In this document: positions 1 through 54,818 of the stretch, one piece after another
How the letters are laid out: each line of letters begins with the position of its first letter
How positions within the stretch are numbered: position 1 is the stretch's first letter
Assembly: GCA_013696555.1 (NCBI GenBank)
Contig: JACCYJ010000093.1
Span: forward strand, 1 to 54,818
DNA from: Nocardioidaceae bacterium
GTDB lineage: Bacteria > Actinomycetota > Actinomycetes > Propionibacteriales > Nocardioidaceae
Reading direction: 5' to 3'
Length of the DNA stretch: 54,818 nucleotides
Notes under the pieces: generated by a model
Seen by the model: only the letters and a program-made list of their open reading frames with translations
Told to the model about the DNA's origin: nothing
Databases searched by the model: none
Made by a program: the position numbers and the translations under genes

Positions 1-3000
1 AACGCGAACGAGATCGGCAGCGCCTTCTGTGCGGATTGTGGTTCCCCGCTGACTGCCGGCTGTCCGGCGTGTGGGGCGGCCACGACGCCGGGGCAGCGGT
101 TCTGCCGGGCATGTGGGGCCGCGTTAACCGGACCACCCGCGGCGGTCATAGATGGTGCACCACCCGTCCATGCACCGGCGCCGCGATTGCCGGTGGCGGA
201 GCGGCGGGTGTGCTCGGTGCTGTTCTGCGATCTCGTGGGTTTCACCCCAATGTCAGAGGCGAAAGATCCCGAGGAGGTCCGGGAGCTGCTCTCGCGTTAC
301 TTCGAGGTAGCTCGGACGATCATCGGCCGCTATGGCGGGACGGTGGAGAAGTTCATCGGCGATGCGGTGATGGCGGTGTGGGGCACCCCGTCGGCGACCG
401 AGGAGGACGCCGAGCGTGCGGTTCGGGCCGCGTTGGAGCTCATCGACGCGGTGGCTCAACTGGGGTGGGAAGCAAACGCGGAAGGGTTGTCCGCTCGGGC
501 GGGAGTGGTCACCGGGTCGGTGGCGGTGACGGTCGGCGCCGCCGGGGAGGGGATGGTCGCTGGGGATGCGGTGAACACCGCGGCTCGGGTCCAGGCCGAC
601 GCTGCCGCCGGGACGGTGTTAGTAGATGAGGGCACCATGCGACGAGCGGAGGCCGCGGTCGGTTTCGCTGCCGCCGGAGAGCACAGGTTGAAGGGCAAGG
701 CAGCACCTATGCCGTTGTGGCGGGCTGAGCGGGTGCTAGCAGGTGCGGGTGGTTCACAGCGAATTGACGGGTTGGAGGCGGGTTTCGTCGGCCGGGGCGC
801 GGAGCTGCGGCTGGTCAAGGAGCTCTTCCACACCTGCGTCGAACGACGATCACCGCGGCTGGTGAGCGTGACCGGAGCGGCGGGAGTGGGGAAGTCGCGG
901 CTGGGGTGGGAGTTTCGCAAGTACATCGACGGGTTGCTGGTCACCGTTTGGTGGCACCAAGGCCGATGCCTGTCCTACGGCGACGGCGTGGCGTTTTGGG
1001 CACTCGGCGAGATGGTCCGGCAACGGCTCGGCATCGCGGAGGAGGATTCCACCCAGGTTGCCGCGGAGAAACTGGCCGCCGGTCTGGAGGAGCGGTTGAC
1101 CGACCCCGCAGAGCGAGCCTACGTCGGCCCAAGGTTGGCGCAGCTGCTAGGTGTGGAGTACGGGGAGACGGGCCCCGTGTTGGGTCGGGAAGAGCTGTTC
1201 GCGGGCTGGCGGTTGTTCTTCGAGCGGCTCGCCGCGACGGGTCCGGTGGTGATGGTCGTCGAGGACCTCCAGCACGCCGATGTCGGCTTGCTGGACTTCC
1301 TCGAACACTTGCTGGACTGGGCCCGTGACGTGCCGATCTTCGTGCTCACGCTGGCCAGGCCCGAGCTGGAAACCCGCCGCGCCGGATGGGGAACCGGACG
1401 TCGGAACAACACCACTCTCACCTTCGACCCGCTCGACGACACCGCCATGCATGTGTTGCTGGATGGTCTCGTGCCCGGTATGCCGGCCGCGGCGAAGACA
1501 GCGATCGCCGACCGCGCCGAAGGGATTCCGCTGTATGCCGTGGAGACGGTGCGCATGCTCGTCGACCGTGACATCGTGCAACCCATCGACGGCGCGTACC
1601 GGCTCGTCGGGGACGTGGGCGAGCTGGCGGTGCCTGCCACGTTGCAGTCGCTGCTGGCGGCCCGACTCGACACTCTCGAGCCGAACGCCCGACGGTTGGT
1701 AGCCGACGCGGCGGTCCTTGGCGGTACCTTCCCCGGCGATGCGCTGGCGACGATCTCCGACCAGCCCGAACCCGAGGTGCGCCGGTTGCTGGCCGAGCTG
1801 GTTCGCCGGGAAGTATTGGGCGTGCGCGCGGATCCCCTCTCTCCGCAGCGCGGTCACTACGCCTTTCTGCAGACCATGTTCAGAGAGGTCGCCTACCAAA
1901 CGTTGTCCCGACGAGAACGCAAGGCCCGACACCTCACCGTCGCAATGCACCTTCGGTCGACCTTCGCTGACGATGGCGAGGAGGTAGCCGAGGTCATCGC
2001 CAACCACCTACTCGACGCGCTAGCAGCAGTCCCGGACGACCCGGACTCCTCAACATTGCGCGCAGAGGCGACCACCATGCTCAACCGCGCCGGAGAACGG
2101 GCGCAACGAACCGGAGCACCCAGCACCGCCGCCACTGCTTATAAAACCGCGGCCGACCTCCAGGAACGAGAAGGCGACGAGGCGGCGAAAGTGGCCGCGG
2201 CTGCTTTGCGGGAAAGGGCCGGATACGCAGCGAGTATTTCGGGTGACAGCGATGCTGCCATCGACTCCTACCGGCGCGCCGCCGAGACCTACCGCCAACA
2301 CAACCGCACCCGCGACGCCGCTCGGGCCGATACCGGTGCCGGCAGGGAGCTGCGCCGGCAGGGTCGGCACGATCAATCCCGTTCGCTGTTAGAGGGCGCC
2401 CTCGCGAGTCTCCAAGCCGACCCTGACGCGGACACCGTCGACGCGCTGGCCGAGATTGCGACCCTGGAGGCGTTCTCGGGTCACGCTGCTGAGGCGGACC
2501 GGCTCTCGGCGGCGGCGCTCGCCCACGCGCAAGCGCTGGATTCATCTGATGTGACGCTGGGAGAACTGCTCACCGTCCGCGGCATCGCTCACGGCGTGGC
2601 GAGCCGGCCAGTGCAATCCGTGGCCAGTCTGCGGGAGGCGGTACGCCGCGCCGAGTCCGCCCAGGATGGTGCCGGCGCCGGTCGAGCGTATCTCAACCTC
2701 TCCGACGCTCTCCTCACAAGCAACCCGGCGGAGGCAGCAGAAGCTGCCGCTGCCGCAGCCGCCTACTGCCGGCGGGTGGGAGACAGGTACAACCTTCCCG
2801 TCGCCGTGAGCAACCAGGTGCAGGCGTTCCTGCTCACCGGAGACTGGGACAAGGCCGAGGAGACGTACAGCAGCCCGGACAACCCAGGCACCAGCCCCTA
2901 CTCCGCGGTGCTGTTACGCGCCCTCCGGGGCGACCACGCAGGCATCGACGACCTGCTTCCAGTCAGTGAGCAGGATTGGCTCGACACCGAAGACCACCAG

Positions 3001-3600
3001 GAGGTCGCCACCGCGGCCACCGCATTCGCCGCAGCCGCGGCGTGCGCCGGTGACCTGTCACGAACACTGACGCAAGCACAGCTTGCTCTTGGCAACGCCG
3101 ATGCCCTCGGACTGCGCAACGAAGGCATCCGCTGGGCATGGCCGCTGGCAGGCGACGCCGCCCTCGCGCTCGGTGAGCTCGCCGAGGTTGACCAGCTCAT
3201 TCAATGGCTCGACGAGCACCCACCTGGTCAGCTACCCGCGGTGCTCCGCGCTGAAAGGCTCCGCATTCACGCCAAGCACTTGGCTCTTCAAGGCGACCCG
3301 CAGGCTGGCGACGCCTTCAACGACGCCACTCGGGCATTCCGCGAACTCAAGTCCCCCTACCACCTAGCCGTCGGGCTGCTCGATCAAGCTGAACATGTCG
3401 CCAACGCCGACCTGCCGGCCGCGCACGAACTCGCCGCCGAAGCCGACGCCATCGCACGGCGGCTAGGCGCCAAACCACTCAGGCAACGCGCTGAAGCGGT
3501 GATGCTCGCGGGTGATGATTCTGTGATACAGCAACCGTCGCGTGCCCGTCAGACCGCCGAACCTACGCCCCGTTCTGGTCCCACGACCATGTCGCTATGA
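1..3600 (+). CDS. 5'-partial multidomain signalling protein: double zinc ribbon + class III adenylate/guanylate cyclase + AAA/STAND-type P-loop NTPase + TPR-like helical repeats
   Basis: Frame 1 is open from base 1 (NANEIGSAFCADCGSPL..CPACG..FCRACG, paired CxxC) and continues into tracked ORF 187..3600. Cyclase motifs VLFCDLVGFT, FIGDAVMAVWG, GDAVNTAARV. Walker A VTGAAGVGKSRL, Walker B VVMVVEDLQHAD. Long Ala/Leu-rich helical-repeat C-terminus. Confidence 0.85.
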   Translation, partial: NANEIGSAFCADCGSPLTAGCPACGAATTPGQRFCRACGAALTGPPAAVIDGAPPVHAPAPRLPVAERRVCSVLFCDLVGFTPMSEAKDPEEVRELLSRYFEVARTIIGRYGGTVEKFIGDAVMAVWGTPSATEEDAERAVRAALELIDAVAQLGWEANAEGLSARAGVVTGSVAVTVGAAGEGMVAGDAVNTAARVQADAAAGTVLVDEGTMRRAEAAVGFAAAGEHRLKGKAAPMPLWRAERVLAGAGGSQRIDGLEAGFVGRGAELRLVKELFHTCVERRSPRLVSVTGAAGVGKSRLGWEFRKYIDGLLVTVWWHQGRCLSYGDGVAFWALGEMVRQRLGIAEEDSTQVAAEKLAAGLEERLTDPAERAYVGPRLAQLLGVEYGETGPVLGREELFAGWRLFFERLAATGPVVMVVEDLQHADVGLLDFLEHLLDWARDVPIFVLTLARPELETRRAGWGTGRRNNTTLTFDPLDDTAMHVLLDGLVPGMPAAAKTAIADRAEGIPLYAVETVRMLVDRDIVQPIDGAYRLVGDVGELAVPATLQSLLAARLDTLEPNARRLVADAAVLGGTFPGDALATISDQPEPEVRRLLAELVRREVLGVRADPLSPQRGHYAFLQTMFREVAYQTLSRRERKARHLTVAMHLRSTFADDGEEVAEVIANHLLDALAAVPDDPDSSTLRAEATTMLNRAGERAQRTGAPSTAATAYKTAADLQEREGDEAAKVAAAALRERAGYAASISGDSDAAIDSYRRAAETYRQHNRTRDAARADTGAGRELRRQGRHDQSRSLLEGALASLQADPDADTVDALAEIATLEAFSGHAAEADRLSAAALAHAQALDSSDVTLGELLTVRGIAHGVASRPVQSVASLREAVRRAESAQDGAGAGRAYLNLSDALLTSNPAEAAEAAAAAAAYCRRVGDRYNLPVAVSNQVQAFLLTGDWDKAEETYSSPDNPGTSPYSAVLLRALRGDHAGIDDLLPVSEQDWLDTEDHQEVATAATAFAAAAACAGDLSRTLTQAQLALGNADALGLRNEGIRWAWPLAGDAALALGELAEVDQLIQWLDEHPPGQLPAVLRAERLRIHAKHLALQGDPQAGDAFNDATRAFRELKSPYHLAVGLLDQAEHVANADLPAAHELAAEADAIARRLGAKPLRQRAEAVMLAGDDSVIQQPSRARQTAEPTPRSGPTTMSL

Positions 3601-3639
3601 CGGCGACGGGGCATGTCACTGTCACCGCCGCATGAACTG

Positions 3640-3920
3640 GGTGCAGGACGCTGATCTCGATCGAGACCTTAGGAGTAGCTCCGGCGCAATCGCTGACGGG
3701 CACCGCGAGATCCTCAGCCTCAACATCTGCTCCGCCGAGTACGAGGCCGGCTGGCTTACCCTGTTCCGCGGCTTGACCGCCCGCGGACTGTCCGGCGTCA
3801 AGTTGGTCACCTCAGACGCCCACTTCCATGGAACTAATCCCGCCGTTCGCGAAACCCTCCGCCGATGCCAGGACCGCGCCGACTTCGAGCACGCGGTGCT
3901 TCAGCAGGTACCCGAATCTC
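3640..3920 (+). pseudogene. IS256-family (mutator-type) transposase remnant
   Basis: The segment AIADGHREILSLNICSAEYEAGWLTLFRGLTARGLSGVKLVTSDAH matches the conserved core of IS256 transposases (..DG.REILGL......E....W..FL..L..RGL.GV.LV.SDAH). Flanking parts are shortened or degenerate, and no full-length ORF or inverted repeats were seen. Confidence 0.6.
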
Positions 3921-4281
3921 TCTTCGGCAACGAGCGTGATGGCGTGGAAGGTCTCAATGTGATGGGAGGGCACGAGCCCGCCCAATGTGGGGGCGCTCCT
4001 TGATCGCTCGCGCCGCCATCTTGACGATGGGCTGTTTGCGGTCGGGCTGGCGCTGCTGCTGCTATCGCCGAGCCGGGTCGCGCCGGACGCCCGGGTCGGC
4101 GCGGTCGTCTGCTGAGGACGGGAACGAAAAATCACGACGCGCTGATGCTGGCCGACCGCACCGCCCGCAGCGTGGCCAAGCTCAGGGACGGCAACGACGC
4201 CTGAGTGGCCAACCCGCGCCTACCTGGCCGTCGCCGCAGAGTGGCCACGAGCCAGTCACTGGTGTGGCGGCGAGCGTAGGT

Positions 4282-6918
4282 TTAGCCCGTCTCTTGCAGC
4301 GCCTGCTGCAGCATTTCGTCGATGGGCAGAGCGTGTCCGGCGGCGTATGCGGCGTCCCACTCGTCGCTGGTAAGCGCCGCCCTGGCCGTGGCCATCGGCT
4401 CGGCGATCTCGGCTTCCTGTGGGGAAGGCCGGGGTGCCTGCAGGGTCTTGTGCGACGCGTCGGCGGTGCCGAGCAGCCACGCCGCGAGCCGCGCCTCGCC
4501 ACGTTCGGCGAGGATCGCCGCGAAGTCCTCCGCGAGGTACATCAGCCCCGACGGGATGTTGAGTTTGAGGGCCTCGGGTATGACTGAGCGCATTTGTGCG
4601 AGCGCCTCGTCGAGCTGGCCGAGCAGCCGCAGGCTGCACGCGATGTTGTGACGGTCCAAGACGAGCGCGAAGGGGCTGCCGATCTCGTGTGCGAGCGCGA
4701 GTGCCTCGCGCTTCAGGGCAAGAGCCCGCTCGTAGTCGCGCTCATGGGTCTCGACGAAGATCGCCATATCGGCGATCACCTCATGCCTCTTGATCTGGTT
4801 GCCCACCTTTCGGGTGAGCATCAAGGCCTCCTCATAGGCGTCGCGCGCATCGTCGACCGCGCCACGCTCAGAGTCGATGATTGCCTGGACGTTGAGCGCG
4901 TCGATGAGCCGGTGCGGGTCGTCCAGGCGTCGGCACATCGCCACCGCCAGGACCGCCTTGTCGTGCGATTCTCCCCACTTACCCTGGATGCTTAGGCGGC
5001 TGGACGCGTGGGTCAGGCACCTGGCGAGAGCGACCCCGTCGCCGCGAGTGTCGCGTTCGATTGCGCGGCGTGTGAAGGGCAGACCCTCGAACTGGGGGTA
5101 GCCGAAGGCGCTTGCCCACACGATTCCGGTCTCCGCGCATAGCTCGATGCCCAACGCCCGCCTTCCCGCTGGCATGCTGACCGGCTCGTTCTCCGGCAGG
5201 GTCCAGTCCAGTGCTTCGCGGAGGTTGCCCAGCTCAGAGCCCAATCGAGCCTTGGCGAACTGATAGCGCTCGGCCTCCAGCATCGGGACGAGGTGTTGCG
5301 CAACGGCGAGGAAGTGACGCGCGTGACGGTCGCGGGTGCTCTCGTGATCGCCGGAATGGGCGAGCATGTCTAGGGCGTATGCCCGGATCGTCTCGAGGAG
5401 TACGACCCGCGGTTCGCCGCTTGGGTCGTCCACGACGCCGATCAGGCTGGCGTCGAGCAAGTCGGAGACCGCGTCGAGCGCATCGGCCTCGGCCTGCGTA
5501 ACGGCCGCCACCGCGGCGAGGTCCCCGCCTCCGCCGAAGACACCGAGTCGGCGGAAGAACGTCTGCGAGCGCTCGTCCAGCAGGTCATAGGACCACGAGA
5601 TCGTCGAGCGAAGCGTCCGCTGGCGGTCAGACCCACGCGTAGTCGCCGCGGCCACGTCGAGCACCGACCCGAGGCGGTTCAGCAGGGCCGACGGGCTGAG
5701 GAGCTTGATCCGCGCCGCTGCCAACTCGAGGCCGAGCGGGAGGCCGTCGAGGTGACGGCACACCGCGGCGACCGCCGCTGAGTTGTCGGCCGTCAGCTCG
5801 AATGCGGGTCGTACTCGCTGTGCGTGCTGGACGAACATCCGCACGGCCGGCGAGGTCCCGACGTCTGCGACCTCGTCGGCTGCCGGGAGCCCAAGGGGTG
5901 GCACCGGGAACTCGTGTTCTCCCGACGTGTGCAGCGGGCGTCGCGACGTCACGATGGCGCGCGAACGCGGTGACGCTGACAGAAGCTCAGCCGCAAAGAT
6001 GTCGGCGTCGGCGACCTGCTCGAGATTGTCGAGGACGAAGAGCGCCTGTTTGTCGGCGACCGCGGCAGCGACGTCGCCGGTTGAGCGAACCTCGGGCGGC
6101 AGGCCCAGGCTCTCGGCTACGAGCGGCCACGCCGACTCGGTGGCGGTCACGGTCGCCATCGGCACGAAGTAGACGCCGTCGGCCATTGTCGTCCACAGCC
6201 GTTCAGCGACGGCGATCGCGAGACGGGTCTTGCCGGTTCCGCCTGGCCCGATGAGCGTGACGAGTCTTGTGTCCGGCGATGCGACGCGGGCGACGAGGGA
6301 GGCCACCTCGGTGTCGCGTCCTACGAGTGGGGTGGCCGGCACGGGCAGCCGCGAGGTCGAGCCGAGCGTCTTCAGCGGAGGGAAGTCCGATTGCAGTCCG
6401 TCGATCGTCAGCTGATGGAGTCGCTCTGGGGCAGGCATGTCCTTGAGCCGATGCGGCCCCAAGTCGACCAGGGCGGTTGCCTCGGGGAGGCGTCCCGCCA
6501 CGAGAGTCGCCGTGGAGTCCGACAGAACGACCTGGCCGCCGTGCGCCGCGCCCGCAACCCGTGCCGCGCGATGAACGTCCATGCCGACGTACGCCTCGCC
6601 GTGGACAGCCGGCGATCCCGTGTGCATGCCGATCCGGACCCGAACCGCCTCACCCTGCGGCCAGGGATACGTGGCCAGGGCGCGCTGAGCGTCCACCGCC
6701 CCCCAGGCAGCGTCGGGGGCTGTCTCGAACACGACGTAGAAGCTGTCGCCTTCCGTGCCCAGCTCAATCCCGCCGTGGTCAGACCACGCCCGGCGCATCA
6801 ACGTGCGCTGCGCATCGAGGGCGTCGGCGTACTCCGACCCGAGGCGGCTGAGCAGCGCAGTCGAGCCCTCGATGTCTGAGAACAGCAATGTCACCGTCCC
6901 AGACGGCAGTCCAGCCAC
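4282..6918 (-). CDS. Class III nucleotidyl cyclase + NB-ARC/STAND-like P-loop NTPase + TPR repeat protein
   Basis: N-terminal cyclase motifs TLLFSDIEGST, EGDSFYVVF, GMDVHRAARV. Walker A LIGPGGTGKTRL, Walker B ALFVLDNLEQV. C-terminal half is helical-repeat (TPR-like). 878 aa ORF. Confidence 0.85.
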   Translation of the reverse strand: MAGLPSGTVTLLFSDIEGSTALLSRLGSEYADALDAQRTLMRRAWSDHGGIELGTEGDSFYVVFETAPDAAWGAVDAQRALATYPWPQGEAVRVRIGMHTGSPAVHGEAYVGMDVHRAARVAGAAHGGQVVLSDSTATLVAGRLPEATALVDLGPHRLKDMPAPERLHQLTIDGLQSDFPPLKTLGSTSRLPVPATPLVGRDTEVASLVARVASPDTRLVTLIGPGGTGKTRLAIAVAERLWTTMADGVYFVPMATVTATESAWPLVAESLGLPPEVRSTGDVAAAVADKQALFVLDNLEQVADADIFAAELLSASPRSRAIVTSRRPLHTSGEHEFPVPPLGLPAADEVADVGTSPAVRMFVQHAQRVRPAFELTADNSAAVAAVCRHLDGLPLGLELAAARIKLLSPSALLNRLGSVLDVAAATTRGSDRQRTLRSTISWSYDLLDERSQTFFRRLGVFGGGGDLAAVAAVTQAEADALDAVSDLLDASLIGVVDDPSGEPRVVLLETIRAYALDMLAHSGDHESTRDRHARHFLAVAQHLVPMLEAERYQFAKARLGSELGNLREALDWTLPENEPVSMPAGRRALGIELCAETGIVWASAFGYPQFEGLPFTRRAIERDTRGDGVALARCLTHASSRLSIQGKWGESHDKAVLAVAMCRRLDDPHRLIDALNVQAIIDSERGAVDDARDAYEEALMLTRKVGNQIKRHEVIADMAIFVETHERDYERALALKREALALAHEIGSPFALVLDRHNIACSLRLLGQLDEALAQMRSVIPEALKLNIPSGLMYLAEDFAAILAERGEARLAAWLLGTADASHKTLQAPRPSPQEAEIAEPMATARAALTSDEWDAAYAAGHALPIDEMLQQALQETG

Positions 6919-7157
6919 TCGCTAAGTACACCGCCGCAAGCGCGCGCCGGGCTAGTGGGACGAATGCGGCCGACCGCTTGGCCGTTCAGCTGTCGCGCTC
7001 GGGGCACGGTCAGCCGGTCGAGGACCGCCGGGCGGGGCGCCTCGGGGCCGGCAGGTCGACAACGGAGTAGCCAGTGACCTCACCCGGTGATCACCTCCGA
7101 CGAGGAGCTCGCGCCAGCACATTGGCGGATATCGAGCAGGTTTCCTAACCTCGCAGC

Positions 7158-8165
7158 GTGCGAGACGTCCGGACCCGACCCTTCACCCGTGCAGACCTGC
7201 CCGCGGCGGGCCGGCTGCTCGCGGCTCGGCACCGACGCCAGGCGGAGTGCGAACCACTGCTGGGCAACGGCTTCGCCGACGCAGAAGTCGCACTCAAGCA
7301 TCTGCAGGAGCTCTGGCAGGAAGAGCCTCTTTCGGGGTCAGTCGCAGAACGAGATGGCCGTGTGGTCGCGTACCTGGTTGCCGGCACCAAACCTGCTGCG
7401 GTGTGGGGGCCTAACGCCTGGGTCGAATCGTCCGGACATGCGCTGGACGACGACGTCCCTGTCGAGGTGGCACGAGAGCTGTACGCAGTGGCGGCGGAGT
7501 CGTGGGTTGCGGAAGGGCGCCTCGCCCATTACGTGTTGGTGCCTTCCCACGATGTGGCCTTGGCCGACGCCTGGTGGCGCTTGGGATTCGGTCTGCAGCA
7601 CGTGCACGCACTACGCAGCCCATGGTCTGTCGAGGAATCACTCGCCGCAGGGTCTCGGAAGTCAGCCATCACGGTGCGCACACCCGTCCGCGCTGACATG
7701 GCGGCTCTGGTCGAGCTCGACCTCGAGCTGCCTCGACACCAGGCGCGCTCACCGACCTTCTCCTCCGGGCCCATCGCGTCGTACAAGGAGGCCGTCGCCG
7801 ACTGGGAGGGCGACTTCGTCGGCGAGGCGTACGCGTCAGAGCGTTTCACCACGTTCGTCGCGGAGCAAGAAGGTGGTGTGGTCGGCTCGGCGGTCGGATG
7901 CGCGTTGTCGGTGTCGAGAATGTACGAGGGTCCGCTGCAGACACCGGACGCCGGATTCCTCGGCTTCGCCGCCGTCCGACCCGAGGCTCGCGGACTCGGG
8001 GCCGGTCGATTGCTCGGCGAGGCCGTGCTGGCGTGGTCGGCGGCACAAGGACATCCGGCCGTTGTGACGGACTGGCGGGCGACGAACCTCCAGTCGTCGC
8101 GCGCCTGGCCGGCCCTCGGGTTCCGGCCGACTTTCTGGCGGCTGCACCGACTGATCGGCCACTGA
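7158..8165 (+). CDS. Tandem GNAT-family N-acetyltransferase
   Basis: 335 aa with two acetyltransferase-like halves. The second half carries an acetyl-CoA-loop-like sequence, AAVRPEARGLGAGRLLGEAV. GTG start. Confidence 0.7.
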   Translation: MRDVRTRPFTRADLPAAGRLLAARHRRQAECEPLLGNGFADAEVALKHLQELWQEEPLSGSVAERDGRVVAYLVAGTKPAAVWGPNAWVESSGHALDDDVPVEVARELYAVAAESWVAEGRLAHYVLVPSHDVALADAWWRLGFGLQHVHALRSPWSVEESLAAGSRKSAITVRTPVRADMAALVELDLELPRHQARSPTFSSGPIASYKEAVADWEGDFVGEAYASERFTTFVAEQEGGVVGSAVGCALSVSRMYEGPLQTPDAGFLGFAAVRPEARGLGAGRLLGEAVLAWSAAQGHPAVVTDWRATNLQSSRAWPALGFRPTFWRLHRLIGH

Positions 8166-8170
8166 GCCCC

Positions 8171-8233
8171 GTCGTTCGGCGCCTTGCGGCGAGATTCACC
8201 GGCGTGTCGGCAGCCGCTTCGCGCCAATCGACG
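8171..8233 (+). repeat. 63-nt dispersed repeat with terminal inverted repeats, copy 1
   Basis: tcgttcGGCGCCTTGCGGCGAGATTCACCGGCGTGTCGGCAGCCGCTTCGCGCCAATCGACGa. It aligns base for base with the copies at 23681, 44282 (inverted) and 48484, and starts 6 nt after the GNAT stop codon. Confidence 0.85.
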
Positions 8234-8322
8234 ACCGGTGGGCAATCGACGGATGAGGGACCGGTGGGCATGTCAGCCCGGCGCACTATGGTGCGACCCA
8301 TGCCGGCGGCACGGGGGTTTGG

Positions 8323-11300
8323 GTGGCGCTGAGCATCCATCGCGCAGAGCGCGCCGACGCGCTGGTGCGCGGGCTGGGCGGCGTCCTGGCGACCGGCCAA
8401 CCGGACCCGTTCGCGCGGGAGATCGTTGCCGTACCGGCTCGCGGGGTCGAGCGGTGGGTGACGCAGCGGTTGTCGTACCACCTCGGCTCGCACGATGCCG
8501 CGGGGATCTGCGCGAACGTCGACTTCCCGTCACCCGGCCGGCTGGTGGCCGACTGCATAGCCGCAGCCGACGGAAGGGAGTCCGACGACGACCCGTGGGC
8601 ATCACGCCGACTGGTTTGGACCCTTCTCGAGATGGTCGACGGCGACATCCCGGCGACACAAGTCGACCGTCGGTTCCTCGTCGCACACCACCTGACCCGG
8701 CTCTTCACGTCGTACGGGGAGCAGCGCCCCAGCATGGTGCGCAGCTGGGCTGCCGGACAGGTCACCGACGGCGCCGGCGGCGCCGTCCCGGCGGATCTGG
8801 TGTGGCAGGCCGAGCTGTGGCGCCGGGTGCGGACCGAGATCGGATCCCCCAGCCCCCCTGAACGCCTGGCAGGCGCCGTCTCGGTGCTGTCTGCCGACCC
8901 CCACCTCGTGGACCTGCCGGACCGGGTCTCGGTCTTCGGTCCGACCCGGTTGACCACCGAACAGGTGCAGGTGCTGACCGCGCTGGGGGAGCACCGCGAT
9001 ATCCACCTCTGGCTGCTGCACCCGTCGGCCATGTTGTGGGACGCCGTGGCCCAAGCGACGCCGTCCAACTCGCGGCGCCACGCCAATCCGACGATCGCGG
9101 TGCCGCGGCACCGGCTGCTCGCCTCACTCGGCCGGGACGCGCGCGAGATGCAGCTCATCCTGGCCGGCGCACCCGCGACAGACCGGCACCACCCTCTCGA
9201 CGCACCAGCGAAAACGCTGCTCGGTCGGATACAGGGCGATCTGCGCGACGATCGGGTGCCCGCGCCGACGCAGGAACTACAACCCGACGATCGCAGTCTG
9301 CAGGTCCACGCCTGCCACGGCAGGTCACGCCAGGTAGAGGTGCTCCGCGAGGTGCTGCTCGGGCTGCTCGAGGCCGATCCCACACTCGAGCCACGCGACG
9401 TGCTGGTGATGTGCCCGGACATCGAAACCTACGCACCGCTGATCTCGGGCACGTTCGGGCTCGGTGACACCGACGTCTCCACGTCGCATCCTGGGCACCG
9501 GCTGCGGGTACGGCTCGCGGACCGCTCGTTGCGGCAGACCAATCCGCTCCTCGACACGATCGCCCGACTGCTTGACCTGGCCGATGCCCGGGTGACCGCC
9601 TCCCAGGTGCTCGACTTGGTCTCGCTGCCACCGGTGCGCCGGCGGTTCAAGCTCGACGACGAGGACCTCGAACGCCTGGCCGAGTGGATCAGCACGTCAG
9701 GGGTGCGCTGGGGCCTCGACGCCGAGCACCGCGAGCCGTACCGGATGGCCGGCGTCCGACAAAACACCTGGCAGGCGGGCCTCGACCGGCTGCTGCTCGG
9801 CGTCACCATGCCCGAGGACGATCTGCAGTGGCTCGGCCTCGCGCTGCCGCTCGACGACGTCGACTCCGGCGACATCGACCGCGCCGGCCGGCTCGGCGAG
9901 CTCGTCGAGCGCCTCGGCACCATCCTGGACGCCCTCAACGGCGAGCACTCCGTGCGCCACTGGCTCGCCACGCTTTCGGGCGCGCTCGACCTGCTCACCG
10001 ACGTCGCGGAGTCCGACGAATGGCAGCTCGCCCAGGCCCGGCGTGAGCTCGGCGACCTCGCAACCAGCGCCGGGGAGCGCGTCGACCACATCCAGCTGAG
10101 GTTGGGAGACGTCCGGGCGCTGCTCGCCGACCGGCTGAAGGGGCGTCCGACCCGGGCCAACTTCCGGACCGGCAACCTCACGATGTGCTCGATGGTGCCG
10201 ATGCGATCGGTGCCGCACCGCGTCATCTGCCTGCTCGGGCTCGACGACGGTGTGTTTCCCCGCAGCACCGGCGTCGACGGGGACGACATCCTGGCCCGTG
10301 GCCCGCTGGTCGGCGAGCGGGACCGCCGCAGCGAGGACCGGCAGCTGCTGCTCGACGCGATCATGGCCGCTGAGGAACACCTCATCGTCCTCTACACCGG
10401 TGCTGACGAGCGCACCGGCGCCGAACGCCCGCCGGCCGTGCCGCTGGGCGAGATCCTCGACGTCGTCGACGCCACCGTCCACACCGACGACGGCCGCCCG
10501 GCCCGCGAGCACGTCGTGGTGCGACACCCGCTGCAGCCGTTCGACGCCCGAAACTTCGAGCCGGGTGTGCTCGGCGTACGCGGATCATTCAGCCATGACC
10601 AGGGGGCACTCGCCGGCGCCGAAGCAGCGGCTCGGCCGCGCCAGCCGGAGCCGCCGCTGCTGGCCATGCCCTTGGCTCCGCATGATGATCCCGACGGAGT
10701 CGTGCCGCTCGACCGGCTGGTGCGCTTCCTGGAGCACCCGGTTCGCGGGTTCTTCACCCTGCGCCTGGGGATCGGCGTACCCGAGGAGGACGAACAGCTC
10801 GACGATGCGCTGCACGCCGAGCTGCAGCCGCTGGACAAGTGGGCGGTCGGCGACCGGTGGCTCCAGGCCCGGCTCGCCGGCGCCGACCCGGACGCCGTCA
10901 AACATGTCGAGTGGCTCCGGGGCACGTTGCCACCGGGCGCTCTGGGGCACGCCTTGCTGACCGAGGTGGTCGCCGAAGGCGGACCACTGATCATGGCCGG
11001 AGAAGGGGAGCGAGTCGGCGAGGCGGAGTCGTACGACGTGTCGGTCCCGCTGCCCGACGGACGGGTCGTGGCCGGCACTGTCGGCGCCGTCTACGGAAGG
11101 ACCGTCGCCCGGACCGTCTACTCCCGGCTCGGCCCCAAGCACCGACTCCGCGCCTGGGTGCTGCTGCTCGCGCTCGCCGCCTCGCGACCCGGCAACGACT
11201 GGCGGACCGTGACGATCGGCCGCGGACGCGCGAAGGGCAAGCCACCGCAGCGCTCGGTGCTCGTCCCACCAGACGACCCGGCGAGCGTGCTGGGGGCGCT

Positions 11301-11586
11301 GGTCGACCTGCGCGACCGCGGGCTGCGCGAGCCGCTGCCACTGCCCTTGGTTGCGGCGCACGAGTACGCCGCCTCCCGCCACGCCGGTGACACCGATGAG
11401 CTGTCGCGCCTGGCGGCGGGAAAGGGCTGGTCAGGCAGCTTCGATGGTGCCCTCGACGACTGGCACCTGCGGCTGTGGGGCGGGGAGGCGCCGTTCGACA
11501 GGGTGACCGAGGGCACGCCGTTCTACGAGCTCGCGCGCGAGCTGTGGTGGCCGCTGCTGGACGCCGAATCCTTGGGACCGGCGTGA
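8323..11586 (+). CDS. recC: Exodeoxyribonuclease V gamma subunit RecC
   Basis: 1087 aa with a RecC-like N-terminus (ALSIHRAERADALV..EIVAVPARGVERW). It is the first gene of a coupled recC-recB-recD triplet, the usual actinobacterial order. Confidence 0.9.
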   Translation: MALSIHRAERADALVRGLGGVLATGQPDPFAREIVAVPARGVERWVTQRLSYHLGSHDAAGICANVDFPSPGRLVADCIAAADGRESDDDPWASRRLVWTLLEMVDGDIPATQVDRRFLVAHHLTRLFTSYGEQRPSMVRSWAAGQVTDGAGGAVPADLVWQAELWRRVRTEIGSPSPPERLAGAVSVLSADPHLVDLPDRVSVFGPTRLTTEQVQVLTALGEHRDIHLWLLHPSAMLWDAVAQATPSNSRRHANPTIAVPRHRLLASLGRDAREMQLILAGAPATDRHHPLDAPAKTLLGRIQGDLRDDRVPAPTQELQPDDRSLQVHACHGRSRQVEVLREVLLGLLEADPTLEPRDVLVMCPDIETYAPLISGTFGLGDTDVSTSHPGHRLRVRLADRSLRQTNPLLDTIARLLDLADARVTASQVLDLVSLPPVRRRFKLDDEDLERLAEWISTSGVRWGLDAEHREPYRMAGVRQNTWQAGLDRLLLGVTMPEDDLQWLGLALPLDDVDSGDIDRAGRLGELVERLGTILDALNGEHSVRHWLATLSGALDLLTDVAESDEWQLAQARRELGDLATSAGERVDHIQLRLGDVRALLADRLKGRPTRANFRTGNLTMCSMVPMRSVPHRVICLLGLDDGVFPRSTGVDGDDILARGPLVGERDRRSEDRQLLLDAIMAAEEHLIVLYTGADERTGAERPPAVPLGEILDVVDATVHTDDGRPAREHVVVRHPLQPFDARNFEPGVLGVRGSFSHDQGALAGAEAAARPRQPEPPLLAMPLAPHDDPDGVVPLDRLVRFLEHPVRGFFTLRLGIGVPEEDEQLDDALHAELQPLDKWAVGDRWLQARLAGADPDAVKHVEWLRGTLPPGALGHALLTEVVAEGGPLIMAGEGERVGEAESYDVSVPLPDGRVVAGTVGAVYGRTVARTVYSRLGPKHRLRAWVLLLALAASRPGNDWRTVTIGRGRAKGKPPQRSVLVPPDDPASVLGALVDLRDRGLREPLPLPLVAAHEYAASRHAGDTDELSRLAAGKGWSGSFDGALDDWHLRLWGGEAPFDRVTEGTPFYELARELWWPLLDAESLGPA

Positions 11587-14500
11587 GCAGCCCGCCGCCG
11601 TTCAACAGTTGCGGTGACCTGCCGACCGGGACGACCGTCTTGGAGGCGAGTGCGGGCACCGGCAAGACGTTCACGATCGCGGCATTGGTCACCCGGTACG
11701 TCGCCGAGGGTCATGCCGAGCTGAGCGAGCTGATGCTCGTCACCTTCGGGCGGGCGGCGACCCAAGAGCTGCGGGAGCGGGTACGAGAGCGGCTCGTGAG
11801 CGCCGAGCGTGGCCTGGCCGACCCGGCGGCCGCGCGTGCCGACAGAGACGACGACCTGCTGCGGCAGCTCGCGAAGCCCGACGACGCCGAGGTGGCCCTG
11901 CGGCGCAAGCGGCTGGTCACCGCGCTCGCGGACTTCGACGCCGCCACGATCGCCACGACGCACGCGTTCTGTCAGCAGATGCTGATCGGGCTGGGCGTCG
12001 CCGGCGACTTCGAACCGGATGCGGTGTTCGTCGAAGACGTCGACGACATCATCACCGAGGTGGTCGACGACCTCTACCTCCGCAAGTGGGGACGGCCCGA
12101 CGCCGACCCGCCGCTGATGACGTACCCCGAAGCACAGTCGCTTGCTCGGACCGTGGTCGGTGACCGGCATGCGCTGATCGAGCCGCGGGACGCCGATCCG
12201 GACTCGGTGGCGGCCGCGCGGGTCCGGTTCGCCGAAGCCGTGCGCGCGGAAGTGGACCGGCGCAAGCGGCAGCGGCGATTGCGCGACTACGACGACCTGC
12301 TGACCCGGTTGCGCGACGCGCTACTCGACCCGGTCCGCGGTGAGTCGGCCTGTGCTCGCGTCCGGTCGCGCTACTCCGTGGTGATGGTCGACGAGTTCCA
12401 GGACACCGACCCGGTGCAGTGGCAGATCCTGCGCACTGCCTTCCACGGCCACACGACGCTGGTGCTGATCGGTGACCCGAAGCAGGCGATCTACGCCTTC
12501 CGCGGCGGCGACGTGACGACGTACCTGCTAGCGAGGCGAGATGCTTCCGCCGAGGCCACGCTGGCGAAGAACTGGCGCAGCGACGAGGTCCTGGTCGAGG
12601 GGCTCGGTCACGTGTTCGGCCAGGCAGCGCTGGGTGATCCCGGCATCGTGGTGCGGCCGGTGGACTCCGCGCATCCGGTGCGGCGGCTGAACGGAGCCCC
12701 GATCGACGCCCCGCTGCGGCTGCGGGTGCTCACCCGGGCGGCACTCGGGCAGAAACCCCGGGCCAAGCCGAAGGTCGGCGCGGTTCGCCCGGCGGTGGCC
12801 AGAGACGTGACAGCCGAGCTGGTAAGACTCCTCGACAGCAAGGCGCAGTTGCGGATCGACGGCAAATCCCGTCCGGTCGCGCCTGGCGACGTAGCCGTGC
12901 TGGTGCACACCAACCCGCAGGCGACGCTGGTGCACGACACGCTCCGAGCGGCCGGTGTGCCCGCCGTTCTCACCGGGGCCGTCGACGTCTTCCGCACCGC
13001 GATGGCGGCGGAGTGGCTGGTGCTGCTGCAGGCCCTCGAGCAGCCGCACCGGAAGGCCCGCGCGCGCACCGCTGCCCTCGGGTGCTTCCTCGGGTGGGAC
13101 GCGGCTGGCCTCGCGGCGGCCGGTGACGCCGCCATGGAGGAGCTCGGGCCGCGTCTCAGCGAGTGGGCCGCCGTCCTCGATCGCCGTGGCGTCCCAGCAC
13201 TGCTCGAGGTGGTCACCGGGGGTGGTCAGCTGCTGGAACGGTTGCTGGTGACAGCAGAGGGGGAGCGGCAGTTGACCGACCTGCGTCACATCGGCGAGGC
13301 GCTGCACGCCGCCGCGGTCGCCGAACAGCTCGGCACCTCGGCGCTCGTCGAGTGGCTGGCTCGGCGCATCCGCGATGCCCGCCCCGACGTCGAGGAGCGC
13401 AGCCGTCGGCTGGAGTCCGACGCCGAAGCCGTGCAGGTCATCACCGTACATCGCAGCAAGGGGTTGGAGTTCCCGGTCGTCTTCGTCCCGTTCGGATGGG
13501 ACCGCTGGATCCGCCCGGAGGACCACCCGCGGTTCCACGCGGACGGAGTGCGCAGCGTCGACGTCGGAGGCAAGGAAGGAGCGACGTACGCCGGGCACTG
13601 CGCCAGTCACGCCGAGGAAGAGACTGGCGAGTCGCTCCGGCTGCTCTATGTGGCGCTCACCCGGGCGCAGTGCCAGGTGGTCACCTGGTGGGCCCCTTCA
13701 TGGAACACAGCTGCCGCACCGATGCACCGGCTGCTTTTCGACGACTTCGCGCCGGAGCATGAACCCGCGGCCGAGGTCGCCCTGCCGGACGACGCTGCCG
13801 TCCGACAGCGGCTCTCGGACCTGCCGGACCGCTCGGGCGGAACGGTGTCGGTCGAGGAGGTCGTCGTGCCGCCGCAGCCGGTGGTGTGGGCGCCACCCGG
13901 CCGCACTCCACCGGCCCTGGTGGTGGCGACGTTCGACCGGACCCTGGACACCGCGTGGCGGCGGACGTCGTACTCGGCCCTGACAGCGGCCGCTCACGCC
14001 GTGCAGGGCGTCGCGAGCGAGCCGGAGGAGCGCGGGCTCGACGACGAGCCCGAGGTTGTCGAGGTGGTCACCGGCGGCGAGGACTCGGCTGACGAGGTGT
14101 TACGGGCAGTGACGTCGCCGATGGCCGGGCTACCGAGCGGCACCGGCTTCGGAATCGTCGTGCACTCGGTGCTGGAGCAGGTCGACACCGGCGCTGCCGA
14201 TCTCGCGGCCGAGCTCGGCGAGCGGAGCCGGGAGGTGCTCGCTCGCCGGTTGAGCACTTCCTACACCGCCGACACGCTGGCCGCCGCTCTACTGCCGGCG
14301 ATGGAAACCCCGCTCGGGCCGCTGACCGACGGAGTCCGGCTCCGGGACATCACAGCGGCGGATCGGCTGGCGGAGATGGACTTCGAGCTGCCGTTGGCCG
14401 GCGGGGACGACCCGATGGGGACGGCGACGACGCTGGCTGGCATCGCGGACCTGCTACGCCGACGCCTGTCCGACGACGATCCGTTCGCCGCGTACCCCGA

Positions 14501-14948
14501 TGGGCTCACCGGACCCGGCGTGCAGCAGCAACAACTGCGCGGATACCTCACCGGCAGCCTGGATGCAGTGCTGCGGCTCCGCGAGGCCGATGGCGAGCCG
14601 CGCTATGTGGTGGTCGACTACAAGACGAACTGGCTGGGCGGGGCGGCAGCCGAGCCGCTCACCGCCTGGCACTACCGGCCCGCGGCGCTCACCGAGGCGA
14701 TGCTCGCCTCGCACTACCCGTTGCAGCTCCTGCTGTATCTCGTCGCCCTGCACCGCTATCTGCGGTGGCGGCAACCGGGGTACGACCCGGAGCGACACCT
14801 GCGCGGCGGGCTGTACCTGTTCCTGCGCGGGATGTGCGGGCCGGCCACACCGGTGGTGGCCGGGGTGCCCTGCGGAGTCTTCGGCTGGGTGCCGCCATCT
14901 GGGCTGGTGGACGAGCTCTCGAGGCTACTTGCGGGTGGTGCTCCGTGA
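11583..14948 (+). CDS. recB: Exodeoxyribonuclease V beta subunit RecB (helicase-nuclease)
   Basis: GTG at 11583 overlaps the recC stop (GTGA). Walker A EASAGTGKTFTIA. Motif II VMVDEFQDTD. C-terminal PD-(D/E)xK-type motif VVDYKTN. The tracked ORF start at 11475 lies inside recC and is unlikely. Confidence 0.9.
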   Translation: MSSPPPFNSCGDLPTGTTVLEASAGTGKTFTIAALVTRYVAEGHAELSELMLVTFGRAATQELRERVRERLVSAERGLADPAAARADRDDDLLRQLAKPDDAEVALRRKRLVTALADFDAATIATTHAFCQQMLIGLGVAGDFEPDAVFVEDVDDIITEVVDDLYLRKWGRPDADPPLMTYPEAQSLARTVVGDRHALIEPRDADPDSVAAARVRFAEAVRAEVDRRKRQRRLRDYDDLLTRLRDALLDPVRGESACARVRSRYSVVMVDEFQDTDPVQWQILRTAFHGHTTLVLIGDPKQAIYAFRGGDVTTYLLARRDASAEATLAKNWRSDEVLVEGLGHVFGQAALGDPGIVVRPVDSAHPVRRLNGAPIDAPLRLRVLTRAALGQKPRAKPKVGAVRPAVARDVTAELVRLLDSKAQLRIDGKSRPVAPGDVAVLVHTNPQATLVHDTLRAAGVPAVLTGAVDVFRTAMAAEWLVLLQALEQPHRKARARTAALGCFLGWDAAGLAAAGDAAMEELGPRLSEWAAVLDRRGVPALLEVVTGGGQLLERLLVTAEGERQLTDLRHIGEALHAAAVAEQLGTSALVEWLARRIRDARPDVEERSRRLESDAEAVQVITVHRSKGLEFPVVFVPFGWDRWIRPEDHPRFHADGVRSVDVGGKEGATYAGHCASHAEEETGESLRLLYVALTRAQCQVVTWWAPSWNTAAAPMHRLLFDDFAPEHEPAAEVALPDDAAVRQRLSDLPDRSGGTVSVEEVVVPPQPVVWAPPGRTPPALVVATFDRTLDTAWRRTSYSALTAAAHAVQGVASEPEERGLDDEPEVVEVVTGGEDSADEVLRAVTSPMAGLPSGTGFGIVVHSVLEQVDTGAADLAAELGERSREVLARRLSTSYTADTLAAALLPAMETPLGPLTDGVRLRDITAADRLAEMDFELPLAGGDDPMGTATTLAGIADLLRRRLSDDDPFAAYPDGLTGPGVQQQQLRGYLTGSLDAVLRLREADGEPRYVVVDYKTNWLGGAAAEPLTAWHYRPAALTEAMLASHYPLQLLLYLVALHRYLRWRQPGYDPERHLRGGLYLFLRGMCGPATPVVAGVPCGVFGWVPPSGLVDELSRLLAGGAP

Positions 14949-16852
14949 CCGTGGTCGACGAGACTCCGCTGGTCGACGAGGGCGACCCCTATGACGTCCG
15001 GCTGGCGCTAGGGGCGACGGGGTCGTTGCGTGCGTTCAACCAGGCAGGGGTGCTCACATCCGCAGACGTGCATGTCGCCTCTCGGCTCGGCCGGCTGGCG
15101 CAAGAGCACGAGGAGCGGGTGCTGCTCGCGGTGGCCCTGGCGGTGCGCGGCGTACGACTCGGATCGGTCTGCGTCGACCTCCCCGGCCTCCGGGAGACGG
15201 TGACGTCCGACGACGACTCGGGCACCGACCTCGATGCCTTGCCGTGGCCGGACCCGAGGGAGTGGCTCGAGGTCACCGCCGCCAGCTCGCTCGTCGCGGT
15301 CGGAGACTCGGTGGTGCCGGCTCCTTCGAGCCAGCAGACCGGTCATCCGCTGCGCCTGGTCGGGTCGTTGCTCTACCTCGACCGCTACTGGCGTCAGGAG
15401 CAGCTGGTACGCGAGGAGCTCGACGCCCGGGCCTCGAGGGTCGTACCGCCCGTCGACGCTGACGCCCTCCGGGCCGGGCTGGCGCGGCTCTTCCCCGACC
15501 AGGACCCCGACCGGCAGCGGTTGGCGGCGGCCACTGCGGTGCTGCGGTCGATCACGGTGGTTGCGGGTGGTCCCGGCACCGGTAAGACGACCACGGTGGC
15601 GCGCCTCATCGAGCTGCTGCGTTCGCTGCCTGGCCAGGCGCCGCGGATCGCCTTGGCCGCGCCGACGGGCAAGGCGGCTGCCCGGCTCGAGGAGGCGGTG
15701 CGCGGACTGGATGTCACCGACATCTCCGCGTCGACGCTGCATCGGCTGTTGGGGCGCAAACCGGGCAGCCGCAGCCGATTCCGCCACGACCGTCATGACC
15801 GGTTGCCGTACGACGTGGTCGTCGTCGACGAGTCGTCGATGGTGTCGCTCACGCTGATGTCGCGGTTGATGGAGGCGCTGCGGCCGGAGTCCCGGCTGGT
15901 GCTGGTAGGCGACCCGGATCAGCTGACGTCGGTGGAGGCGGGCGCAGTGCTCGGCGACGTCGTCGCGCGGCCGGCTCCGACAGGAGCAACGGTGCCGGCG
16001 CAGCTGGCGGAGGTGGTGCCGGCGGACATTGCGGAAGCCGACCGGGCTGAGCTGCGCAACGGTGTCGTGCGGCTCACGGTGATTCGTCGCTTCGGTGCGG
16101 AGATCGGGGCGTTGGCCGCCGCGATCAGGGACCAGGACGAGGATGTCGTGCTGGCGCTGCTGCGCGACGGCGGGCCTTCGGTGTCGTATGTCGAAGCCGC
16201 GGAGGACGGGTCGCTGACTTCCGGCAAGCTTGGCGGGCTGCGCGACGACGTGGTGTCCGCCGCGGGGGCGCTCACCCAGGTAGCGGATGCCGAGCATGCT
16301 CGGGAGGCGCTGGTGGCGTTGGGTCGGCACCGGCTGCTGTGCGCGCACCGGCGCGGGCCCTACGGCGCGACGCACTGGACCGAGCAGGTCGAGCGGTGGC
16401 TCGCCGAGGCACTTGGCCGGCCTCCGGACGCGGGCACGTGGTACCGAGGGCAGCCGTTGCTGGTGACCGCCAACGACTACGAGATCGAGCTGTTCAACGG
16501 CGACAGTGGTGTGGTGGTCGACGGCGGTGAGCGGGGTCTGCTGGCCGCATTCGCCCGAGGTGGTGCACCCATGTTGCTCAGCCCGCACCGGCTCTCGGCG
16601 GTGCAGACCGTGCATGCCATGACAGTCCACAAGGCCCAGGGCAGCCAGTTCGACCGGGTGAGCCTGGTGCTGCCGCCGGAGCAGTCCCGGGCGCTGACCC
16701 GCGAGCTGCTGTACACCGCCGTGACCCGAGCGCAGACGCACGTCCGCGTCATCGGGTCGGAGACCGCCGTACGCCGGGCGGTGTCGCGTCGGGTGGCGCG
16801 GGCGAGCGGACTGCGCGGGCCGGTGGCTGCAGGCAGCCATGAGCAGTTGTGA
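14945..16852 (+). CDS. recD: Exodeoxyribonuclease V alpha subunit RecD
   Basis: GTG at 14945 overlaps the recB stop (GTGA). Walker A VAGGPGTGKTTTV, Walker B VVVDESSMV, C-terminal HAMTVHKAQGSQF. Confidence 0.9.
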   Translation: MTVVDETPLVDEGDPYDVRLALGATGSLRAFNQAGVLTSADVHVASRLGRLAQEHEERVLLAVALAVRGVRLGSVCVDLPGLRETVTSDDDSGTDLDALPWPDPREWLEVTAASSLVAVGDSVVPAPSSQQTGHPLRLVGSLLYLDRYWRQEQLVREELDARASRVVPPVDADALRAGLARLFPDQDPDRQRLAAATAVLRSITVVAGGPGTGKTTTVARLIELLRSLPGQAPRIALAAPTGKAAARLEEAVRGLDVTDISASTLHRLLGRKPGSRSRFRHDRHDRLPYDVVVVDESSMVSLTLMSRLMEALRPESRLVLVGDPDQLTSVEAGAVLGDVVARPAPTGATVPAQLAEVVPADIAEADRAELRNGVVRLTVIRRFGAEIGALAAAIRDQDEDVVLALLRDGGPSVSYVEAAEDGSLTSGKLGGLRDDVVSAAGALTQVADAEHAREALVALGRHRLLCAHRRGPYGATHWTEQVERWLAEALGRPPDAGTWYRGQPLLVTANDYEIELFNGDSGVVVDGGERGLLAAFARGGAPMLLSPHRLSAVQTVHAMTVHKAQGSQFDRVSLVLPPEQSRALTRELLYTAVTRAQTHVRVIGSETAVRRAVSRRVARASGLRGPVAAGSHEQL

Positions 16853-16859
16853 TGACGTT

Positions 16860-16878
16860 TTACTCATGACATGAGTAA
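16860..16878. promoter_or_regulatory. 19-bp perfect palindrome overlapping the start codon of the RHH ORF (candidate operator)
   Basis: TTACTCATG-A-CATGAGTAA, an AT-rich palindrome in a GC-rich background. The ATG at 16871 lies in its right arm. Confidence 0.6.
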
Positions 16879-16990
16879 GCGGCTCCAGGTGGTCGTCGAC
16901 GACCGCGAGTTCGCGGACCTCCGACGCATTGCCGAAGCGGAGGGCCTGACCGTGTCCGAGTGGGTGAGGCAGACTGCCCGGCTGACTAAC
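16871..16990 (+). pseudogene. Ribbon-helix-helix (CopG/VapB-like) antitoxin, apparently truncated and orphan
   Basis: MSKRLQVVVDDREFADLRRIAEAEGLTVSEWVRQTARL is a typical RHH antitoxin N-terminus. The frame then runs without a stop antisense through the convergent methyltransferase (to 17359), and no toxin gene follows. The 3' boundary is arbitrary. Confidence 0.45.
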
Positions 16991-17621
16991 CCCGCCTCGC
17001 CGTTCCCAGAACGTGCGGCGACGTGGGTAGCGCCACCCGGATGTCGGGCAGCCGAAAGGACTCGAGTTGGTCGATGCGAAAGCCGGCCGATTCGATCTCG
17101 CTTATCGTGTCGCGGTGGGTATGGCAGCCGCCAGCGATGCGCGGCCAGACAGTCGCATCGAGGCCGCGCTGAACCCGCGCCAGTCGAGGGGTGTCGGCGC
17201 GAACGTGCTCGAAGAAACGCAGCTGGCCACCGGGGCGTAACACCCGGTGGATCTCGGCCAGCGCCTGGACCGGATCGGGCACGGAGCACAACACCAACGA
17301 GGTCACGGCGGCGTCAACGCTGGCGTCGGCCATCGGCAGTCGTGATGCCTCACCCGTGACCACCGCCACGGGGACGCTCGCTTCGAGCGCGGCCAGCTCG
17401 GCGAGCCCACGAAGGTGCGGCTCAGGCTCCAGCGCGAGTACGTGGCTCACCGACGTGGGGTAGTGCGCGAAGTTGAGCCCGTTGCCGGCACCCACCTCGA
17501 CGACTCTGCCGGTCAGCCCCGCGAGCAGCCGATGCCGATGGGGGCCGAGCTCCGGCTCCATCCGCTGACTCAGCCATGCGTAGGCACGGGCGAAGAAGGG
17601 GTGTCGGTACGAGTCAGCCAT
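16986..17621 (-). CDS. Class I SAM-dependent methyltransferase
   Basis: Motif I VVEVGAGNGLN, post-I/II region, and LRPGGQLRFFEH. Start taken at MADSYRH (ATG 17621); ATG 17633 is an alternative. Confidence 0.8.
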   Translation of the reverse strand: MADSYRHPFFARAYAWLSQRMEPELGPHRHRLLAGLTGRVVEVGAGNGLNFAHYPTSVSHVLALEPEPHLRGLAELAALEASVPVAVVTGEASRLPMADASVDAAVTSLVLCSVPDPVQALAEIHRVLRPGGQLRFFEHVRADTPRLARVQRGLDATVWPRIAGGCHTHRDTISEIESAGFRIDQLESFRLPDIRVALPTSPHVLGTARRG

Positions 17622-17760
17622 GGACCTCAGCATGACCGAAACGGCACCGGGTGAGCAGCAGCGCCGAAGCAGCATGCATGCGATGTACGAGGGTCGAGTG
17701 CATCTGCAGCCGCATGATGCCTGCGGACAGACGGGCGCGAACTCGCTACCGTAGCCGCCC

Positions 17761-18522
17761 ATGAGGCGCGAAGATGCCCGTCAGCGAGCTGAGGTCATGG
17801 CGGAGCGCTGGCGCTCCGGTGACACGTTGGCGGCGATCGGAGATGACTTCGGACTCTCCCGCCAGCGGGTGCAGCAGATCCTCCATCACCATGGTCTGGC
17901 CACCGCTGAGGATGCCGCGCAGGCGCGGCGCAAGGCACGAGACCGCGTCGACGACGACGACCGGCAGCAAATGCGCGCCTGGTTGACGAAGAACCCCGGT
18001 GCCAGCCGCAGTCAGCTGGCAGCCGCGGTCCACCTGCCGTCGGCTCGAGTAGGGGCCCTGCTTGAGGACGACATGCGTCGCCTTCTCGTCACCAACCACA
18101 CCCAGGCCTCGCGGTGGAGCGACGACGAGGTCCTCGACGGCTTGCGCCGAGCCGCCGCAGAGTCCGGGCAACCGCTCACCGGAGAGGCCTACCGTCGCTG
18201 GATGGCGGAGCACGGCGGCCCCACCAGTGGTCGGATCGGGCAGCGGTGGGGGACGTGGCGTAAAGCCTGCCTCGCCGCTGGCCTGGACGTGGGTCCGGTC
18301 AAGCGGACCTATAACCGACGCTGGTCGAAGGGACTCATGATCTCCCTCGTCGCGGACTACCTCGCGGAGACCAAGGGTGCCGGCACGCACTCTGGGTTCG
18401 AGGAGTGGGCGCGACACCGCAGGGACTCCCCAAGTCCAACAACGCTGCGCAACACCTTCGGGGCATGGACCGAGGCACGACGAGCCGGTCTGCGGCTACT
18501 GGCGCAGCGTTCAGCGCACTGA
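17761..18522 (+). CDS. HTH protein with two homing-endonuclease-associated repeats and no nuclease domain
   Basis: N-terminal sigma-70 region-4-like HTH (DTLAAIGDDFGLSRQRVQQIL). Two about 55-aa repeats of the form W..DE/..L..AA...G..L....Y..W.......PS..T+...FG.W..A...AGL (WSDDEVLDGL..QRWGTWRKACLAAGL and WSKGLMISLV..NTFGAWTEARRAGL). Confidence 0.6.
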   Translation: MRREDARQRAEVMAERWRSGDTLAAIGDDFGLSRQRVQQILHHHGLATAEDAAQARRKARDRVDDDDRQQMRAWLTKNPGASRSQLAAAVHLPSARVGALLEDDMRRLLVTNHTQASRWSDDEVLDGLRRAAAESGQPLTGEAYRRWMAEHGGPTSGRIGQRWGTWRKACLAAGLDVGPVKRTYNRRWSKGLMISLVADYLAETKGAGTHSGFEEWARHRRDSPSPTTLRNTFGAWTEARRAGLRLLAQRSAH

Positions 18523-18585
18523 TCGCACGAGTGCCGAAACCTCGGGTACTTGCTGGATTGGCTGCCGCTCTGTCATCTGGTCAGT

Positions 18586-19668
18586 GTGGACCAGACTGAT
18601 CCCGTGCCGCCGTCATGGGTTCTGCACGTAGACCTCGACCAGTTCGTCGCGGCCGTGGAGGTGCTGCGCCGACCGGAGCTGGCACGGCTACCGGTTGTCG
18701 TGGGCGGTCGCGGGGACCCCAGCGAGCGAGGCGTCGTGTCGACCGCATCGTACGAAGCGCGAGCCTTCGGAGTCGGCTCGGGGATGCCGCTGCGGATGGC
18801 GGCCCGCAAGTGCCCGGACGCGGTTTTCGTGCCGGTCGATGCACCCGCGTACGAGGCGGCGTCCTTGGCCGTGATGGCGGTCCTTCGGACGCTGACTCCC
18901 GTGGTGGAGGTGCTCGGCTGGGACGAGGCGTTCCTCGCCGTGGAGACCGCGGACCCGGAAGCCTTCGGGCGCGATGTCCAAGCGCAGATCCTGGCGCGGT
19001 GCCAGCTGCACAGCTCCGTGGGCGTGGGTGACAACCGGCTTCGAGCGAAGATCGCGACCGGTTACGCCAAGCCGGCGGGGATATTCCGGCTTACCGAGGA
19101 CAACTGGTTCGAGGTGATGGCGGACCGGGCGCCGGACGCCTTGTGGGGGATCGGGCGCAAGACCGCGAAGCGGCTGGCGGCTCACGGCTTGCACACTGTC
19201 CGGCAGCTCGCCGACGCCGACCCGACCTGGCTGGCCGAGCAGCTAGGCCCGGTTATGGGTCCGTGGTACCGGCGGCTGGCCCGTGGTGTCGACCGCACTC
19301 TGGTCACGTCGGACCCCTACATCGCTCGGTCTCACGGCCGCGAGACCACCTTCCAGGCGGACATCACGGCGCGCTCCGAGGTCGAGGAGCACGTCCGTCG
19401 GCTCGCCCGCCGGGTCGCCCACGATGTGCACGGCGACGGACGGCCGGTGATTCGGGTGTGGTTGAAGGTGCGGTACGCACCGTTTCAGACGCACACCTAC
19501 AGCGTCGCGCTGAAGCCGCCGACCGACGAGGCGAGCGTCATCGAGCGGGCAGCCGTTGGCTTGCTGACCAAGGTCGACGCGGCACGGGCGGTCCGGCTGC
19601 TCGGCGTCCGGGCCGAGCTGGCTGCGCCGGGGCCGGACTCGGAGGACCGTGTCCAGGTGTCGTCCTGA
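18586..19668 (+). CDS. dinB: DNA polymerase IV (Y-family)
   Basis: LHVDLDQFVAAVEV (catalytic Asp motif), SYEARAFGV, GIGRKTAKRL (HhH). Start is uncertain: in-frame GTG at 18586 or 18604, and the tracked ORF begins at 18550. Confidence 0.88.
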   Translation: MDQTDPVPPSWVLHVDLDQFVAAVEVLRRPELARLPVVVGGRGDPSERGVVSTASYEARAFGVGSGMPLRMAARKCPDAVFVPVDAPAYEAASLAVMAVLRTLTPVVEVLGWDEAFLAVETADPEAFGRDVQAQILARCQLHSSVGVGDNRLRAKIATGYAKPAGIFRLTEDNWFEVMADRAPDALWGIGRKTAKRLAAHGLHTVRQLADADPTWLAEQLGPVMGPWYRRLARGVDRTLVTSDPYIARSHGRETTFQADITARSEVEEHVRRLARRVAHDVHGDGRPVIRVWLKVRYAPFQTHTYSVALKPPTDEASVIERAAVGLLTKVDAARAVRLLGVRAELAAPGPDSEDRVQVSS

Positions 19669-19706
19669 GCTCGGCGGACCGTCGTCCTCGTCGAGGGTTC
19701 GCCGCC

Positions 19707-20255
19707 CTAGCGGATCAGGTCTGCCGGGCGGATCCTGACCGGGTACGGCTGCGCGACGGTATGACTCTCGTCATCGACGACATGAGCGACTTCGACGTAC
19801 GCGTCGTCGATGAGCTGCCAGGCGGTGAACGAGGGCTCCTTCGGGTCGACGACCCAGTACGACGCGCAGCCGGCTGCTTCGAATCGTGAGTGCTTGAGGG
19901 TCAGGTCGATGCGGCGAGTGCTGGGGGAGAGAACCTCCACGGCGAGCACCGGCGCTGTCGGCAGGTCGCGGTCGGTCACGTCGCGCCGACGGGCGACCAG
20001 CAGGTCCGGCTGCATGACCGTGTCGTCAGCCAGCGCCACGTCGAACGGCGCCAGCAGGACCTCGAGCTCCGGCGGGCATGCCTGCCGGAGCAAGAGATGC
20101 AGCTCTCCGACCGCTCGTTGGTGGTAGTGGCCCGGTGCCGGGGTCACGATCAGCGACCCGTCGATGAGCTCGTAGCGGTGCCCGTCATCGGGCATCGATT
20201 CCAGATCGGCACGGGTCAGCGGCCGGCTGCGCGGCAGGGTCGTCACAATCCCCAT
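19707..20255 (-). CDS. Uma2-family (PD-(D/E)xK) endonuclease
   Basis: MPDDGHRYELIDG, QPDLLV and LAVEVLSPST motifs typical of Uma2/DUF820. ATG at 20255 is preceded by GGAGGAGG. The tracked ORF start at 20351 is an extension. Confidence 0.8.
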   Translation of the reverse strand: MGIVTTLPRSRPLTRADLESMPDDGHRYELIDGSLIVTPAPGHYHQRAVGELHLLLRQACPPELEVLLAPFDVALADDTVMQPDLLVARRRDVTDRDLPTAPVLAVEVLSPSTRRIDLTLKHSRFEAAGCASYWVVDPKEPSFTAWQLIDDAYVEVAHVVDDESHTVAQPYPVRIRPADLIR

Positions 20256-20368
20256 GGTGCCTCCTCCCATCATTCGCGACCAGCGGTACGCGTTGTCGTC
20301 GATCCACGATCGGAGTGTTGTCGACGGACCCGACTCTCGGTGCCCGTCCACAAGTCACACTGGGAGAC

Positions 20369-21361
20369 ATGTCCGACGACTTCGTGGTCGCCCGCAACCC
20401 GGAGCCGGAGTCGACGCTGCCGTACCTGCTGCGGCTGCCGCTCGGGAGCGATGGTGTGGTGCTGAAGGCGCGCGAGACGTGGCCTCGCACCACCAAGGTC
20501 TACTGCCACCGAGCGACCGGTTGGCCGGCCGAGGCGGAGGTGATCGAGCGGGTGCCGGTGCGGTCGTGCGTGCGACGCGGTGCAGCCATCGACCTGGTGC
20601 TCGACCGAGGGCGGGAGAATCGCTCGCAGTTCGTGATCACGCGCATCCGCGGCGGCCGGGAAGCGGTCTTCTGGCAAACCGCCCGCACAACAAGGCAGGC
20701 CCGGCCCAACGTCGGTCTGCCGACGAGCCGAGCCGCGGGGCTCGCGGGCCTGCGGATCCTCGTCGACAGCCACGAGCGCTACCCCTACACGTTCAGCCAT
20801 CAGCAGGTGACGACGCAGCGGCGGGCGCTGCCTGCTGGTGACTACGGCGTGGAGGTCGACGAGCGTCTGGTCGCGGTTGTCGAGCGCAAGAGCCTCGCTG
20901 ACCTTGTGAGCACCCTGACCATGGGTCGGCTGAAGTTCGCCCTTGCGGAGCTGGCGTCCCAGCCGCGCGCCGCTGTCGTCGTCGAGGACCGCTACTCGGC
21001 CGTGTTCAAGCTGGAGCGGGTACGCCCAGCGATCGTCGCCGAGGGGTTGGCCGAGTGCCAGGTGCACTGGCCGAACGTCCCCATCGTGTTTTGCGAGACC
21101 CGTGCACTCGCGCAGGAGTGGACGTACCGCTTCCTCGGGGTCGCGGCTGCATCCGCGGCCGAGGAACGGTTGGCTGAGCAGGTGGTCATGACGTTCCCCA
21201 CCGGTGTCCGGCTGCCGCCACCTGAGCCGACGACCGCCGAGGTGCGTCGCTGGGCAATGGACCACGGGTTCCCGGTCTCCGATCGCGGCAAGCTAAAGCC
21301 GGAGGTGTGGGCGGCGTACAACACCCACACCTCCGCGGATCTCAGTGGCGCGGACGGCTGA
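20369..21361 (+). CDS. ERCC4-domain nuclease with an unknown N-terminal domain and a C-terminal Lsr2-like DNA-binding domain
   Basis: ERCC4 signature GDYGVEV..VAVVERKSLADL (GDxn-ERKxxxD). C-terminal TAEVRRWAMDHGFPVSDRGKLKPEVWAAYN aligns with the Lsr2 C-terminal domain ([29 protein letters not shown]). ATG at 20369 follows GGGAGA. Confidence 0.75.
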   Translation: MSDDFVVARNPEPESTLPYLLRLPLGSDGVVLKARETWPRTTKVYCHRATGWPAEAEVIERVPVRSCVRRGAAIDLVLDRGRENRSQFVITRIRGGREAVFWQTARTTRQARPNVGLPTSRAAGLAGLRILVDSHERYPYTFSHQQVTTQRRALPAGDYGVEVDERLVAVVERKSLADLVSTLTMGRLKFALAELASQPRAAVVVEDRYSAVFKLERVRPAIVAEGLAECQVHWPNVPIVFCETRALAQEWTYRFLGVAAASAAEERLAEQVVMTFPTGVRLPPPEPTTAEVRRWAMDHGFPVSDRGKLKPEVWAAYNTHTSADLSGADG

Positions 21362-22139
21362 CCTTGACCAGTTCCTCACGGGCACCATCGGGTGACACCC
21401 CGACCGCGAGGACCAGCCCGACCCCCTTGGCGTAGAACTTGTGCTCCAGCACCCACGGTGTCAGCGGAGTGCTGTCACCGGTGGCCAGCACGTCGCGATA
21501 GCGACCGGCGCGGACCTTGACGTCTTCCTTGGTCGAAAGGATCTGACCGGCGTCCTCGGCCTCACCCTCGTAGTACTCCTGGCGGTAGCTGCACCCGGGT
21601 TTCGGGTTGGCCGGGATCAGGATGCCGGCCTGGGCCCCGTCGACCCCGTACTCCCAGGAGCCCTCGCGGCTGACGACCTCGCCGTTCTCGTACTCCTTGG
21701 TGTTCTCGCCCAGATACCAGATGCTGCCCCCGCGGTCTTGCGCGTACCAGTCGAAGGTGTTCTCGACCAGATCGCCGTGCTCTCGGACCACGTCATGAAC
21801 CACGCGTGCCTTGATGCCGCGCACCATCCGGGTGCGATCCGTCACCCTGATCGTGACCCGCTGGGTGCTCTTGCCGTCGGTCTCGCGGTACGTCCACTTG
21901 CTGCCGGGCCTCATCGGCCAGTACGGGTTGGTGATCCGGGGGGTGAAGTCGGCCGGGTCCAGGTCGATGCGTGAGGCGCCGTGGGGCAGCTCGTACGGGC
22001 CGGGGAGCCGGCATCGGTTGTGCTCCGGTGCTGCGCCGCCGCCCTGGGCAGCCCCCGTGGTGAGCCAGGACATGCCGGCCATCGAAGCCACTCCTGCCGC
22101 AGCCAACAAGGAAAGTGTCTTGCGCGGTGAAGGGCTCAT
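21342..22139 (-). CDS. Secreted conserved hypothetical protein
   Basis: MSPSPRKTLSLLAAAGVASMAGMSW.. is signal-peptide-like, followed by a non-repetitive Trp/Tyr/Glu-rich globular sequence. It is the only protein-like part of the 788-aa tracked ORF. Confidence 0.6.
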   Translation of the reverse strand: MSPSPRKTLSLLAAAGVASMAGMSWLTTGAAQGGGAAPEHNRCRLPGPYELPHGASRIDLDPADFTPRITNPYWPMRPGSKWTYRETDGKSTQRVTIRVTDRTRMVRGIKARVVHDVVREHGDLVENTFDWYAQDRGGSIWYLGENTKEYENGEVVSREGSWEYGVDGAQAGILIPANPKPGCSYRQEYYEGEAEDAGQILSTKEDVKVRAGRYRDVLATGDSTPLTPWVLEHKFYAKGVGLVLAVGVSPDGAREELVKVSRPRH

Positions 22140-22283
22140 GTCCCGCTCCAGTTCGTCGTGTGTGGTTTCGTCGGGTGGTGCTCGCCGGTGAAGCGAACGT
22201 CCAAGCTCGAGCATCACAACCGACCGCTGAAGCCCCGCTGAGTGCGAGCCAGTACGGCGTGACGTGCCTGAGATGCTGCGTCC

Positions 22284-23543
22284 ATGAGCGCCGTCACCGC
22301 CGTTGCCCTCGAGACCCCGGCCGATGCCGAGCGCCGCCGCGGGCTGCGCCAGATGCGAGCCGTCGCACTCGGGCTGCTCGTGCTCGCCGCGGTCGTGTAC
22401 GCCGCCACCGACGACCGCACCGGTGCGTGGGCGTATGTCCACGCCGCGGCAGAGGCGTCCATGGTCGGTGCGATCGCGGACTGGTTCGCGGTGACGGCGC
22501 TGTTTCGCCACCCGCTCGGGTTGCCGATCCCGCACACCGCCCTGGTGCCGACGCGGAAGAACCTGCTGGCACGCAGCCTGCGGGACTTCTTCGACGAAAA
22601 CTTCCTCACCGAGTCGATCGTGCGTGACCGTGTCGCCGCTGCTCAGGTGAGTCGACGGCTCGGGGGATGGCTGGTCGACGGCGAACACAGCAAGCGCGTC
22701 GTCGACGAATCGACGCGGATGCTGGGGCGGCTGCTGGCCGGCGTCCGCGACGACGACGTGACCGCCTTCGTCAACGATGAGATGTTGCCGCGACTGGCCG
22801 ACGAGCCGCTGAGTGAGGTGACCGGGCGGCTGTTGCAAGAGGTGGTCGCCGAGCAAGCGCACGTCGGCCTGGTCGACCTCACGCTGGTCGAGGCCCACCG
22901 CTGGCTCACCGCCAACGCCGAGACGGTACGCACCATCCTGCGCCAGCGGGCACCGTGGTGGAGCCCGGAATGGGTGGACGGGCTGGTCACGCAGCGCATC
23001 CACGTCGAGCTGGTCAACTGGGTCGCTGAGATCCGCGACGATGCCAGACACCCGGCCCGGCTCGCACTCGACCAGCTGTTGCGAGACCTCGCCCGCGACC
23101 TGCAGAACGACTCCAACACGATGGCGCGCGCCGAGCGCCTCAAGCGTCGCCTCCTCGGCACGCCGCAGGTGGCGACGACCGTGACGTCGCTGTGGCAGGC
23201 AGCTCGCCGGGCACTGGTCGTCGCGCTGGATGATCCGACGAGCGCGGTACGCCAGCGAGGGGTCAACGCCTTGGCGGCCTTCGGTCAACGACTGCTCGCC
23301 GACGAGGCTTTGCGGGTACGCCTCGACGGGTACGCCGCGGATGCGGCCGCGTACATCGTGGGCACGTACGGAACCGAGATGACCACGGTCATCACTGAGA
23401 CCATCGAACGCTGGGACGGCAACGAGGCGGCGCGGCGGATCGAGCTGCACGTGGGCCGGGACCTTCAGTTCATCCGCATCAACGGCACCTTGGTCGGTGG
23501 TGCGGCCGGGCTCGTGATCTACGCGTTGGCAAAGTTGGTCTGA
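22284..23543 (+). CDS. DUF445-family membrane protein
   Basis: Hallmark IADWFAVTALFRHPLGLPIPHTALVPTRK, and a C-terminal INGTLVGGAAGLVIYAL TM segment. Confidence 0.8.
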   Translation: MSAVTAVALETPADAERRRGLRQMRAVALGLLVLAAVVYAATDDRTGAWAYVHAAAEASMVGAIADWFAVTALFRHPLGLPIPHTALVPTRKNLLARSLRDFFDENFLTESIVRDRVAAAQVSRRLGGWLVDGEHSKRVVDESTRMLGRLLAGVRDDDVTAFVNDEMLPRLADEPLSEVTGRLLQEVVAEQAHVGLVDLTLVEAHRWLTANAETVRTILRQRAPWWSPEWVDGLVTQRIHVELVNWVAEIRDDARHPARLALDQLLRDLARDLQNDSNTMARAERLKRRLLGTPQVATTVTSLWQAARRALVVALDDPTSAVRQRGVNALAAFGQRLLADEALRVRLDGYAADAAAYIVGTYGTEMTTVITETIERWDGNEAARRIELHVGRDLQFIRINGTLVGGAAGLVIYALAKLV

Positions 23544-23680
23544 GCCGATACGACTCCGGCGACGTCGCCGGCCGTCGAGGGTCAACGGCTCGAGGAGGCA
23601 CCGGCGAACTTGCTCGGGCGGTTTGCGCCGGCATCGAACGCTTCCTGGCTGCGCGACACCGACTCGACACCAGCGTTGCG

Positions 23681-23743
23681 TCGAGTGGCGCCTTGCGGCT
23701 CGACTCATCGGCGTGTCGGCAACCGCTTCGCGCCAAACGACGG
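23681..23743 (+). repeat. 63-nt dispersed repeat, copy 2
   Basis: tcgagtGGCGCCTTGCGGCTCGACTCATCGGCGTGTCGGCAACCGCTTCGCGCCAAACGACGg. Intergenic, downstream of the DUF445 gene. Confidence 0.85.
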
Positions 23744-23847
23744 ATAGCGGCCCCGGCGCTGGTGGTGAAGCGGTCGGCCAACCGGCTGAGTCCGGTATCA
23801 GCCGTTCGGACGAATTGCCCCGTCAGGCTGGCTTCTCAGCGTAATCG

Positions 23848-25410
23848 GTGCGCAACATGGAGTCACAACTCGTCGGGCAGACGTTCCCCCGTAACCGATG
23901 CAGAAGGGCGGTAATGCCGGTGTCGAGGCACAGGCGAAGCGGTCAACATCGCCTCGACAAGCACCGCCCACAAGGTGGGAATCACCGCATTGTGTCCCAC
24001 CGCTCGCACTCCCACGCCCGCGGCGTCACCACCGTTGCGGGCGTGGTGATTCTCATCTGCACCGCTGCTGGTGCGGCGTCGCTCGGGGTGCTCGAGCCCA
24101 ATGTCGATCTGAGCAGCGCAGCGCTCAACTCCGCTCGCAACCTCAAAGAGGTCGGCTCCGCTGCGGATTGGCGGACGAGCCTGCAACGCCCCGCCCCTAT
24201 CAGTGGCTCGACCGACACACTGGCGCCACGCAAGGGTTCGACGGCTGCCGATCGGTCCCGAAACAGTGATGCGGCGTCTGGGGTGGCGGCGCCCACAACG
24301 GTCAGTAACCTGCCGGTGCCCGCGTTGCGCGCGTACCGGAGCGCCGCGTCGGGCATTGCCCGCACCTACCCCTCGTGTCAACTGAGCTGGCATGTGCTGG
24401 CGGGGATCGGGCTGGCCGAGTCCGACCACGGTCGTGTCGGCGGTGCCGTCATGGAGTCCGACGGTCGCTCGGTGCCACGCGTCCTCGGGCCGGTGCTCAA
24501 CGGGCGCGGAAACGTCGCCGCCGTCGTCGACACCGACGACGGGGTCCTCGATGACGACGTGATCTGGGACCGCGCCGTCGGTCCTATGCAGTTCATTCCG
24601 CAGACCTGGGCGACGGTGGCCGCCGACGGTGACGGCGACGGTGTCCGCGATCCCGATGACGTCGACGACGCCGCGCTCGCCGCTGCCCAGTACCTTTGCC
24701 GCTACGGGCTCGACCTCACCGACGAGGATTCCCTCTCCGCCGCCTTGCACAGCTACAACGACTCACGCAAGTACGTGCTGGCCGTGCTCGCGTACGCCGA
24801 TGCCTACCGCCGCGGCGTGTACCCGACACTGCTCGCGGAGCCGCAGGCTCAGGTCAACCCCGCCCCGGGCCGCAAGGTGACATCCCAGCCACGAGGCGAC
24901 CGGCACCCCGGTGGGCCGGGCGTACGCCGGGACCCAGGACAGGGGTCGGGTAACGGCGGCGGATCCGACCCGGCGCCGCAACGCCCGAAGCCGCCGCAGC
25001 CGCCCAAGCCCGATCCGCCACAGCCCACGCCCGACCCACCGGCGCCTGCGCCCACACCCGAGCCGACTCCCGATCCGCCGAAGCCGAACCCGGTCACGAA
25101 GACCGTGGTGGTCACCGGGACGCTCAGTTGGTGCGGGGACGGCTGGTGTGTCGACGAAACGTACGCCGGACTTGTCGGCGGGTTGCTCGGCGTTGCCGAC
25201 CACGATGGGGATTGCCGCCTGGAGTCGACGTGGTCGGAGCTGAACGGGCTGGCGATGTCGGGCACGCCCGTCCGGGTGACGTTGCGGCAGACCCTGGTGG
25301 CCGGTCAGGTCACCGCCACCAAGGCGACGGCGTTCGAGATCCCCGACCCACCGGTGTGCGACGAGGCCGGACCCGTCCCGATCCCGTCCCCGACCATCTC
25401 GACCCCGTGA
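23848..25410 (+). CDS. Secreted lytic transglycosylase-domain protein with a Pro-rich linker
   Basis: AGIGLAESDHG and GPMQFIPQTWA..DGDGDG..DPDDVDDAALAAAQYLC (SLT/MltB-like). N-terminal TM/signal VAGVVILICTAAGAASLG. PKPPQPPKPDPPQPTPDPP low-complexity linker. Start is uncertain (23848 or ATG 23914). Confidence 0.75.
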   Translation: MRNMESQLVGQTFPRNRCRRAVMPVSRHRRSGQHRLDKHRPQGGNHRIVSHRSHSHARGVTTVAGVVILICTAAGAASLGVLEPNVDLSSAALNSARNLKEVGSAADWRTSLQRPAPISGSTDTLAPRKGSTAADRSRNSDAASGVAAPTTVSNLPVPALRAYRSAASGIARTYPSCQLSWHVLAGIGLAESDHGRVGGAVMESDGRSVPRVLGPVLNGRGNVAAVVDTDDGVLDDDVIWDRAVGPMQFIPQTWATVAADGDGDGVRDPDDVDDAALAAAQYLCRYGLDLTDEDSLSAALHSYNDSRKYVLAVLAYADAYRRGVYPTLLAEPQAQVNPAPGRKVTSQPRGDRHPGGPGVRRDPGQGSGNGGGSDPAPQRPKPPQPPKPDPPQPTPDPPAPAPTPEPTPDPPKPNPVTKTVVVTGTLSWCGDGWCVDETYAGLVGGLLGVADHDGDCRLESTWSELNGLAMSGTPVRVTLRQTLVAGQVTATKATAFEIPDPPVCDEAGPVPIPSPTISTP

Positions 25411-25464
25411 TGTGACGCTCGTCGCTTCCGGACCCGCCTCCATCGGCCCGCTTCCAATGGCTAA

Positions 25465-25527
25465 GGGTCACTTCCAATGGGTTCGAACCCATTGGAAGTG
25501 ACCCTTTCCCACGTGAACGTGGGAAAG
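25465..25527. terminator. Two adjacent strong hairpins between convergent genes (likely bidirectional terminator)
   Basis: 40-nt perfect palindrome GGGTCACTTCCAATGGGT-TCGA-ACCCATTGGAAGTGACCC (25465..25504), immediately followed by CTTTCCCACGT-GA-ACGTGGGAAAG (25504..25527). Confidence 0.7.
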
Positions 25528-25573
25528 GGACGCCCGATCACGGTGCTCCCGATCCGCCGGATGCCCACCGCGG

Positions 25574-27988
25574 TCACTCGGGGTCTTGGCGCCGCTTTGC
25601 TGGCCCGGGGGCGCGCCTAGGGGGTTGCTCGGGTCGCTCGGGAACGTCAATAGTGGGTACCGCGAGCGAGGTCGCCTCGGTCGCAACGGTCAGCGTTTCG
25701 CCATGGTGGGTGATCTCGAACGGGTCGCCGCCAAGCAGCTGGTACGTCGCAGTCTCCCGGCCGATGTCGACGCTGAACCGGTTGCCGCGGAAACACATCC
25801 GGAACGCGATCCGCGACAACGCCGGCGGCAGCCGTGGCGCGAACGTCAGCTGACCATCGTGGTCGCGCATACCACCGAAGCCGGCAACCGTGACCGTCCA
25901 GGCTCCGGCGAGCGACGCGATGTGCAGCCCGTTGCGTACGTTGTTGTGCAGGTCGTGCAGATCGGTCAATGCCGCTTCGGCGAAGTAGTCGAATGCCAGG
26001 TCGAGCTGGCCGACCTCAGCCGCGATCACCGCCTGCGAGCAGGCCGACAACGACGAGTCGCGAACCGTCAACGCCTCGTAGTAAGCGAAGTTGCGCGCCT
26101 TCTCCTCCGCGGTGAAGGCGTCCCCGCGCAGATGCATGGCGAGCACGATGTCCGCCTGCTTGACGACCTGCTTGCGGTAGATGTCGAAGTACGGATAGTG
26201 CAAGAACAGCGGGTAATGGTCAGGTGGTGTGCCCTCGAAGTCCCAGCGGTCGTGGACGGTGAAGCCGCTGGCCTGCGGGTGCACGCCGAGCATCGAGTCG
26301 TACGGCAGCAGCATCGCCTCGGCGGCCTCCACCCAGGTCTTGTGCTCCTCGGCGTCGACGCCCAGCCGCTGGGCGACGTCGGGTTGGCGGTCGCAGATCG
26401 CCGCCGCCTCGCGCAGGTTCTTCTGCGCCATCAGGTTGGTGTAGACGTTGTTGTCGGCGACCGCGGAGTACTCGTCCGGGCCGGTCACACCATCGATGCG
26501 GAAGCCGCCGTGCTCATCGTGGTGCCCCAGTGAGCACCACAACCGAGCGGTCTGCACCAGCAGCTCGGCACCGCAGCTTCGCTCGAAGTCTTCGTCGCCG
26601 GTGGCCGCGAGGTAGCGGGCAACCGCGTCGGCCACGTCAGCGGAGACGTGGAACGCTGCGGTCCCGGCCGGCCAGTACGCTGAGCACTCGGCGCCGTTGA
26701 TGGAACGCCAGGGGAAGGCGGCACCGCTCTGACCCAGCAACCGGGCGCGCTGCATGGCCGGCTCGATCGTCGCGTGCCGCCAGCGCAGCGCATCGCGGAC
26801 CGCTTCTGGCTGGGTGTAGGTGAGCACCGGCAGCACGAACGTCTCGGTGTCCCAGAACGCATGGCCGTCGTAACCAGGACCGGTCAGCCCCTTTGCGGGG
26901 ATGGCTCGCGACTCACCGCGGGCCCCGGCCTGCAGCACGTGGAACAACGCGAAGCGGACGGCCTGCTGCAGCTCGGGGTCGCCTTCGATCTCGACGTCGG
27001 CGGTGTCCCAGAACGTGTCGAGGTAAGCCCGCTGGTCGGCGGCGAGACGGTCCCAGCCGGTCTGCACCACGCCGGTCAGTGCCGCGTCCACCTGGGCACG
27101 CAACGCCGGCACCGAACGTGTCGAGGACCAGCCGTACGCCAGGAACTTGGTGATGCAGAGGCGTCCACCCTCCGGTACCTCGGCGGCGGCGGTCACCCGT
27201 GCCAGGTCGTCTTCGACCAGGAGCCGGGTGTCGAGACCGTCAGGGGTTTCGAAGATGTGATCCATCGCGGCCGCCATGTGCAGCCCCGACTTGTGGGTGT
27301 GGTGGGCCAGCAGCGCCCGGTGCTCCGACCCGGTGGCGAAGTCCGGCCGCAGCGGCGACACAAGGTCGGCGGCAACCCGTGGGTCCTTGCTCCTCGACTC
27401 GATCGGTTCATTGGTCAGCAGGTCGGACTGGGCGACCAGCTGCAGCGGGCCGTCGAGGGGTTCGACGACGTAGCGGATCCCCGCGATGGCGCGCTGGGTG
27501 AACGAGACCAGGCGCTCGGTGGTGAGCCGGATGCGCCGGCCCGTGGGGGAGACCCAGACCGTCCGCCGGCGCAGCGTGCCAGCCCGGAAGTCGAGCGTGC
27601 GTACATGCTCCGGCGCGGTGCCGTAGCGCATGTCGAGTGGCTCGTCCTCGACGAGCAGCCGGATGATCTTGCCGTCGGTGACGTTGCAGACCGTCTGTCC
27701 ATCCTCGGGGTAGCCGTACCCCGCCTCGGCGTACGGCAGCGGCTGGGTCTCGTAAAAACCGTTGAGGTAGGTGCCCGGTAGTCCCCGGGGCTCACCCTCC
27801 TCGAGGGTGCCCCTCATGCCGAGGTGACCGTTGGACAGCGCGAACGTCGACTCGGTGCGCGCCAGCTGGTCGACCGCCAGGCCATGCCACGCCAGCTGCC
27901 ACGGCTCGGTCTTGTAGCCGCTGGGAGGTGTCTGCAGCTGCTGGGTGGAGTGCTTGTCCGGGCTCCAGCCGGAGTCGCCGCCGGTCAT
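25574..27988 (-). CDS. Glycoside hydrolase family 65 disaccharide phosphorylase (trehalose/maltose/kojibiose type)
   Basis: 804 aa. GH65 catalytic-region signature [13 protein letters not shown]. Start overlaps the stop of the upstream beta-phosphoglucomutase gene (ATGA). Confidence 0.9.
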
Positions 27989-28731
27989 GAGGACTCCACC
28001 GCCGCCGAGTCCAGCAGCTCGTCGAGGTCTTGGACCACGATGTCGGCTCCCGCAACCTGCAGCGCCTCGGCCTGGCCCACCCGGTCGACACCGACGACGT
28101 AGCCGAAGTTCCCGGCTCGCCCCGCCTGGACTCCGGAGATCGCGTCCTCGAAGACCGCCGCTGCACCCGCGTCGACGCCGAGCTCCGCCGCCCCGGCGAG
28201 GAAGGAGTCCGGCGCCGGCTTCCCCTTCAGCTGCCGCTCGACGATCACGACCCCGTCGATGCGGGCCTGGACGAAGGAGTCAAGTCCGGTTGCCGCGAGC
28301 ACGGCCTCGCCGTTGGCCGAGGAGGTCACCACGGCGATCGCGAGCCCGGCGTCGCGGGCCGCTTCCAGGTAGCGGACCGAGCCTGGGTACGGGTCGACAC
28401 CCTGCTGTTCGATCACCGCGTGCAGCAGCTCGTTCTTACGATTGCCCACCCCGTTGATCGTGTCGGCATCTGCTGGGTCGTCCGGCGCCCCTTCGGGCAG
28501 TTCGATACCCCGCGAGGTGAGGAACGTGCGCACACCGTCGGCGCGTGGTCGGCCGTCTACGTACTCGTTGTAGTCAAGCGCTGAGAACGGCGTGAAACCG
28601 ACTCCCTCGCGGCTCAGCAGGTAGCCGTCGAAGGTCTCTTTCCACGCTTGCTGGTGGAGAACGGCCGTGCTGGTGAGCACACCGTCGAGGTCGAAGAGGC
28701 AGGCGCTGATATGCGCAGGAAGGCCAGTCAC
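27985..28731 (-). CDS. pgmB: Beta-phosphoglucomutase (HAD superfamily)
   Basis: HAD motif I FDLDGVLT, motif [20 protein letters not shown]. Classic pairing with a GH65 phosphorylase. Confidence 0.88.
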
Positions 28732-28804
28732 ACGCGGGAGCCTAATAGCCTGTCAGCTGTCCGCACGGTAAACGCGCCTCGCGCGCTCTCCGACCGGAGA
28801 CGTC

Positions 28805-29917
28805 ATGTCAGCACCAACAGGCTCGGACACCGAGCCACCGGGGCCGCCGCCCGAGGCCAGCGGGACGGACATTCGACGCTGGCGCCGACTGCTCGCCGCC
28901 GAGCAAGCCGAGGCCGCGGTCTATCGCGACCTGGCCCTGCGTCGGTCGGGAGAGGAGCGGGAGATCCTGCTCGCGCTCGCGGCGGCCGAGGGCCGTCACG
29001 AGCGGCACTGGAAGGCGCTGCTCGGTGACCGCGTCGGACGACCCCAACGCGGTGACCTGCGCACCCGCGTCCTCGCCGTGCTGGCGCGTCGCTTCGGGAG
29101 CGTCTTCGTGCTCGCGCTCGCACAACGCGCGGAGGCGCGTTCGCCGTACGAGACCGATGCTGACGCGACGCCGACGATGGCGGCCGACGAGAGGGTTCAC
29201 GAGGAGGTGGTGCGAGGCCTGGCAACCCGAGGCCGCAGCCAGTTGTCGGGAACCTTCCGAGCGGCGGTGTTCGGCGCCAACGACGGCCTGGTCAGCAACC
29301 TGGCCCTCGTTCTCGGAGTCAGCGCGACCGGGGCCTCGAACCGCATCGTCTTGATCACCGGGCTGGCAGGGTTGCTCGCGGGTGCGCTGTCGATGGGAGC
29401 CGGCGAATACGTCTCGGTGCGCTCGCAACGCGAGCTGCTCGAGATCTCCGCACCCAACCCCGACACCGGCAGCGTGCTGCCCCACCTCGACCTCGACGCC
29501 AACGAGCTCGCCTTGGTCTACCGCGCCCGAGGCATGCCATCGGACGAGGCGCAGCAGCGGGCCGCCCGTCGGCTGGCCGACCTGGAGACGCACGGCGTTG
29601 TCGATGACCCGTCGCCCACTGCCGACCAGCTCGAAGCCGTCGGCACCGGGGTGGGCGCTGCCCTGTCCAGCTTCGGATTTTTCGCATCGGGGGCCGTCAT
29701 CCCGGTGCTGCCGTACCTGCTCGGCCTGGAGGGTCGTCCGGCGTTGATCGTCGGAACCGTCCTGGTGGGGGTCGCGCTGATGGTCACGGGTGCCATCGTC
29801 GGGCTGCTGTCGGGGGGACCGCCGCTGCGACGGGCGCTGCGCCAGCTCGCCATCGGCTACGGTGCCGCCGCGATCACCATCGGGCTCGGGCTGCTGCTCG
29901 GCTCCGGTTTCGCCTAG
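28805..29917 (+). CDS. VIT1/CCC1-family Fe/Mn transporter with an N-terminal ferritin-like domain
   Basis: N-terminal [23 protein letters not shown] (ferritin-like helices). C-terminal [16 protein letters not shown] and several TM segments. Confidence 0.8.
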
Positions 29918-31359
29918 CTCAGCAAGGTGTCGAGGCTGCGCAGCTTGTTCGTCGCGTCGAGAGCGGCCACCTTGTAGGCCTCGGACAATGTCGGGTAGTT
30001 GAACACCGTGTCGACCAGGAAGTCGACCGTGCCACCACACCCCATGGCCACTTGGCCAATGTGCACTAGGTCGGTAGCACCGGTCCCGAAGACGTGCACG
30101 CCGAGCAAGGTTCGTTCGGTGGCGTGCACGAGCAATTTGAGCATGCCGTACGAGTCGCCGACGATCTGACCGCGAGCCAGCTCGCGGTAGCGCGAAAGCC
30201 CGACCTCGTACGGGATCGATTCCGCCGTCAGCTCGCTCTCGTTGCGTCCGACGTAGGAGATCTCCGGGATCGTGTAGATGCCGATCGGTTGGAGTGGCGT
30301 GATGGAGCCGGCCCTCGCGCCCATCGCATGCAGAGCGGCGATCCGGCCCTGCTCCATGCTCGTCGCGGCCAGCGCCGGGAAGCCGATGACGTCGCCGACG
30401 GCGAAAATGTGCTCGACCTCGGTGCGGAAGTGCTCGTCGACCTTGATTCGGCCGCGCTTGTCGGGGGTCAGCCCGGCCTTTTCGAGGGCGAGCTCGTTGG
30501 TGGCGCCCTGGCGGCCGGCCGAGTACATCACCGTGTCGGCGGGGATCCGTTTACCGCTTGCAAGCGTCGTGATCGTGCCGCGGTTGCCGATCTCGACCTT
30601 CTCCACCTGCTCACCGAAACGGAACGAGACCGCGAGATCGCGCAGGTGGAAGCGCAGCGACTCCACGATCTCGTCGTCGCAGAACTCCAGCATCAGCGGG
30701 CGCTGGTCGACCACGGTGACCCGAGTGCCGAGCGCGGCGAACATGGACGCGTACTCAATCCCGATCACCCCGGCGCCGACGACGACCATCGTCGCCGGAA
30801 TGCGGTCGAGCTCGAGGATGCCGTCGGAGTCGACGACGTGCTGCTCGTCGAACTCGACGTGCGCCGGCCGGGCCGGGCAGGTGCCGGGTGCGAGCACGAT
30901 CTGGTCCGCCGACACGGTCAGGCGGTCCCCGCCGGCGATGGTGAGGGTGTGCGGGTCGAGGAAGGAAGCCGTGCCGATCAGCAGGTCGACGTGGTTGCGC
31001 AGCAGCTGGCTGCGGACGACCTCGACCTCGCGCCCGATGACGTGCTGCGTCCGAGCCGTGAGGTCGGCGATCGTGATGTCTGTCTTGACCCGGTAGCTGG
31101 CGCCGTACATGTCGCGCTGCGAGAGCCCGGTCAGGTACAGCACGGCCTCGCGCAGCGTCTTGCTCGGGATCGTGCCGGTGTTGATGCACACGCCGCCGAC
31201 CATGGCGCGCCGGTCGACCACCGCCACCTTGTGCCCGAGCTTCGCGGCCGCGATCGCGGCACGTTGGCCACCAGGGCCGCTGCCTACAACGAGCAGGTCG
31301 TAGTCGTACTCATGCTCTTCCACGTGCTCATCGTCGGCGGCACCGACACATCGGCGCAA
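29914..31359 (-). CDS. sthA: Soluble pyridine nucleotide transhydrogenase (Si-specific)
   Basis: [18 protein letters not shown], and [13 protein letters not shown] (single Cys with Thr in place of the second redox Cys, as in SthA). NAD fold [13 protein letters not shown]. An alternative GTG start lies at 31323. Confidence 0.82.
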
Positions 31360-31382
31360 CCGGACTGCGGAACAATTGCGCC

Positions 31383-32798
31383 GTGAGGGCCTTTCTTGGC
31401 GTCGACCTGGGCACGAGCGGCCTGAAAGCTGCGCTGCTCGACGAGGCGGGAGCCGTTCTCGCCGAGGCGGAGGCGGCGTACGGGATGCTGTCGCCGCAGC
31501 CGGGCTGGGCGGAGGCCGATCCGGTCGTCTGGACGGCGGCGTATCAGTGCGTGCGGGGTGAGCTGGCGGCAGTCACAGCAGGGGTCGAGCTGGCCGGTAT
31601 CGGCTTTGCCGGCCAGATGCACGGTGTTGTGCTGGTCGACGCTGACGGTGCGCTCGTGCGTCCCGCGATCCTGTGGCCGGATCGACGCAGCGAGGGGGTT
31701 CTGTCGGCCTGGCAGCGGCTCCCTCAGCGGGAGCGCGCCCGGTTGGCCAACCCCCTCGCGGCCGGGATGGCCGGTCCGGTGCTCACCTGGCTGGCGCTGC
31801 ACGAGCCCGAGACGCTGCGCCGTGCCGCGACGTTGCTCTCACCCAAGGACTGGTTGCGTTCGGCACTCACCGGAGACCGGGTCACCGAGCGGTCGGATGC
31901 GTCCGCGACCCTGCTGTGGGACGTCTCGGCCGACACCTGGTCGCAGCCCGCGTTGGCGGTGGCCGGCATCTCTGATGCCCAGCTCCCGGCGCTGCGGAGC
32001 TGCGATGAGGTGGTGGGTACCGATGACGGCGTCCCGGTTGCTGCGGGCGGCGCGGATGTCGCCTGCGCACTGCAAGCGATGTCGGCGGTGTGGACGGGCG
32101 CGCTGGTTGTCAACGCCGGTAGCGGCGTGCAGGTCCTGCGGCCGGGTGTCACCCCCGCACCTCGGGTGGACCCAGTCACCCAGCTGCACGCGGACAGCGA
32201 CGGCGGGTGGTACGAGATGGTAGGGGTGCGCAACGGCGGGCTGAGCCTGGCCTGGGTGCAGCGGGCGTTGCGGCTCTCGTGGCCTGCGCTGTTCGCGGCG
32301 GCCGGCTCCGCCGGGCCGGGCGCAGAGGTGTTCGTCCCGTTCCTCACCGGTGAACGTGGCGGGGTCGCGCCGGTGGTACCGCGCGCCGGTTGGGCCGGCT
32401 TGTCCCAGAGCACCGGTGTCGCCGACCTGGCTCGCGCGGCGTTCGAGGCGCTTGCCTTCACGATCCGCCGATCGGTGGATCTGCTCGGCGACTCCGACAG
32501 CGCCGTACTGCTGTCCGGGGGCGTGGCCCGGGAGCCGTACGTACGGCAGCTGCTCGCCAACTGCCTGGGACGGCCGTTGGGCTACACCCCGTTGCGCAGC
32601 GCCTCCGCCGTCGGCGCGGCTCTGCTTGCGGCTCGTGCGGTCGGCGCAGACATCCGGCTGCCGGACGACACGATGGTCGTGCACCCGCGGGTCGAGGACC
32701 GGCTCGAGGCGGCGTACTCCCGCTGGCGGCAGGTGGTGGCATCGACAGCGCAGCTCTCCACCCCCGTGCACAACCCCGCCACGATCCGAGACTTATGA
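31383..32798 (+). CDS. FGGY-family carbohydrate kinase (xylulokinase-like)
   Basis: N-terminal [25 protein letters not shown], 471 aa. Confidence 0.8.
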
Positions 32799-32895
32799 AG
32801 GTCAGCGGAGGCGGCAGCCGACGGACCCTTGCACCCGGATCTCCCGACATCCGGGTCGCCATAACAGTCCACGGGTCGGGAGATCGGCGTGACGG

Positions 32896-33843
32896 TCAGC
32901 GGAAGACCAGGCCGTCGAAGGCCGGTGAGATCCGCGTCCCCGAAGTGCCGTCGAGGAGTCCGGTCAGGTCGGTGAGTGCGCCTATGACAGCCTCCTTGCC
33001 GGTCAGCTCGGCGAACTCCACCGCAGCGCTGACCTTGGGCCCCATGGACCCGCCAGCGAAGTCGAGGCGGGACAGGTGGTCCGGATGCGCCGTGGCAACC
33101 GCCCGTTCCCTCGGCGTCCCCCAGTCGAAGTAGAGTCCGTCGACGTCGGTGGCGATCACGAGGACGTCGGCCGCCAGCTCGCGAGCCAGCACCGCGCTGG
33201 CCCGGTCCTTGTCGATGACGGCCTCGACGCCGATGAGTGTCCGGGTGCCTGGCTTGTACATCGTGGGGATACCACCCCCGCCGGCGCAGATCACCACACA
33301 GCCCTGCTCCAGCAGCCACCGCACGGGCCGTAGCTCGAAGACGCGCAGCGGTAACGGCGAGGGCACCACCCGGCGCCAGTGCTGGCCGTCGGGTTTCACG
33401 ATCCAGCCATGCTTGCGCGCCAGCCCGCGCGCCTCCGCCTCGTCGTAGACCGGTCCGACGAACTTACTGGGGTCCGCGAACGCGGGATCCTGTGGGTCCA
33501 CCTCGCACATCGTCAGCATGACCGCGAGCGGCTTCTCGAACGGCAACAGGTTGCCAAGCTCCTGCTCGATGAGATACCCGATCATGCCTTCGGTCTGGGC
33601 GCCGAGCACGTCGAACGGCGATGCCGACTCGGCGTCGTAGGCGTTGGCCTGCAGCGCCAACAGGCCGACCTGCGGCCCATTCCCGTGCGAGACCACAAGC
33701 GAGTGCTCGAGCGCGACCGGAGCCAGTGCGGCGCAGGCGGCCGCGATGCTTCGGCGCTGGTTGGCGACGGTCATCGGCTCCCCCCGCCGCAGGAGCGCAT
33801 TCCCACCCAGCGCCACCACCACCCGCTTGCCTGTTCTCGCCAC
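32896..33843 (-). CDS. arcC: Carbamate kinase
   Basis: [36 protein letters not shown] at 33843 follows GGAAGTGAGG. The tracked start at 33951 is an extension. Confidence 0.85.
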
Positions 33844-33949
33844 GACGACCTCACTTCCGTGTCCTCTGCCGCGGTCAGGGTGACATGCCGGCAGGCGTCT
33901 GTTCAGCGGACACGGCGATTGCCCGACGTGGACAGGCGACGATGGGAGC

Positions 33950-34393
33950 ATGAGCCTGTCGTCGTACCGCTTCGTCAGCCGCTGGCACGTCTCCGCCGAC
34001 CGGGAGGCGGTTTATGACGTGCTGCTCGACCTCGGCTCCTACCCGCAGTGGTGGCCGCAGGTACGCAGCGTCGAGCAGTACAACGGCCAGAGCGCGACTG
34101 TGGTAGTTCGGTCGTTTCTGCCGTACTCCCTGCGCATCCTCACCGTTTCGCGCCGCGAGGACTGCGCGGCCGGTGTCCTCGAGGCCGGACTGGAGGGTGA
34201 CATGGAGGGGTGGTCGCGATGGACCCTGAGCCCAACCGACGACGGCTGCGCCCTGCTCTACGAACAGCAAGTGGCGGTGCTCCGGCCGCTGCTGCGGCGG
34301 CTCGGACTGTTGGCCCGCCCGTTCTTCCGGCTCAACCATGCGGTGATGATGCGTGCTGGCGAGCGCGGGCTGCGCCATCGACTCAGCGGGTGA
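33950..34393 (+). CDS. SRPBCC-family (polyketide cyclase/dehydrase-like) protein
   Basis: 147 aa. N-terminal [30 protein letters not shown] is typical of the SRPBCC ligand-binding fold. Confidence 0.65.
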
Positions 34394-34445
34394 GCTGAGC
34401 CGGTACAGTCCGGCATCGACACCTAAACTGCGGGAGTGATCGGCG

Positions 34446-35285
34446 ATGGACGCGCAGCGGCTCTACCCCCAGCGTCCTGATGCGGCCCAGTCCCACGGCA
34501 ACGGGCAAGACGAAGGCACGCTCGCGGGTCCGCTGCTGTTCGTGCGCTACGCCTTTCCACCCAACCAGCACGGCTACTGCGGACCGGCGGATAGCGTCGC
34601 CTTCTTCGAGCACGGGGTCAGCGGCGCCGATGACGGCGAGCTGAGAGGACTGGCCCGTCAGTTCGCCGGCGCGTGGCCCTACCTGGAGCTGATCGCCGGC
34701 GCGACCGGCCTGCAGGATCCGTTGGACCGGCGCGTCGTCGAGGCGTACTGGGTCGGGAGCCCGCGGCTCGACCGGGTCGACACCTCAGCGATCGGCGGAT
34801 CCATGGAGGAACGGTTTCGGTACATCGCCGGGCCACGCTTCTCCAGTCTTACCGCCGGAGTCATCGCCGGCGGAGTTCCGCACCACAGCTTCGCCGTCTT
34901 TTGCGTCTACCCCTGGGTCGGGTTGCTCGGCGACGACCGTCGGGCCGCGCAGGCGCTCACCGTGCTCGACCGCTGCCGGATTCGCTGGGGACGGGTGACG
35001 GCGCTACAGGGGGACCAGGTCGTGGTCGAGTCGCGTCCCCTCACGTGGGACGGGCGCACGCTCGCGTTGGGTGAACGGCAGAGCGAGACCGCGGTCCGCT
35101 CGGTGGACGGCGTCGGACTCGTCAGCGACATCGCCGAGGGTGACTGGGTGTCGCTGCACTGGGAGTGGGTGTGCGACCGCCTGACCGCGAGGCAGGTCGC
35201 ATCCCTGAGGCACTACACGCTGCGCCATCTCGATGTGGTCAACGGCGCGGAGGCTCACTCCAGCCCGTTGACGCTACTGGCCTGA
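34446..35285 (+). CDS. Conserved hypothetical protein (DUF6390-like), full-length paralog of the 3' part of the 47948..48553 locus
   Basis: 279 aa. HHSFAVFCVYPWVGLLG..LDRCRIRWGRVTA..GDWVSLHWEWVCDRL is clearly homologous to HHSFHVFTVYPWVAMLG..LEQCRIRWGTVTA..GDLVALHWDWVCDTL at 48044..48553. Confidence 0.65.
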   Translation: MDAQRLYPQRPDAAQSHGNGQDEGTLAGPLLFVRYAFPPNQHGYCGPADSVAFFEHGVSGADDGELRGLARQFAGAWPYLELIAGATGLQDPLDRRVVEAYWVGSPRLDRVDTSAIGGSMEERFRYIAGPRFSSLTAGVIAGGVPHHSFAVFCVYPWVGLLGDDRRAAQALTVLDRCRIRWGRVTALQGDQVVVESRPLTWDGRTLALGERQSETAVRSVDGVGLVSDIAEGDWVSLHWEWVCDRLTARQVASLRHYTLRHLDVVNGAEAHSSPLTLLA

Positions 35286-36393
35286 GCTGCGTCCCGGTCT
35301 GGCCGTGAGTCGCCGGTGCCGCCAGCGCCCAGGTGCGGTGCAGGCTCCACGAGAGCCGCTCCCCGACGCGGGTTGGGACCGCACCCGGCGCACGGATGAG
35401 CACGTCGCCCACCGGTGTGTCCACGAGGTGGTCGGTGTGCGGGCCGCGGTACCACACCGCCCGTAACCGGCCGGGCAGGTCACCGCCCAGGCGAGCCCAG
35501 CCGGGCCGGACCAGCAGCCGTCGGACCGCAGGGTCGGACAACCCTGGGCTCCGACAGCCGACGCGGACCTCGATGCCCGCGACGTCCAGGGTGCAGTGGT
35601 CGGCGTCGGTCCGGACGACCCGCGTTGTGAGCACCGACGCTGGTCCGGTCAACGTTGCCGCCCACAGGTCCACCGGCTGGGCGTATACCTGCTCGGCGGA
35701 ACCCAGTTGGATGATCCGTCCCGCATCCAGCAGCGCCACCCGGTCGGCCAGCCCCAGTGCCTCCTCCGCGTCGTGCGTGGCGTACAACGCGGCAGTCCCG
35801 CTGTCGTGCTGTCGGGCCCGCAGCTCCTCGAGGAACAAGCCGCGGACGTGGGTGTCGAGATGCGCCGGCGGCTCGTCGAACACCGACAGTGCCGCCCGCC
35901 GGGCCAGTGCTCTGGCTAGGCCGACCCGTTGCTGTTCGCCACCAGACAGCTCGGCCGGTCGCCGGTCCGCGAGCCGGGCAATGTCGAGCAGTTGGAGGAT
36001 CAGCAGCGCCTCCGCGCGGGCATGGGTCCGGCCGGTCCCGCGCCGCCGCGCCGGGTAGGCGACCGTGTCCAGCACCGACAGGTGCGGCCACAGGGCGTAG
36101 TTCTGAAAGACCACGCCGACGTCACGACGCTCGGGAGGCACGTTGTGGCCCGGTGCGGCGACGAGGTGGCCGTGCAACCAGATCTCGCCGGAGCTCGGCG
36201 ACCGGAACCCGGCCACGGCGTGCAGCAGGGTTGACTTGCCCGAGCCGGACGGGCCCAGCAGGGCGACGACCTCACCGCGGCCAACGGTCAGGTCGACCTT
36301 GCGCACGGCAGCAACGCCGTCGTAGTCGACGGTCAGACCATGCACGCGCAGAACGTGGTCAGCCACGGGCTCGTGCATGTTGTGCGTTCTCAC
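35239..36393 (-). CDS. ABC transporter ATP-binding protein (Fe3+/polyamine importer type)
   Basis: Walker A LLGPSGSGKSTLL, signature LSGGEQQRVGLARAL, Walker B SVFDEPPAHLD, plus a C-terminal regulatory/TOBE-like region. Confidence 0.88.
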   Translation of the reverse strand: MRTHNMHEPVADHVLRVHGLTVDYDGVAAVRKVDLTVGRGEVVALLGPSGSGKSTLLHAVAGFRSPSSGEIWLHGHLVAAPGHNVPPERRDVGVVFQNYALWPHLSVLDTVAYPARRRGTGRTHARAEALLILQLLDIARLADRRPAELSGGEQQRVGLARALARRAALSVFDEPPAHLDTHVRGLFLEELRARQHDSGTAALYATHDAEEALGLADRVALLDAGRIIQLGSAEQVYAQPVDLWAATLTGPASVLTTRVVRTDADHCTLDVAGIEVRVGCRSPGLSDPAVRRLLVRPGWARLGGDLPGRLRAVWYRGPHTDHLVDTPVGDVLIRAPGAVPTRVGERLSWSLHRTWALAAPATHGQTGTQLRPVASTGWSEPPRR

Positions 36394-38053
36394 GCCGGGT
36401 TGGATCGGGCACGGTGTCCGCGGGCCGCCTCAACCGCAGCCGGCGCGACAGCACCCACAGCGGCAGCGCCGGTACGGCCATCAGCAGCGTGAGGAGCACC
36501 GAGAGGGCGGCGGTGGGACCGATGCGTCCCAGCTCTTGGCTGTTGAGGACGATCACCGCGAGGGTCTCGCTCCCGGGGCCGTAGAGCAGGCTCGACATCG
36601 TCACTTCGTGCAGGGCGGTCAGGAAGCAGACCAGCCACGCCCCGAGCAGCGCAGGTGCCATCGGCCGCAGCGCCACGGTACGCGCCGCCGTCAGCCGGGT
36701 TGCCCCGCTGGCGCGGGCCGCGTAGAGCTCCTCGGGGACGAGCCGGTCGAGCGCCCCGGTGATCGGTCGGTGGGCCAGCGCCCACAGCTTGGCCAGGTAG
36801 GCCACCAAGATGAGAACCAGGCTCCCGGCCAACCACCGGCCGTACGTGATGAGCAGAGCCACGGCGAGGGTCGAACCGGGCAGGGCCAGAGTGAGGATGC
36901 TCATCGTCGCCACCCCACGTCCGAACCGGCGGTGCTCGAGCAGCGCGACGCAGCCGCCGATCACGACGAGCACGCTGGCGGCGAGTACCGCCAGCCCGAC
37001 GCTGCGCCCCAGGGCTTCGATCGAGCGTTGGTCGATGACGAGGCAGAAGTTGTCGAGGGTCCAGTTGCTGGGCCGTGGCGGCAGTCCGACTGCCCGAGTG
37101 AGAGCGGCCGACAGCAGCGCGAGCAGTGGCAGGCCTACGGCCACGACGAGGTAGCTCCCCAGTCCGGCCGCCACCCATCTGCTGGCCGACGGGCGGCGGC
37201 TGAAGGGTGCGCCGGCGGGTTCGGCGACCCGAGTCACGCGCAGCCGCGGGCTGAGCGTGGCATCTGCGGGCGCCACGACGGCAGCGGTGAGCAGGACGAG
37301 CACCAGGGCGAGCGCGACCGCCTCGACGAACGAGAGCGGGTCGCTGGCGAAGGAGAGGTCGGCGTAGATCTTCGTGGTCAGGGTCGTGAACCCGGCGGGG
37401 GCGCCCATGACCTGTGGCACCGCGAAGCTCTGCAGGCTCAGCACGAAGACCAGGACCGACGCTGCCGCAAGGGATGGCCGCAACAGCGGCAGGGTGACGG
37501 TGCGGAGCACGGTGGTGCCGCTTGCGCCGGAAGCCCGCGCGGCCCGTTCCAGGTCCGGCTCGGCGCGCGCGGCCAACCCGACCGCCGCCAAGAGGTACGC
37601 CACTGGCGCCGTGCTGGCCACGAGGACGGCCAGGACGCCGCCCGGGCCGAGGACCCCCTGCCAGTGCACCCCCACCAGCGCATCGGTGAAACCTGCTCGG
37701 CCGTACGCCTGGGTCCAGCTGTAGCCGAGGACGAACTCCGGAACCACCACGGGCAGTAGCACCGCGACGCGCCAGAACGCTCGCCCGGGCACGTCGGAGT
37801 GGCGTAGCCCGACGGCCATCGCCGTCCCGAGCGGGACGGCAAGCAGCATCACCGCCACTGACAGCCCGACGGAGTTGACGGCAGCCGTACGGACCTCGGG
37901 TGAGCTGAGGATCAGCTTGGACGTGCCCGCGCCCTCGCGGACCACGATCTCGACCAAACGTGCGACCGGCAGCACGACGAGCACCATGACGAGCCCGGCC
38001 GCGAGGACGACCAGTGACCACGGCGAGGAGCCTGCGGGCGCGGCTGGTCGCAC
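36359..38053 (-). CDS. ABC transporter permease (duplicated TMD, iron-type FbpB-like)
   Basis: Highly hydrophobic two-module permease. GTG at 38053 lies 2 nt after the stop of the upstream binding-protein gene. The tracked ORF start at 38599 overlaps that gene and is an extension. Confidence 0.85.
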   Translation of the reverse strand: MRPAAPAGSSPWSLVVLAAGLVMVLVVLPVARLVEIVVREGAGTSKLILSSPEVRTAAVNSVGLSVAVMLLAVPLGTAMAVGLRHSDVPGRAFWRVAVLLPVVVPEFVLGYSWTQAYGRAGFTDALVGVHWQGVLGPGGVLAVLVASTAPVAYLLAAVGLAARAEPDLERAARASGASGTTVLRTVTLPLLRPSLAAASVLVFVLSLQSFAVPQVMGAPAGFTTLTTKIYADLSFASDPLSFVEAVALALVLVLLTAAVVAPADATLSPRLRVTRVAEPAGAPFSRRPSASRWVAAGLGSYLVVAVGLPLLALLSAALTRAVGLPPRPSNWTLDNFCLVIDQRSIEALGRSVGLAVLAASVLVVIGGCVALLEHRRFGRGVATMSILTLALPGSTLAVALLITYGRWLAGSLVLILVAYLAKLWALAHRPITGALDRLVPEELYAARASGATRLTAARTVALRPMAPALLGAWLVCFLTALHEVTMSSLLYGPGSETLAVIVLNSQELGRIGPTAALSVLLTLLMAVPALPLWVLSRRLRLRRPADTVPDPTRRENAQHARARG

Positions 38054-38055
38054 TC

Positions 38056-39039
38056 TCAGCTGCCGAACAGCTGCTGGTAGTCGGCGAGGAGGTCGTCCTT
38101 GTGGGTCACGATCGTGGGCCAGTCCGGCTGAACGACGGGAGCGTCCACCGGGACGGTCGGTCCGGAGACCCCGGTCCTGGTCGGGTAGGAGCCGGCGTCG
38201 GCGAGGGTGGTCTGGCCAGGTTCGCTGATGACGAAGGAGATGAAGTCCTGGGCGGACGTGGACCCGGCGGCGTCGGTCGCCAAGGCGACCGGTCCGTAGA
38301 CCGCCACCGCCCCGGGCTCCGGCCACGTCACACCGATCGGTGACCCCGACTCCTGGGCGACGTACGCCGAGTTGGCGGTCGTGAGGCCGGCGTCGTAGAT
38401 CCCCTGGGCGACGCCAGTCGTGACCTCGTCCGGCGTGCTGACCTGGACGGCGCCGTGGTCTACCAGGCCTCGGTAGAAGTCGAGCCCGTACCCCTCGGCG
38501 CCAGCGAAGTAGCCCAGAGCTCCCAGCGCCGAGGCGGCAAACGCGGGATCCGGGATCGCCAGGCCGCCGTCGTAGTCCGCACCGGCCAGGTCCGACCACG
38601 TTTGCGGAGCCGGAACATCGTTGCGATGCACCGCCACGATGTACAAGACGGCGGCTCCCACCCAGTCCGCGGTCCGGTACTCGGCCGGGATCTCCGGGGC
38701 GTTGTCAGGAGTCCAACCTCCGACGAGATCCTGGTCGACCAAGCCCTGCATCGTGATCGGGTCACACGCCCACACCACGTCCGCCCGCAGCCCCCCGGAC
38801 CGCACGTCCCCGGCCACCCTGGCGTTCAGCTCGGCAGTCGGGGCCCGGAACAGCTCGACGTCGGTGCCCGAGTTGGCCAGCTCGAACTCCTCGATCATCG
38901 CCTGGGCGACGGCGTCGTCCACGCACGTGTAGAGCATGACCGGGTCCGACGCGTCCGCGGGGCCGTCATCCTGGCTGCACGCCGCGGCCAGCAGAACGAG
39001 GGCGAGGAGAATCGCCGATCCGACCCGTCGGGCAGTCAT
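38056..39039 (-). CDS. ABC transporter substrate-binding lipoprotein (iron/thiamine-type)
   Basis: MTARRVGSAILLALVLLAAAC lipobox signal, periplasmic binding-protein-like body. First gene of an SBP-permease-ATPase operon. Confidence 0.85.
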   Translation of the reverse strand: MTARRVGSAILLALVLLAAACSQDDGPADASDPVMLYTCVDDAVAQAMIEEFELANSGTDVELFRAPTAELNARVAGDVRSGGLRADVVWACDPITMQGLVDQDLVGGWTPDNAPEIPAEYRTADWVGAAVLYIVAVHRNDVPAPQTWSDLAGADYDGGLAIPDPAFAASALGALGYFAGAEGYGLDFYRGLVDHGAVQVSTPDEVTTGVAQGIYDAGLTTANSAYVAQESGSPIGVTWPEPGAVAVYGPVALATDAAGSTSAQDFISFVISEPGQTTLADAGSYPTRTGVSGPTVPVDAPVVQPDWPTIVTHKDDLLADYQQLFGS

Positions 39040-39073
39040 GCTGCACCATAGGACAGAGCGTACGGTTGGCGGC

Positions 39074-39535
39074 ATGATGCGAGGACTGCTGATCGGTGCT
39101 GCCGCAGGGGCAGCCGGTACGACCGCACTCAACGCGGTGACCTATCTCGACATGGCGGTGCGGGGGCGCGGCTCGAGCGGTACGCCCGAGCAGACGGTCG
39201 AGGTGCTCGCGGACAGGGCCGGCGTCGGCATACCCGGCGATCCGGACACCCGTGACAACCGGCTGCAAGGGCTGGGTTCGCTCAGCGGCATCATCACGGG
39301 CGTGTCCATCGGCGCCCTGATAGGTGCCCTCCGTAGCGCCGGTCTCGTCCCGGGTCGAGTACTCGGCCCGCTCATCACCGGCGGGCTGGCGATGGCTGGC
39401 GCCAACGTGCCGATGGCGCGGCTCGGCATCAGCGACCCAAGCGAGTGGGGCGCCCAGGACTGGGCGGCCGACGTGGTGCCACATCTAGCGTACGGCGCCG
39501 TCACCCACGCCGTGTTGGAAGCTGTCGGCGACTGA
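39074..39535 (+). CDS. Small Gly/Ala-rich membrane protein, function unknown
   Basis: ATG ATG at 39074. Several hydrophobic Gly-rich segments (LLIGAAAGAAG, ITGVSIGALIGAL, LITGGLAMAGA). Confidence 0.5.
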   Translation: MMRGLLIGAAAGAAGTTALNAVTYLDMAVRGRGSSGTPEQTVEVLADRAGVGIPGDPDTRDNRLQGLGSLSGIITGVSIGALIGALRSAGLVPGRVLGPLITGGLAMAGANVPMARLGISDPSEWGAQDWAADVVPHLAYGAVTHAVLEAVGD

Positions 39536-39538
39536 CAA

Positions 39539-40756
39539 TCAGTCGGTGTCGCGCAACAGCACCGTGTAGCCACGGCCGCCGTGCGCTTCGACGGCGTTCG
39601 AGATACCCGGCACCAGGTACGGCGTCCGACGCGTCGCGGTTCCGCCGTCACCGAGCTGGCCGAAGTCGTTGTGACCCCAGTCATAGAAGGTGCCGGTGGT
39701 GCTGACGACCAGCGTGGTGTCGCGCCCGGCTCCGATGGCCCTGATCTCCGGCAACCCGCTGACCCTCGTCGGCACCAGACGGTCCGTGCTACCGCCGACG
39801 CCGAGCTGGCCGCGCGTGTTCTCACCCCAGGTGTAGACGTCGCCGCCGGCGGTGAGCGCCACGGAGTGGTCCGCGCCGGCGATGACGGCGACCACGTTCG
39901 AGAGTCCCTGCACGGTCACGGGTGTCAAGCGCCTCGTGCGGGTGTTGTCGCCGAGCTGGCCGGAGGTGTTGAGACCCCAGGACCGAACCGTGCCATTCCC
40001 CATGACTGCCAGCGCATGGTTGCGCCCGGCGGCGACGGACACGACGCCGGAGAGGTTCGAGACCGTCACCGGAGTCGTCTGCCGTTGCGTCGTGGTTCCG
40101 TTGCCCAGCTCGCCGTTGGCGCCGCCGCCCCAGGACCTGACGGTCCCGCCTGCGAGGACGGCATAACTCATGTCGCGGCCACCGGCGATGCCAACGGCGT
40201 TGGACAGGCCGCTCACCGAGACAGGGGAGGAGCGCCGGGTGAGGGTACCGTCGCCGAGCTGCCCGAGGGAGTTGAAGCCCCACGAACGTACGCTGCCGTC
40301 ACCGAGCAGCGCGAGCGAGTGGTAGTGCCCGGTCGCGATCTCGGTTGCCCCACTCAGGCTCCCGATGCGGGTCGGGGTGGGCTGGTCGACGAGGTTGCCC
40401 TGACCGGTGGCGCCTTTAGAGCCCTCGCCCCATGACCAGACCTGACCGCCGATCCGCGCGAGTGCGTGCTCGCGGCCGCCGGCGATCTCATCGACGTCGA
40501 TGAGGCCGACCGCCTGGCCGAACGCAGCCCGGTTGTTCGTCGAACCCGAGCCGAGCTGGCCGCTGGCGCCCAGGCCGACCGTCCAGACGGTGTCACCGGC
40601 GCCGGCTTGCGTCGGCGCGGTTATGCCGGCGGCGGCGACAGGGGTGGCGACCAGGGCCACCAAGGCGAGGGCGTGCTTCCACCAGCACGTACGTCGAACG
40701 GTCACGGGGGCCTCCTCGGGGCCCTCAGTATCAGTCGGACATCGCCCATTGTCCAA
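39539..40756 (-). CDS. Secreted RCC1-repeat (seven-bladed beta-propeller) protein
   Basis: Signal-like HALALVALVATPVAAAG. Seven G(Q/E/A)(L/T)G.G repeats (GQLGSGS, GATGQGN, GQLGDGT, GELGNGT, GQLGDNT, GQLGVGG, GQLGDGG) spaced about 50 aa apart. Confidence 0.8.
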   Translation of the reverse strand: MDNGRCPTDTEGPEEAPVTVRRTCWWKHALALVALVATPVAAAGITAPTQAGAGDTVWTVGLGASGQLGSGSTNNRAAFGQAVGLIDVDEIAGGREHALARIGGQVWSWGEGSKGATGQGNLVDQPTPTRIGSLSGATEIATGHYHSLALLGDGSVRSWGFNSLGQLGDGTLTRRSSPVSVSGLSNAVGIAGGRDMSYAVLAGGTVRSWGGGANGELGNGTTTQRQTTPVTVSNLSGVVSVAAGRNHALAVMGNGTVRSWGLNTSGQLGDNTRTRRLTPVTVQGLSNVVAVIAGADHSVALTAGGDVYTWGENTRGQLGVGGSTDRLVPTRVSGLPEIRAIGAGRDTTLVVSTTGTFYDWGHNDFGQLGDGGTATRRTPYLVPGISNAVEAHGGRGYTVLLRDTD

Positions 40757-40771
40757 GGAATGCGAAACTTT

Positions 40772-41089
40772 TCAGGAGCCGCTCTCGCTGGCGTCGGAGT
40801 CGCCCTCGATGACGACGACCTCATAGGCGGCATCGAGTCGCACGTCCACGGTGTCGCCGTCGGTCTTCGTGACCTCGACCTCCCAGGTTGCGCCGTTCTC
40901 CGAATCGCGCTCAACCGAGTTGGCGCGCCCGCCCCCGGTGGCCTCCAATGCAGCCTTCGTCGCCGCCCGGGCTTGGGGCCCGCTGAGCGTTCCCTCGTCG
41001 TCAGAGCTACCGGCGACGGCGAGCCCGCCTCCCGCCACTGCGATCCCCACGGCGGCCGCCGCGGCCGCCACTGCCAGTCTCTTGTGCAT
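40772..41089 (-). CDS. PepSY-domain secreted protein
   Basis: 105 aa, signal peptide, ARAATKAALEATGGGRANSVERDSENGATWEVEVTKTDGDTVDVRLDAAYEVV. Confidence 0.7.
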   Translation of the reverse strand: MHKRLAVAAAAAAVGIAVAGGGLAVAGSSDDEGTLSGPQARAATKAALEATGGGRANSVERDSENGATWEVEVTKTDGDTVDVRLDAAYEVVVIEGDSDASESGS

Positions 41090-41161
41090 GAAAGACCTCC
41101 GCGATCAAGTCTCGATGCTCTGCTGCACCCAGTCCACTGATTGCAGAATCTCTCGGCGTCG

Positions 41162-41221
41162 CTGAAGCCAGCCTGAAGGGGCGTTCAGCTGCAGGTTTGC
41201 GGGCGTTCAGGACAGCTTCAG
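41162..41221. promoter_or_regulatory. Helically phased CTGAA/TTCAG motif array, including two GGGCGTTCAG direct repeats (candidate response-regulator operator)
   Basis: CTGAA at 41162 and 41173. TTCAG at 41184, 41206 and 41217 (spacings 11, 11, 22, 11). GGGCGTTCAG at 41179..41188 and 41201..41210. Lies in the divergent PepSY / response-regulator intergenic region. Confidence 0.5.
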
Positions 41222-41244
41222 CGCCGGCGTGCGACCGTGGAATC

Positions 41245-41922
41245 ATGCGCGTCCTGGTGGTGGAAGACGACTTGCATCTCGCCCGGGCCATCCGTCGTGG
41301 CCTGGAGTCGGAGGGCTTTGCCGTCGACGTCGCACCGGACGGCGAGGAAGGTCTCTGGCTTGCTGCCGAAAGCGCCTATGACGCAATCGTCTTGGACATC
41401 ATGCTGCCCGGTGTCGACGGCTACACGGTCTGCGCCCGACTGCGCGAGGCGGACAACTGGGCGCCGATCCTGATGCTCACCGCGCGGAACGGTGAGTTGG
41501 ACGAGACGGCCGCCCTCGACACCGGGGCCGACGACTTCTTGGCCAAACCTTTCTCGTACATGGTGTTGGTGGCCCGGTTGCGGGCCTTGCTGCGCCGCGG
41601 CCGAAAGGAGCGGCCCAGCGTGCTCCACGTCGGCGACCTGTCGCTCGACCCGGCACAACACCGGGTGGCGAGGGGTGACACCCCGGTCGACCTCACGCCG
41701 CGGCAGTTCTCACTGCTGGAGTTCTTCATGCGCCGTCCCGGTGAGGTGCTGTCCAAGACCGAGATCCTCAACCACGTCTGGGACTTCGCGTTCGAAGGAG
41801 ATCCCAACATCGTCGAGGTGTACGTACGCCAACTGCGGCAACGTCTCGACGAGCCCTTCGGCCGCACCAGTCTGCGGACCGTGCGACTGGTCGGCTACCG
41901 GCTGGACCCCGACGGCGGATGA
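41245..41922 (+). CDS. OmpR-family response regulator
   Basis: MRVLVVEDD.., DAIVLDIMLPGVDG, winged-helix C-terminus (LTPRQFSLLEFF..VRLVGYRL). The tracked start at 41197 is an extension. Confidence 0.9.
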   Translation: MRVLVVEDDLHLARAIRRGLESEGFAVDVAPDGEEGLWLAAESAYDAIVLDIMLPGVDGYTVCARLREADNWAPILMLTARNGELDETAALDTGADDFLAKPFSYMVLVARLRALLRRGRKERPSVLHVGDLSLDPAQHRVARGDTPVDLTPRQFSLLEFFMRRPGEVLSKTEILNHVWDFAFEGDPNIVEVYVRQLRQRLDEPFGRTSLRTVRLVGYRLDPDGG

Positions 41923-43322
41923 CAATGTCCTCCTGGTGGCGACGCAAGGCGCCGCTGTTCGCCACCGTCCGGTCGCGGACGACGCTGATCGCCGCGGTCG
42001 TCGTTGCCTTGGCCCTGTTGGCGGCGGCGGCGGCGCTGCTCGCCACGCTCGAGAACGCCCTGGTACGAAGTGGCGACTCGTCCGCCCGGACACGGGCCGG
42101 CGACCTGGTGCAGCTCTCCCAGGCCGGTGCGTTACCGCAGTCGTTGCCGGTGCCGCGCGAGGAGGAGTTCGCCCTGGTGATCGGCGTCGACGGCGCCGTC
42201 GTCGCGGCCAGCCCCGGTCAGTCGCCGTTCCAGCAGGTGAAGGACTTCCAGCCCACCGGAGTCGAACCGGAGGTCCGGACCGTCAGCCAGGTACTCGAGC
42301 CCTACGGCAGTGAGCGGGAGGACTACCGGGTGTGGGCTCAGCGTGCCGAGTCGGCGCCGCAAGGCACGTACACCGTGTACGTCGGCTACAGCCTGGAATC
42401 GGTCACCGAGACCATGAGCACCATCCGGCGGGCTCTCTCGATCGGGTTGCCGGCGTTGTTGCTGTTGCTCGGAGTGGTCACCTGGATCCTGGTCGGGCGC
42501 GCACTCCGCCCGGTCGAGTCGATCCGCTCCGAGGTCGCCGACATCTCCGGCGGCGCCCTCGACCGCCGGGTCCCCGTCCCCCCGACCCGCGACGAGATCG
42601 CCCGGCTCGCGACCACGATGAATGCCATGCTCGACCGGCTGCAGACCGCGAACGAGCTGCAACGGCGTTTCGTGGCCGATGCCTCGCACGAGCTACAGAG
42701 TCCGCTGGCGTCGTTCCGGACGCAGCTGGAGGTCGCCCGCGCGCATCCGGACGGCACGGACTGGGACGAGTTGGTCACCGCCCTCCTGGCCGACAGCGCG
42801 CAGATGGAGCGGCTCGTCCGCGGGCTGCTGTTCCTGGCGCGCAGCGACGAAGGTGCGCCACCGCCGGCGCACGCTCCGGTCGACCTCGACGTCATCGTGC
42901 TCGAGGAGAGCCGCCGGCTGCGCCCGACAGCGGGGATCCGGCTGGTGACCGAACGCGTCTCCGGTGCGCCGCTGGCGGGCAGCCGCGACGAGCTGACCGG
43001 CATGGTTCGCAATCTGCTCGAGAATGCTGTCCGGCACGCCACCACGACAGTCACGATCGAGTTGGGCCTCGCCGACGGTGGTGTCCGTCTGATCGTACGC
43101 GACGACGGTCCCGGTGTCCCTGCGGAGCAGCGGGAGCATATTTTCGAGCGGTTCGTCCGGCTGGATGCCGGGCGCAGCCGCGGGTTCGGTGGGGCCGGAC
43201 TCGGCCTGGCGATCGCGCGGGAGGTCGCCCATCGGCACGGCGGCAGCATCGAGATGGCGGAGGGGGAGGGCGCTGTCTTCGTGGTGGACCTGCCGAAGGG
43301 GCTGCAACCTACGCTAGCGTAG
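41919..43322 (+). CDS. Sensor histidine kinase (2 TM + HAMP + HisKA + HATPase_c)
   Basis: ATGA overlap with the regulator gene. H-box DASHELQSPLAS, N-box RNLLENAVRHA, G1 DDGPGVP, G2 GGAGLGLAIA. Confidence 0.88.
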   Translation: MTMSSWWRRKAPLFATVRSRTTLIAAVVVALALLAAAAALLATLENALVRSGDSSARTRAGDLVQLSQAGALPQSLPVPREEEFALVIGVDGAVVAASPGQSPFQQVKDFQPTGVEPEVRTVSQVLEPYGSEREDYRVWAQRAESAPQGTYTVYVGYSLESVTETMSTIRRALSIGLPALLLLLGVVTWILVGRALRPVESIRSEVADISGGALDRRVPVPPTRDEIARLATTMNAMLDRLQTANELQRRFVADASHELQSPLASFRTQLEVARAHPDGTDWDELVTALLADSAQMERLVRGLLFLARSDEGAPPPAHAPVDLDVIVLEESRRLRPTAGIRLVTERVSGAPLAGSRDELTGMVRNLLENAVRHATTTVTIELGLADGGVRLIVRDDGPGVPAEQREHIFERFVRLDAGRSRGFGGAGLGLAIAREVAHRHGGSIEMAEGEGAVFVVDLPKGLQPTLA

Positions 43323-43328
43323 GTAGGC

Positions 43329-44273
43329 ATGACGACGACCCACATTGCCGACACGTCGCTCCTGCTCGAGCTGGAGCAGGTAGTCGAGCGAAACCTCGAA
43401 CGCCACCTCACGGTGGCCAAGGAGTGGTTCCCGCACGAGTACGTGCCGTGGAGCGAGGGTCGCACGTTCGACGGGGTGCTCGGCGGTGAACCCTGGCGGC
43501 TCGAGGACTCACAGGTCAGCGACGTGGCCCGCTCCGCCCTCATCATCAACTTGCTGACCGAGGACAACCTGCCCAGCTACCACCACGAGATCGCCGTGCT
43601 GTTCGGGCGGGACGCGGCCTGGGGCGAATGGGTTCACCGCTGGACCGCCGAGGAGGGTCGGCACGGCGCCGCGATCCGCGACTACCTGTTGGTGACCCGC
43701 GCCGTCGACCCGATCGCGCTGGAACGTGCGCGGATGGACCACATGGCGGCCGGCTTCACGTCCAACCACCACGCCGACCTGCTCGAGTCGCTCGCGTACG
43801 TCTCCTTCCAGGAGCTGGCGACCCGGGTGTCGCACCGCAACACCGGCAGGATCACCGGCGACCCGGTCTGCGATGCGCTGCTCGCCAAGATCGCCGCCGA
43901 CGAAAACCTGCACATGATCTTCTACCGCAACCTGCTCCAGGCGGCGCTCGAGCTGGCGCCGGACCAGACGATGCGCGCGATCACCGACGTGGTCACCTCG
44001 TTCGAGATGCCTGGCGCCGGCATCGCCGGCTTCCAGCGCAAGGCCGTCGAGATGGCGGTCGCCGGGGTGTACGACCTCAGGCAACACCGCGACGAGGTCG
44101 TGATGCCCGTGCTGCGCTACTGGAAGGTGTTCGACGTCGAAGGACTGGGGGAGGACGGCGAGACGGCCCGCAAGGAGCTGAGCACCTTCCTCGACACGCT
44201 AGACGCCTCCGCAGCGCGCTTCGAGGAGAAACGCGACGCCCTGAAGGCGCGCCTGGCGGCCCGCGCCGGCTGA
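43329..44273 (+). CDS. Soluble acyl-ACP desaturase (DesA-like di-iron enzyme)
   Basis: Di-iron motifs TEDNLPSYH, WTAEEGRHG, FQELATRVSH, AADENLHMIFY. Starts 6 nt after the kinase stop codon. Confidence 0.88.
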   Translation: MTTTHIADTSLLLELEQVVERNLERHLTVAKEWFPHEYVPWSEGRTFDGVLGGEPWRLEDSQVSDVARSALIINLLTEDNLPSYHHEIAVLFGRDAAWGEWVHRWTAEEGRHGAAIRDYLLVTRAVDPIALERARMDHMAAGFTSNHHADLLESLAYVSFQELATRVSHRNTGRITGDPVCDALLAKIAADENLHMIFYRNLLQAALELAPDQTMRAITDVVTSFEMPGAGIAGFQRKAVEMAVAGVYDLRQHRDEVVMPVLRYWKVFDVEGLGEDGETARKELSTFLDTLDASAARFEEKRDALKARLAARAG

Positions 44274-44281
44274 GCCGGCAA

Positions 44282-44347
44282 CCGTCGATTGGCGCCAAGC
44301 GGTTGCCGACACGCCGATGCGGTTCGCGGCAAGACGCCACTCGACGA
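44282..44347 (-). repeat. 63-nt dispersed repeat, copy 3 (inverted orientation)
   Basis: The reverse complement reads tcgagtGGCGTCTTGCCGCGAACCGCATCGGCGTGTCGGCAACCGCTTGGCGCCAATCGACGg. Starts 9 nt after the desaturase stop codon. Confidence 0.85.
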
Positions 44348-44379
44348 CAGGAACCAATCAGCGGCAACGCCATGATGTT

Positions 44380-45213
44380 GTGGTGGCAGACATCCGAGTC
44401 GGGATCTCGGGGTGGCGCTACCCGCCATGGCGGGGTGCCTTCTACCCGGCGGGGTTGCCGCAGCGGCGCGAGCTCGGGTACGCCGCGGAGCGGTTGAGCT
44501 CCATTGAGATCAACGGGTCGTTCTACTCGCTGCAACGCCCGTCGAGCTATCGGGCCTGGCGCGAGCAGACCCCGGACGACTTCGTCTTCGCGGTCAAGGG
44601 CGGTCGCTTCATCACCCACCTGAAGAAACTCGCCGGGGTGGAGACTGCAGTGGCGAACTTCTTCGCCTCCGGCGTCCTGGCTCTCGGCCCCAAGCTGGGG
44701 CCGATCCTCTGGCAGCTGCCACCGATGCTCGGCTACGACGCCGAGCGGCTGAGCCGCTTCTTCGATCTCTTGCCCCGCACCACAGCCGCGGCCGCGGACC
44801 TTGCCCAGCAACACGACGCGAAGATTCCTGACGACCGGGCCTTGACCACGACCGAGGCCGACCTGCCGATCCGGCACGCGCTGGAGGTTCGCCACCGGAG
44901 CTTCGAGAACAGCGAAGCGGTCGACCTGCTGCGCCGGCACGACATTGGACTCGTGGTTGCCGACACCGCCGGCAAGTGGCCGATGATGACCGATGTCACC
45001 TCCGACTTCGTCTACGTCCGGCTTCACGGCGCCGAAGAGCTGTACGTCAGCGGGTACACACCCGAGGGGCTCGAGCGCTGGGCGGCGCTCGCCCGGCGCT
45101 GGCGCGCATCCGGGCTCGACGTGTACGTCTACTTCGACAACGACGCCAAGGTCCACGCCCCGTACGACGCGCTGTCCCTCACCGACCGCGTACGACAAGA
45201 GGGGCTCGGCTGA
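44380..45213 (+). CDS. DUF72-family protein
   Basis: IRVGISGWRYPPWRGAFYP..INGSFYSL..FVFAVKG.RFITH is typical DUF72. Start set to the in-frame GTG at 44380/44383, because the tracked start (44317) lies inside repeat copy 3. Confidence 0.8.
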   Translation: MVADIRVGISGWRYPPWRGAFYPAGLPQRRELGYAAERLSSIEINGSFYSLQRPSSYRAWREQTPDDFVFAVKGGRFITHLKKLAGVETAVANFFASGVLALGPKLGPILWQLPPMLGYDAERLSRFFDLLPRTTAAAADLAQQHDAKIPDDRALTTTEADLPIRHALEVRHRSFENSEAVDLLRRHDIGLVVADTAGKWPMMTDVTSDFVYVRLHGAEELYVSGYTPEGLERWAALARRWRASGLDVYVYFDNDAKVHAPYDALSLTDRVRQEGLG

Positions 45214-45536
45214 GGATCACGCATCGTTCACGCTGCCGTCGCCTGCCGCTCAAATGGGTACGGCAGCCTGGCGCTCCGTGAGAGCCAATCTGATGATCCT
45301 GGCGACAGTTCTTGCCGTGACGACCGCGACGTCTGGTCGGCGCCGGACCCTCGGATCAGGTCACGCCGGGGCGAAGCCGTTGTCGAGACCCCTTCGCTAG
45401 GGTCCGCTGATTCGCTCCGTCAACTGACGGTGGTCCGCGATCCTCGGTCGCCCAGCTGCGGGCGGTGTTCGCCCGCGACCGGTGGAGAGGGCATGCTCGC
45501 AGTGTGAGCAATCGTGTCGCGGGTCGGCAAACATTG

Positions 45537-45938
45537 ATGGTGCGCATCATGCGCCGCTTCTCGGCCGCGCTCGTCGAGGCGATCAAGGAACCGATCACGC
45601 TGGCCGTGCTCGACGAGGTGGCTGACGTGCTGCGGGCGGGCCACTACACCCGCAACGTCGCACTCGCGCTGGCTGAGAATCAGGAGTACCTACGGGACAT
45701 GGTGCTCGAGAAGGTCAAGGAGGACCGAACGGTGGGGCGCCTTTCGCGGCTGCCGTTCCACGACTCCGTGGTTCAGGCGGCCACGGATACGACCCTGCGG
45801 GTGCTGCTCCAGATCATCGTCGACCCACGCACCGACGAGCTGATCGGCGACATCCTGCGACAGAACGTCGACCAGATTCGTGCCGACGTGCACGCCAAGG
45901 GAGTGGCCGGCGCCATTCGAAGCGTCGGAAGTGCTTGA
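45537..45938 (+). CDS. Hypothetical protein
   Basis: The ORF has protein-like composition (MVRIMRRFSAALVEAIKEPITLAVLDEV..). No family was recognised. Start is uncertain (45465 or 45537). Confidence 0.4.
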   Translation: MVRIMRRFSAALVEAIKEPITLAVLDEVADVLRAGHYTRNVALALAENQEYLRDMVLEKVKEDRTVGRLSRLPFHDSVVQAATDTTLRVLLQIIVDPRTDELIGDILRQNVDQIRADVHAKGVAGAIRSVGSA

Positions 45939-45995
45939 CTTCAAGTCTACTTTAACTCCCAAGATGTGGGGAGAGGAACATCTTGGAGGAACGCG

Positions 45996-46688
45996 ATGCC
46001 TACTGCGCTGATCACCGGAGGATCACGGGGCCTCGGTCGTGCGCTGTCGATAGCGCTGGCCGAGCGTGGCTGGGAACTGGTCATCGACGGCCGCGAGACT
46101 GAGGCCCTCGCCCGCATCGAGGCAGAGCTGGTGACGTCGACTGGCCGAATTCACGCCGTTCCCGGTGACGTGAGCGACGCCGAGCACCGGTCTGCCCTGG
46201 CGGCCGCTGTCAGCTCGATCGGAGGTCTTGACCTGCTCGTCAACAACGCCAGCATCCTCGGACCAAGCCCCCAACCGCGACTGGCCGACTACCCGCTCGA
46301 GGAGCTGCGCCGGGTGTACGAGGTCAACACCTTGGCGCCGTTGGCTTTGGCGCAACTGCTGCTGCCCGCTCTGCGACGCAGCCGCGGCACGGTCATCGAC
46401 ATCACCTCGGACGCCGCCTCGGAGGCCTATGAGGGCTGGGGCGGCTACGGCTCGGCAAAGGCAGCACTTGACCAGTTGAGCGCCGTGCTGGCCGCCGAGG
46501 AGCCGGACCTGCGGATCTACGCGTTCGATCCAGGCGACATGCGGACGCGGATGCAGCAGGAGGCCTTCCCCGGCGATGACATCTCCGACCGGCCCGAGCC
46601 GCACACGGTGGTGCCCGCTCTGCTGCAGCTACTCGCCGCGTCACCACCGAGTGGTCGCTACCGGGCCGCCGACCTGGCACTGGCATGA
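45996..46688 (+). CDS. Short-chain dehydrogenase/reductase (SDR)
   Basis: ITGGSRGLGRAL (TGxxxGxG), NNAS, YGSAKAAL (YxxxK). ATG at 45996 is preceded by GGAGGA. Confidence 0.85.
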   Translation: MPTALITGGSRGLGRALSIALAERGWELVIDGRETEALARIEAELVTSTGRIHAVPGDVSDAEHRSALAAAVSSIGGLDLLVNNASILGPSPQPRLADYPLEELRRVYEVNTLAPLALAQLLLPALRRSRGTVIDITSDAASEAYEGWGGYGSAKAALDQLSAVLAAEEPDLRIYAFDPGDMRTRMQQEAFPGDDISDRPEPHTVVPALLQLLAASPPSGRYRAADLALA

Positions 46689-47746
46689 CGGCACTGCTGC
46701 CTACCCAGGCCGCCAGCCCCATGGACTTCGTGCTGCCACCGGGTGCCCAAGCGACGGCCCCACCCGAGCGCCGCGGCCTGCGCCGTGACGGCGTGCGGAT
46801 GCTCGTCGCCTCGCCGTCGCGCGCCGAGCACCGTGTGTTCCGTGACCTGCCCGACCTTCTCGAGCCAGGTGATGTCGTCGTCGTCAATACCTCGGCCACC
46901 GTGCCGGCGGCACTGTCAGCGGTTCGCAGCGACGGTCGCCCAGCCCTGGTCCATGTGTCGACGCCGCTCGATGACGGCGAGTGGGTGATCGAGGTTCGAC
47001 AGCCGGGCAACGTGGGGCCCGCGAGTGACGTGACCCCCGGTGAAAGCCTTCGGCTGCCCGCCGGCCTGCGCCTCGACGTCACCCGGTCCTACCCCGTCAC
47101 CGGCCGAGACCGCGCCCGACTCTGGGCAGCGTCGCCTCGTCCGACAACCCCGCTGCTCGAGTACCTGTTCCGGCACGGCCAGCCCATCAGGTACGACTAC
47201 CTGTCCGGGGCGTGGCCGCTCAGCGACATGCAGACGGTGTACGCAACGCAACCCGGGTCGGCCGAGATGCCGAGCGCTGGCCGCCCGTTCTCGCCGTCGG
47301 TATTGGTTCGGCTCATGGCGAACGGCGTACCGGTGGTGCCGTTGGTGCTCCACGCCGGGGTCTCCAGTCCGGAGGCACACGAGCCACCGCTACCGGAGCG
47401 CTTCCGTGTCCCTGACGTGACGGCGCGGTTGGTCAACGCCACTCACGCGGCTGGTCGCCGGGTGCTCGCGGTCGGCACCACGGTCGTGCGGGCGCTGGAG
47501 ACGGCGAGCGACTCCCGCGGGACCGTCCGAGCGAGCCGCGGTTGGACCGATCTGGTCCTGGGACCGGACCGGCCGGCCCGAGTTGTCGACGCTCTGATCA
47601 CCGGCCTGCACGCCCCCGGAGCCAGTCACCTGCTGCTCCTCGAGGCTGTGGTGGGGCGCCCGGTGTTGGCGGCCGCCTACGCTGCCGCGTTGGAGCGAAG
47701 CTACCTCTGGCACGAGTTCGGCGACGTCACTTTGTTGCTTCGCTGA
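46685..47746 (+). CDS. QueA-family protein (S-adenosylmethionine:tRNA ribosyltransferase-isomerase-like)
   Basis: FRDLPDLLEPGDVVVVNTSATVPAAL, RVLAVGTTVVRALETA, VVDALITGLHAPGASHLLLLEA, YLWHEFGDVTLL parallel QueA conserved blocks. ATGA overlap with the SDR gene. Confidence 0.75.
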   Translation: MTALLPTQAASPMDFVLPPGAQATAPPERRGLRRDGVRMLVASPSRAEHRVFRDLPDLLEPGDVVVVNTSATVPAALSAVRSDGRPALVHVSTPLDDGEWVIEVRQPGNVGPASDVTPGESLRLPAGLRLDVTRSYPVTGRDRARLWAASPRPTTPLLEYLFRHGQPIRYDYLSGAWPLSDMQTVYATQPGSAEMPSAGRPFSPSVLVRLMANGVPVVPLVLHAGVSSPEAHEPPLPERFRVPDVTARLVNATHAAGRRVLAVGTTVVRALETASDSRGTVRASRGWTDLVLGPDRPARVVDALITGLHAPGASHLLLLEAVVGRPVLAAAYAAALERSYLWHEFGDVTLLLR

Positions 47747-47789
47747 CAGCTGTTGCTACGGTGACCCCTCCCCGGAGGGTGCACCTACC

Positions 47790-48553
47790 ATGCATGAGCT
47801 GGCGATCACCCAAAGCATCGTCGACGCCGTGACGGACCAAACCGCCGGCGCCACGGTGGCGGCCGTCCACGTGCGGGTCGGCCGGCTTTCCGGGGTGCTG
47901 CCCGACGCCATGAGGTTCTGCTTCGAAGTCGTCGAGGCCGCCCGTCTGGAGAGGACCTGGACGTCCGCATCGCCGCTGCAGCCGGCATCAACGACCCGCT
48001 GGATGAACGGGTCGTCGAGGCCTACTGGATCGGCAACGACCTGTTGGCCGCGGTCGATCCCGCCGACTGCATTGCGCAGCTGCGGTCCCGCTTCGCCGGC
48101 CAGGTGACCAGCGGGCTGGAATCGGTGGTGGAGGCGGTCCCGCACCACAGCTTCCACGTGTTCACGGTGTATCCGTGGGTCGCGATGCTCGGGCGGGGTC
48201 GGGACGCTGTCGCGCTGTCGGTGCTGGAGCAGTGCCGGATCCGATGGGGCACGGTGACCGCTGTGGCGGAGGAGCGCGCAACGGTGGTCTCCGAGCCGCT
48301 GACCTACGTCGATGGCGAGCTGGTGCTGGGCCCTGAGCGCGAGGAGTCGGTGCGGTGGTCGACCGGCGGCAGCTCCCTGGTGCGCGAGCTCGTCGACGGT
48401 GACCTGGTCGCCCTCCACTGGGACTGGGTCTGCGACACCCTCGACCCGGGGCAACTCGAAGCCCTCCGCCGCTGGAGCGCTCATCGATTGGCGCCTTCCG
48501 GCGAGCCGCATCGGCGTGTCGGCGACCGCTTGGCGCCAAACGACGGAGGTTAG
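47790..48553 (+). pseudogene. Chimeric relic: hypA 5' fragment (about 53 codons, frame 0) joined out of frame to the 3' two-thirds of a DUF6390-like gene (frame 2)
   Basis: MHELAITQSIVDAV..VHVRVGRLSGVLPDAMRFCFEVVEAA is a HypA N-terminus, and the Zn/Ni-binding CxxC part is absent. From about 47948, frame 2 reads EDLDVRIAAAAGINDPLDERVVEAYWIGN.., which aligns with residues about 70 onward of the 34446 paralog. The last about 22 codons and the stop come from repeat copy 4. Confidence 0.65.
48484..48547 (+). repeat. 63-nt dispersed repeat, copy 4
   Basis: tcgattGGCGCCTTCCGGCGAGCCGCATCGGCGTGTCGGCGACCGCTTGGCGCCAAACGACGg. Lies inside the 3' end of the 48044..48553 ORF. Confidence 0.85.
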
Positions 48554-48563
48554 GTCGCGGGAG

Positions 48564-50072
48564 CTAGCGCAGTGACGTGACCGTACGCAGCTCGGCGACC
48601 GCGGCTGCGTACGCCTCCTCGTACCTGCTTGCCCCTGCTTGCTCCAGTGCGTGCAGCCGACCGAAGCCGAAGGCCACCGCGGTGGAGGTGGCCTCCCTTC
48701 CGAGCCGCTCGTACCATTCGCGCGCTACCACGCTGTCTTGGTGGTTGCCGAGTGCCTTCTGCACCGCCTGCGCCCGGGCCCGGAGCTGGTCGGCCGGCTT
48801 GCCCAACGTCGGTTCGGCCATCTCGGCGGCGTACCGCAGCCGTTTGGCGGCCTTGCGTACGGCGTGCAGCGCCTCGTCGTGCGCGGTGCCGCCAGCCTCG
48901 TCAGCGGCGGCGACCCTCTTGGCGAAGCGCCGCCACGTCTTCGCGATGCGTCGGTCGAGGACCTTCTTTGCTCCTTTGGCCGCCTTGTCGGTGAAGGGCG
49001 GATCAGCGAGCAGGGATTTCAACGACGCCCGCAGCTCGATGTGCCGCCGCGAGTCGAGTGCCTCTCGCGCGCGGCGCATCGCCGCACGTTCATCCGTCCG
49101 CAATGCGGAGCGCACCGGGGTCGACATTGCTCGCACCGCGACCGGTGACTGCTCGGCGGCCACGGCCTCGAGCAGCCGTTCGCGCATCACCTCGAGATCA
49201 CGGACTTCGCTGAGCTCCTGGCCGAGCCAGCGCAGCTCGGACTCGAGATGACGAGCCGTGTCCTTGTCGAGCAGTGGGCGGGAGACCGCCAGTGCGCTGC
49301 GCAGCCGGCGGGCCGTGATGCGCATCTGGTGCTCACCGTCATGCAGGCCCAGCCGCACCTCCACCTCGCGGTCGGCGAGGCGCTCGGACTGCAGCGCGAG
49401 GTAGTCCCACAGCGCCGTTCCGGCTGCACGCCGCCGAAGGCCTTCCGGGCGGATGTGTCGCGGCGGCAAGTCGTTGCCCAATGCTCTGCGCAGCTTTGAC
49501 TGATGATCGGCTACCCGGCCACCCGCATCGGTGAGCCGCTCGCTCACCCGCTCGAGCAGGTCGGCATCGCCACCGGTGAGCTCGACCTCGACCTCCCGCC
49601 AGCTCTGCACGGCGGCCGGATCGTCACCTGGTCGATCAAGCCGGGTCACGTCAACCTGGTCGTCGCAGACCTCCGCGACCGCCAACTGGTCGGTGCCGAC
49701 AAGGACATGCACGGTGCGTGTCGTGCGTACCTCCACCACCTTGCGCAGCTCGGCTCCGAGGATGAGCGAAGACACGGCACGCCGGAGCGGGAGCGGGACC
49801 GTCGTCCCTCGACCGAGCGGTCGATGCACCTCCCGACGCTGATCGGTGCCTGCCGGGAGCTTCAGGTGCCAGCCGCCGTCGGTGCCACCCTGGCGGCGAC
49901 GCAGTGTCACATGGGCCCGCGCCAGCGCGAAGTCGGCGGTGTCGGAGTACGTCGCCACCAGCTCGATGGTCAGCGGAGCGGCCACCACCGTTGCCGCAGG
50001 AACGGTCAGGTCGGGGAGCACGATGCCGTCGGGCAGCTCGAACGTTCGCTCGATCTCGACGAACGTCTCCAT
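48564..50072 (-). CDS. CYTH + CHAD domain protein (triphosphate tunnel metalloenzyme with polyphosphate-associated domain)
   Basis: METFVEIERTF (CYTH ExExK-like start), then a long His/Arg/Lys-rich helical CHAD region (HQMRITARRLRSAL, HAVRKAAKRLRYAAE). ATG at 50072. Confidence 0.85.
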   Translation of the reverse strand: METFVEIERTFELPDGIVLPDLTVPAATVVAAPLTIELVATYSDTADFALARAHVTLRRRQGGTDGGWHLKLPAGTDQRREVHRPLGRGTTVPLPLRRAVSSLILGAELRKVVEVRTTRTVHVLVGTDQLAVAEVCDDQVDVTRLDRPGDDPAAVQSWREVEVELTGGDADLLERVSERLTDAGGRVADHQSKLRRALGNDLPPRHIRPEGLRRRAAGTALWDYLALQSERLADREVEVRLGLHDGEHQMRITARRLRSALAVSRPLLDKDTARHLESELRWLGQELSEVRDLEVMRERLLEAVAAEQSPVAVRAMSTPVRSALRTDERAAMRRAREALDSRRHIELRASLKSLLADPPFTDKAAKGAKKVLDRRIAKTWRRFAKRVAAADEAGGTAHDEALHAVRKAAKRLRYAAEMAEPTLGKPADQLRARAQAVQKALGNHQDSVVAREWYERLGREATSTAVAFGFGRLHALEQAGASRYEEAYAAAVAELRTVTSLR

Positions 50073-50083
50073 CCCGGCCGAGG

Positions 50084-51439
50084 TCACGTCAGCGCCGCCA
50101 GCGCGGTCTCGATCGCACGGTGAAAGGTCGGGTACGCCCACATCGAGTGACGCAGTGTCGCGACCGGCACTTCGGCACGGACCGCCACCGCAAGGGCGCC
50201 GAGGATCTCGCCACCGTACGGGCCGGCGCTCGTGGCCCCGACGAGCACACCGCGGTCGATGTCCTCGACCACCTTGATGAAGCCGTCGTTGCCAGGACCG
50301 TGCACATGGCCGCGGGCGGCTTCCGGAAGCGGCGCCGTCCCGGTGCGCACGGACAGCCCCGCCGTCTTGGCTTGTTTCTCGGTTATGCCGACGGCACCGA
50401 CTTCGGGATCGGTGAACGTGACCCGTGGCAGAGCGGCGTAGTCGGCCCCCGGACCCTCCTCGCCGAGGATGTCTCGGGTCGCGATGGCCGCCTGATACAT
50501 GGACACATGCGTGAAGGCCCCCTTGCCGGTGACGTCACCGATTGCCCAGATGCCGTCGGTGACCCGTAAGTGGTCGTCGACTTCGAGAAACCGCTCCGAC
50601 GCATCAACGCCCACTGAGTCGAGCCCGAGATCTTTCAACCGTGCACTGCGTCCGGTGGCCACCAGCAGCGTGTCGCCATGCAGCTCGTCACCCCCGTCGA
50701 GGGTCAGCGTAAACGTGCCATCTTCGTGCGCCACCGACGTGGTGTTGGCATCGCTGACCACCCGGATGTTTTCTCGCTCGAACACCTCCGCCAGCAGGCG
50801 ACCAGCCTCCGGTTCCTCGACCGCCAACAAATTCGGCCCGTTCTCGATCACCGTGACCTTGCTGCCGAACCGGGCGTACAGCTGCGCCAGCTCGACACCG
50901 ATCGCGCCGCCACCGAGCACGACGAGCGACCGGGGCACCGTACGCGCCTCGATCGCCTCCCGGTTGGTCCAGTACGGCACGTCGGCCAGCCCGGGTATGG
51001 GTGGGATCGCCGCAGACGTACCGGGGTTGAGCACGATGGCGCGACCCGCGTCGAAGCTCTCCCCGTCGACACTGACCCGGCCGGGGCCGGTGATGGTGCC
51101 GACGCCCTTGACCACCCTGCAACCGCGGCCCTCCAGCCGCTCGACAGCCGCGGTGTCGTCCCAATCGGCTGTGAGCTCTCGCACTCGCTTCGCGACCGGT
51201 CCCCAGTCGGCTTGGACTTGCGCACTGCCGGCCAGGTCACGGACGCGCCGCGCCTCGGCCAGGACATCGCCCGAGCGAATCATGGCTTTCGACGGGATGC
51301 ATCCCCAGTAGGGGCACTCGCCCCCGACGAGTTGCCGCTCCACCGCGACCACATCGAGTCCAGCGTCGCCGAGCCGCCCGGCCAAGTCTTCGCCACCGGG
51401 GCCAAGGCCAATCACGACGGCGTCAACGGACGTCGCCAT
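50084..51439 (-). CDS. Class I pyridine nucleotide-disulfide oxidoreductase (dihydrolipoyl dehydrogenase / mycothione reductase-like)
   Basis: VVIGLGPGGEDLA (FAD), redox-active GGECPYWGCIPSK (CxxxxC), VVLGGGAIGVELA (NAD), C-terminal dimerisation domain. Confidence 0.85.
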   Translation of the reverse strand: MATSVDAVVIGLGPGGEDLAGRLGDAGLDVVAVERQLVGGECPYWGCIPSKAMIRSGDVLAEARRVRDLAGSAQVQADWGPVAKRVRELTADWDDTAAVERLEGRGCRVVKGVGTITGPGRVSVDGESFDAGRAIVLNPGTSAAIPPIPGLADVPYWTNREAIEARTVPRSLVVLGGGAIGVELAQLYARFGSKVTVIENGPNLLAVEEPEAGRLLAEVFERENIRVVSDANTTSVAHEDGTFTLTLDGGDELHGDTLLVATGRSARLKDLGLDSVGVDASERFLEVDDHLRVTDGIWAIGDVTGKGAFTHVSMYQAAIATRDILGEEGPGADYAALPRVTFTDPEVGAVGITEKQAKTAGLSVRTGTAPLPEAARGHVHGPGNDGFIKVVEDIDRGVLVGATSAGPYGGEILGALAVAVRAEVPVATLRHSMWAYPTFHRAIETALAALT

Positions 51440-51440
51440 G

Positions 51441-54233
51441 TCAGAGCTTCAGCCCGACGTACTTCGTCTCCAGGTACTCCTCGATGCCTTCGGCCCCACC
51501 CTCGCGGCCGAAGCCGCTCGCCTTGACCCCACCGAACGGCGCCGACGGGTTGGAGACGATGCCCTGATTGAGTCCGACCATGCCGGTCTCGAGTCGCTCC
51601 GCGACATTCAAAGCGCGCGAGACGTCACGGGTGAAGGCATAGGCGACCAGACCAAACTCGGTGTCGTTGGCCATGGCGACCGCTTCGTCGTCGTCGGCGA
51701 ACGTGAACACAGGAGCCACCGGTCCGAAGATCTCCTCCCGGAACATTCGGGCTCTCGGCGGCACGTCGGAGAGCACCGTGGGGGTGTAGAACCAGCCGGT
51801 ACGATCCGGCGCGCTCCCGCCTGTGGCGACGGTTGCGCCGGCCTCGACTGCGTCATCGACCAGCTCACCGACCTTGTCGCGCTGCTTTTCCTCCACGAGT
51901 GGACCGACGTCGACGCCGTCATCGGTGCCGCGGCCCACACGGAGGTCGGACATCCGCTGCGCCAGCTTGGTAGTGAACTCATCGGCGAGCGATTCGTGCA
52001 CGAGGAAGCGGTTGGCCGCGGTGCACGCCTCACCGACGTTGCGCATCTTGGCGAGCATGGCGCCCTCAACGGCGGCGTCGACGTCAGCGTCGGCGAAGAC
52101 CAGGAACGGTGCGTTGCCGCCGAGCTCCATCGAGACCCGAAGCAGTCCTTGAGCCGATTGCGCTACCAACGTGCGGCCCACCTCGGTCGAGCCGGTGAAC
52201 GTCAGCTTGCGCAGTCGCGGGTCGCGGATCAGCGGCTCCATCACCTTCCCGGTCGACGAGGTGGTGAGGACGTTGAGTACACCGGGTGGCAGACCGGCCT
52301 GCGTGAGGATGTCGGCGAGCGCCAGCATGCTCAACGGTGTAAGGGCTGCCGGTTTGATCACCATGGTGCAGCCGGCCGCAACGGCGGGACCGATCTTGCG
52401 GGTCCCCATCGCCAGTGGGAAGTTCCAGGGGGTGATCATCAGGCACGGGCCGACTGGCTGCTTCATCGTCAGCAACCGAGTCGCTCCGTTAGGGGCCACA
52501 GAGTAGCGCCCCGCGATGCGTACCGCCTCTTCGGAGAACCACCGGAAGAACTCCGCACCGTAGGTGATCTCGGACTTGGACTCCTTGAGCGGTTTGCCCA
52601 TCTCCAGGGTCATGAGCAGCGCCAGGTCATCGGCACGCTCGGTGATGAGCTCGTACGCGCGACGCAGGATCTCACCGCGGTCGCGCGGGGGAGTGGCCGC
52701 CCATGTTGGTGCTGCAGCCACGGCAGCGTCCAGCGCAGCGGTGCCGTCGGCGACACTTGCATCGGCCACCTCGGCGATCACCTCGGTCGTCGCGGGGTCC
52801 TCGACACTCAGCTGCCGGCCGTCCTCGGCCGATCGCCAGTCACCGCCGATGAAGAGCCCGGTGGGGACGGCGTCGACCACCTTCGCCTCGTGACCGTCCA
52901 ACCCGGCGAGGGCGCCCATGGGGTCCCAGGCTGGCAACACGATCGGCTCGACGTCGAGCGCTGCCTGCAGCTCCTCGGACAGCACGTCGCGGCTAACCGC
53001 GATCTCGAAGACGTGCTCACCGAACCAGCTGTCGTTCATCGTCCAGTAGCCCTTGTCGGCCTTCTCGTCGCCCCAGCTGTTCTCGACGCGCCAACGGCGG
53101 GCGAGCCCATCGACGACGTCGACGCCGGTGAAGAGCATGGCGTGGGTCATCAGCGTCTCGTGGTGCACGAGCCGCTCGGCCTTCGTCATGGACAGATCGG
53201 CGTCATACACAGCGCTGTAGTCGTAGAGGCCGGCATCCCATAAACCCAACTCGAGGTTGGACATCTTGTCGGTGTCGCAGCCGAACCAGACCGGCTCCCC
53301 GCCGGTGATCGCATCACGCGCCAGCGATTTCATCAGATCCATCTCGACGTTGAGATAGACCACGGGAGGCGCACCGACGACGTTGCCGAGGTACTCCACG
53401 GTGTACGTCTGCCCGACTCTGCTGCTCGCGCGTGGGTCGTGGACGATGCACACGTAGTCGTCGAGCGGGATCGTGATGTAGCGCTCGGCGAACTCCTGCG
53501 GGGTCAGCTCGCCGTCACGGTGAAAGCCACGGTCCTTGTCCATCCACTGCCACCAGAACCGCTCCGGCGGGGTGCCGAGGTGGATGGCGAGAATGCGGTA
53601 CACCGCGGCCACCGCTTCGGACTTCGCCTCCCGCAGCTGCTCGGCGTCCTCGCCGGCGGCGGCGCGGGCGCGCAGATCGCGAGCGGCACGGCGCAACACC
53701 CGCCCCAGCCCGCGATTCATCCGGTGGGTCTCTGCCGACGACTGGGTCTCGGGCATCGCGACCTTGGGCACCAGGCCGTGCTTACGTACCAGGGCGACAA
53801 ACATGTTCCACTGCCCACCGTCGTCGGTAGGTGCATTGAGCAAGTGCGCCACGGTGCGGTCGTCGACATCGCGTTCTGCGGTCTCGATCATGGCCTCGAG
53901 CCAGTGGTTGGCCTTCTCGAGCTTGTCCCAGAACAGCAGATAGTTCTGGCTGAACTCGAAGTCCTTGAGGCCCATGCGTTGGGCAGCACCCACCCGGAGC
54001 AGGTTGAGTCCGGCGAAAAGCCAACACCGGCCACTCTTCTTCTGGTTGGTGACCCCCCAGTCGTCAAGCAGGTGTGAGACCGAGTGATCGATCGATGTCA
54101 CGACAGCGCGATCGAGAGCCACGTCGTCGATCGACGTCTTGGTGACGGCGTTCTGTGCCAGCCGATAGGCCGGGTTCGCCGCGAACTCCTTGGCGAATCT
54201 CTCGAGCTCGGGGCTGCTCAGAGCACGTTCCAT
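51441..54233 (-). CDS. Single ORF fusing aminopeptidase C (C1-like/bleomycin hydrolase family, residues 1 to about 443) to NAD(P)-dependent succinate-semialdehyde dehydrogenase (residues about 452 to 930)
   Basis: PepC part: QKKSGRCWLFAGLN (catalytic Cys), ending in the family C-terminus VLPAWDPMGALA. No stop follows. After GLDGHEAK comes VVDAVPTGLFIGGDWR.., with ALDH motifs ELGGNAP and GEACTAANR. An in-frame GTG at 52880 preceded by GAGG could also start gabD separately. Confidence 0.8.
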   Translation of the reverse strand: MERALSSPELERFAKEFAANPAYRLAQNAVTKTSIDDVALDRAVVTSIDHSVSHLLDDWGVTNQKKSGRCWLFAGLNLLRVGAAQRMGLKDFEFSQNYLLFWDKLEKANHWLEAMIETAERDVDDRTVAHLLNAPTDDGGQWNMFVALVRKHGLVPKVAMPETQSSAETHRMNRGLGRVLRRAARDLRARAAAGEDAEQLREAKSEAVAAVYRILAIHLGTPPERFWWQWMDKDRGFHRDGELTPQEFAERYITIPLDDYVCIVHDPRASSRVGQTYTVEYLGNVVGAPPVVYLNVEMDLMKSLARDAITGGEPVWFGCDTDKMSNLELGLWDAGLYDYSAVYDADLSMTKAERLVHHETLMTHAMLFTGVDVVDGLARRWRVENSWGDEKADKGYWTMNDSWFGEHVFEIAVSRDVLSEELQAALDVEPIVLPAWDPMGALAGLDGHEAKVVDAVPTGLFIGGDWRSAEDGRQLSVEDPATTEVIAEVADASVADGTAALDAAVAAAPTWAATPPRDRGEILRRAYELITERADDLALLMTLEMGKPLKESKSEITYGAEFFRWFSEEAVRIAGRYSVAPNGATRLLTMKQPVGPCLMITPWNFPLAMGTRKIGPAVAAGCTMVIKPAALTPLSMLALADILTQAGLPPGVLNVLTTSSTGKVMEPLIRDPRLRKLTFTGSTEVGRTLVAQSAQGLLRVSMELGGNAPFLVFADADVDAAVEGAMLAKMRNVGEACTAANRFLVHESLADEFTTKLAQRMSDLRVGRGTDDGVDVGPLVEEKQRDKVGELVDDAVEAGATVATGGSAPDRTGWFYTPTVLSDVPPRARMFREEIFGPVAPVFTFADDDEAVAMANDTEFGLVAYAFTRDVSRALNVAERLETGMVGLNQGIVSNPSAPFGGVKASGFGREGGAEGIEEYLETKYVGLKL

Positions 54234-54389
54234 TCAAGGCCTCCGGACGTCTGGACGGTCAACTCGCTGAGCGTACGCCAGAGCCACGATCGGCCGACGG
54301 AGAGTGGCCGGTAGTGGTTTGTCCGCAACTTGTGCACAGCGCCGGTGTGAGTACTCCCGTTGTCAGTGGGTGGGCATAGAATCGTACAC

Positions 54390-54818
54390 ATGTTCGATCT
54401 TATGCGGGACGCAGGCGAGCTGTTCGGTGGCGCTGAACTGCCGAGGACGGCGGAGTCGCAGATTGAGCGGATTGCGGCGTGGGAGCGGGTGATCGCGCAC
54501 GCGCATGCCCAGCAGGCGCGGGTGATCGCCGGTTTCGTGTCCCGACGTGCCGCCGAGGACCGGGCTGCCGGAGTGTGCTCGTCTGATGCGGGTAAGTACG
54601 CGGCGGAGGAGGTTGCGTTGGCCCGCCGGGTCTCGCCGACGTCGGCGGGGCATCAGATCGAGTTTGCGCAGGGGCTGGTTGCGCATCATCCGGCGACGTT
54701 GGCGGCGATGCTGGACGGGGCGATCAGCATGCCCGCGGCCCGAACCGTGGTGTCTGAGTGTGAGGTGCTGGATCCGGTGGCTCGCCGAGTCGTTGACGCT
54801 GCCATCGCACTTGAGGCG
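54390..54818 (+). CDS. DUF222-domain (13E12-repeat / HNH endonuclease family) protein, 3'-partial
   Basis: Manual translation from ATG 54390: MFDLMRDAGELFGGAELPRTAESQIERIAAWERVIAHAHAQQARVIAGF..AEEVALARRVSPTSAGHQIEFAQGLVAHHPATLAAMLDGAISMPAARTV.., the typical DUF222 N-terminal region. The frame is open to the window end and is not in the ORF track. Confidence 0.7.
   Translation, partial: MFDLMRDAGELFGGAELPRTAESQIERIAAWERVIAHAHAQQARVIAGFVSRRAAEDRAAGVCSSDAGKYAAEEVALARRVSPTSAGHQIEFAQGLVAHHPATLAAMLDGAISMPAARTVVSECEVLDPVARRVVDAAIALEA

Follow-up and report, generated by a model that had tools for sequence, protein, structure and literature searches.

An ERCC4-type nuclease with an Lsr2-type DNA-binding tail: a large actinobacterial family of candidate structure-specific endonucleases

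The window, i.e. the whole 54,818-nucleotide stretch of Nocardioidaceae DNA analysed, has a GC content of 69 % and harbours an uninterrupted open reading frame (ORF) of 330 codons at 20369..21361 on the forward strand. Third-position GC of this ORF is 0.81, as usual for coding sequence. The encoded protein of 330 amino acids combines a predicted N-terminal beta-barrel, an ERCC4 nuclease domain and an Lsr2-type tail. An earlier, sequence-only reading of the locus had proposed such a three-part architecture, and it is borne out by Pfam, PDB profile searches, AF2 modelling, Foldseek and homologue alignment. No stop codon or frameshift separates the domains, and 240 homologues align co-linearly with the protein. 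Upstream, the window carries recC-recB-recD (8257-16852), dinB (18550-19668) and a Uma2-family gene on the reverse strand (19707..20255, -; Pfam Uma2, 95 bits; PADLOC candidate PDC-S03). The latter is the divergent neighbour of the ERCC4-Lsr2 ORF across an intergenic gap of 113 bp (20256-20368), just as noted before. At the other side, a convergent gene (21342-22139, -) overlaps the last 20 nt of the ORF. A terminator-like hairpin with a 14-bp stem (21300..21335, -), located inside the tail-coding region, belongs to this convergent gene.

The ATG at 20369 is preferred as start codon because of the homologue N-termini and a conserved -10-like hexamer; an in-frame GTG further upstream (20315) was rejected on the same N-termini and the position of the hexamer. 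In the window the hexamer reads CACACT (20356..20361, +) and lies 7 nt before the ATG, marking a putative promoter of the gene itself. A [CT]ANNNT hexamer ending 4-7 nt before the start codon was found in 31 of 35 non-identical homologue upstream regions. It is positioned at -6 in 18 upstream regions, against a background of 0-2 per position. Judged by the known geometry of actinobacterial promoters, this conserved hexamer suggests that the gene probably has its own promoter and yields a leaderless mRNA. A generic sigma-70 scan returned no match. The sequence GGGAG preceding the ATG was discarded as a Shine-Dalgarno site, since the homologues conserve the -10 hexamer but not this sequence. Neither a LexA box nor a RecA-NDp motif occurs in the 35 homologue upstream regions. 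There is thus no sign of DNA-damage regulation, and control by the SOS response or PafBC was rejected.

The ERCC4 nuclease domain comprises residues 128-273 (20750..21187, +). Residues 132-255 match Pfam family PF02732 with 64 bits (E 1.8e-17, cutoff 24), covering the full profile (1-140). In a PDB profile search the Hef nuclease 1j22 was matched at E 2e-7, with the VDSxE, GDY, ERKS and DL motifs aligned. The AF2 model displays the ERCC4 (restriction-endonuclease-like) fold with pLDDT values of 90-98 over residues 130-260, and Foldseek retrieved Hef 1j22 at TM 0.79 (E 8e-8) as well as XPF and Mus81. The catalytic residues D133/E136 (20765-20776, +), G157-D158-Y159 (20837-20845, +) and E172-R173-K174 (20882-20890, +), plus D178, do not vary in any of the 241 sequences. 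The protein has the ERCC4 fold, together with a family-wide invariant set of metal-binding and catalytic residues; the catalytic signature that the first reading had called complete is indeed intact. The Pfam search gave no match to any HhH family, and in the AF2 model one long helix (245-273) is followed by a linker and the Lsr2 fold. Lacking the C-terminal tandem helix-hairpin-helix (HhH)2 domain, the protein is an atypical member of the ERCC4 superfamily.

A Pro/Ala-rich linker (residues 274-286; 21188..21226, +), which shows the lowest conservation of all segments (0.54) and varies in length among homologues, connects the nuclease domain with the Lsr2-type DNA-binding domain (residues 287-320; 21227..21328, +). 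Residues 287-318 match Pfam family PF23359 (Lsr2_DNA-bd) with 37 bits (E 2.1e-9, cutoff 26.9), and the PDB Lsr2 entries 2kng and 6qkp match the tail at E 1e-5 in a profile search. The tail is modelled by AF2 as a helix (289-298), a loop carrying the RGK minor-groove motif (306-308; 21284-21292, +) and a second helix (311-328), at pLDDT 93-95. A genuine Lsr2-type helix-loop-helix module is thus joined to the nuclease via a flexible linker, in line with the Lsr2 likeness and RGK motif described from the letters. R293, W295, A296 and G307 are invariant among the homologues. The loop reads RGR in 232 of the 241 homologues and RGK in 7, so that the window protein carries a minority variant. The N-terminal dimerisation/oligomerisation domain of Lsr2 was not found; ERCC4 and Lsr2_DNA-bd were the only families matched at E values up to 1, and the N-terminus is predicted to be an unrelated beta-barrel. 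The window protein is therefore not an Lsr2 protein. PADLOC includes a type II methyltransferase model that bears an Lsr2-type tail as well, and the module consequently looks like a promiscuous DNA anchor.

The N-terminal domain (residues 1-104; 20369..20680, +) is predicted to form a strongly basic, arginine-rich beta-barrel of eight strands with a LigD 3'-phosphoesterase-like fold. Modelled alone by AF2, it reached pLDDT 81 and pTM 0.70. The only PDB matches with TM above 0.5 in Foldseek were the LigD phosphoesterase (PE) structures 3p43, 3n9d, 3n9b and 3p4h, with TM 0.52-0.60 and probabilities of 0.99-1.0. E values were 5e-3 to 1.5e-2 for the best four of these fold matches and 0.12 for 3p4h, and the likeness is moderate and has no sequence support. 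Comparison with the LigD-PE sequence profile gave a probability of 0.3 % in hhalign and at most 0.5 bits in hmmsearch --max; Pfam LigD_N (PF13298) has no match in the protein. The H-x5-H-x-D-x-R motif is absent from the domain and the His-His-Asp Mn site of PE is not recognisable. An active LigD phosphoesterase was rejected on these grounds despite the similar fold, and the domain is at most a catalytically inactive structural relative of PE. The N-terminal part of about 120 amino acids, which could not be placed from the sequence, has thus gained candidate fold relatives, with no similarity at the sequence level. Residues 1-127 have a pI of 10.9 and contain 19 Arg; fold and basic charge together fit a nucleic-acid-binding role. 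No fold match for the domain was found in BFVD. A candidate zinc site (C46, H47, C67) was dismissed because the mycobacterial clade has A and Y in place of C46 and H47. The name 'Cyclic nucleotide-binding domain' borne by some UniRef entries is not backed by any Pfam match at E values up to 1. The barrel is followed by a conserved basic linker (residues 105-127; 20681..20749, +; consensus RTxKQARPNVxLPTxRAxG), which is modelled as unstructured, with low pLDDT in both AF2 models. Its column conservation of 0.76 equals that of the folded domains.

The ERCC4-Lsr2 gene typifies a very large family that is distributed across Actinomycetota, on chromosomes as well as plasmids. Proteins combining PF02732 and PF23359 number thousands in databases, where they go by the names 'ERCC4 domain-containing protein' or 'Lsr2 family protein'. 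The family spans three classes of Actinomycetota, with identities of 54-82 % across orders and classes. The N-terminal domain was found in 783 clusters at 50 % identity; at this level the representatives were so fragmentary or chimeric that their architectures gave no useful information. A large sister clade, present in Nitriliruptoria and Acidimicrobiia, consists of proteins of ~270 amino acids with the N-terminal domain and ERCC4 domain and without the Lsr2-type tail. PF23359 is missing from 118 of the best 120 matches to one of these proteins (L016). The existence of this clade indicates that the core enzyme works without the tail and that reading of AT-rich DNA cannot be its core function. 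No full-length homologue was detected among 50,697 phage records, and a phage origin was rejected on this result and the lack of a BFVD fold match for the N-terminal domain. Literature searches yielded no paper pairing ERCC4 with Lsr2 or treating this architecture, and no characterised member or relative. The earlier remark that no characterised protein of this architecture is known agrees with these searches; the architecture itself has turned out to be common. As far as they show, this large ERCC4-Lsr2 family is uncharacterised.

The gene surroundings of the homologues vary. Among ~30 loci, a Uma2 gene lies near a homologue at only one (L011), at a distance of 1.1 kb and with another gene in between. 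Searching with the window neighbours by tblastn showed Uma2 to be absent from the flanks in 18 of 19 genome loci, and it is likewise absent from the Pfam-annotated loci taken from assemblies and from the plasmid loci. Uma2, about which the earlier reading had asked whether it is a constant partner, is thus not a partner. When neighbour ORFs were clustered and 126 neighbour proteins surveyed with Pfam, no conserved partner emerged across lineages, and neighbours that are shared by homologues are confined to closely related genomes. Uma2 or any other conserved partner gene was rejected on tblastn, all-against-all clustering and the Pfam census combined. The adjacent Uma2 gene should not be annotated as forming one system with the ERCC4-Lsr2 gene. 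Genes for DNA repair, serving double-strand-break repair or translesion synthesis, adjoin only about 5 of the ~30 loci, as in the window itself, a category that was defined after the fact. At L035 recB and recD lie upstream (the locus starts within recB) and the gene has a 4-bp overlap with an orthologous dinB (61 % identity). Three further loci (L012, L014 and L022) are flanked by recCBD immediately downstream and, on the upstream side, by a LigD Prim-Pol gene, L001 is accompanied by an AdnAB-like pair, and at L010 a divergent LigD PE-PrimPol gene is located 36 bp away. Many other copies reside among ordinary chromosomal housekeeping genes.

The protein is best explained, with moderate confidence, as a catalytically active XPF/Mus81/Hef-type endonuclease that works alone, would act on repair, recombination or replication intermediates and would not be a dedicated restriction enzyme. 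The repair-gene neighbours in several lineages, the many copies among ordinary chromosomal genes and the high sequence conservation speak for this reading, whereas the small share of loci with such neighbours and the lack of a sign of DNA-damage regulation speak against it. Like other ERCC4 enzymes, it would probably act as a dimer on branched DNA such as flaps, forks and nicked junctions. The Lsr2 module would replace the missing C-terminal (HhH)2 domain as a minor-groove anchor for duplex DNA, probably giving binding a preference for AT-rich DNA with a narrow groove. At the junction, a single strand or 3' end may be held by the basic N-terminal domain together with the conserved basic linker. 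Such an enzyme could process intermediates on chromosomes, plasmids and integrative elements alike.

Many copies of the gene are found on plasmids or beside transposases, integrases, TA modules and restriction-like genes, and a mobile-element or defence role therefore fits these surroundings equally well. It is conceivable, though on balance unlikely, that the enzyme is an accessory of mobile elements, resolving branched intermediates of replication or recombination so that the elements are stably inherited, or acting at Lsr2-silenced, AT-rich element DNA, with the chromosomal copies as remnants or cargo. Full-length homologues are encoded by 22 of 23 matching plasmids of Mycobacterium, Rhodococcus, Pseudonocardia and Streptomyces, including pMUM002 and 21-kb plasmids of M. 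intracellulare and M. lentiflavum; on a 21-kb plasmid the gene is located between a serine recombinase and ParA. Other copies adjoin IS21, a Tn7-like tnsABC-tniQ set or Tn3-type and serine recombinases, and DUF932 was encountered nearby twice. At L041 two tyrosine integrases precede the gene, which starts at the stop codon of the second one, and ArdC comes next. One record contains three copies and another two. However, numerous copies lack mobile-element genes within 7 kb, there is no one recombinase or transposase type that keeps recurring, and the family is absent from phages. Biochemically this mechanism would be the same as that of the favoured repair and recombination nuclease, from which it differs in biological role.

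It is rather improbable that the protein is a composition-guided defence nuclease, recruited by its tail to AT-rich foreign DNA and destroying phages or plasmids without modification-based self-marking. In its favour, the Lsr2-type DNA-binding domain is genuine and the host DNA has a GC content of 65-73 %. The patchy and variable genomic location and the absence from phage records are consistent with defence, as are islands with TA or restriction-like genes, e.g. L021 with NERD, HNH, ScoMcrA_N and a PLD-helicase, and a M. xenopi locus with VapBC modules and a SNF2 helicase. The Uma2 gene of the window, PADLOC candidate PDC-S03, points the same way. Against these observations, PADLOC 2.0 found no nuclease or defence-system match for the protein, the sole match being to the Lsr2-like tail of the methyltransferase model. 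Membership of a known defence family was rejected for want of a PADLOC nuclease match and of a conserved system operon. No partner or immunity gene accompanies the gene, many copies lie among housekeeping genes, and the large tail-less clade keeps the same N-terminal domain and ERCC4 core. The nuclease would have to attack the very plasmids and integrative elements that carry its gene. What ERCC4 enzymes recognise is the structure of DNA and not its sequence, and actinophages are generally GC-rich like their hosts. The identity retained across orders is also far above what fast-evolving defence genes usually show. The proposal of the sequence-only reading, a nuclease directed against AT-rich foreign DNA, is weakened by the tail-less clade, the PADLOC result, the plasmid carriage, the seemingly promiscuous nature of the Lsr2 module and the structure specificity of ERCC4 enzymes; trimming of branched DNA in repair or recombination is more likely than restriction of such DNA. 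A narrower version, in which the Lsr2-tailed clade is a structure-specific nuclease concentrated on AT-rich, horizontally acquired DNA in a GC-rich genome and cleaving during replication or recombination, is more doubtful still. If true, it would represent a nucleolytic counterpart of xenogeneic silencing without the need of methylation-based self-marking. Finally, it is very improbable that the protein is a non-catalytic, nucleoid-associated Lsr2 paralogue with its ERCC4 fold as a dimerisation scaffold, as in ERCC1, EME1 and FANCM: ERCC4-fold domains without activity do exist and some records are named 'histone-like nucleoid-structuring protein Lsr2', but D133, E136, D158, E172, R173, K174 and D178 are invariant and the Lsr2 oligomerisation-domain family has no match.

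Nucleases of the XPF/Mus81/Hef type are well studied in archaea and eukaryotes, and we know of no characterised bacterial counterpart, nor did the searches reveal one. Work on this family would extend actinobacterial and mycobacterial DNA repair, or plasmid biology, by a branched-DNA nuclease, and would show the reuse of a nucleoid-silencer DNA-binding module as a targeting device for DNA enzymes. The build of this family is unusual: its proteins begin with a predicted basic barrel resembling LigD-PE, and one clade has an Lsr2 minor-groove reader in place of the (HhH)2 anchor. The database name 'Lsr2 family protein' misdescribes the ERCC4-Lsr2 genes.

Four known groups of proteins invite comparison. 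Phage ERCC4-type nucleases (phrog_3490; Halorubrum tailed virus 27) are weakly similar to the window protein (E 5e-8; 33 % over 149 aa), and this similarity covers the ERCC4 core alone. The LigD PE domain (P. aeruginosa 3n9b and 3n9d; archaeal 3p43 and 3p4h) is similar in size and topology to the predicted N-terminal domain, and both occur in DNA-end or repair contexts, a true LigD-PE gene being the divergent neighbour at one locus; unlike PE, however, the N-terminal domain displays no profile-level similarity, Pfam LigD_N match or recognisable Mn site. The DNA-binding domain of the xenogeneic silencer Lsr2 (M. tuberculosis Rv3597c; 2kng, 6qkp) is homologous to the tail over ~35 residues, sharing the R-x-W-A motif, the RG(R/K) minor-groove loop and the second helix. 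The window protein differs from Lsr2 in lacking the N-terminal oligomerisation domain, in carrying the module on a nuclease and in having RGK instead of RGR. The archaeal Hef nuclease domain (P. furiosus 1j22-1j25) and short-form XPF (A. pernix 2bgw, 2bhn) and the eukaryotic XPF and Mus81 have the same ERCC4 fold and share the catalytic motifs VDxxE, GDY, ERK and xDL, sequence identity with Hef being ~22 %. In contrast to these enzymes, the window protein has an Lsr2-type module where (HhH)2 would be and a predicted basic N-terminal beta-barrel instead of a helicase(-like) domain; its family occurs in bacteria, only in Actinomycetota, and is frequently carried by plasmids. With Hef, XPF and Mus81 as a working model, the window protein would be expected to be a dimeric, metal-dependent, structure-specific endonuclease.

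The open frame on the forward strand spans 20315-21361, and the ATG at 20369 yields a product of 330 amino acids. Third-position GC is 0.81, typical for genes of this window of 65-73 % GC. Judged against curated Pfam cutoffs, the protein harbours an ERCC4 domain (PF02732; residues 132-255, 64 bits, cutoff 24) and an Lsr2_DNA-bd domain (PF23359; residues 287-318, 37 bits, cutoff 26.9). A PDB search with a profile of 36 homologues matched the nuclease domain of Pyrococcus Hef (1j22, E 2e-7), with VDSxE, GDY, ERKS and DL aligned, as well as M. tuberculosis Lsr2 (2kng, 6qkp; E about 1e-5). In the AlphaFold2 model the ERCC4 part has a pLDDT of 90-98, and Foldseek matched it to Hef (TM 0.79), XPF and Mus81. 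The tail was modelled as helix 289-298, a loop with RGK, and helix 311-328 (pLDDT 93-95), preceded by a flexible and variable linker. Residues D133, E136, D158, Y159, E172, R173, K174 and D178 are invariant among 241 aligned family members, and the predicted ERCC4 active site is shown to be under strict purifying selection. The tandem helix-hairpin-helix, (HhH)2, was not found by Pfam search or in the AlphaFold2 model. By profile, motif and fold the protein is an ERCC4 superfamily member, an atypical one, and its Lsr2-type minor-groove module is shown to be authentic. The three points on which the sequence-only reading could have failed all came out in its favour: the C-terminal segment models as an Lsr2-like helix-loop-helix, the catalytic residues are intact, and the domains are not split by a stop or frameshift.

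What sets the protein apart most is its N-terminal part. The pI of residues 1-127 is 10.9 and 19 of them are arginines, and the (near-)invariant positions include W38-P39-R40, W52-P53, R65, C67, D75, R80, R85-S86-Q87, W102-Q103 and R112-P113. When residues 4-104 were modelled in isolation, an eight-stranded beta-barrel resulted (pLDDT 81, pTM 0.70); residues 105-127 equal the folded domains in conservation, yet were modelled as unstructured. The sole PDB folds matching the barrel with a TM above 0.5 were 3'-phosphoesterase (PE) domains of LigD (3p43, 3n9d, 3n9b and 3p4h; TM 0.52-0.60, probability 0.99-1.0), with E 5e-3 to 1.5e-2 for the best four matches and 0.12 for 3p4h; the viral fold library gave no match. 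Profile-profile and HMM comparison with a small PE reference alignment (a real LigD-PE gene from an Ornithinimicrobium sediminis locus, L010, and four PDB sequences) revealed no similarity, and the H-x5-H-x-D-x-R metal site was not found. Because both the profile match and the metal site are lacking, the window protein is not a LigD phosphoesterase. With moderate confidence, the N-domain may be regarded as a PE-like barrel kept as a nucleic-acid-binding module and not as an enzyme. In a phmmer search of 1.8 billion representative proteins the N-domain turned up in no more than 783 clusters (50 % identity), joined to ERCC4 wherever cluster representatives were intact. In L010 a genuine PE domain adjoins the protein with the PE-like fold: a LigD-like protein of 558 aa, which has a PE and a Prim-Pol domain and lacks a ligase domain (8289-9965, reverse strand), is encoded divergently from the homologue, 36 bp apart.

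The family is very common and the window copy is an ordinary member. The full-length protein retrieved more than 7,700 database clusters, of which the best 120 are 64-82 % identical over the full length, all with PF02732 and PF23359; those that bear a name are annotated as 'ERCC4 domain-containing protein', 'Lsr2 family protein' or 'hypothetical protein'. Among the genomes matched are those of Serinicoccus, Ornithinimicrobium, Geodermatophilaceae, Ruania, Pseudactinotalea, Occultella, Nocardioidaceae and Enemella, and a mycobacterial clade, about 54-57 % identical, was found on the chromosomes of M. xenopi, M. servetii and Mycolicibacterium doricum. In tblastn searches 23 plasmids were matched, 22 of them across most of the protein length, including plasmids from M. 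avium, M. intracellulare, M. intracellulare/lentiflavum (21 kb), M. liflandii (pMUM002), M. ulcerans, Rhodococcus, Pseudonocardia and Streptomyces; none of 50,697 phage genomes carries a full-length copy. M. chubuense pMYCCH.01 (NC_018022.1) has three separate matching places and an M. intracellulare plasmid (NZ_CP012886.2) two, which suggests duplication together with a repeated element. Two Occultella homologues look like decaying copies: in O. glacieicola (about 9860-10825 of its locus) an in-frame stop truncates the N-terminus, and in O. gossypii the match is limited to a 37-residue fragment.

The Enemella and Nitriliruptorales copies stop directly after the ERCC4 domain. Searches with the Nitriliruptorales protein revealed a clade whose members, about 270 aa long, come from Egicoccus, Acidimicrobiia and other Actinomycetota; 118 of the 120 best matches have ERCC4 only. 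N-domain and ERCC4 together therefore make up the conserved functional unit, and the Lsr2 module is an optional addition specific to one clade. PADLOC gave a single match for the window protein: residues 284-321, in its tail, aligned with the C-terminal profile positions 532-569 of PDLC03328 (MTase_II), a model for type II methyltransferases (E 8e-7). This suggests that the Lsr2 DNA-binding domain may be a portable anchor fused to several kinds of DNA enzyme.

The Uma2 gene (19707-20255, reverse strand) and the 113-bp gap to the nuclease gene are as the sequence-only reading described them; Uma2 has matches to PDC-S03, a PADLOC model of a candidate system (E 8e-26), and to phrog_16228 (E 2e-30). 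A constant partnership did not hold up: among about 30 homologous loci Uma2 occurs once, and not adjacent. No gene family recurs across lineages near these homologues, and a Pfam census covering 126 proteins encoded nearby found its top families in only 3-4 proteins each, mainly from related genomes; it follows that the gene acts alone. In actinobacteria, a -10-like hexamer very close to the start codon characteristically marks a gene whose mRNA is leaderless and made from a promoter of its own. Of 35 loci, 31 have a [CT]ANNNT hexamer whose end lies 4-7 nt upstream of the start codon (18 at -6), against a background of 0-2 per position; it is often GGCAGACT or CACACT, in members ranging from Nocardioidaceae to mycobacterial plasmids, and is CACACT at 20356-20361 in the window. 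Neither a LexA box nor a RecA-NDp motif was found upstream in the 35 loci. From the hexamer, the family genes probably have a conserved leaderless transcript and their own promoter. This is consistent with a transcription unit complete in itself, so that the 113-bp gap is not necessarily a regulatory region common with Uma2. At its other end the gene is overlapped over its final 20 nt by a convergent gene (21342-22139, reverse strand; 265 aa, third-position GC 0.86, signal-peptide-like N-terminus, no Pfam match), whose terminator-like hairpin (21300-21335, reverse strand, 14-bp stem) lies within the Lsr2-tail coding sequence.

Two themes recur among the neighbours, the first being double-strand-break repair and translesion genes. 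The window carries a complete recC-recB-recD operon (8257-16852, forward strand) and dinB (18550-19668). At L035, whose homologue is among the closest on a long contig (77 % identity), recB and recD lie upstream, the locus beginning inside recB, and there is a 4-bp overlap between the homologue and an orthologous dinB (61 % identity). The window's dinB is separated from the nuclease gene by Uma2; this position and the differing gene order suggest local rearrangement or insertion. Two Nocardioidaceae MAGs (L012, L014/L022) have recCBD directly downstream and a LigD Prim-Pol gene upstream, and another locus has an AdnAB-like pair; the divergent PE and Prim-Pol gene of L010 belongs to this theme too. 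In L012, L014/L022 and L035 the order and orientation of the rec genes relative to the nuclease gene differ from the window. Directly 3' of the window's recD is a small putative ribbon-helix-helix-like ORF (16871-17080, forward strand; NikA-like match, E 1.7e-5, under the Pfam cutoff), its 3' part overlapping a convergent gene for a class I SAM methyltransferase (16986-17762, reverse strand) at the 3' end of that gene. Between the methyltransferase gene and dinB, 17761-18522 (forward strand) encodes a protein of 253 aa. Its N-terminus carries a Sigma70_r4/HTH_23-like HTH, and PF18780, the 'homing endonuclease associated repeat', occurs in it twice (E 1e-12); no nuclease domain was found.

ERCC4 nucleases are dimers that cleave branched DNA near single-strand/duplex junctions; their C-terminal (HhH)2 binds the duplex minor groove non-specifically and aids dimerisation. 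In Lsr2, the RGR loop of the C-domain enters minor grooves that are narrow and AT-rich. With an Lsr2 module in place of the absent (HhH)2, the tail would anchor the window protein on duplex DNA with a bias to AT-rich sequence, and the N-domain and basic linker may grip the single-stranded or 3'-end portion of the substrate. The reading we lean to, at about even confidence, is that the enzyme processes intermediates of repair, recombination or replication, both on chromosomes and on carrier plasmids or elements.

The second theme is formed by mobile-element genes: a serine recombinase and ParA beside the 21-kb plasmid copy; IS21, Tn7-like tnsABC-tniQ, and Tn3-type and serine recombinases elsewhere; and DUF932 in two cases. 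At L041 (3679-8971) two tyrosine integrases are followed by a tail-less nuclease gene, starting at the stop of the second integrase, and by ArdC (ArdcN and M78 peptidase), an arrangement that resembles the boundary of an integrative element. A nuclease serving mobile elements specifically would share its biochemistry with intermediate processing and is considered rather unlikely; further copies lie amid ordinary metabolic genes. Restriction of AT-rich foreign DNA, as the sequence-only reading proposed, is conceivable for the tailed clade but somewhat less probable again: a tail-less clade exists, no defence model was matched, the family is carried on plasmids, sequence conservation is high and the ERCC4 superfamily is structure-specific. 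Within that estimate, specifically xenogeneic restriction is rated lower still. The invariance of the catalytic residues all but excludes a role that is purely structural and Lsr2-like.

Literature searches found no experimental or comparative paper on the ERCC4-Lsr2 combination; the combination itself is already visible in databases. In contrast to typical members of the ERCC4 superfamily the window protein is without (HhH)2, and unlike Lsr2 it has no oligomerisation domain, and is therefore not an Lsr2 protein. The family represents a widespread, uncharacterised bacterial XPF/Hef-type nuclease in which the DNA-binding module of a silencer has been reused.

Follow-up and report, generated by a model that had tools for sequence, protein, structure and literature searches.

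Architecture of the fused pepC::gabD gene

Within the window, by which we mean the whole 54,818-nucleotide stretch of Nocardioidaceae DNA that was analysed, a single open reading frame on the minus strand (51441..54233; ATG start, 930 codons and a TGA stop) joins an aminopeptidase C (PepC) to a GabD-like succinate-semialdehyde dehydrogenase. The initial annotation had described this frame as two enzymes encoded as one, and we can confirm both its extent and its content, as the Pfam matches are full length for Peptidase_C1_2 as well as for Aldedh. A Shine-Dalgarno sequence (GGAGG, 54240..54244, minus strand) lies 7 nt 5′ of the ATG at 54233-54231, and the fusion has no other clear ribosome-binding site. 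At the sequence level the fusion is shown to be translated from this one ribosome-binding site and ATG, which predicts a single 930-residue polypeptide. Downstream, and translationally coupled to it by a junction that reads TGA-c-ATG, is the gene of a FAD-dependent pyridine nucleotide-disulfide oxidoreductase (50084..51439, minus strand).

Residues 1-443 (52905..54233, minus strand) form the PepC or bleomycin-hydrolase domain (C1B, Peptidase_C1_2), with PF03051 matched over residues 5-440 (profile positions 2-438 of 438, E 6e-162, 539.8 bits against a cut-off of 22) and the PDB sequences 4k7c, 1cb5 and 1gcb at E 1e-121 to 1e-90. When these residues are modelled alone with AF2 (pLDDT 91.3), the predicted structure is that of a bleomycin hydrolase, with TM scores of 0.95 to 1cb5 and 0.96 to 4k7c. 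The Cys/His/Asn triad, whose possible absence had been raised as a ground for doubting the enzyme, is present in full: Cys70 in SGRCW (54024..54026), His364 in THAM (53142..53144) and Asn385 in ENSWG (53079..53081), all on the minus strand, line up with their counterparts in the human, yeast and Lactobacillus enzymes and are invariant across the fused lineages described below (Cys70 in 6/6 sequences, its SGRCW aligning with the same motif of human bleomycin hydrolase and Lactobacillus rhamnosus PepW). The C-terminal arm motif WDPMGALA (residues 436-443; 52905..52928, minus strand) is identical to that of 1cb5 and 4k7c and invariant in every fused lineage, though its codons differ synonymously, and its last residue, Ala443, is the equivalent of the final residue in the PDB chains 1cb5, 4k7c and 3gcb. 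The full-length domain, the triad, the arm motif and the modelled fold (TM 0.95) are thereby shared with the C1B family as represented by Lactococcus PepC, PepW (4k7c), yeast Gal6 (1gcb) and human BLMH (1cb5).

The Aldedh domain occupies residues 460-930 (51444..52856, minus strand), and PF00171 matches residues 466-926 over its entire profile (1-461 of 461, E 6e-166, 553 bits). In the dehydrogenase half Asn604, Lys627, Glu703 and Cys737 are all in place and do not vary among the fused sequences, so that the catalytic Cys737, the general-base Glu703 and the oxyanion Asn604 are all retained, as in the GabD-type NAD(P)+ succinate-semialdehyde dehydrogenases (E. coli 3jz4; TIGR01780), with which the fusion also shares a full-length Aldedh domain. 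E. coli GabD (3jz4) is the top PDB match (E 1e-156), and the half is 75-83% identical to standalone GabD from neighbouring Nocardioidaceae genera. The NCBIfam cut-offs for SSADH/GabD are not reached (TIGR01780, 586.8 against 646.35; NF008415, 564.7 against 828), but these two families are nonetheless the top-scoring ones, and we infer succinate-semialdehyde as the probable substrate.

Conservation and origin of the fusion

The same 930-codon gene is present, at 79-84% identity and free of indels, in the genomes of two sister species (G001 and G002) and on three metagenome contigs (L013, L014 and L015). Together with the window they make up a set of six fused sequences, which we counted as five lineages. 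A stop after GALA in orthologues from relatives had been proposed as the sign of an error or a strain-specific mutation; the relatives within the genus carry the same fusion, and none has a stop at that point. The oxidoreductase gene also follows the fusion directly in G001, G002 and L013, and in L014 and L015 the gene at this position is cut by the contig end and has no family on record. Between fused lineages dS is 0.55-0.85, dN/dS ranges over 0.14-0.20 in PepC and 0.11-0.15 in the dehydrogenase, and the junction codons have changed synonymously with their residues conserved, so that purifying selection is strong on both halves and on the junction. As the catalytic residues are intact, and as the fusion is the sole PF03051 gene in each of G000, G001 and G002, this selection shows that both halves remain working enzymes.

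In the PepC tree and in the GabD tree alike the fused sequences form one clade (support 99/96 each), and their branches are no longer than those of the standalone relatives. The two phylogenies indicate that the genes were genuinely fused on a single occasion, in the ancestor of an uncultured Nocardioidaceae genus of soil-type actinobacteria, and that the fusion has been inherited vertically since. It has the attributes of a conserved (Rosetta-stone) fusion, namely presence in diverged genomes, one origin and purifying selection acting on each part.

The draft genome to which the window belongs is split into 300 contigs, which favours the idea that the fused frame is an assembly or sequencing error, or else a recent strain-specific loss of the stop codon on the way to a pseudogene. 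Both had been listed among the initial readings of the locus, and we give the two together next to no credence. An error is excluded by the recurrence of the exact architecture, without indels, in five diverged lineages from independent samples and assemblies, and a recent stop-codon loss by the dS of 0.55-0.85, the strong purifying selection on both halves and the junction, and the single old origin seen in both trees. A hidden stop or frameshift at the junction was likewise considered and rejected, as none of the five lineages has an indel there and the other two frames contain no stop codon near the junction, so that one insertion or deletion would not bring back a stop directly behind GALA. 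The third of those readings, a genuine fusion, is the one supported at the gene level, and PepC-GabD fusion should serve as the proper gene name, with the frame neither split nor flagged as frameshifted.

Homologue searches found no PepC-Aldedh protein outside this genus, and a literature search found no published PepC-ALDH fusion. Among 40 relatives there was no pepC-gabD adjacency that could represent a pre-fusion stage, the only synteny in common being an oxidoreductase beside pepC in G015. Several candidates for further fusions were discarded. The pepC match in G015 that seemed to extend to the linker (query residues 5-459) proved to be an ordinary gene, which ends in GALAR before its stop and is followed by a PhoD-like gene, and the 956-aa frame at the G015 gabD (contig C85) is spurious and overlaps an E2 acyltransferase gene, gabD being standalone there. 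The tblastn matches that extend past GALA in L046, L054, L072, L078 and L085 are ordinary genes that end in GALAD, GALAG, GALAQG or GALAR before the stop.

The PepC-GabD junction

Residue 443 closes the PepC part (..VLPAWDPMGALA), after which the frame reads on into GLDGHEAKVVDAVPTGLFIGG without meeting a stop codon; the absence of a stop after GALA that had first drawn attention to the locus holds. The junction, GLDGHEAKVVDAVPTG (residues 444-459; 52857..52904, minus strand), begins with Gly444, which matches the common one-residue tail of PepC, and from Leu445 onward it corresponds to the native N-terminal region of GabD. Standalone GabD N-termini are homologous to it (for example MSLQGHEAEVVAGVSTGLFIGG in G015), and the nine residues GLDGHEAKV, previously taken for an added linker, turn out to belong to this homologous segment instead. 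From these alignments the join is seamless, the "linker" being GabD's own N-terminus. The fused GabD shares this segment with standalone Nocardioidaceae GabD but differs from it in having no start codon of its own and in beginning at the equivalent of residue 3. The join would have come about when pepC lost its stop and the codon of its one-residue tail, and gabD its first two codons, leaving a PepC that ends ..WDPMGALA-G and then runs directly into GabD residue 3.

It had also been proposed that GabD could still start separately, in which case the dehydrogenase would also or mainly be made from an internal start and the fusion polypeptide would be minor or irrelevant. The GAGG-N5-GTG on which this rests is indeed present at 52880 (GTG codon of Val452, 52878..52880, minus strand), but the codon is kept only in the window and L015, being GTC in G001, L013 and L014 (three sequences, two lineages) and CTC in G002, and is thus replaced in 3/5 lineages. 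We rejected the site as a separate GabD start for this lack of codon conservation, initiation there being unlikely. G002 has no in-frame ATG, GTG or TTG between Met439 and approximately residue 466, where the aligned stretch ends. An in-frame ATG, that of Met439 within WDPMGALA, does occur in all lineages; this methionine is, however, conserved in every PepC owing to the protein motif, and upstream of it there is only a weak GGGA. A search of the coding strand within the fused ORF turned up no promoter-like site. As PepC has no stop codon, the full fusion would be made even if internal initiation took place, and we regard a predominantly or additionally internal origin of GabD as quite improbable.

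To place the extension of PepC in context we compared it with 93 standalone actinobacterial PepC genes, only 7 of which end exactly at GALA. The other 86 encode a tail, which is one residue long in 74, two or three residues in 9, and 7, 9 or 14 residues in 3. The residues after GALA vary, and tails this common and this variable are tolerated and unconstrained. An encoded extra residue is likewise visible in the PDB chains of bleomycin hydrolase from human and yeast, and the engineered forms DELE455 and DELTAK454 end at GALA. In encoding residues past GALA the fusion resembles the yeast and human enzymes and most of the actinobacterial homologues, but its extension is a complete enzyme of 487 residues rather than 0-14 residues. 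With a 487-residue enzyme behind Ala443, a free C-terminal carboxylate is impossible without endoproteolytic cleavage. The earlier contention that a C-terminal fusion alters PepC unless the protein is processed stands, and is reinforced by the variable tails of the standalone relatives.

Fate of the fusion polypeptide

The free C-terminal carboxylate of C1B peptidases is needed for aminopeptidase specificity and for hexamer assembly. Their active sites point into a hexameric barrel that has no room for six 52-kDa domains. Self-trimming by one residue is known for yeast and human bleomycin hydrolase, and Gal6 reportedly removes its own C-terminal Lys454. We propose, with a probability of roughly 0.55, that the true single-origin fusion is made as one polypeptide, which its PepC active site cuts after Ala443. 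In such a model the invariant C-terminal arm would still dock in the PepC active-site cleft and set the Ala443-Gly444 bond at Cys70, and the protein would then cut itself, much as yeast Gal6 removes Lys454. The products would be a mature PepC with a free Ala443 carboxylate and a separate GabD starting at Gly444, that is, a small self-releasing two-enzyme polyprotein that would ensure 1:1 synthesis. We rate it an even bet that the fusion is a bacterial polyprotein of this kind, in which the endoproteolytic cut by PepC after Ala443 frees GabD. Indirect support for cleavage comes from the variable tails of the standalone PepC genes, from the extra residue and the DELTAK454 and DELE455 forms among the PDB chains, and from the AF2 models compared below.

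The principal competing explanation is a stable, uncleaved bifunctional protein, in which PepC would serve as an oligopeptidase or an endopeptidase, or work in a non-hexameric state, and would be tethered permanently to the dehydrogenase. The gene-level evidence fits it equally well as it fits self-cleavage, the 16-residue junction is a GabD N-terminal segment with a helix predicted by AF2 at residues 447-455, and other PepC proteins with C-terminal domains occur in nature. Removal of C-terminal residues from Lactococcus PepC is moreover said to yield an oligopeptidase, so that an arm without a free carboxylate could still give an active enzyme. Against this, the strict invariance of WDPMGALA in five lineages at a dS of ∼0.7 is hard to explain if the arm is idle, and an arm docked in the active cleft would place Ala443-Gly444 just where Gal6 cuts itself. 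Six 52-kDa domains could not, judging from known structures, exit the interior of a canonical hexamer, and the PepC half has undergone no rate acceleration since the fusion. We consider a permanently tethered protein a serious but less probable account.

Self-cleavage has difficulties of its own. To our knowledge processing of the Gal6 type is limited to a single terminal residue and does not extend to the release of a folded domain. There is also no clear metabolic reason for linking PepC to GabD, and the junction residues are conserved in standalone GabD N-termini as well, so their conservation provides no evidence for a cleavage site. With the arm as a free terminus (model of residues 1-443) AF2 is confident (pLDDT 89-94), whereas in the full fusion pLDDT falls below 50 at residues 438-446 and the segments 49-61 and 325-345 also lose confidence, a drop that the shallower PepC alignment of the fusion run (18 rows versus 30) could explain.

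Rosetta-stone fusions and the viral polyproteins freed by their own papain-like protease likewise place two enzymes on one chain, and release by the protease's active site at its own C-terminal boundary, as in the viral case, is what we propose here; the fusion differs in that its two enzymes are cellular housekeeping ones, not known to be linked in a pathway, and in that its cleavage is a proposal. In the tandem PepC-PepC proteins (P0051, P0049 and P0046) and a PepC-esterase (P0070) the first PepC keeps an internal WDPMG(A/S)LA that is followed by a folded domain, as in the fusion, but their partners and lineages are different, and they have longer linkers of low complexity. These proteins are uncharacterised; they demonstrate that architectures of this type last, but say nothing about mechanism.

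C1B peptidases are the textbook case of specificity set by an enzyme's own C-terminal carboxylate. The fusion buries that terminus and yet has been kept under purifying selection across a whole genus, making it a natural experiment on the carboxylate rule. If the chain is not cleaved, a C1B enzyme would be working without a free arm terminus, probably with another specificity and assembly. Self-cleavage, if true, would extend the one-residue self-trimming of bleomycin hydrolases to the release of a whole folded domain, and a peptidase that excises itself from a large partner would represent a new self-processing capacity and a possible traceless self-cleaving tag. The tail that follows GALA in most PepC genes of actinobacteria hints at widespread C-terminal maturation in bacteria, and were self-release true, the near-universal '+1' tails of actinobacterial PepC would look like propeptides.

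A single reading frame joining two complete domains

The fused ORF occupies positions 51441..54233 of the minus strand and comprises 930 codons from an ATG start, with a GGAGG 7 nt upstream on the same strand, to a TGA stop, confirming the single frame reported by the initial annotation. Both of its Pfam domains are complete, Peptidase_C1_2 covering residues 5-440 (profile positions 2-438 of 438) and Aldedh residues 466-926 (profile positions 1-461 of 461). The second half was also correctly described as a complete aldehyde dehydrogenase of the GabD type: its top NCBIfam families are succinate-semialdehyde dehydrogenase (SSADH)/GabD, with scores under the curated cut-offs, and its closest solved structure is E. 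coli GabD (3jz4). The PepC half terminates ..VLPAWDPMGALA at Ala443, a position matched exactly by the chain ends of human bleomycin hydrolase (1cb5), Lactobacillus PepW (4k7c) and the yeast deltaK454 form (3gcb), and, as had been noted, the frame runs on from there without a stop. Each half is an ordinary member of a well-known family; the combination is not.

The 9-residue linker that had been proposed is indeed a segment between the domains, but not a separate linker. The junction reads A-G-LDGHEAKVVDAVPTGLFIGG and is matched by the N-termini of standalone GabD proteins from neighbouring genera (MSLQGHEAEVVAGVSTGLFIGG in G015, MPKLQDREASVV.. in G017, MSLSDREQSVI.. in G018 and MNEPAGNEARVV.. 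in G012), so that this stretch is the native GabD N-terminal segment, from about residue 3. Since standalone PepC genes from Nocardioidaceae frequently end in GALAG and a stop codon, and GabD picks up at about residue 3, the join looks like the loss of the pepC stop and the first two gabD codons with nothing inserted. A whole-genome search of relatives found none with adjacent pepC and gabD.

The suggestion that GabD starts separately at a GTG at 52880 finds little backing in the other fusions, as only the window and metagenome contig L015 have GTG at this codon, which is GTC in sister-species genome G001 and metagenome contigs L013 and L014, and CTC in the second sister species, G002. In G002 there is no in-frame ATG, GTG or TTG from Met439 to about residue 466, the end of the aligned stretch, and within the ORF the coding strand showed no promoter-like site. 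Because PepC has no stop codon, the full fusion would always be translated, whatever internal initiation occurs.

Conservation and age of the fusion

A protein search for fusion-length, junction-spanning matches returned four further 930-residue PepC+Aldedh proteins, and whole-genome searches located the full-length fusion gene, free of stops, in G001 and G002, both other species of the genus; in 38 other relatives pepC and gabD are separate and unlinked. The question raised initially, whether orthologs carry a stop after GALA or the same fusion, was thereby settled in favour of the fusion within the genus. In the source genome (G000), G001 and G002, all metagenome-derived drafts like every genome of this genus, the fusion is the sole PF03051 gene. 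Genomes and metagenome contigs together give five distinct fusion lineages (the window, G001/L013, G002, L014 and L015), and the six fusion coding sequences align with zero gaps across 2793 columns. Pairwise dS is 0.55-0.85 (Nei-Gojobori), with dN/dS of 0.14-0.20 in the PepC half and 0.11-0.15 in the dehydrogenase half, and the junction codons vary synonymously (e.g. GCC/GCA/GCG, CTC/CTG, TTG/CTC) with constant residues. Invariant in all fused sequences are WDPMGALA and the PepC catalytic triad (Cys70, His364 and Asn385), whose possible absence had been a concern, as well as Asn604, Lys627, Glu703 and Cys737 of the dehydrogenase half. In maximum-likelihood trees the fused PepC halves and the fused GabD halves each form a single clade (99/96 in both); the PepC clade sits within sequences of the same family, Nocardioidaceae, and the GabD tree holds few relatives only, all likewise Nocardioidaceae. 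In neither tree are the fused branches longer than those of standalone relatives.

Two of the readings initially left open are excluded by these data. A sequencing error would not recur as the same gapless 930-codon gene in five lineages, and a recent stop-codon loss is ruled out by the pairwise dS together with purifying dN/dS in both halves, the invariant residues and the single clade formed by each half. At the gene level the fusion is genuine.

Tails beyond the arm and the fate of the fused protein

The ends extracted from 93 standalone PepC genes, mostly Actinomycetota, have no residue after GALA in 7 genes, one (D, G, R, H, L, Q, E, V, S or W) in 74, two to three in 9 and 7, 9 or 14 in the last 3. 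Most genes in this mostly actinobacterial set therefore encode a variable, unconstrained tail past the arm, and the fusion, with 487 residues past the arm, is the extreme of the series. The three long tails (HRSHGERLSGVSAA, 14 residues, in L012 from G009; SSPLGSTDD, 9 residues, in L027 from G005; HDRQRDR, 7 residues, in L094) would be well suited to testing whether bacteria trim PepC C-termini. Yeast bleomycin hydrolase, Gal6 (454 residues, aligned to 453), and its human counterpart BLMH likewise encode one extra residue after the arm, and the PDB entries C73A/DELTAK454 and C73S/DELE455 are engineered forms without it. Gal6 reportedly trims its own Lys454 using its own active site.

The fusion is one gene encoding one polypeptide, in which both halves are under selection and the arm is strictly conserved. 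We favour, at a probability of roughly 0.55, a model in which the arm would continue to dock in the PepC cleft, placing the Ala443-Gly444 bond at the Gal6 self-cut position, so that self-cleavage would yield mature PepC with a free Ala443 and released GabD. The main rival, a stable bifunctional protein with a peptidase half of altered, oligopeptidase-like specificity and a non-canonical assembly, has a precedent in Lactococcus PepC, which acquires an altered, oligopeptidase-like specificity when its C-terminal residues are missing; we hold this possible but somewhat doubtful, as the arm is invariant, the evolutionary rate is unchanged after fusion and six 52-kDa domains would have to be accommodated within the C1B barrel. 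No specific metabolic link between PepC and GabD was seen apart from the general route from peptide breakdown to the TCA cycle.

AF2 modelled residues 1-443 alone with a mean pLDDT of 91.3 and a pTM of 0.89, with nothing below 50 and the arm at 89-94 (TM 0.95-0.96 to 1cb5 and 4k7c). For the full fusion the mean pLDDT was 79.9 and the pTM 0.53, with three PepC segments falling below 50 (438-446, 49-61 and most of 325-345), all of them confident in the PepC-alone model; 1-4, 28-30, 733-738 and 891-912 were likewise below 50. This would fit a flexible, exposed junction and a clash of arm docking with the continuing chain, although the evidence is weak because the fusion run had fewer PepC alignment rows (18 versus 30 for PepC alone).

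Other PepC fusions and neighbouring genes

Among 5.8 billion clusters there was no PepC-Aldedh protein beyond the fusion genus, and a literature search found no published description of one; the fusion is of moderate interest because it offers a direct test of the C1B C-terminal-carboxylate rule. Most long PepC proteins carry an N-terminal extension or fusion and keep the C-terminus free, and in P0010, P0107 and P0067 (N-terminal GT2 glycosyltransferase, transglycosylase and 2H phosphoesterase) the PepC C-terminus is the chain end, as the free-carboxylate rule predicts. C-terminal fusions are few, namely tandem PepC-PepC (P0051, P0049 and P0046; many contigs) and PepC-esterase (P0070; one contig), and retain an internal WDPMG(A/S)LA. 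The tandem proteins (L108:1501-4362, also L109 and L110; 949-1033 aa; indexed in 93 collection blocks) keep the triad in both domains, the first having an internal WDPMGSLA followed by a linker RCYADAP... and the second a divergent tail at its end (..WSGLGRFLGARD), and provide a further instance in nature where a C1B arm is buried. P0070, 865 aa long and seen in one Logan contig, has PepC at residues 10-446 ending WDPMGALA, about 180 residues and then an esterase (PF00756); given its single occurrence, it may be an assembly artefact.

A single base separates the fusion TGA from the ATG of the next gene, which encodes a FAD-dependent disulfide oxidoreductase and in the fusion genus lies directly downstream. 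In G015 (L016:75-3220, G015:C15) the oxidoreductase is directly upstream of a standalone pepC, with an ATGA overlap; this is the only synteny shared with the fusion genus, and since the two genes adjoin in a related genus too, their linkage may be older than the fusion. The two genes beyond the oxidoreductase (48564-50141 and 47756-48511, both minus strand) gave no NCBIfam match at E <= 1e-10. On the other side an open-ended ORF (54360-54818, plus strand) diverges from the fusion, and this upstream flank varies by lineage: L013 and L014 carry a 404-425-aa protein without a Pfam match, and L013 has a DUF222 (13E12-type) gene further upstream, past the divergent gene adjoining the fusion.
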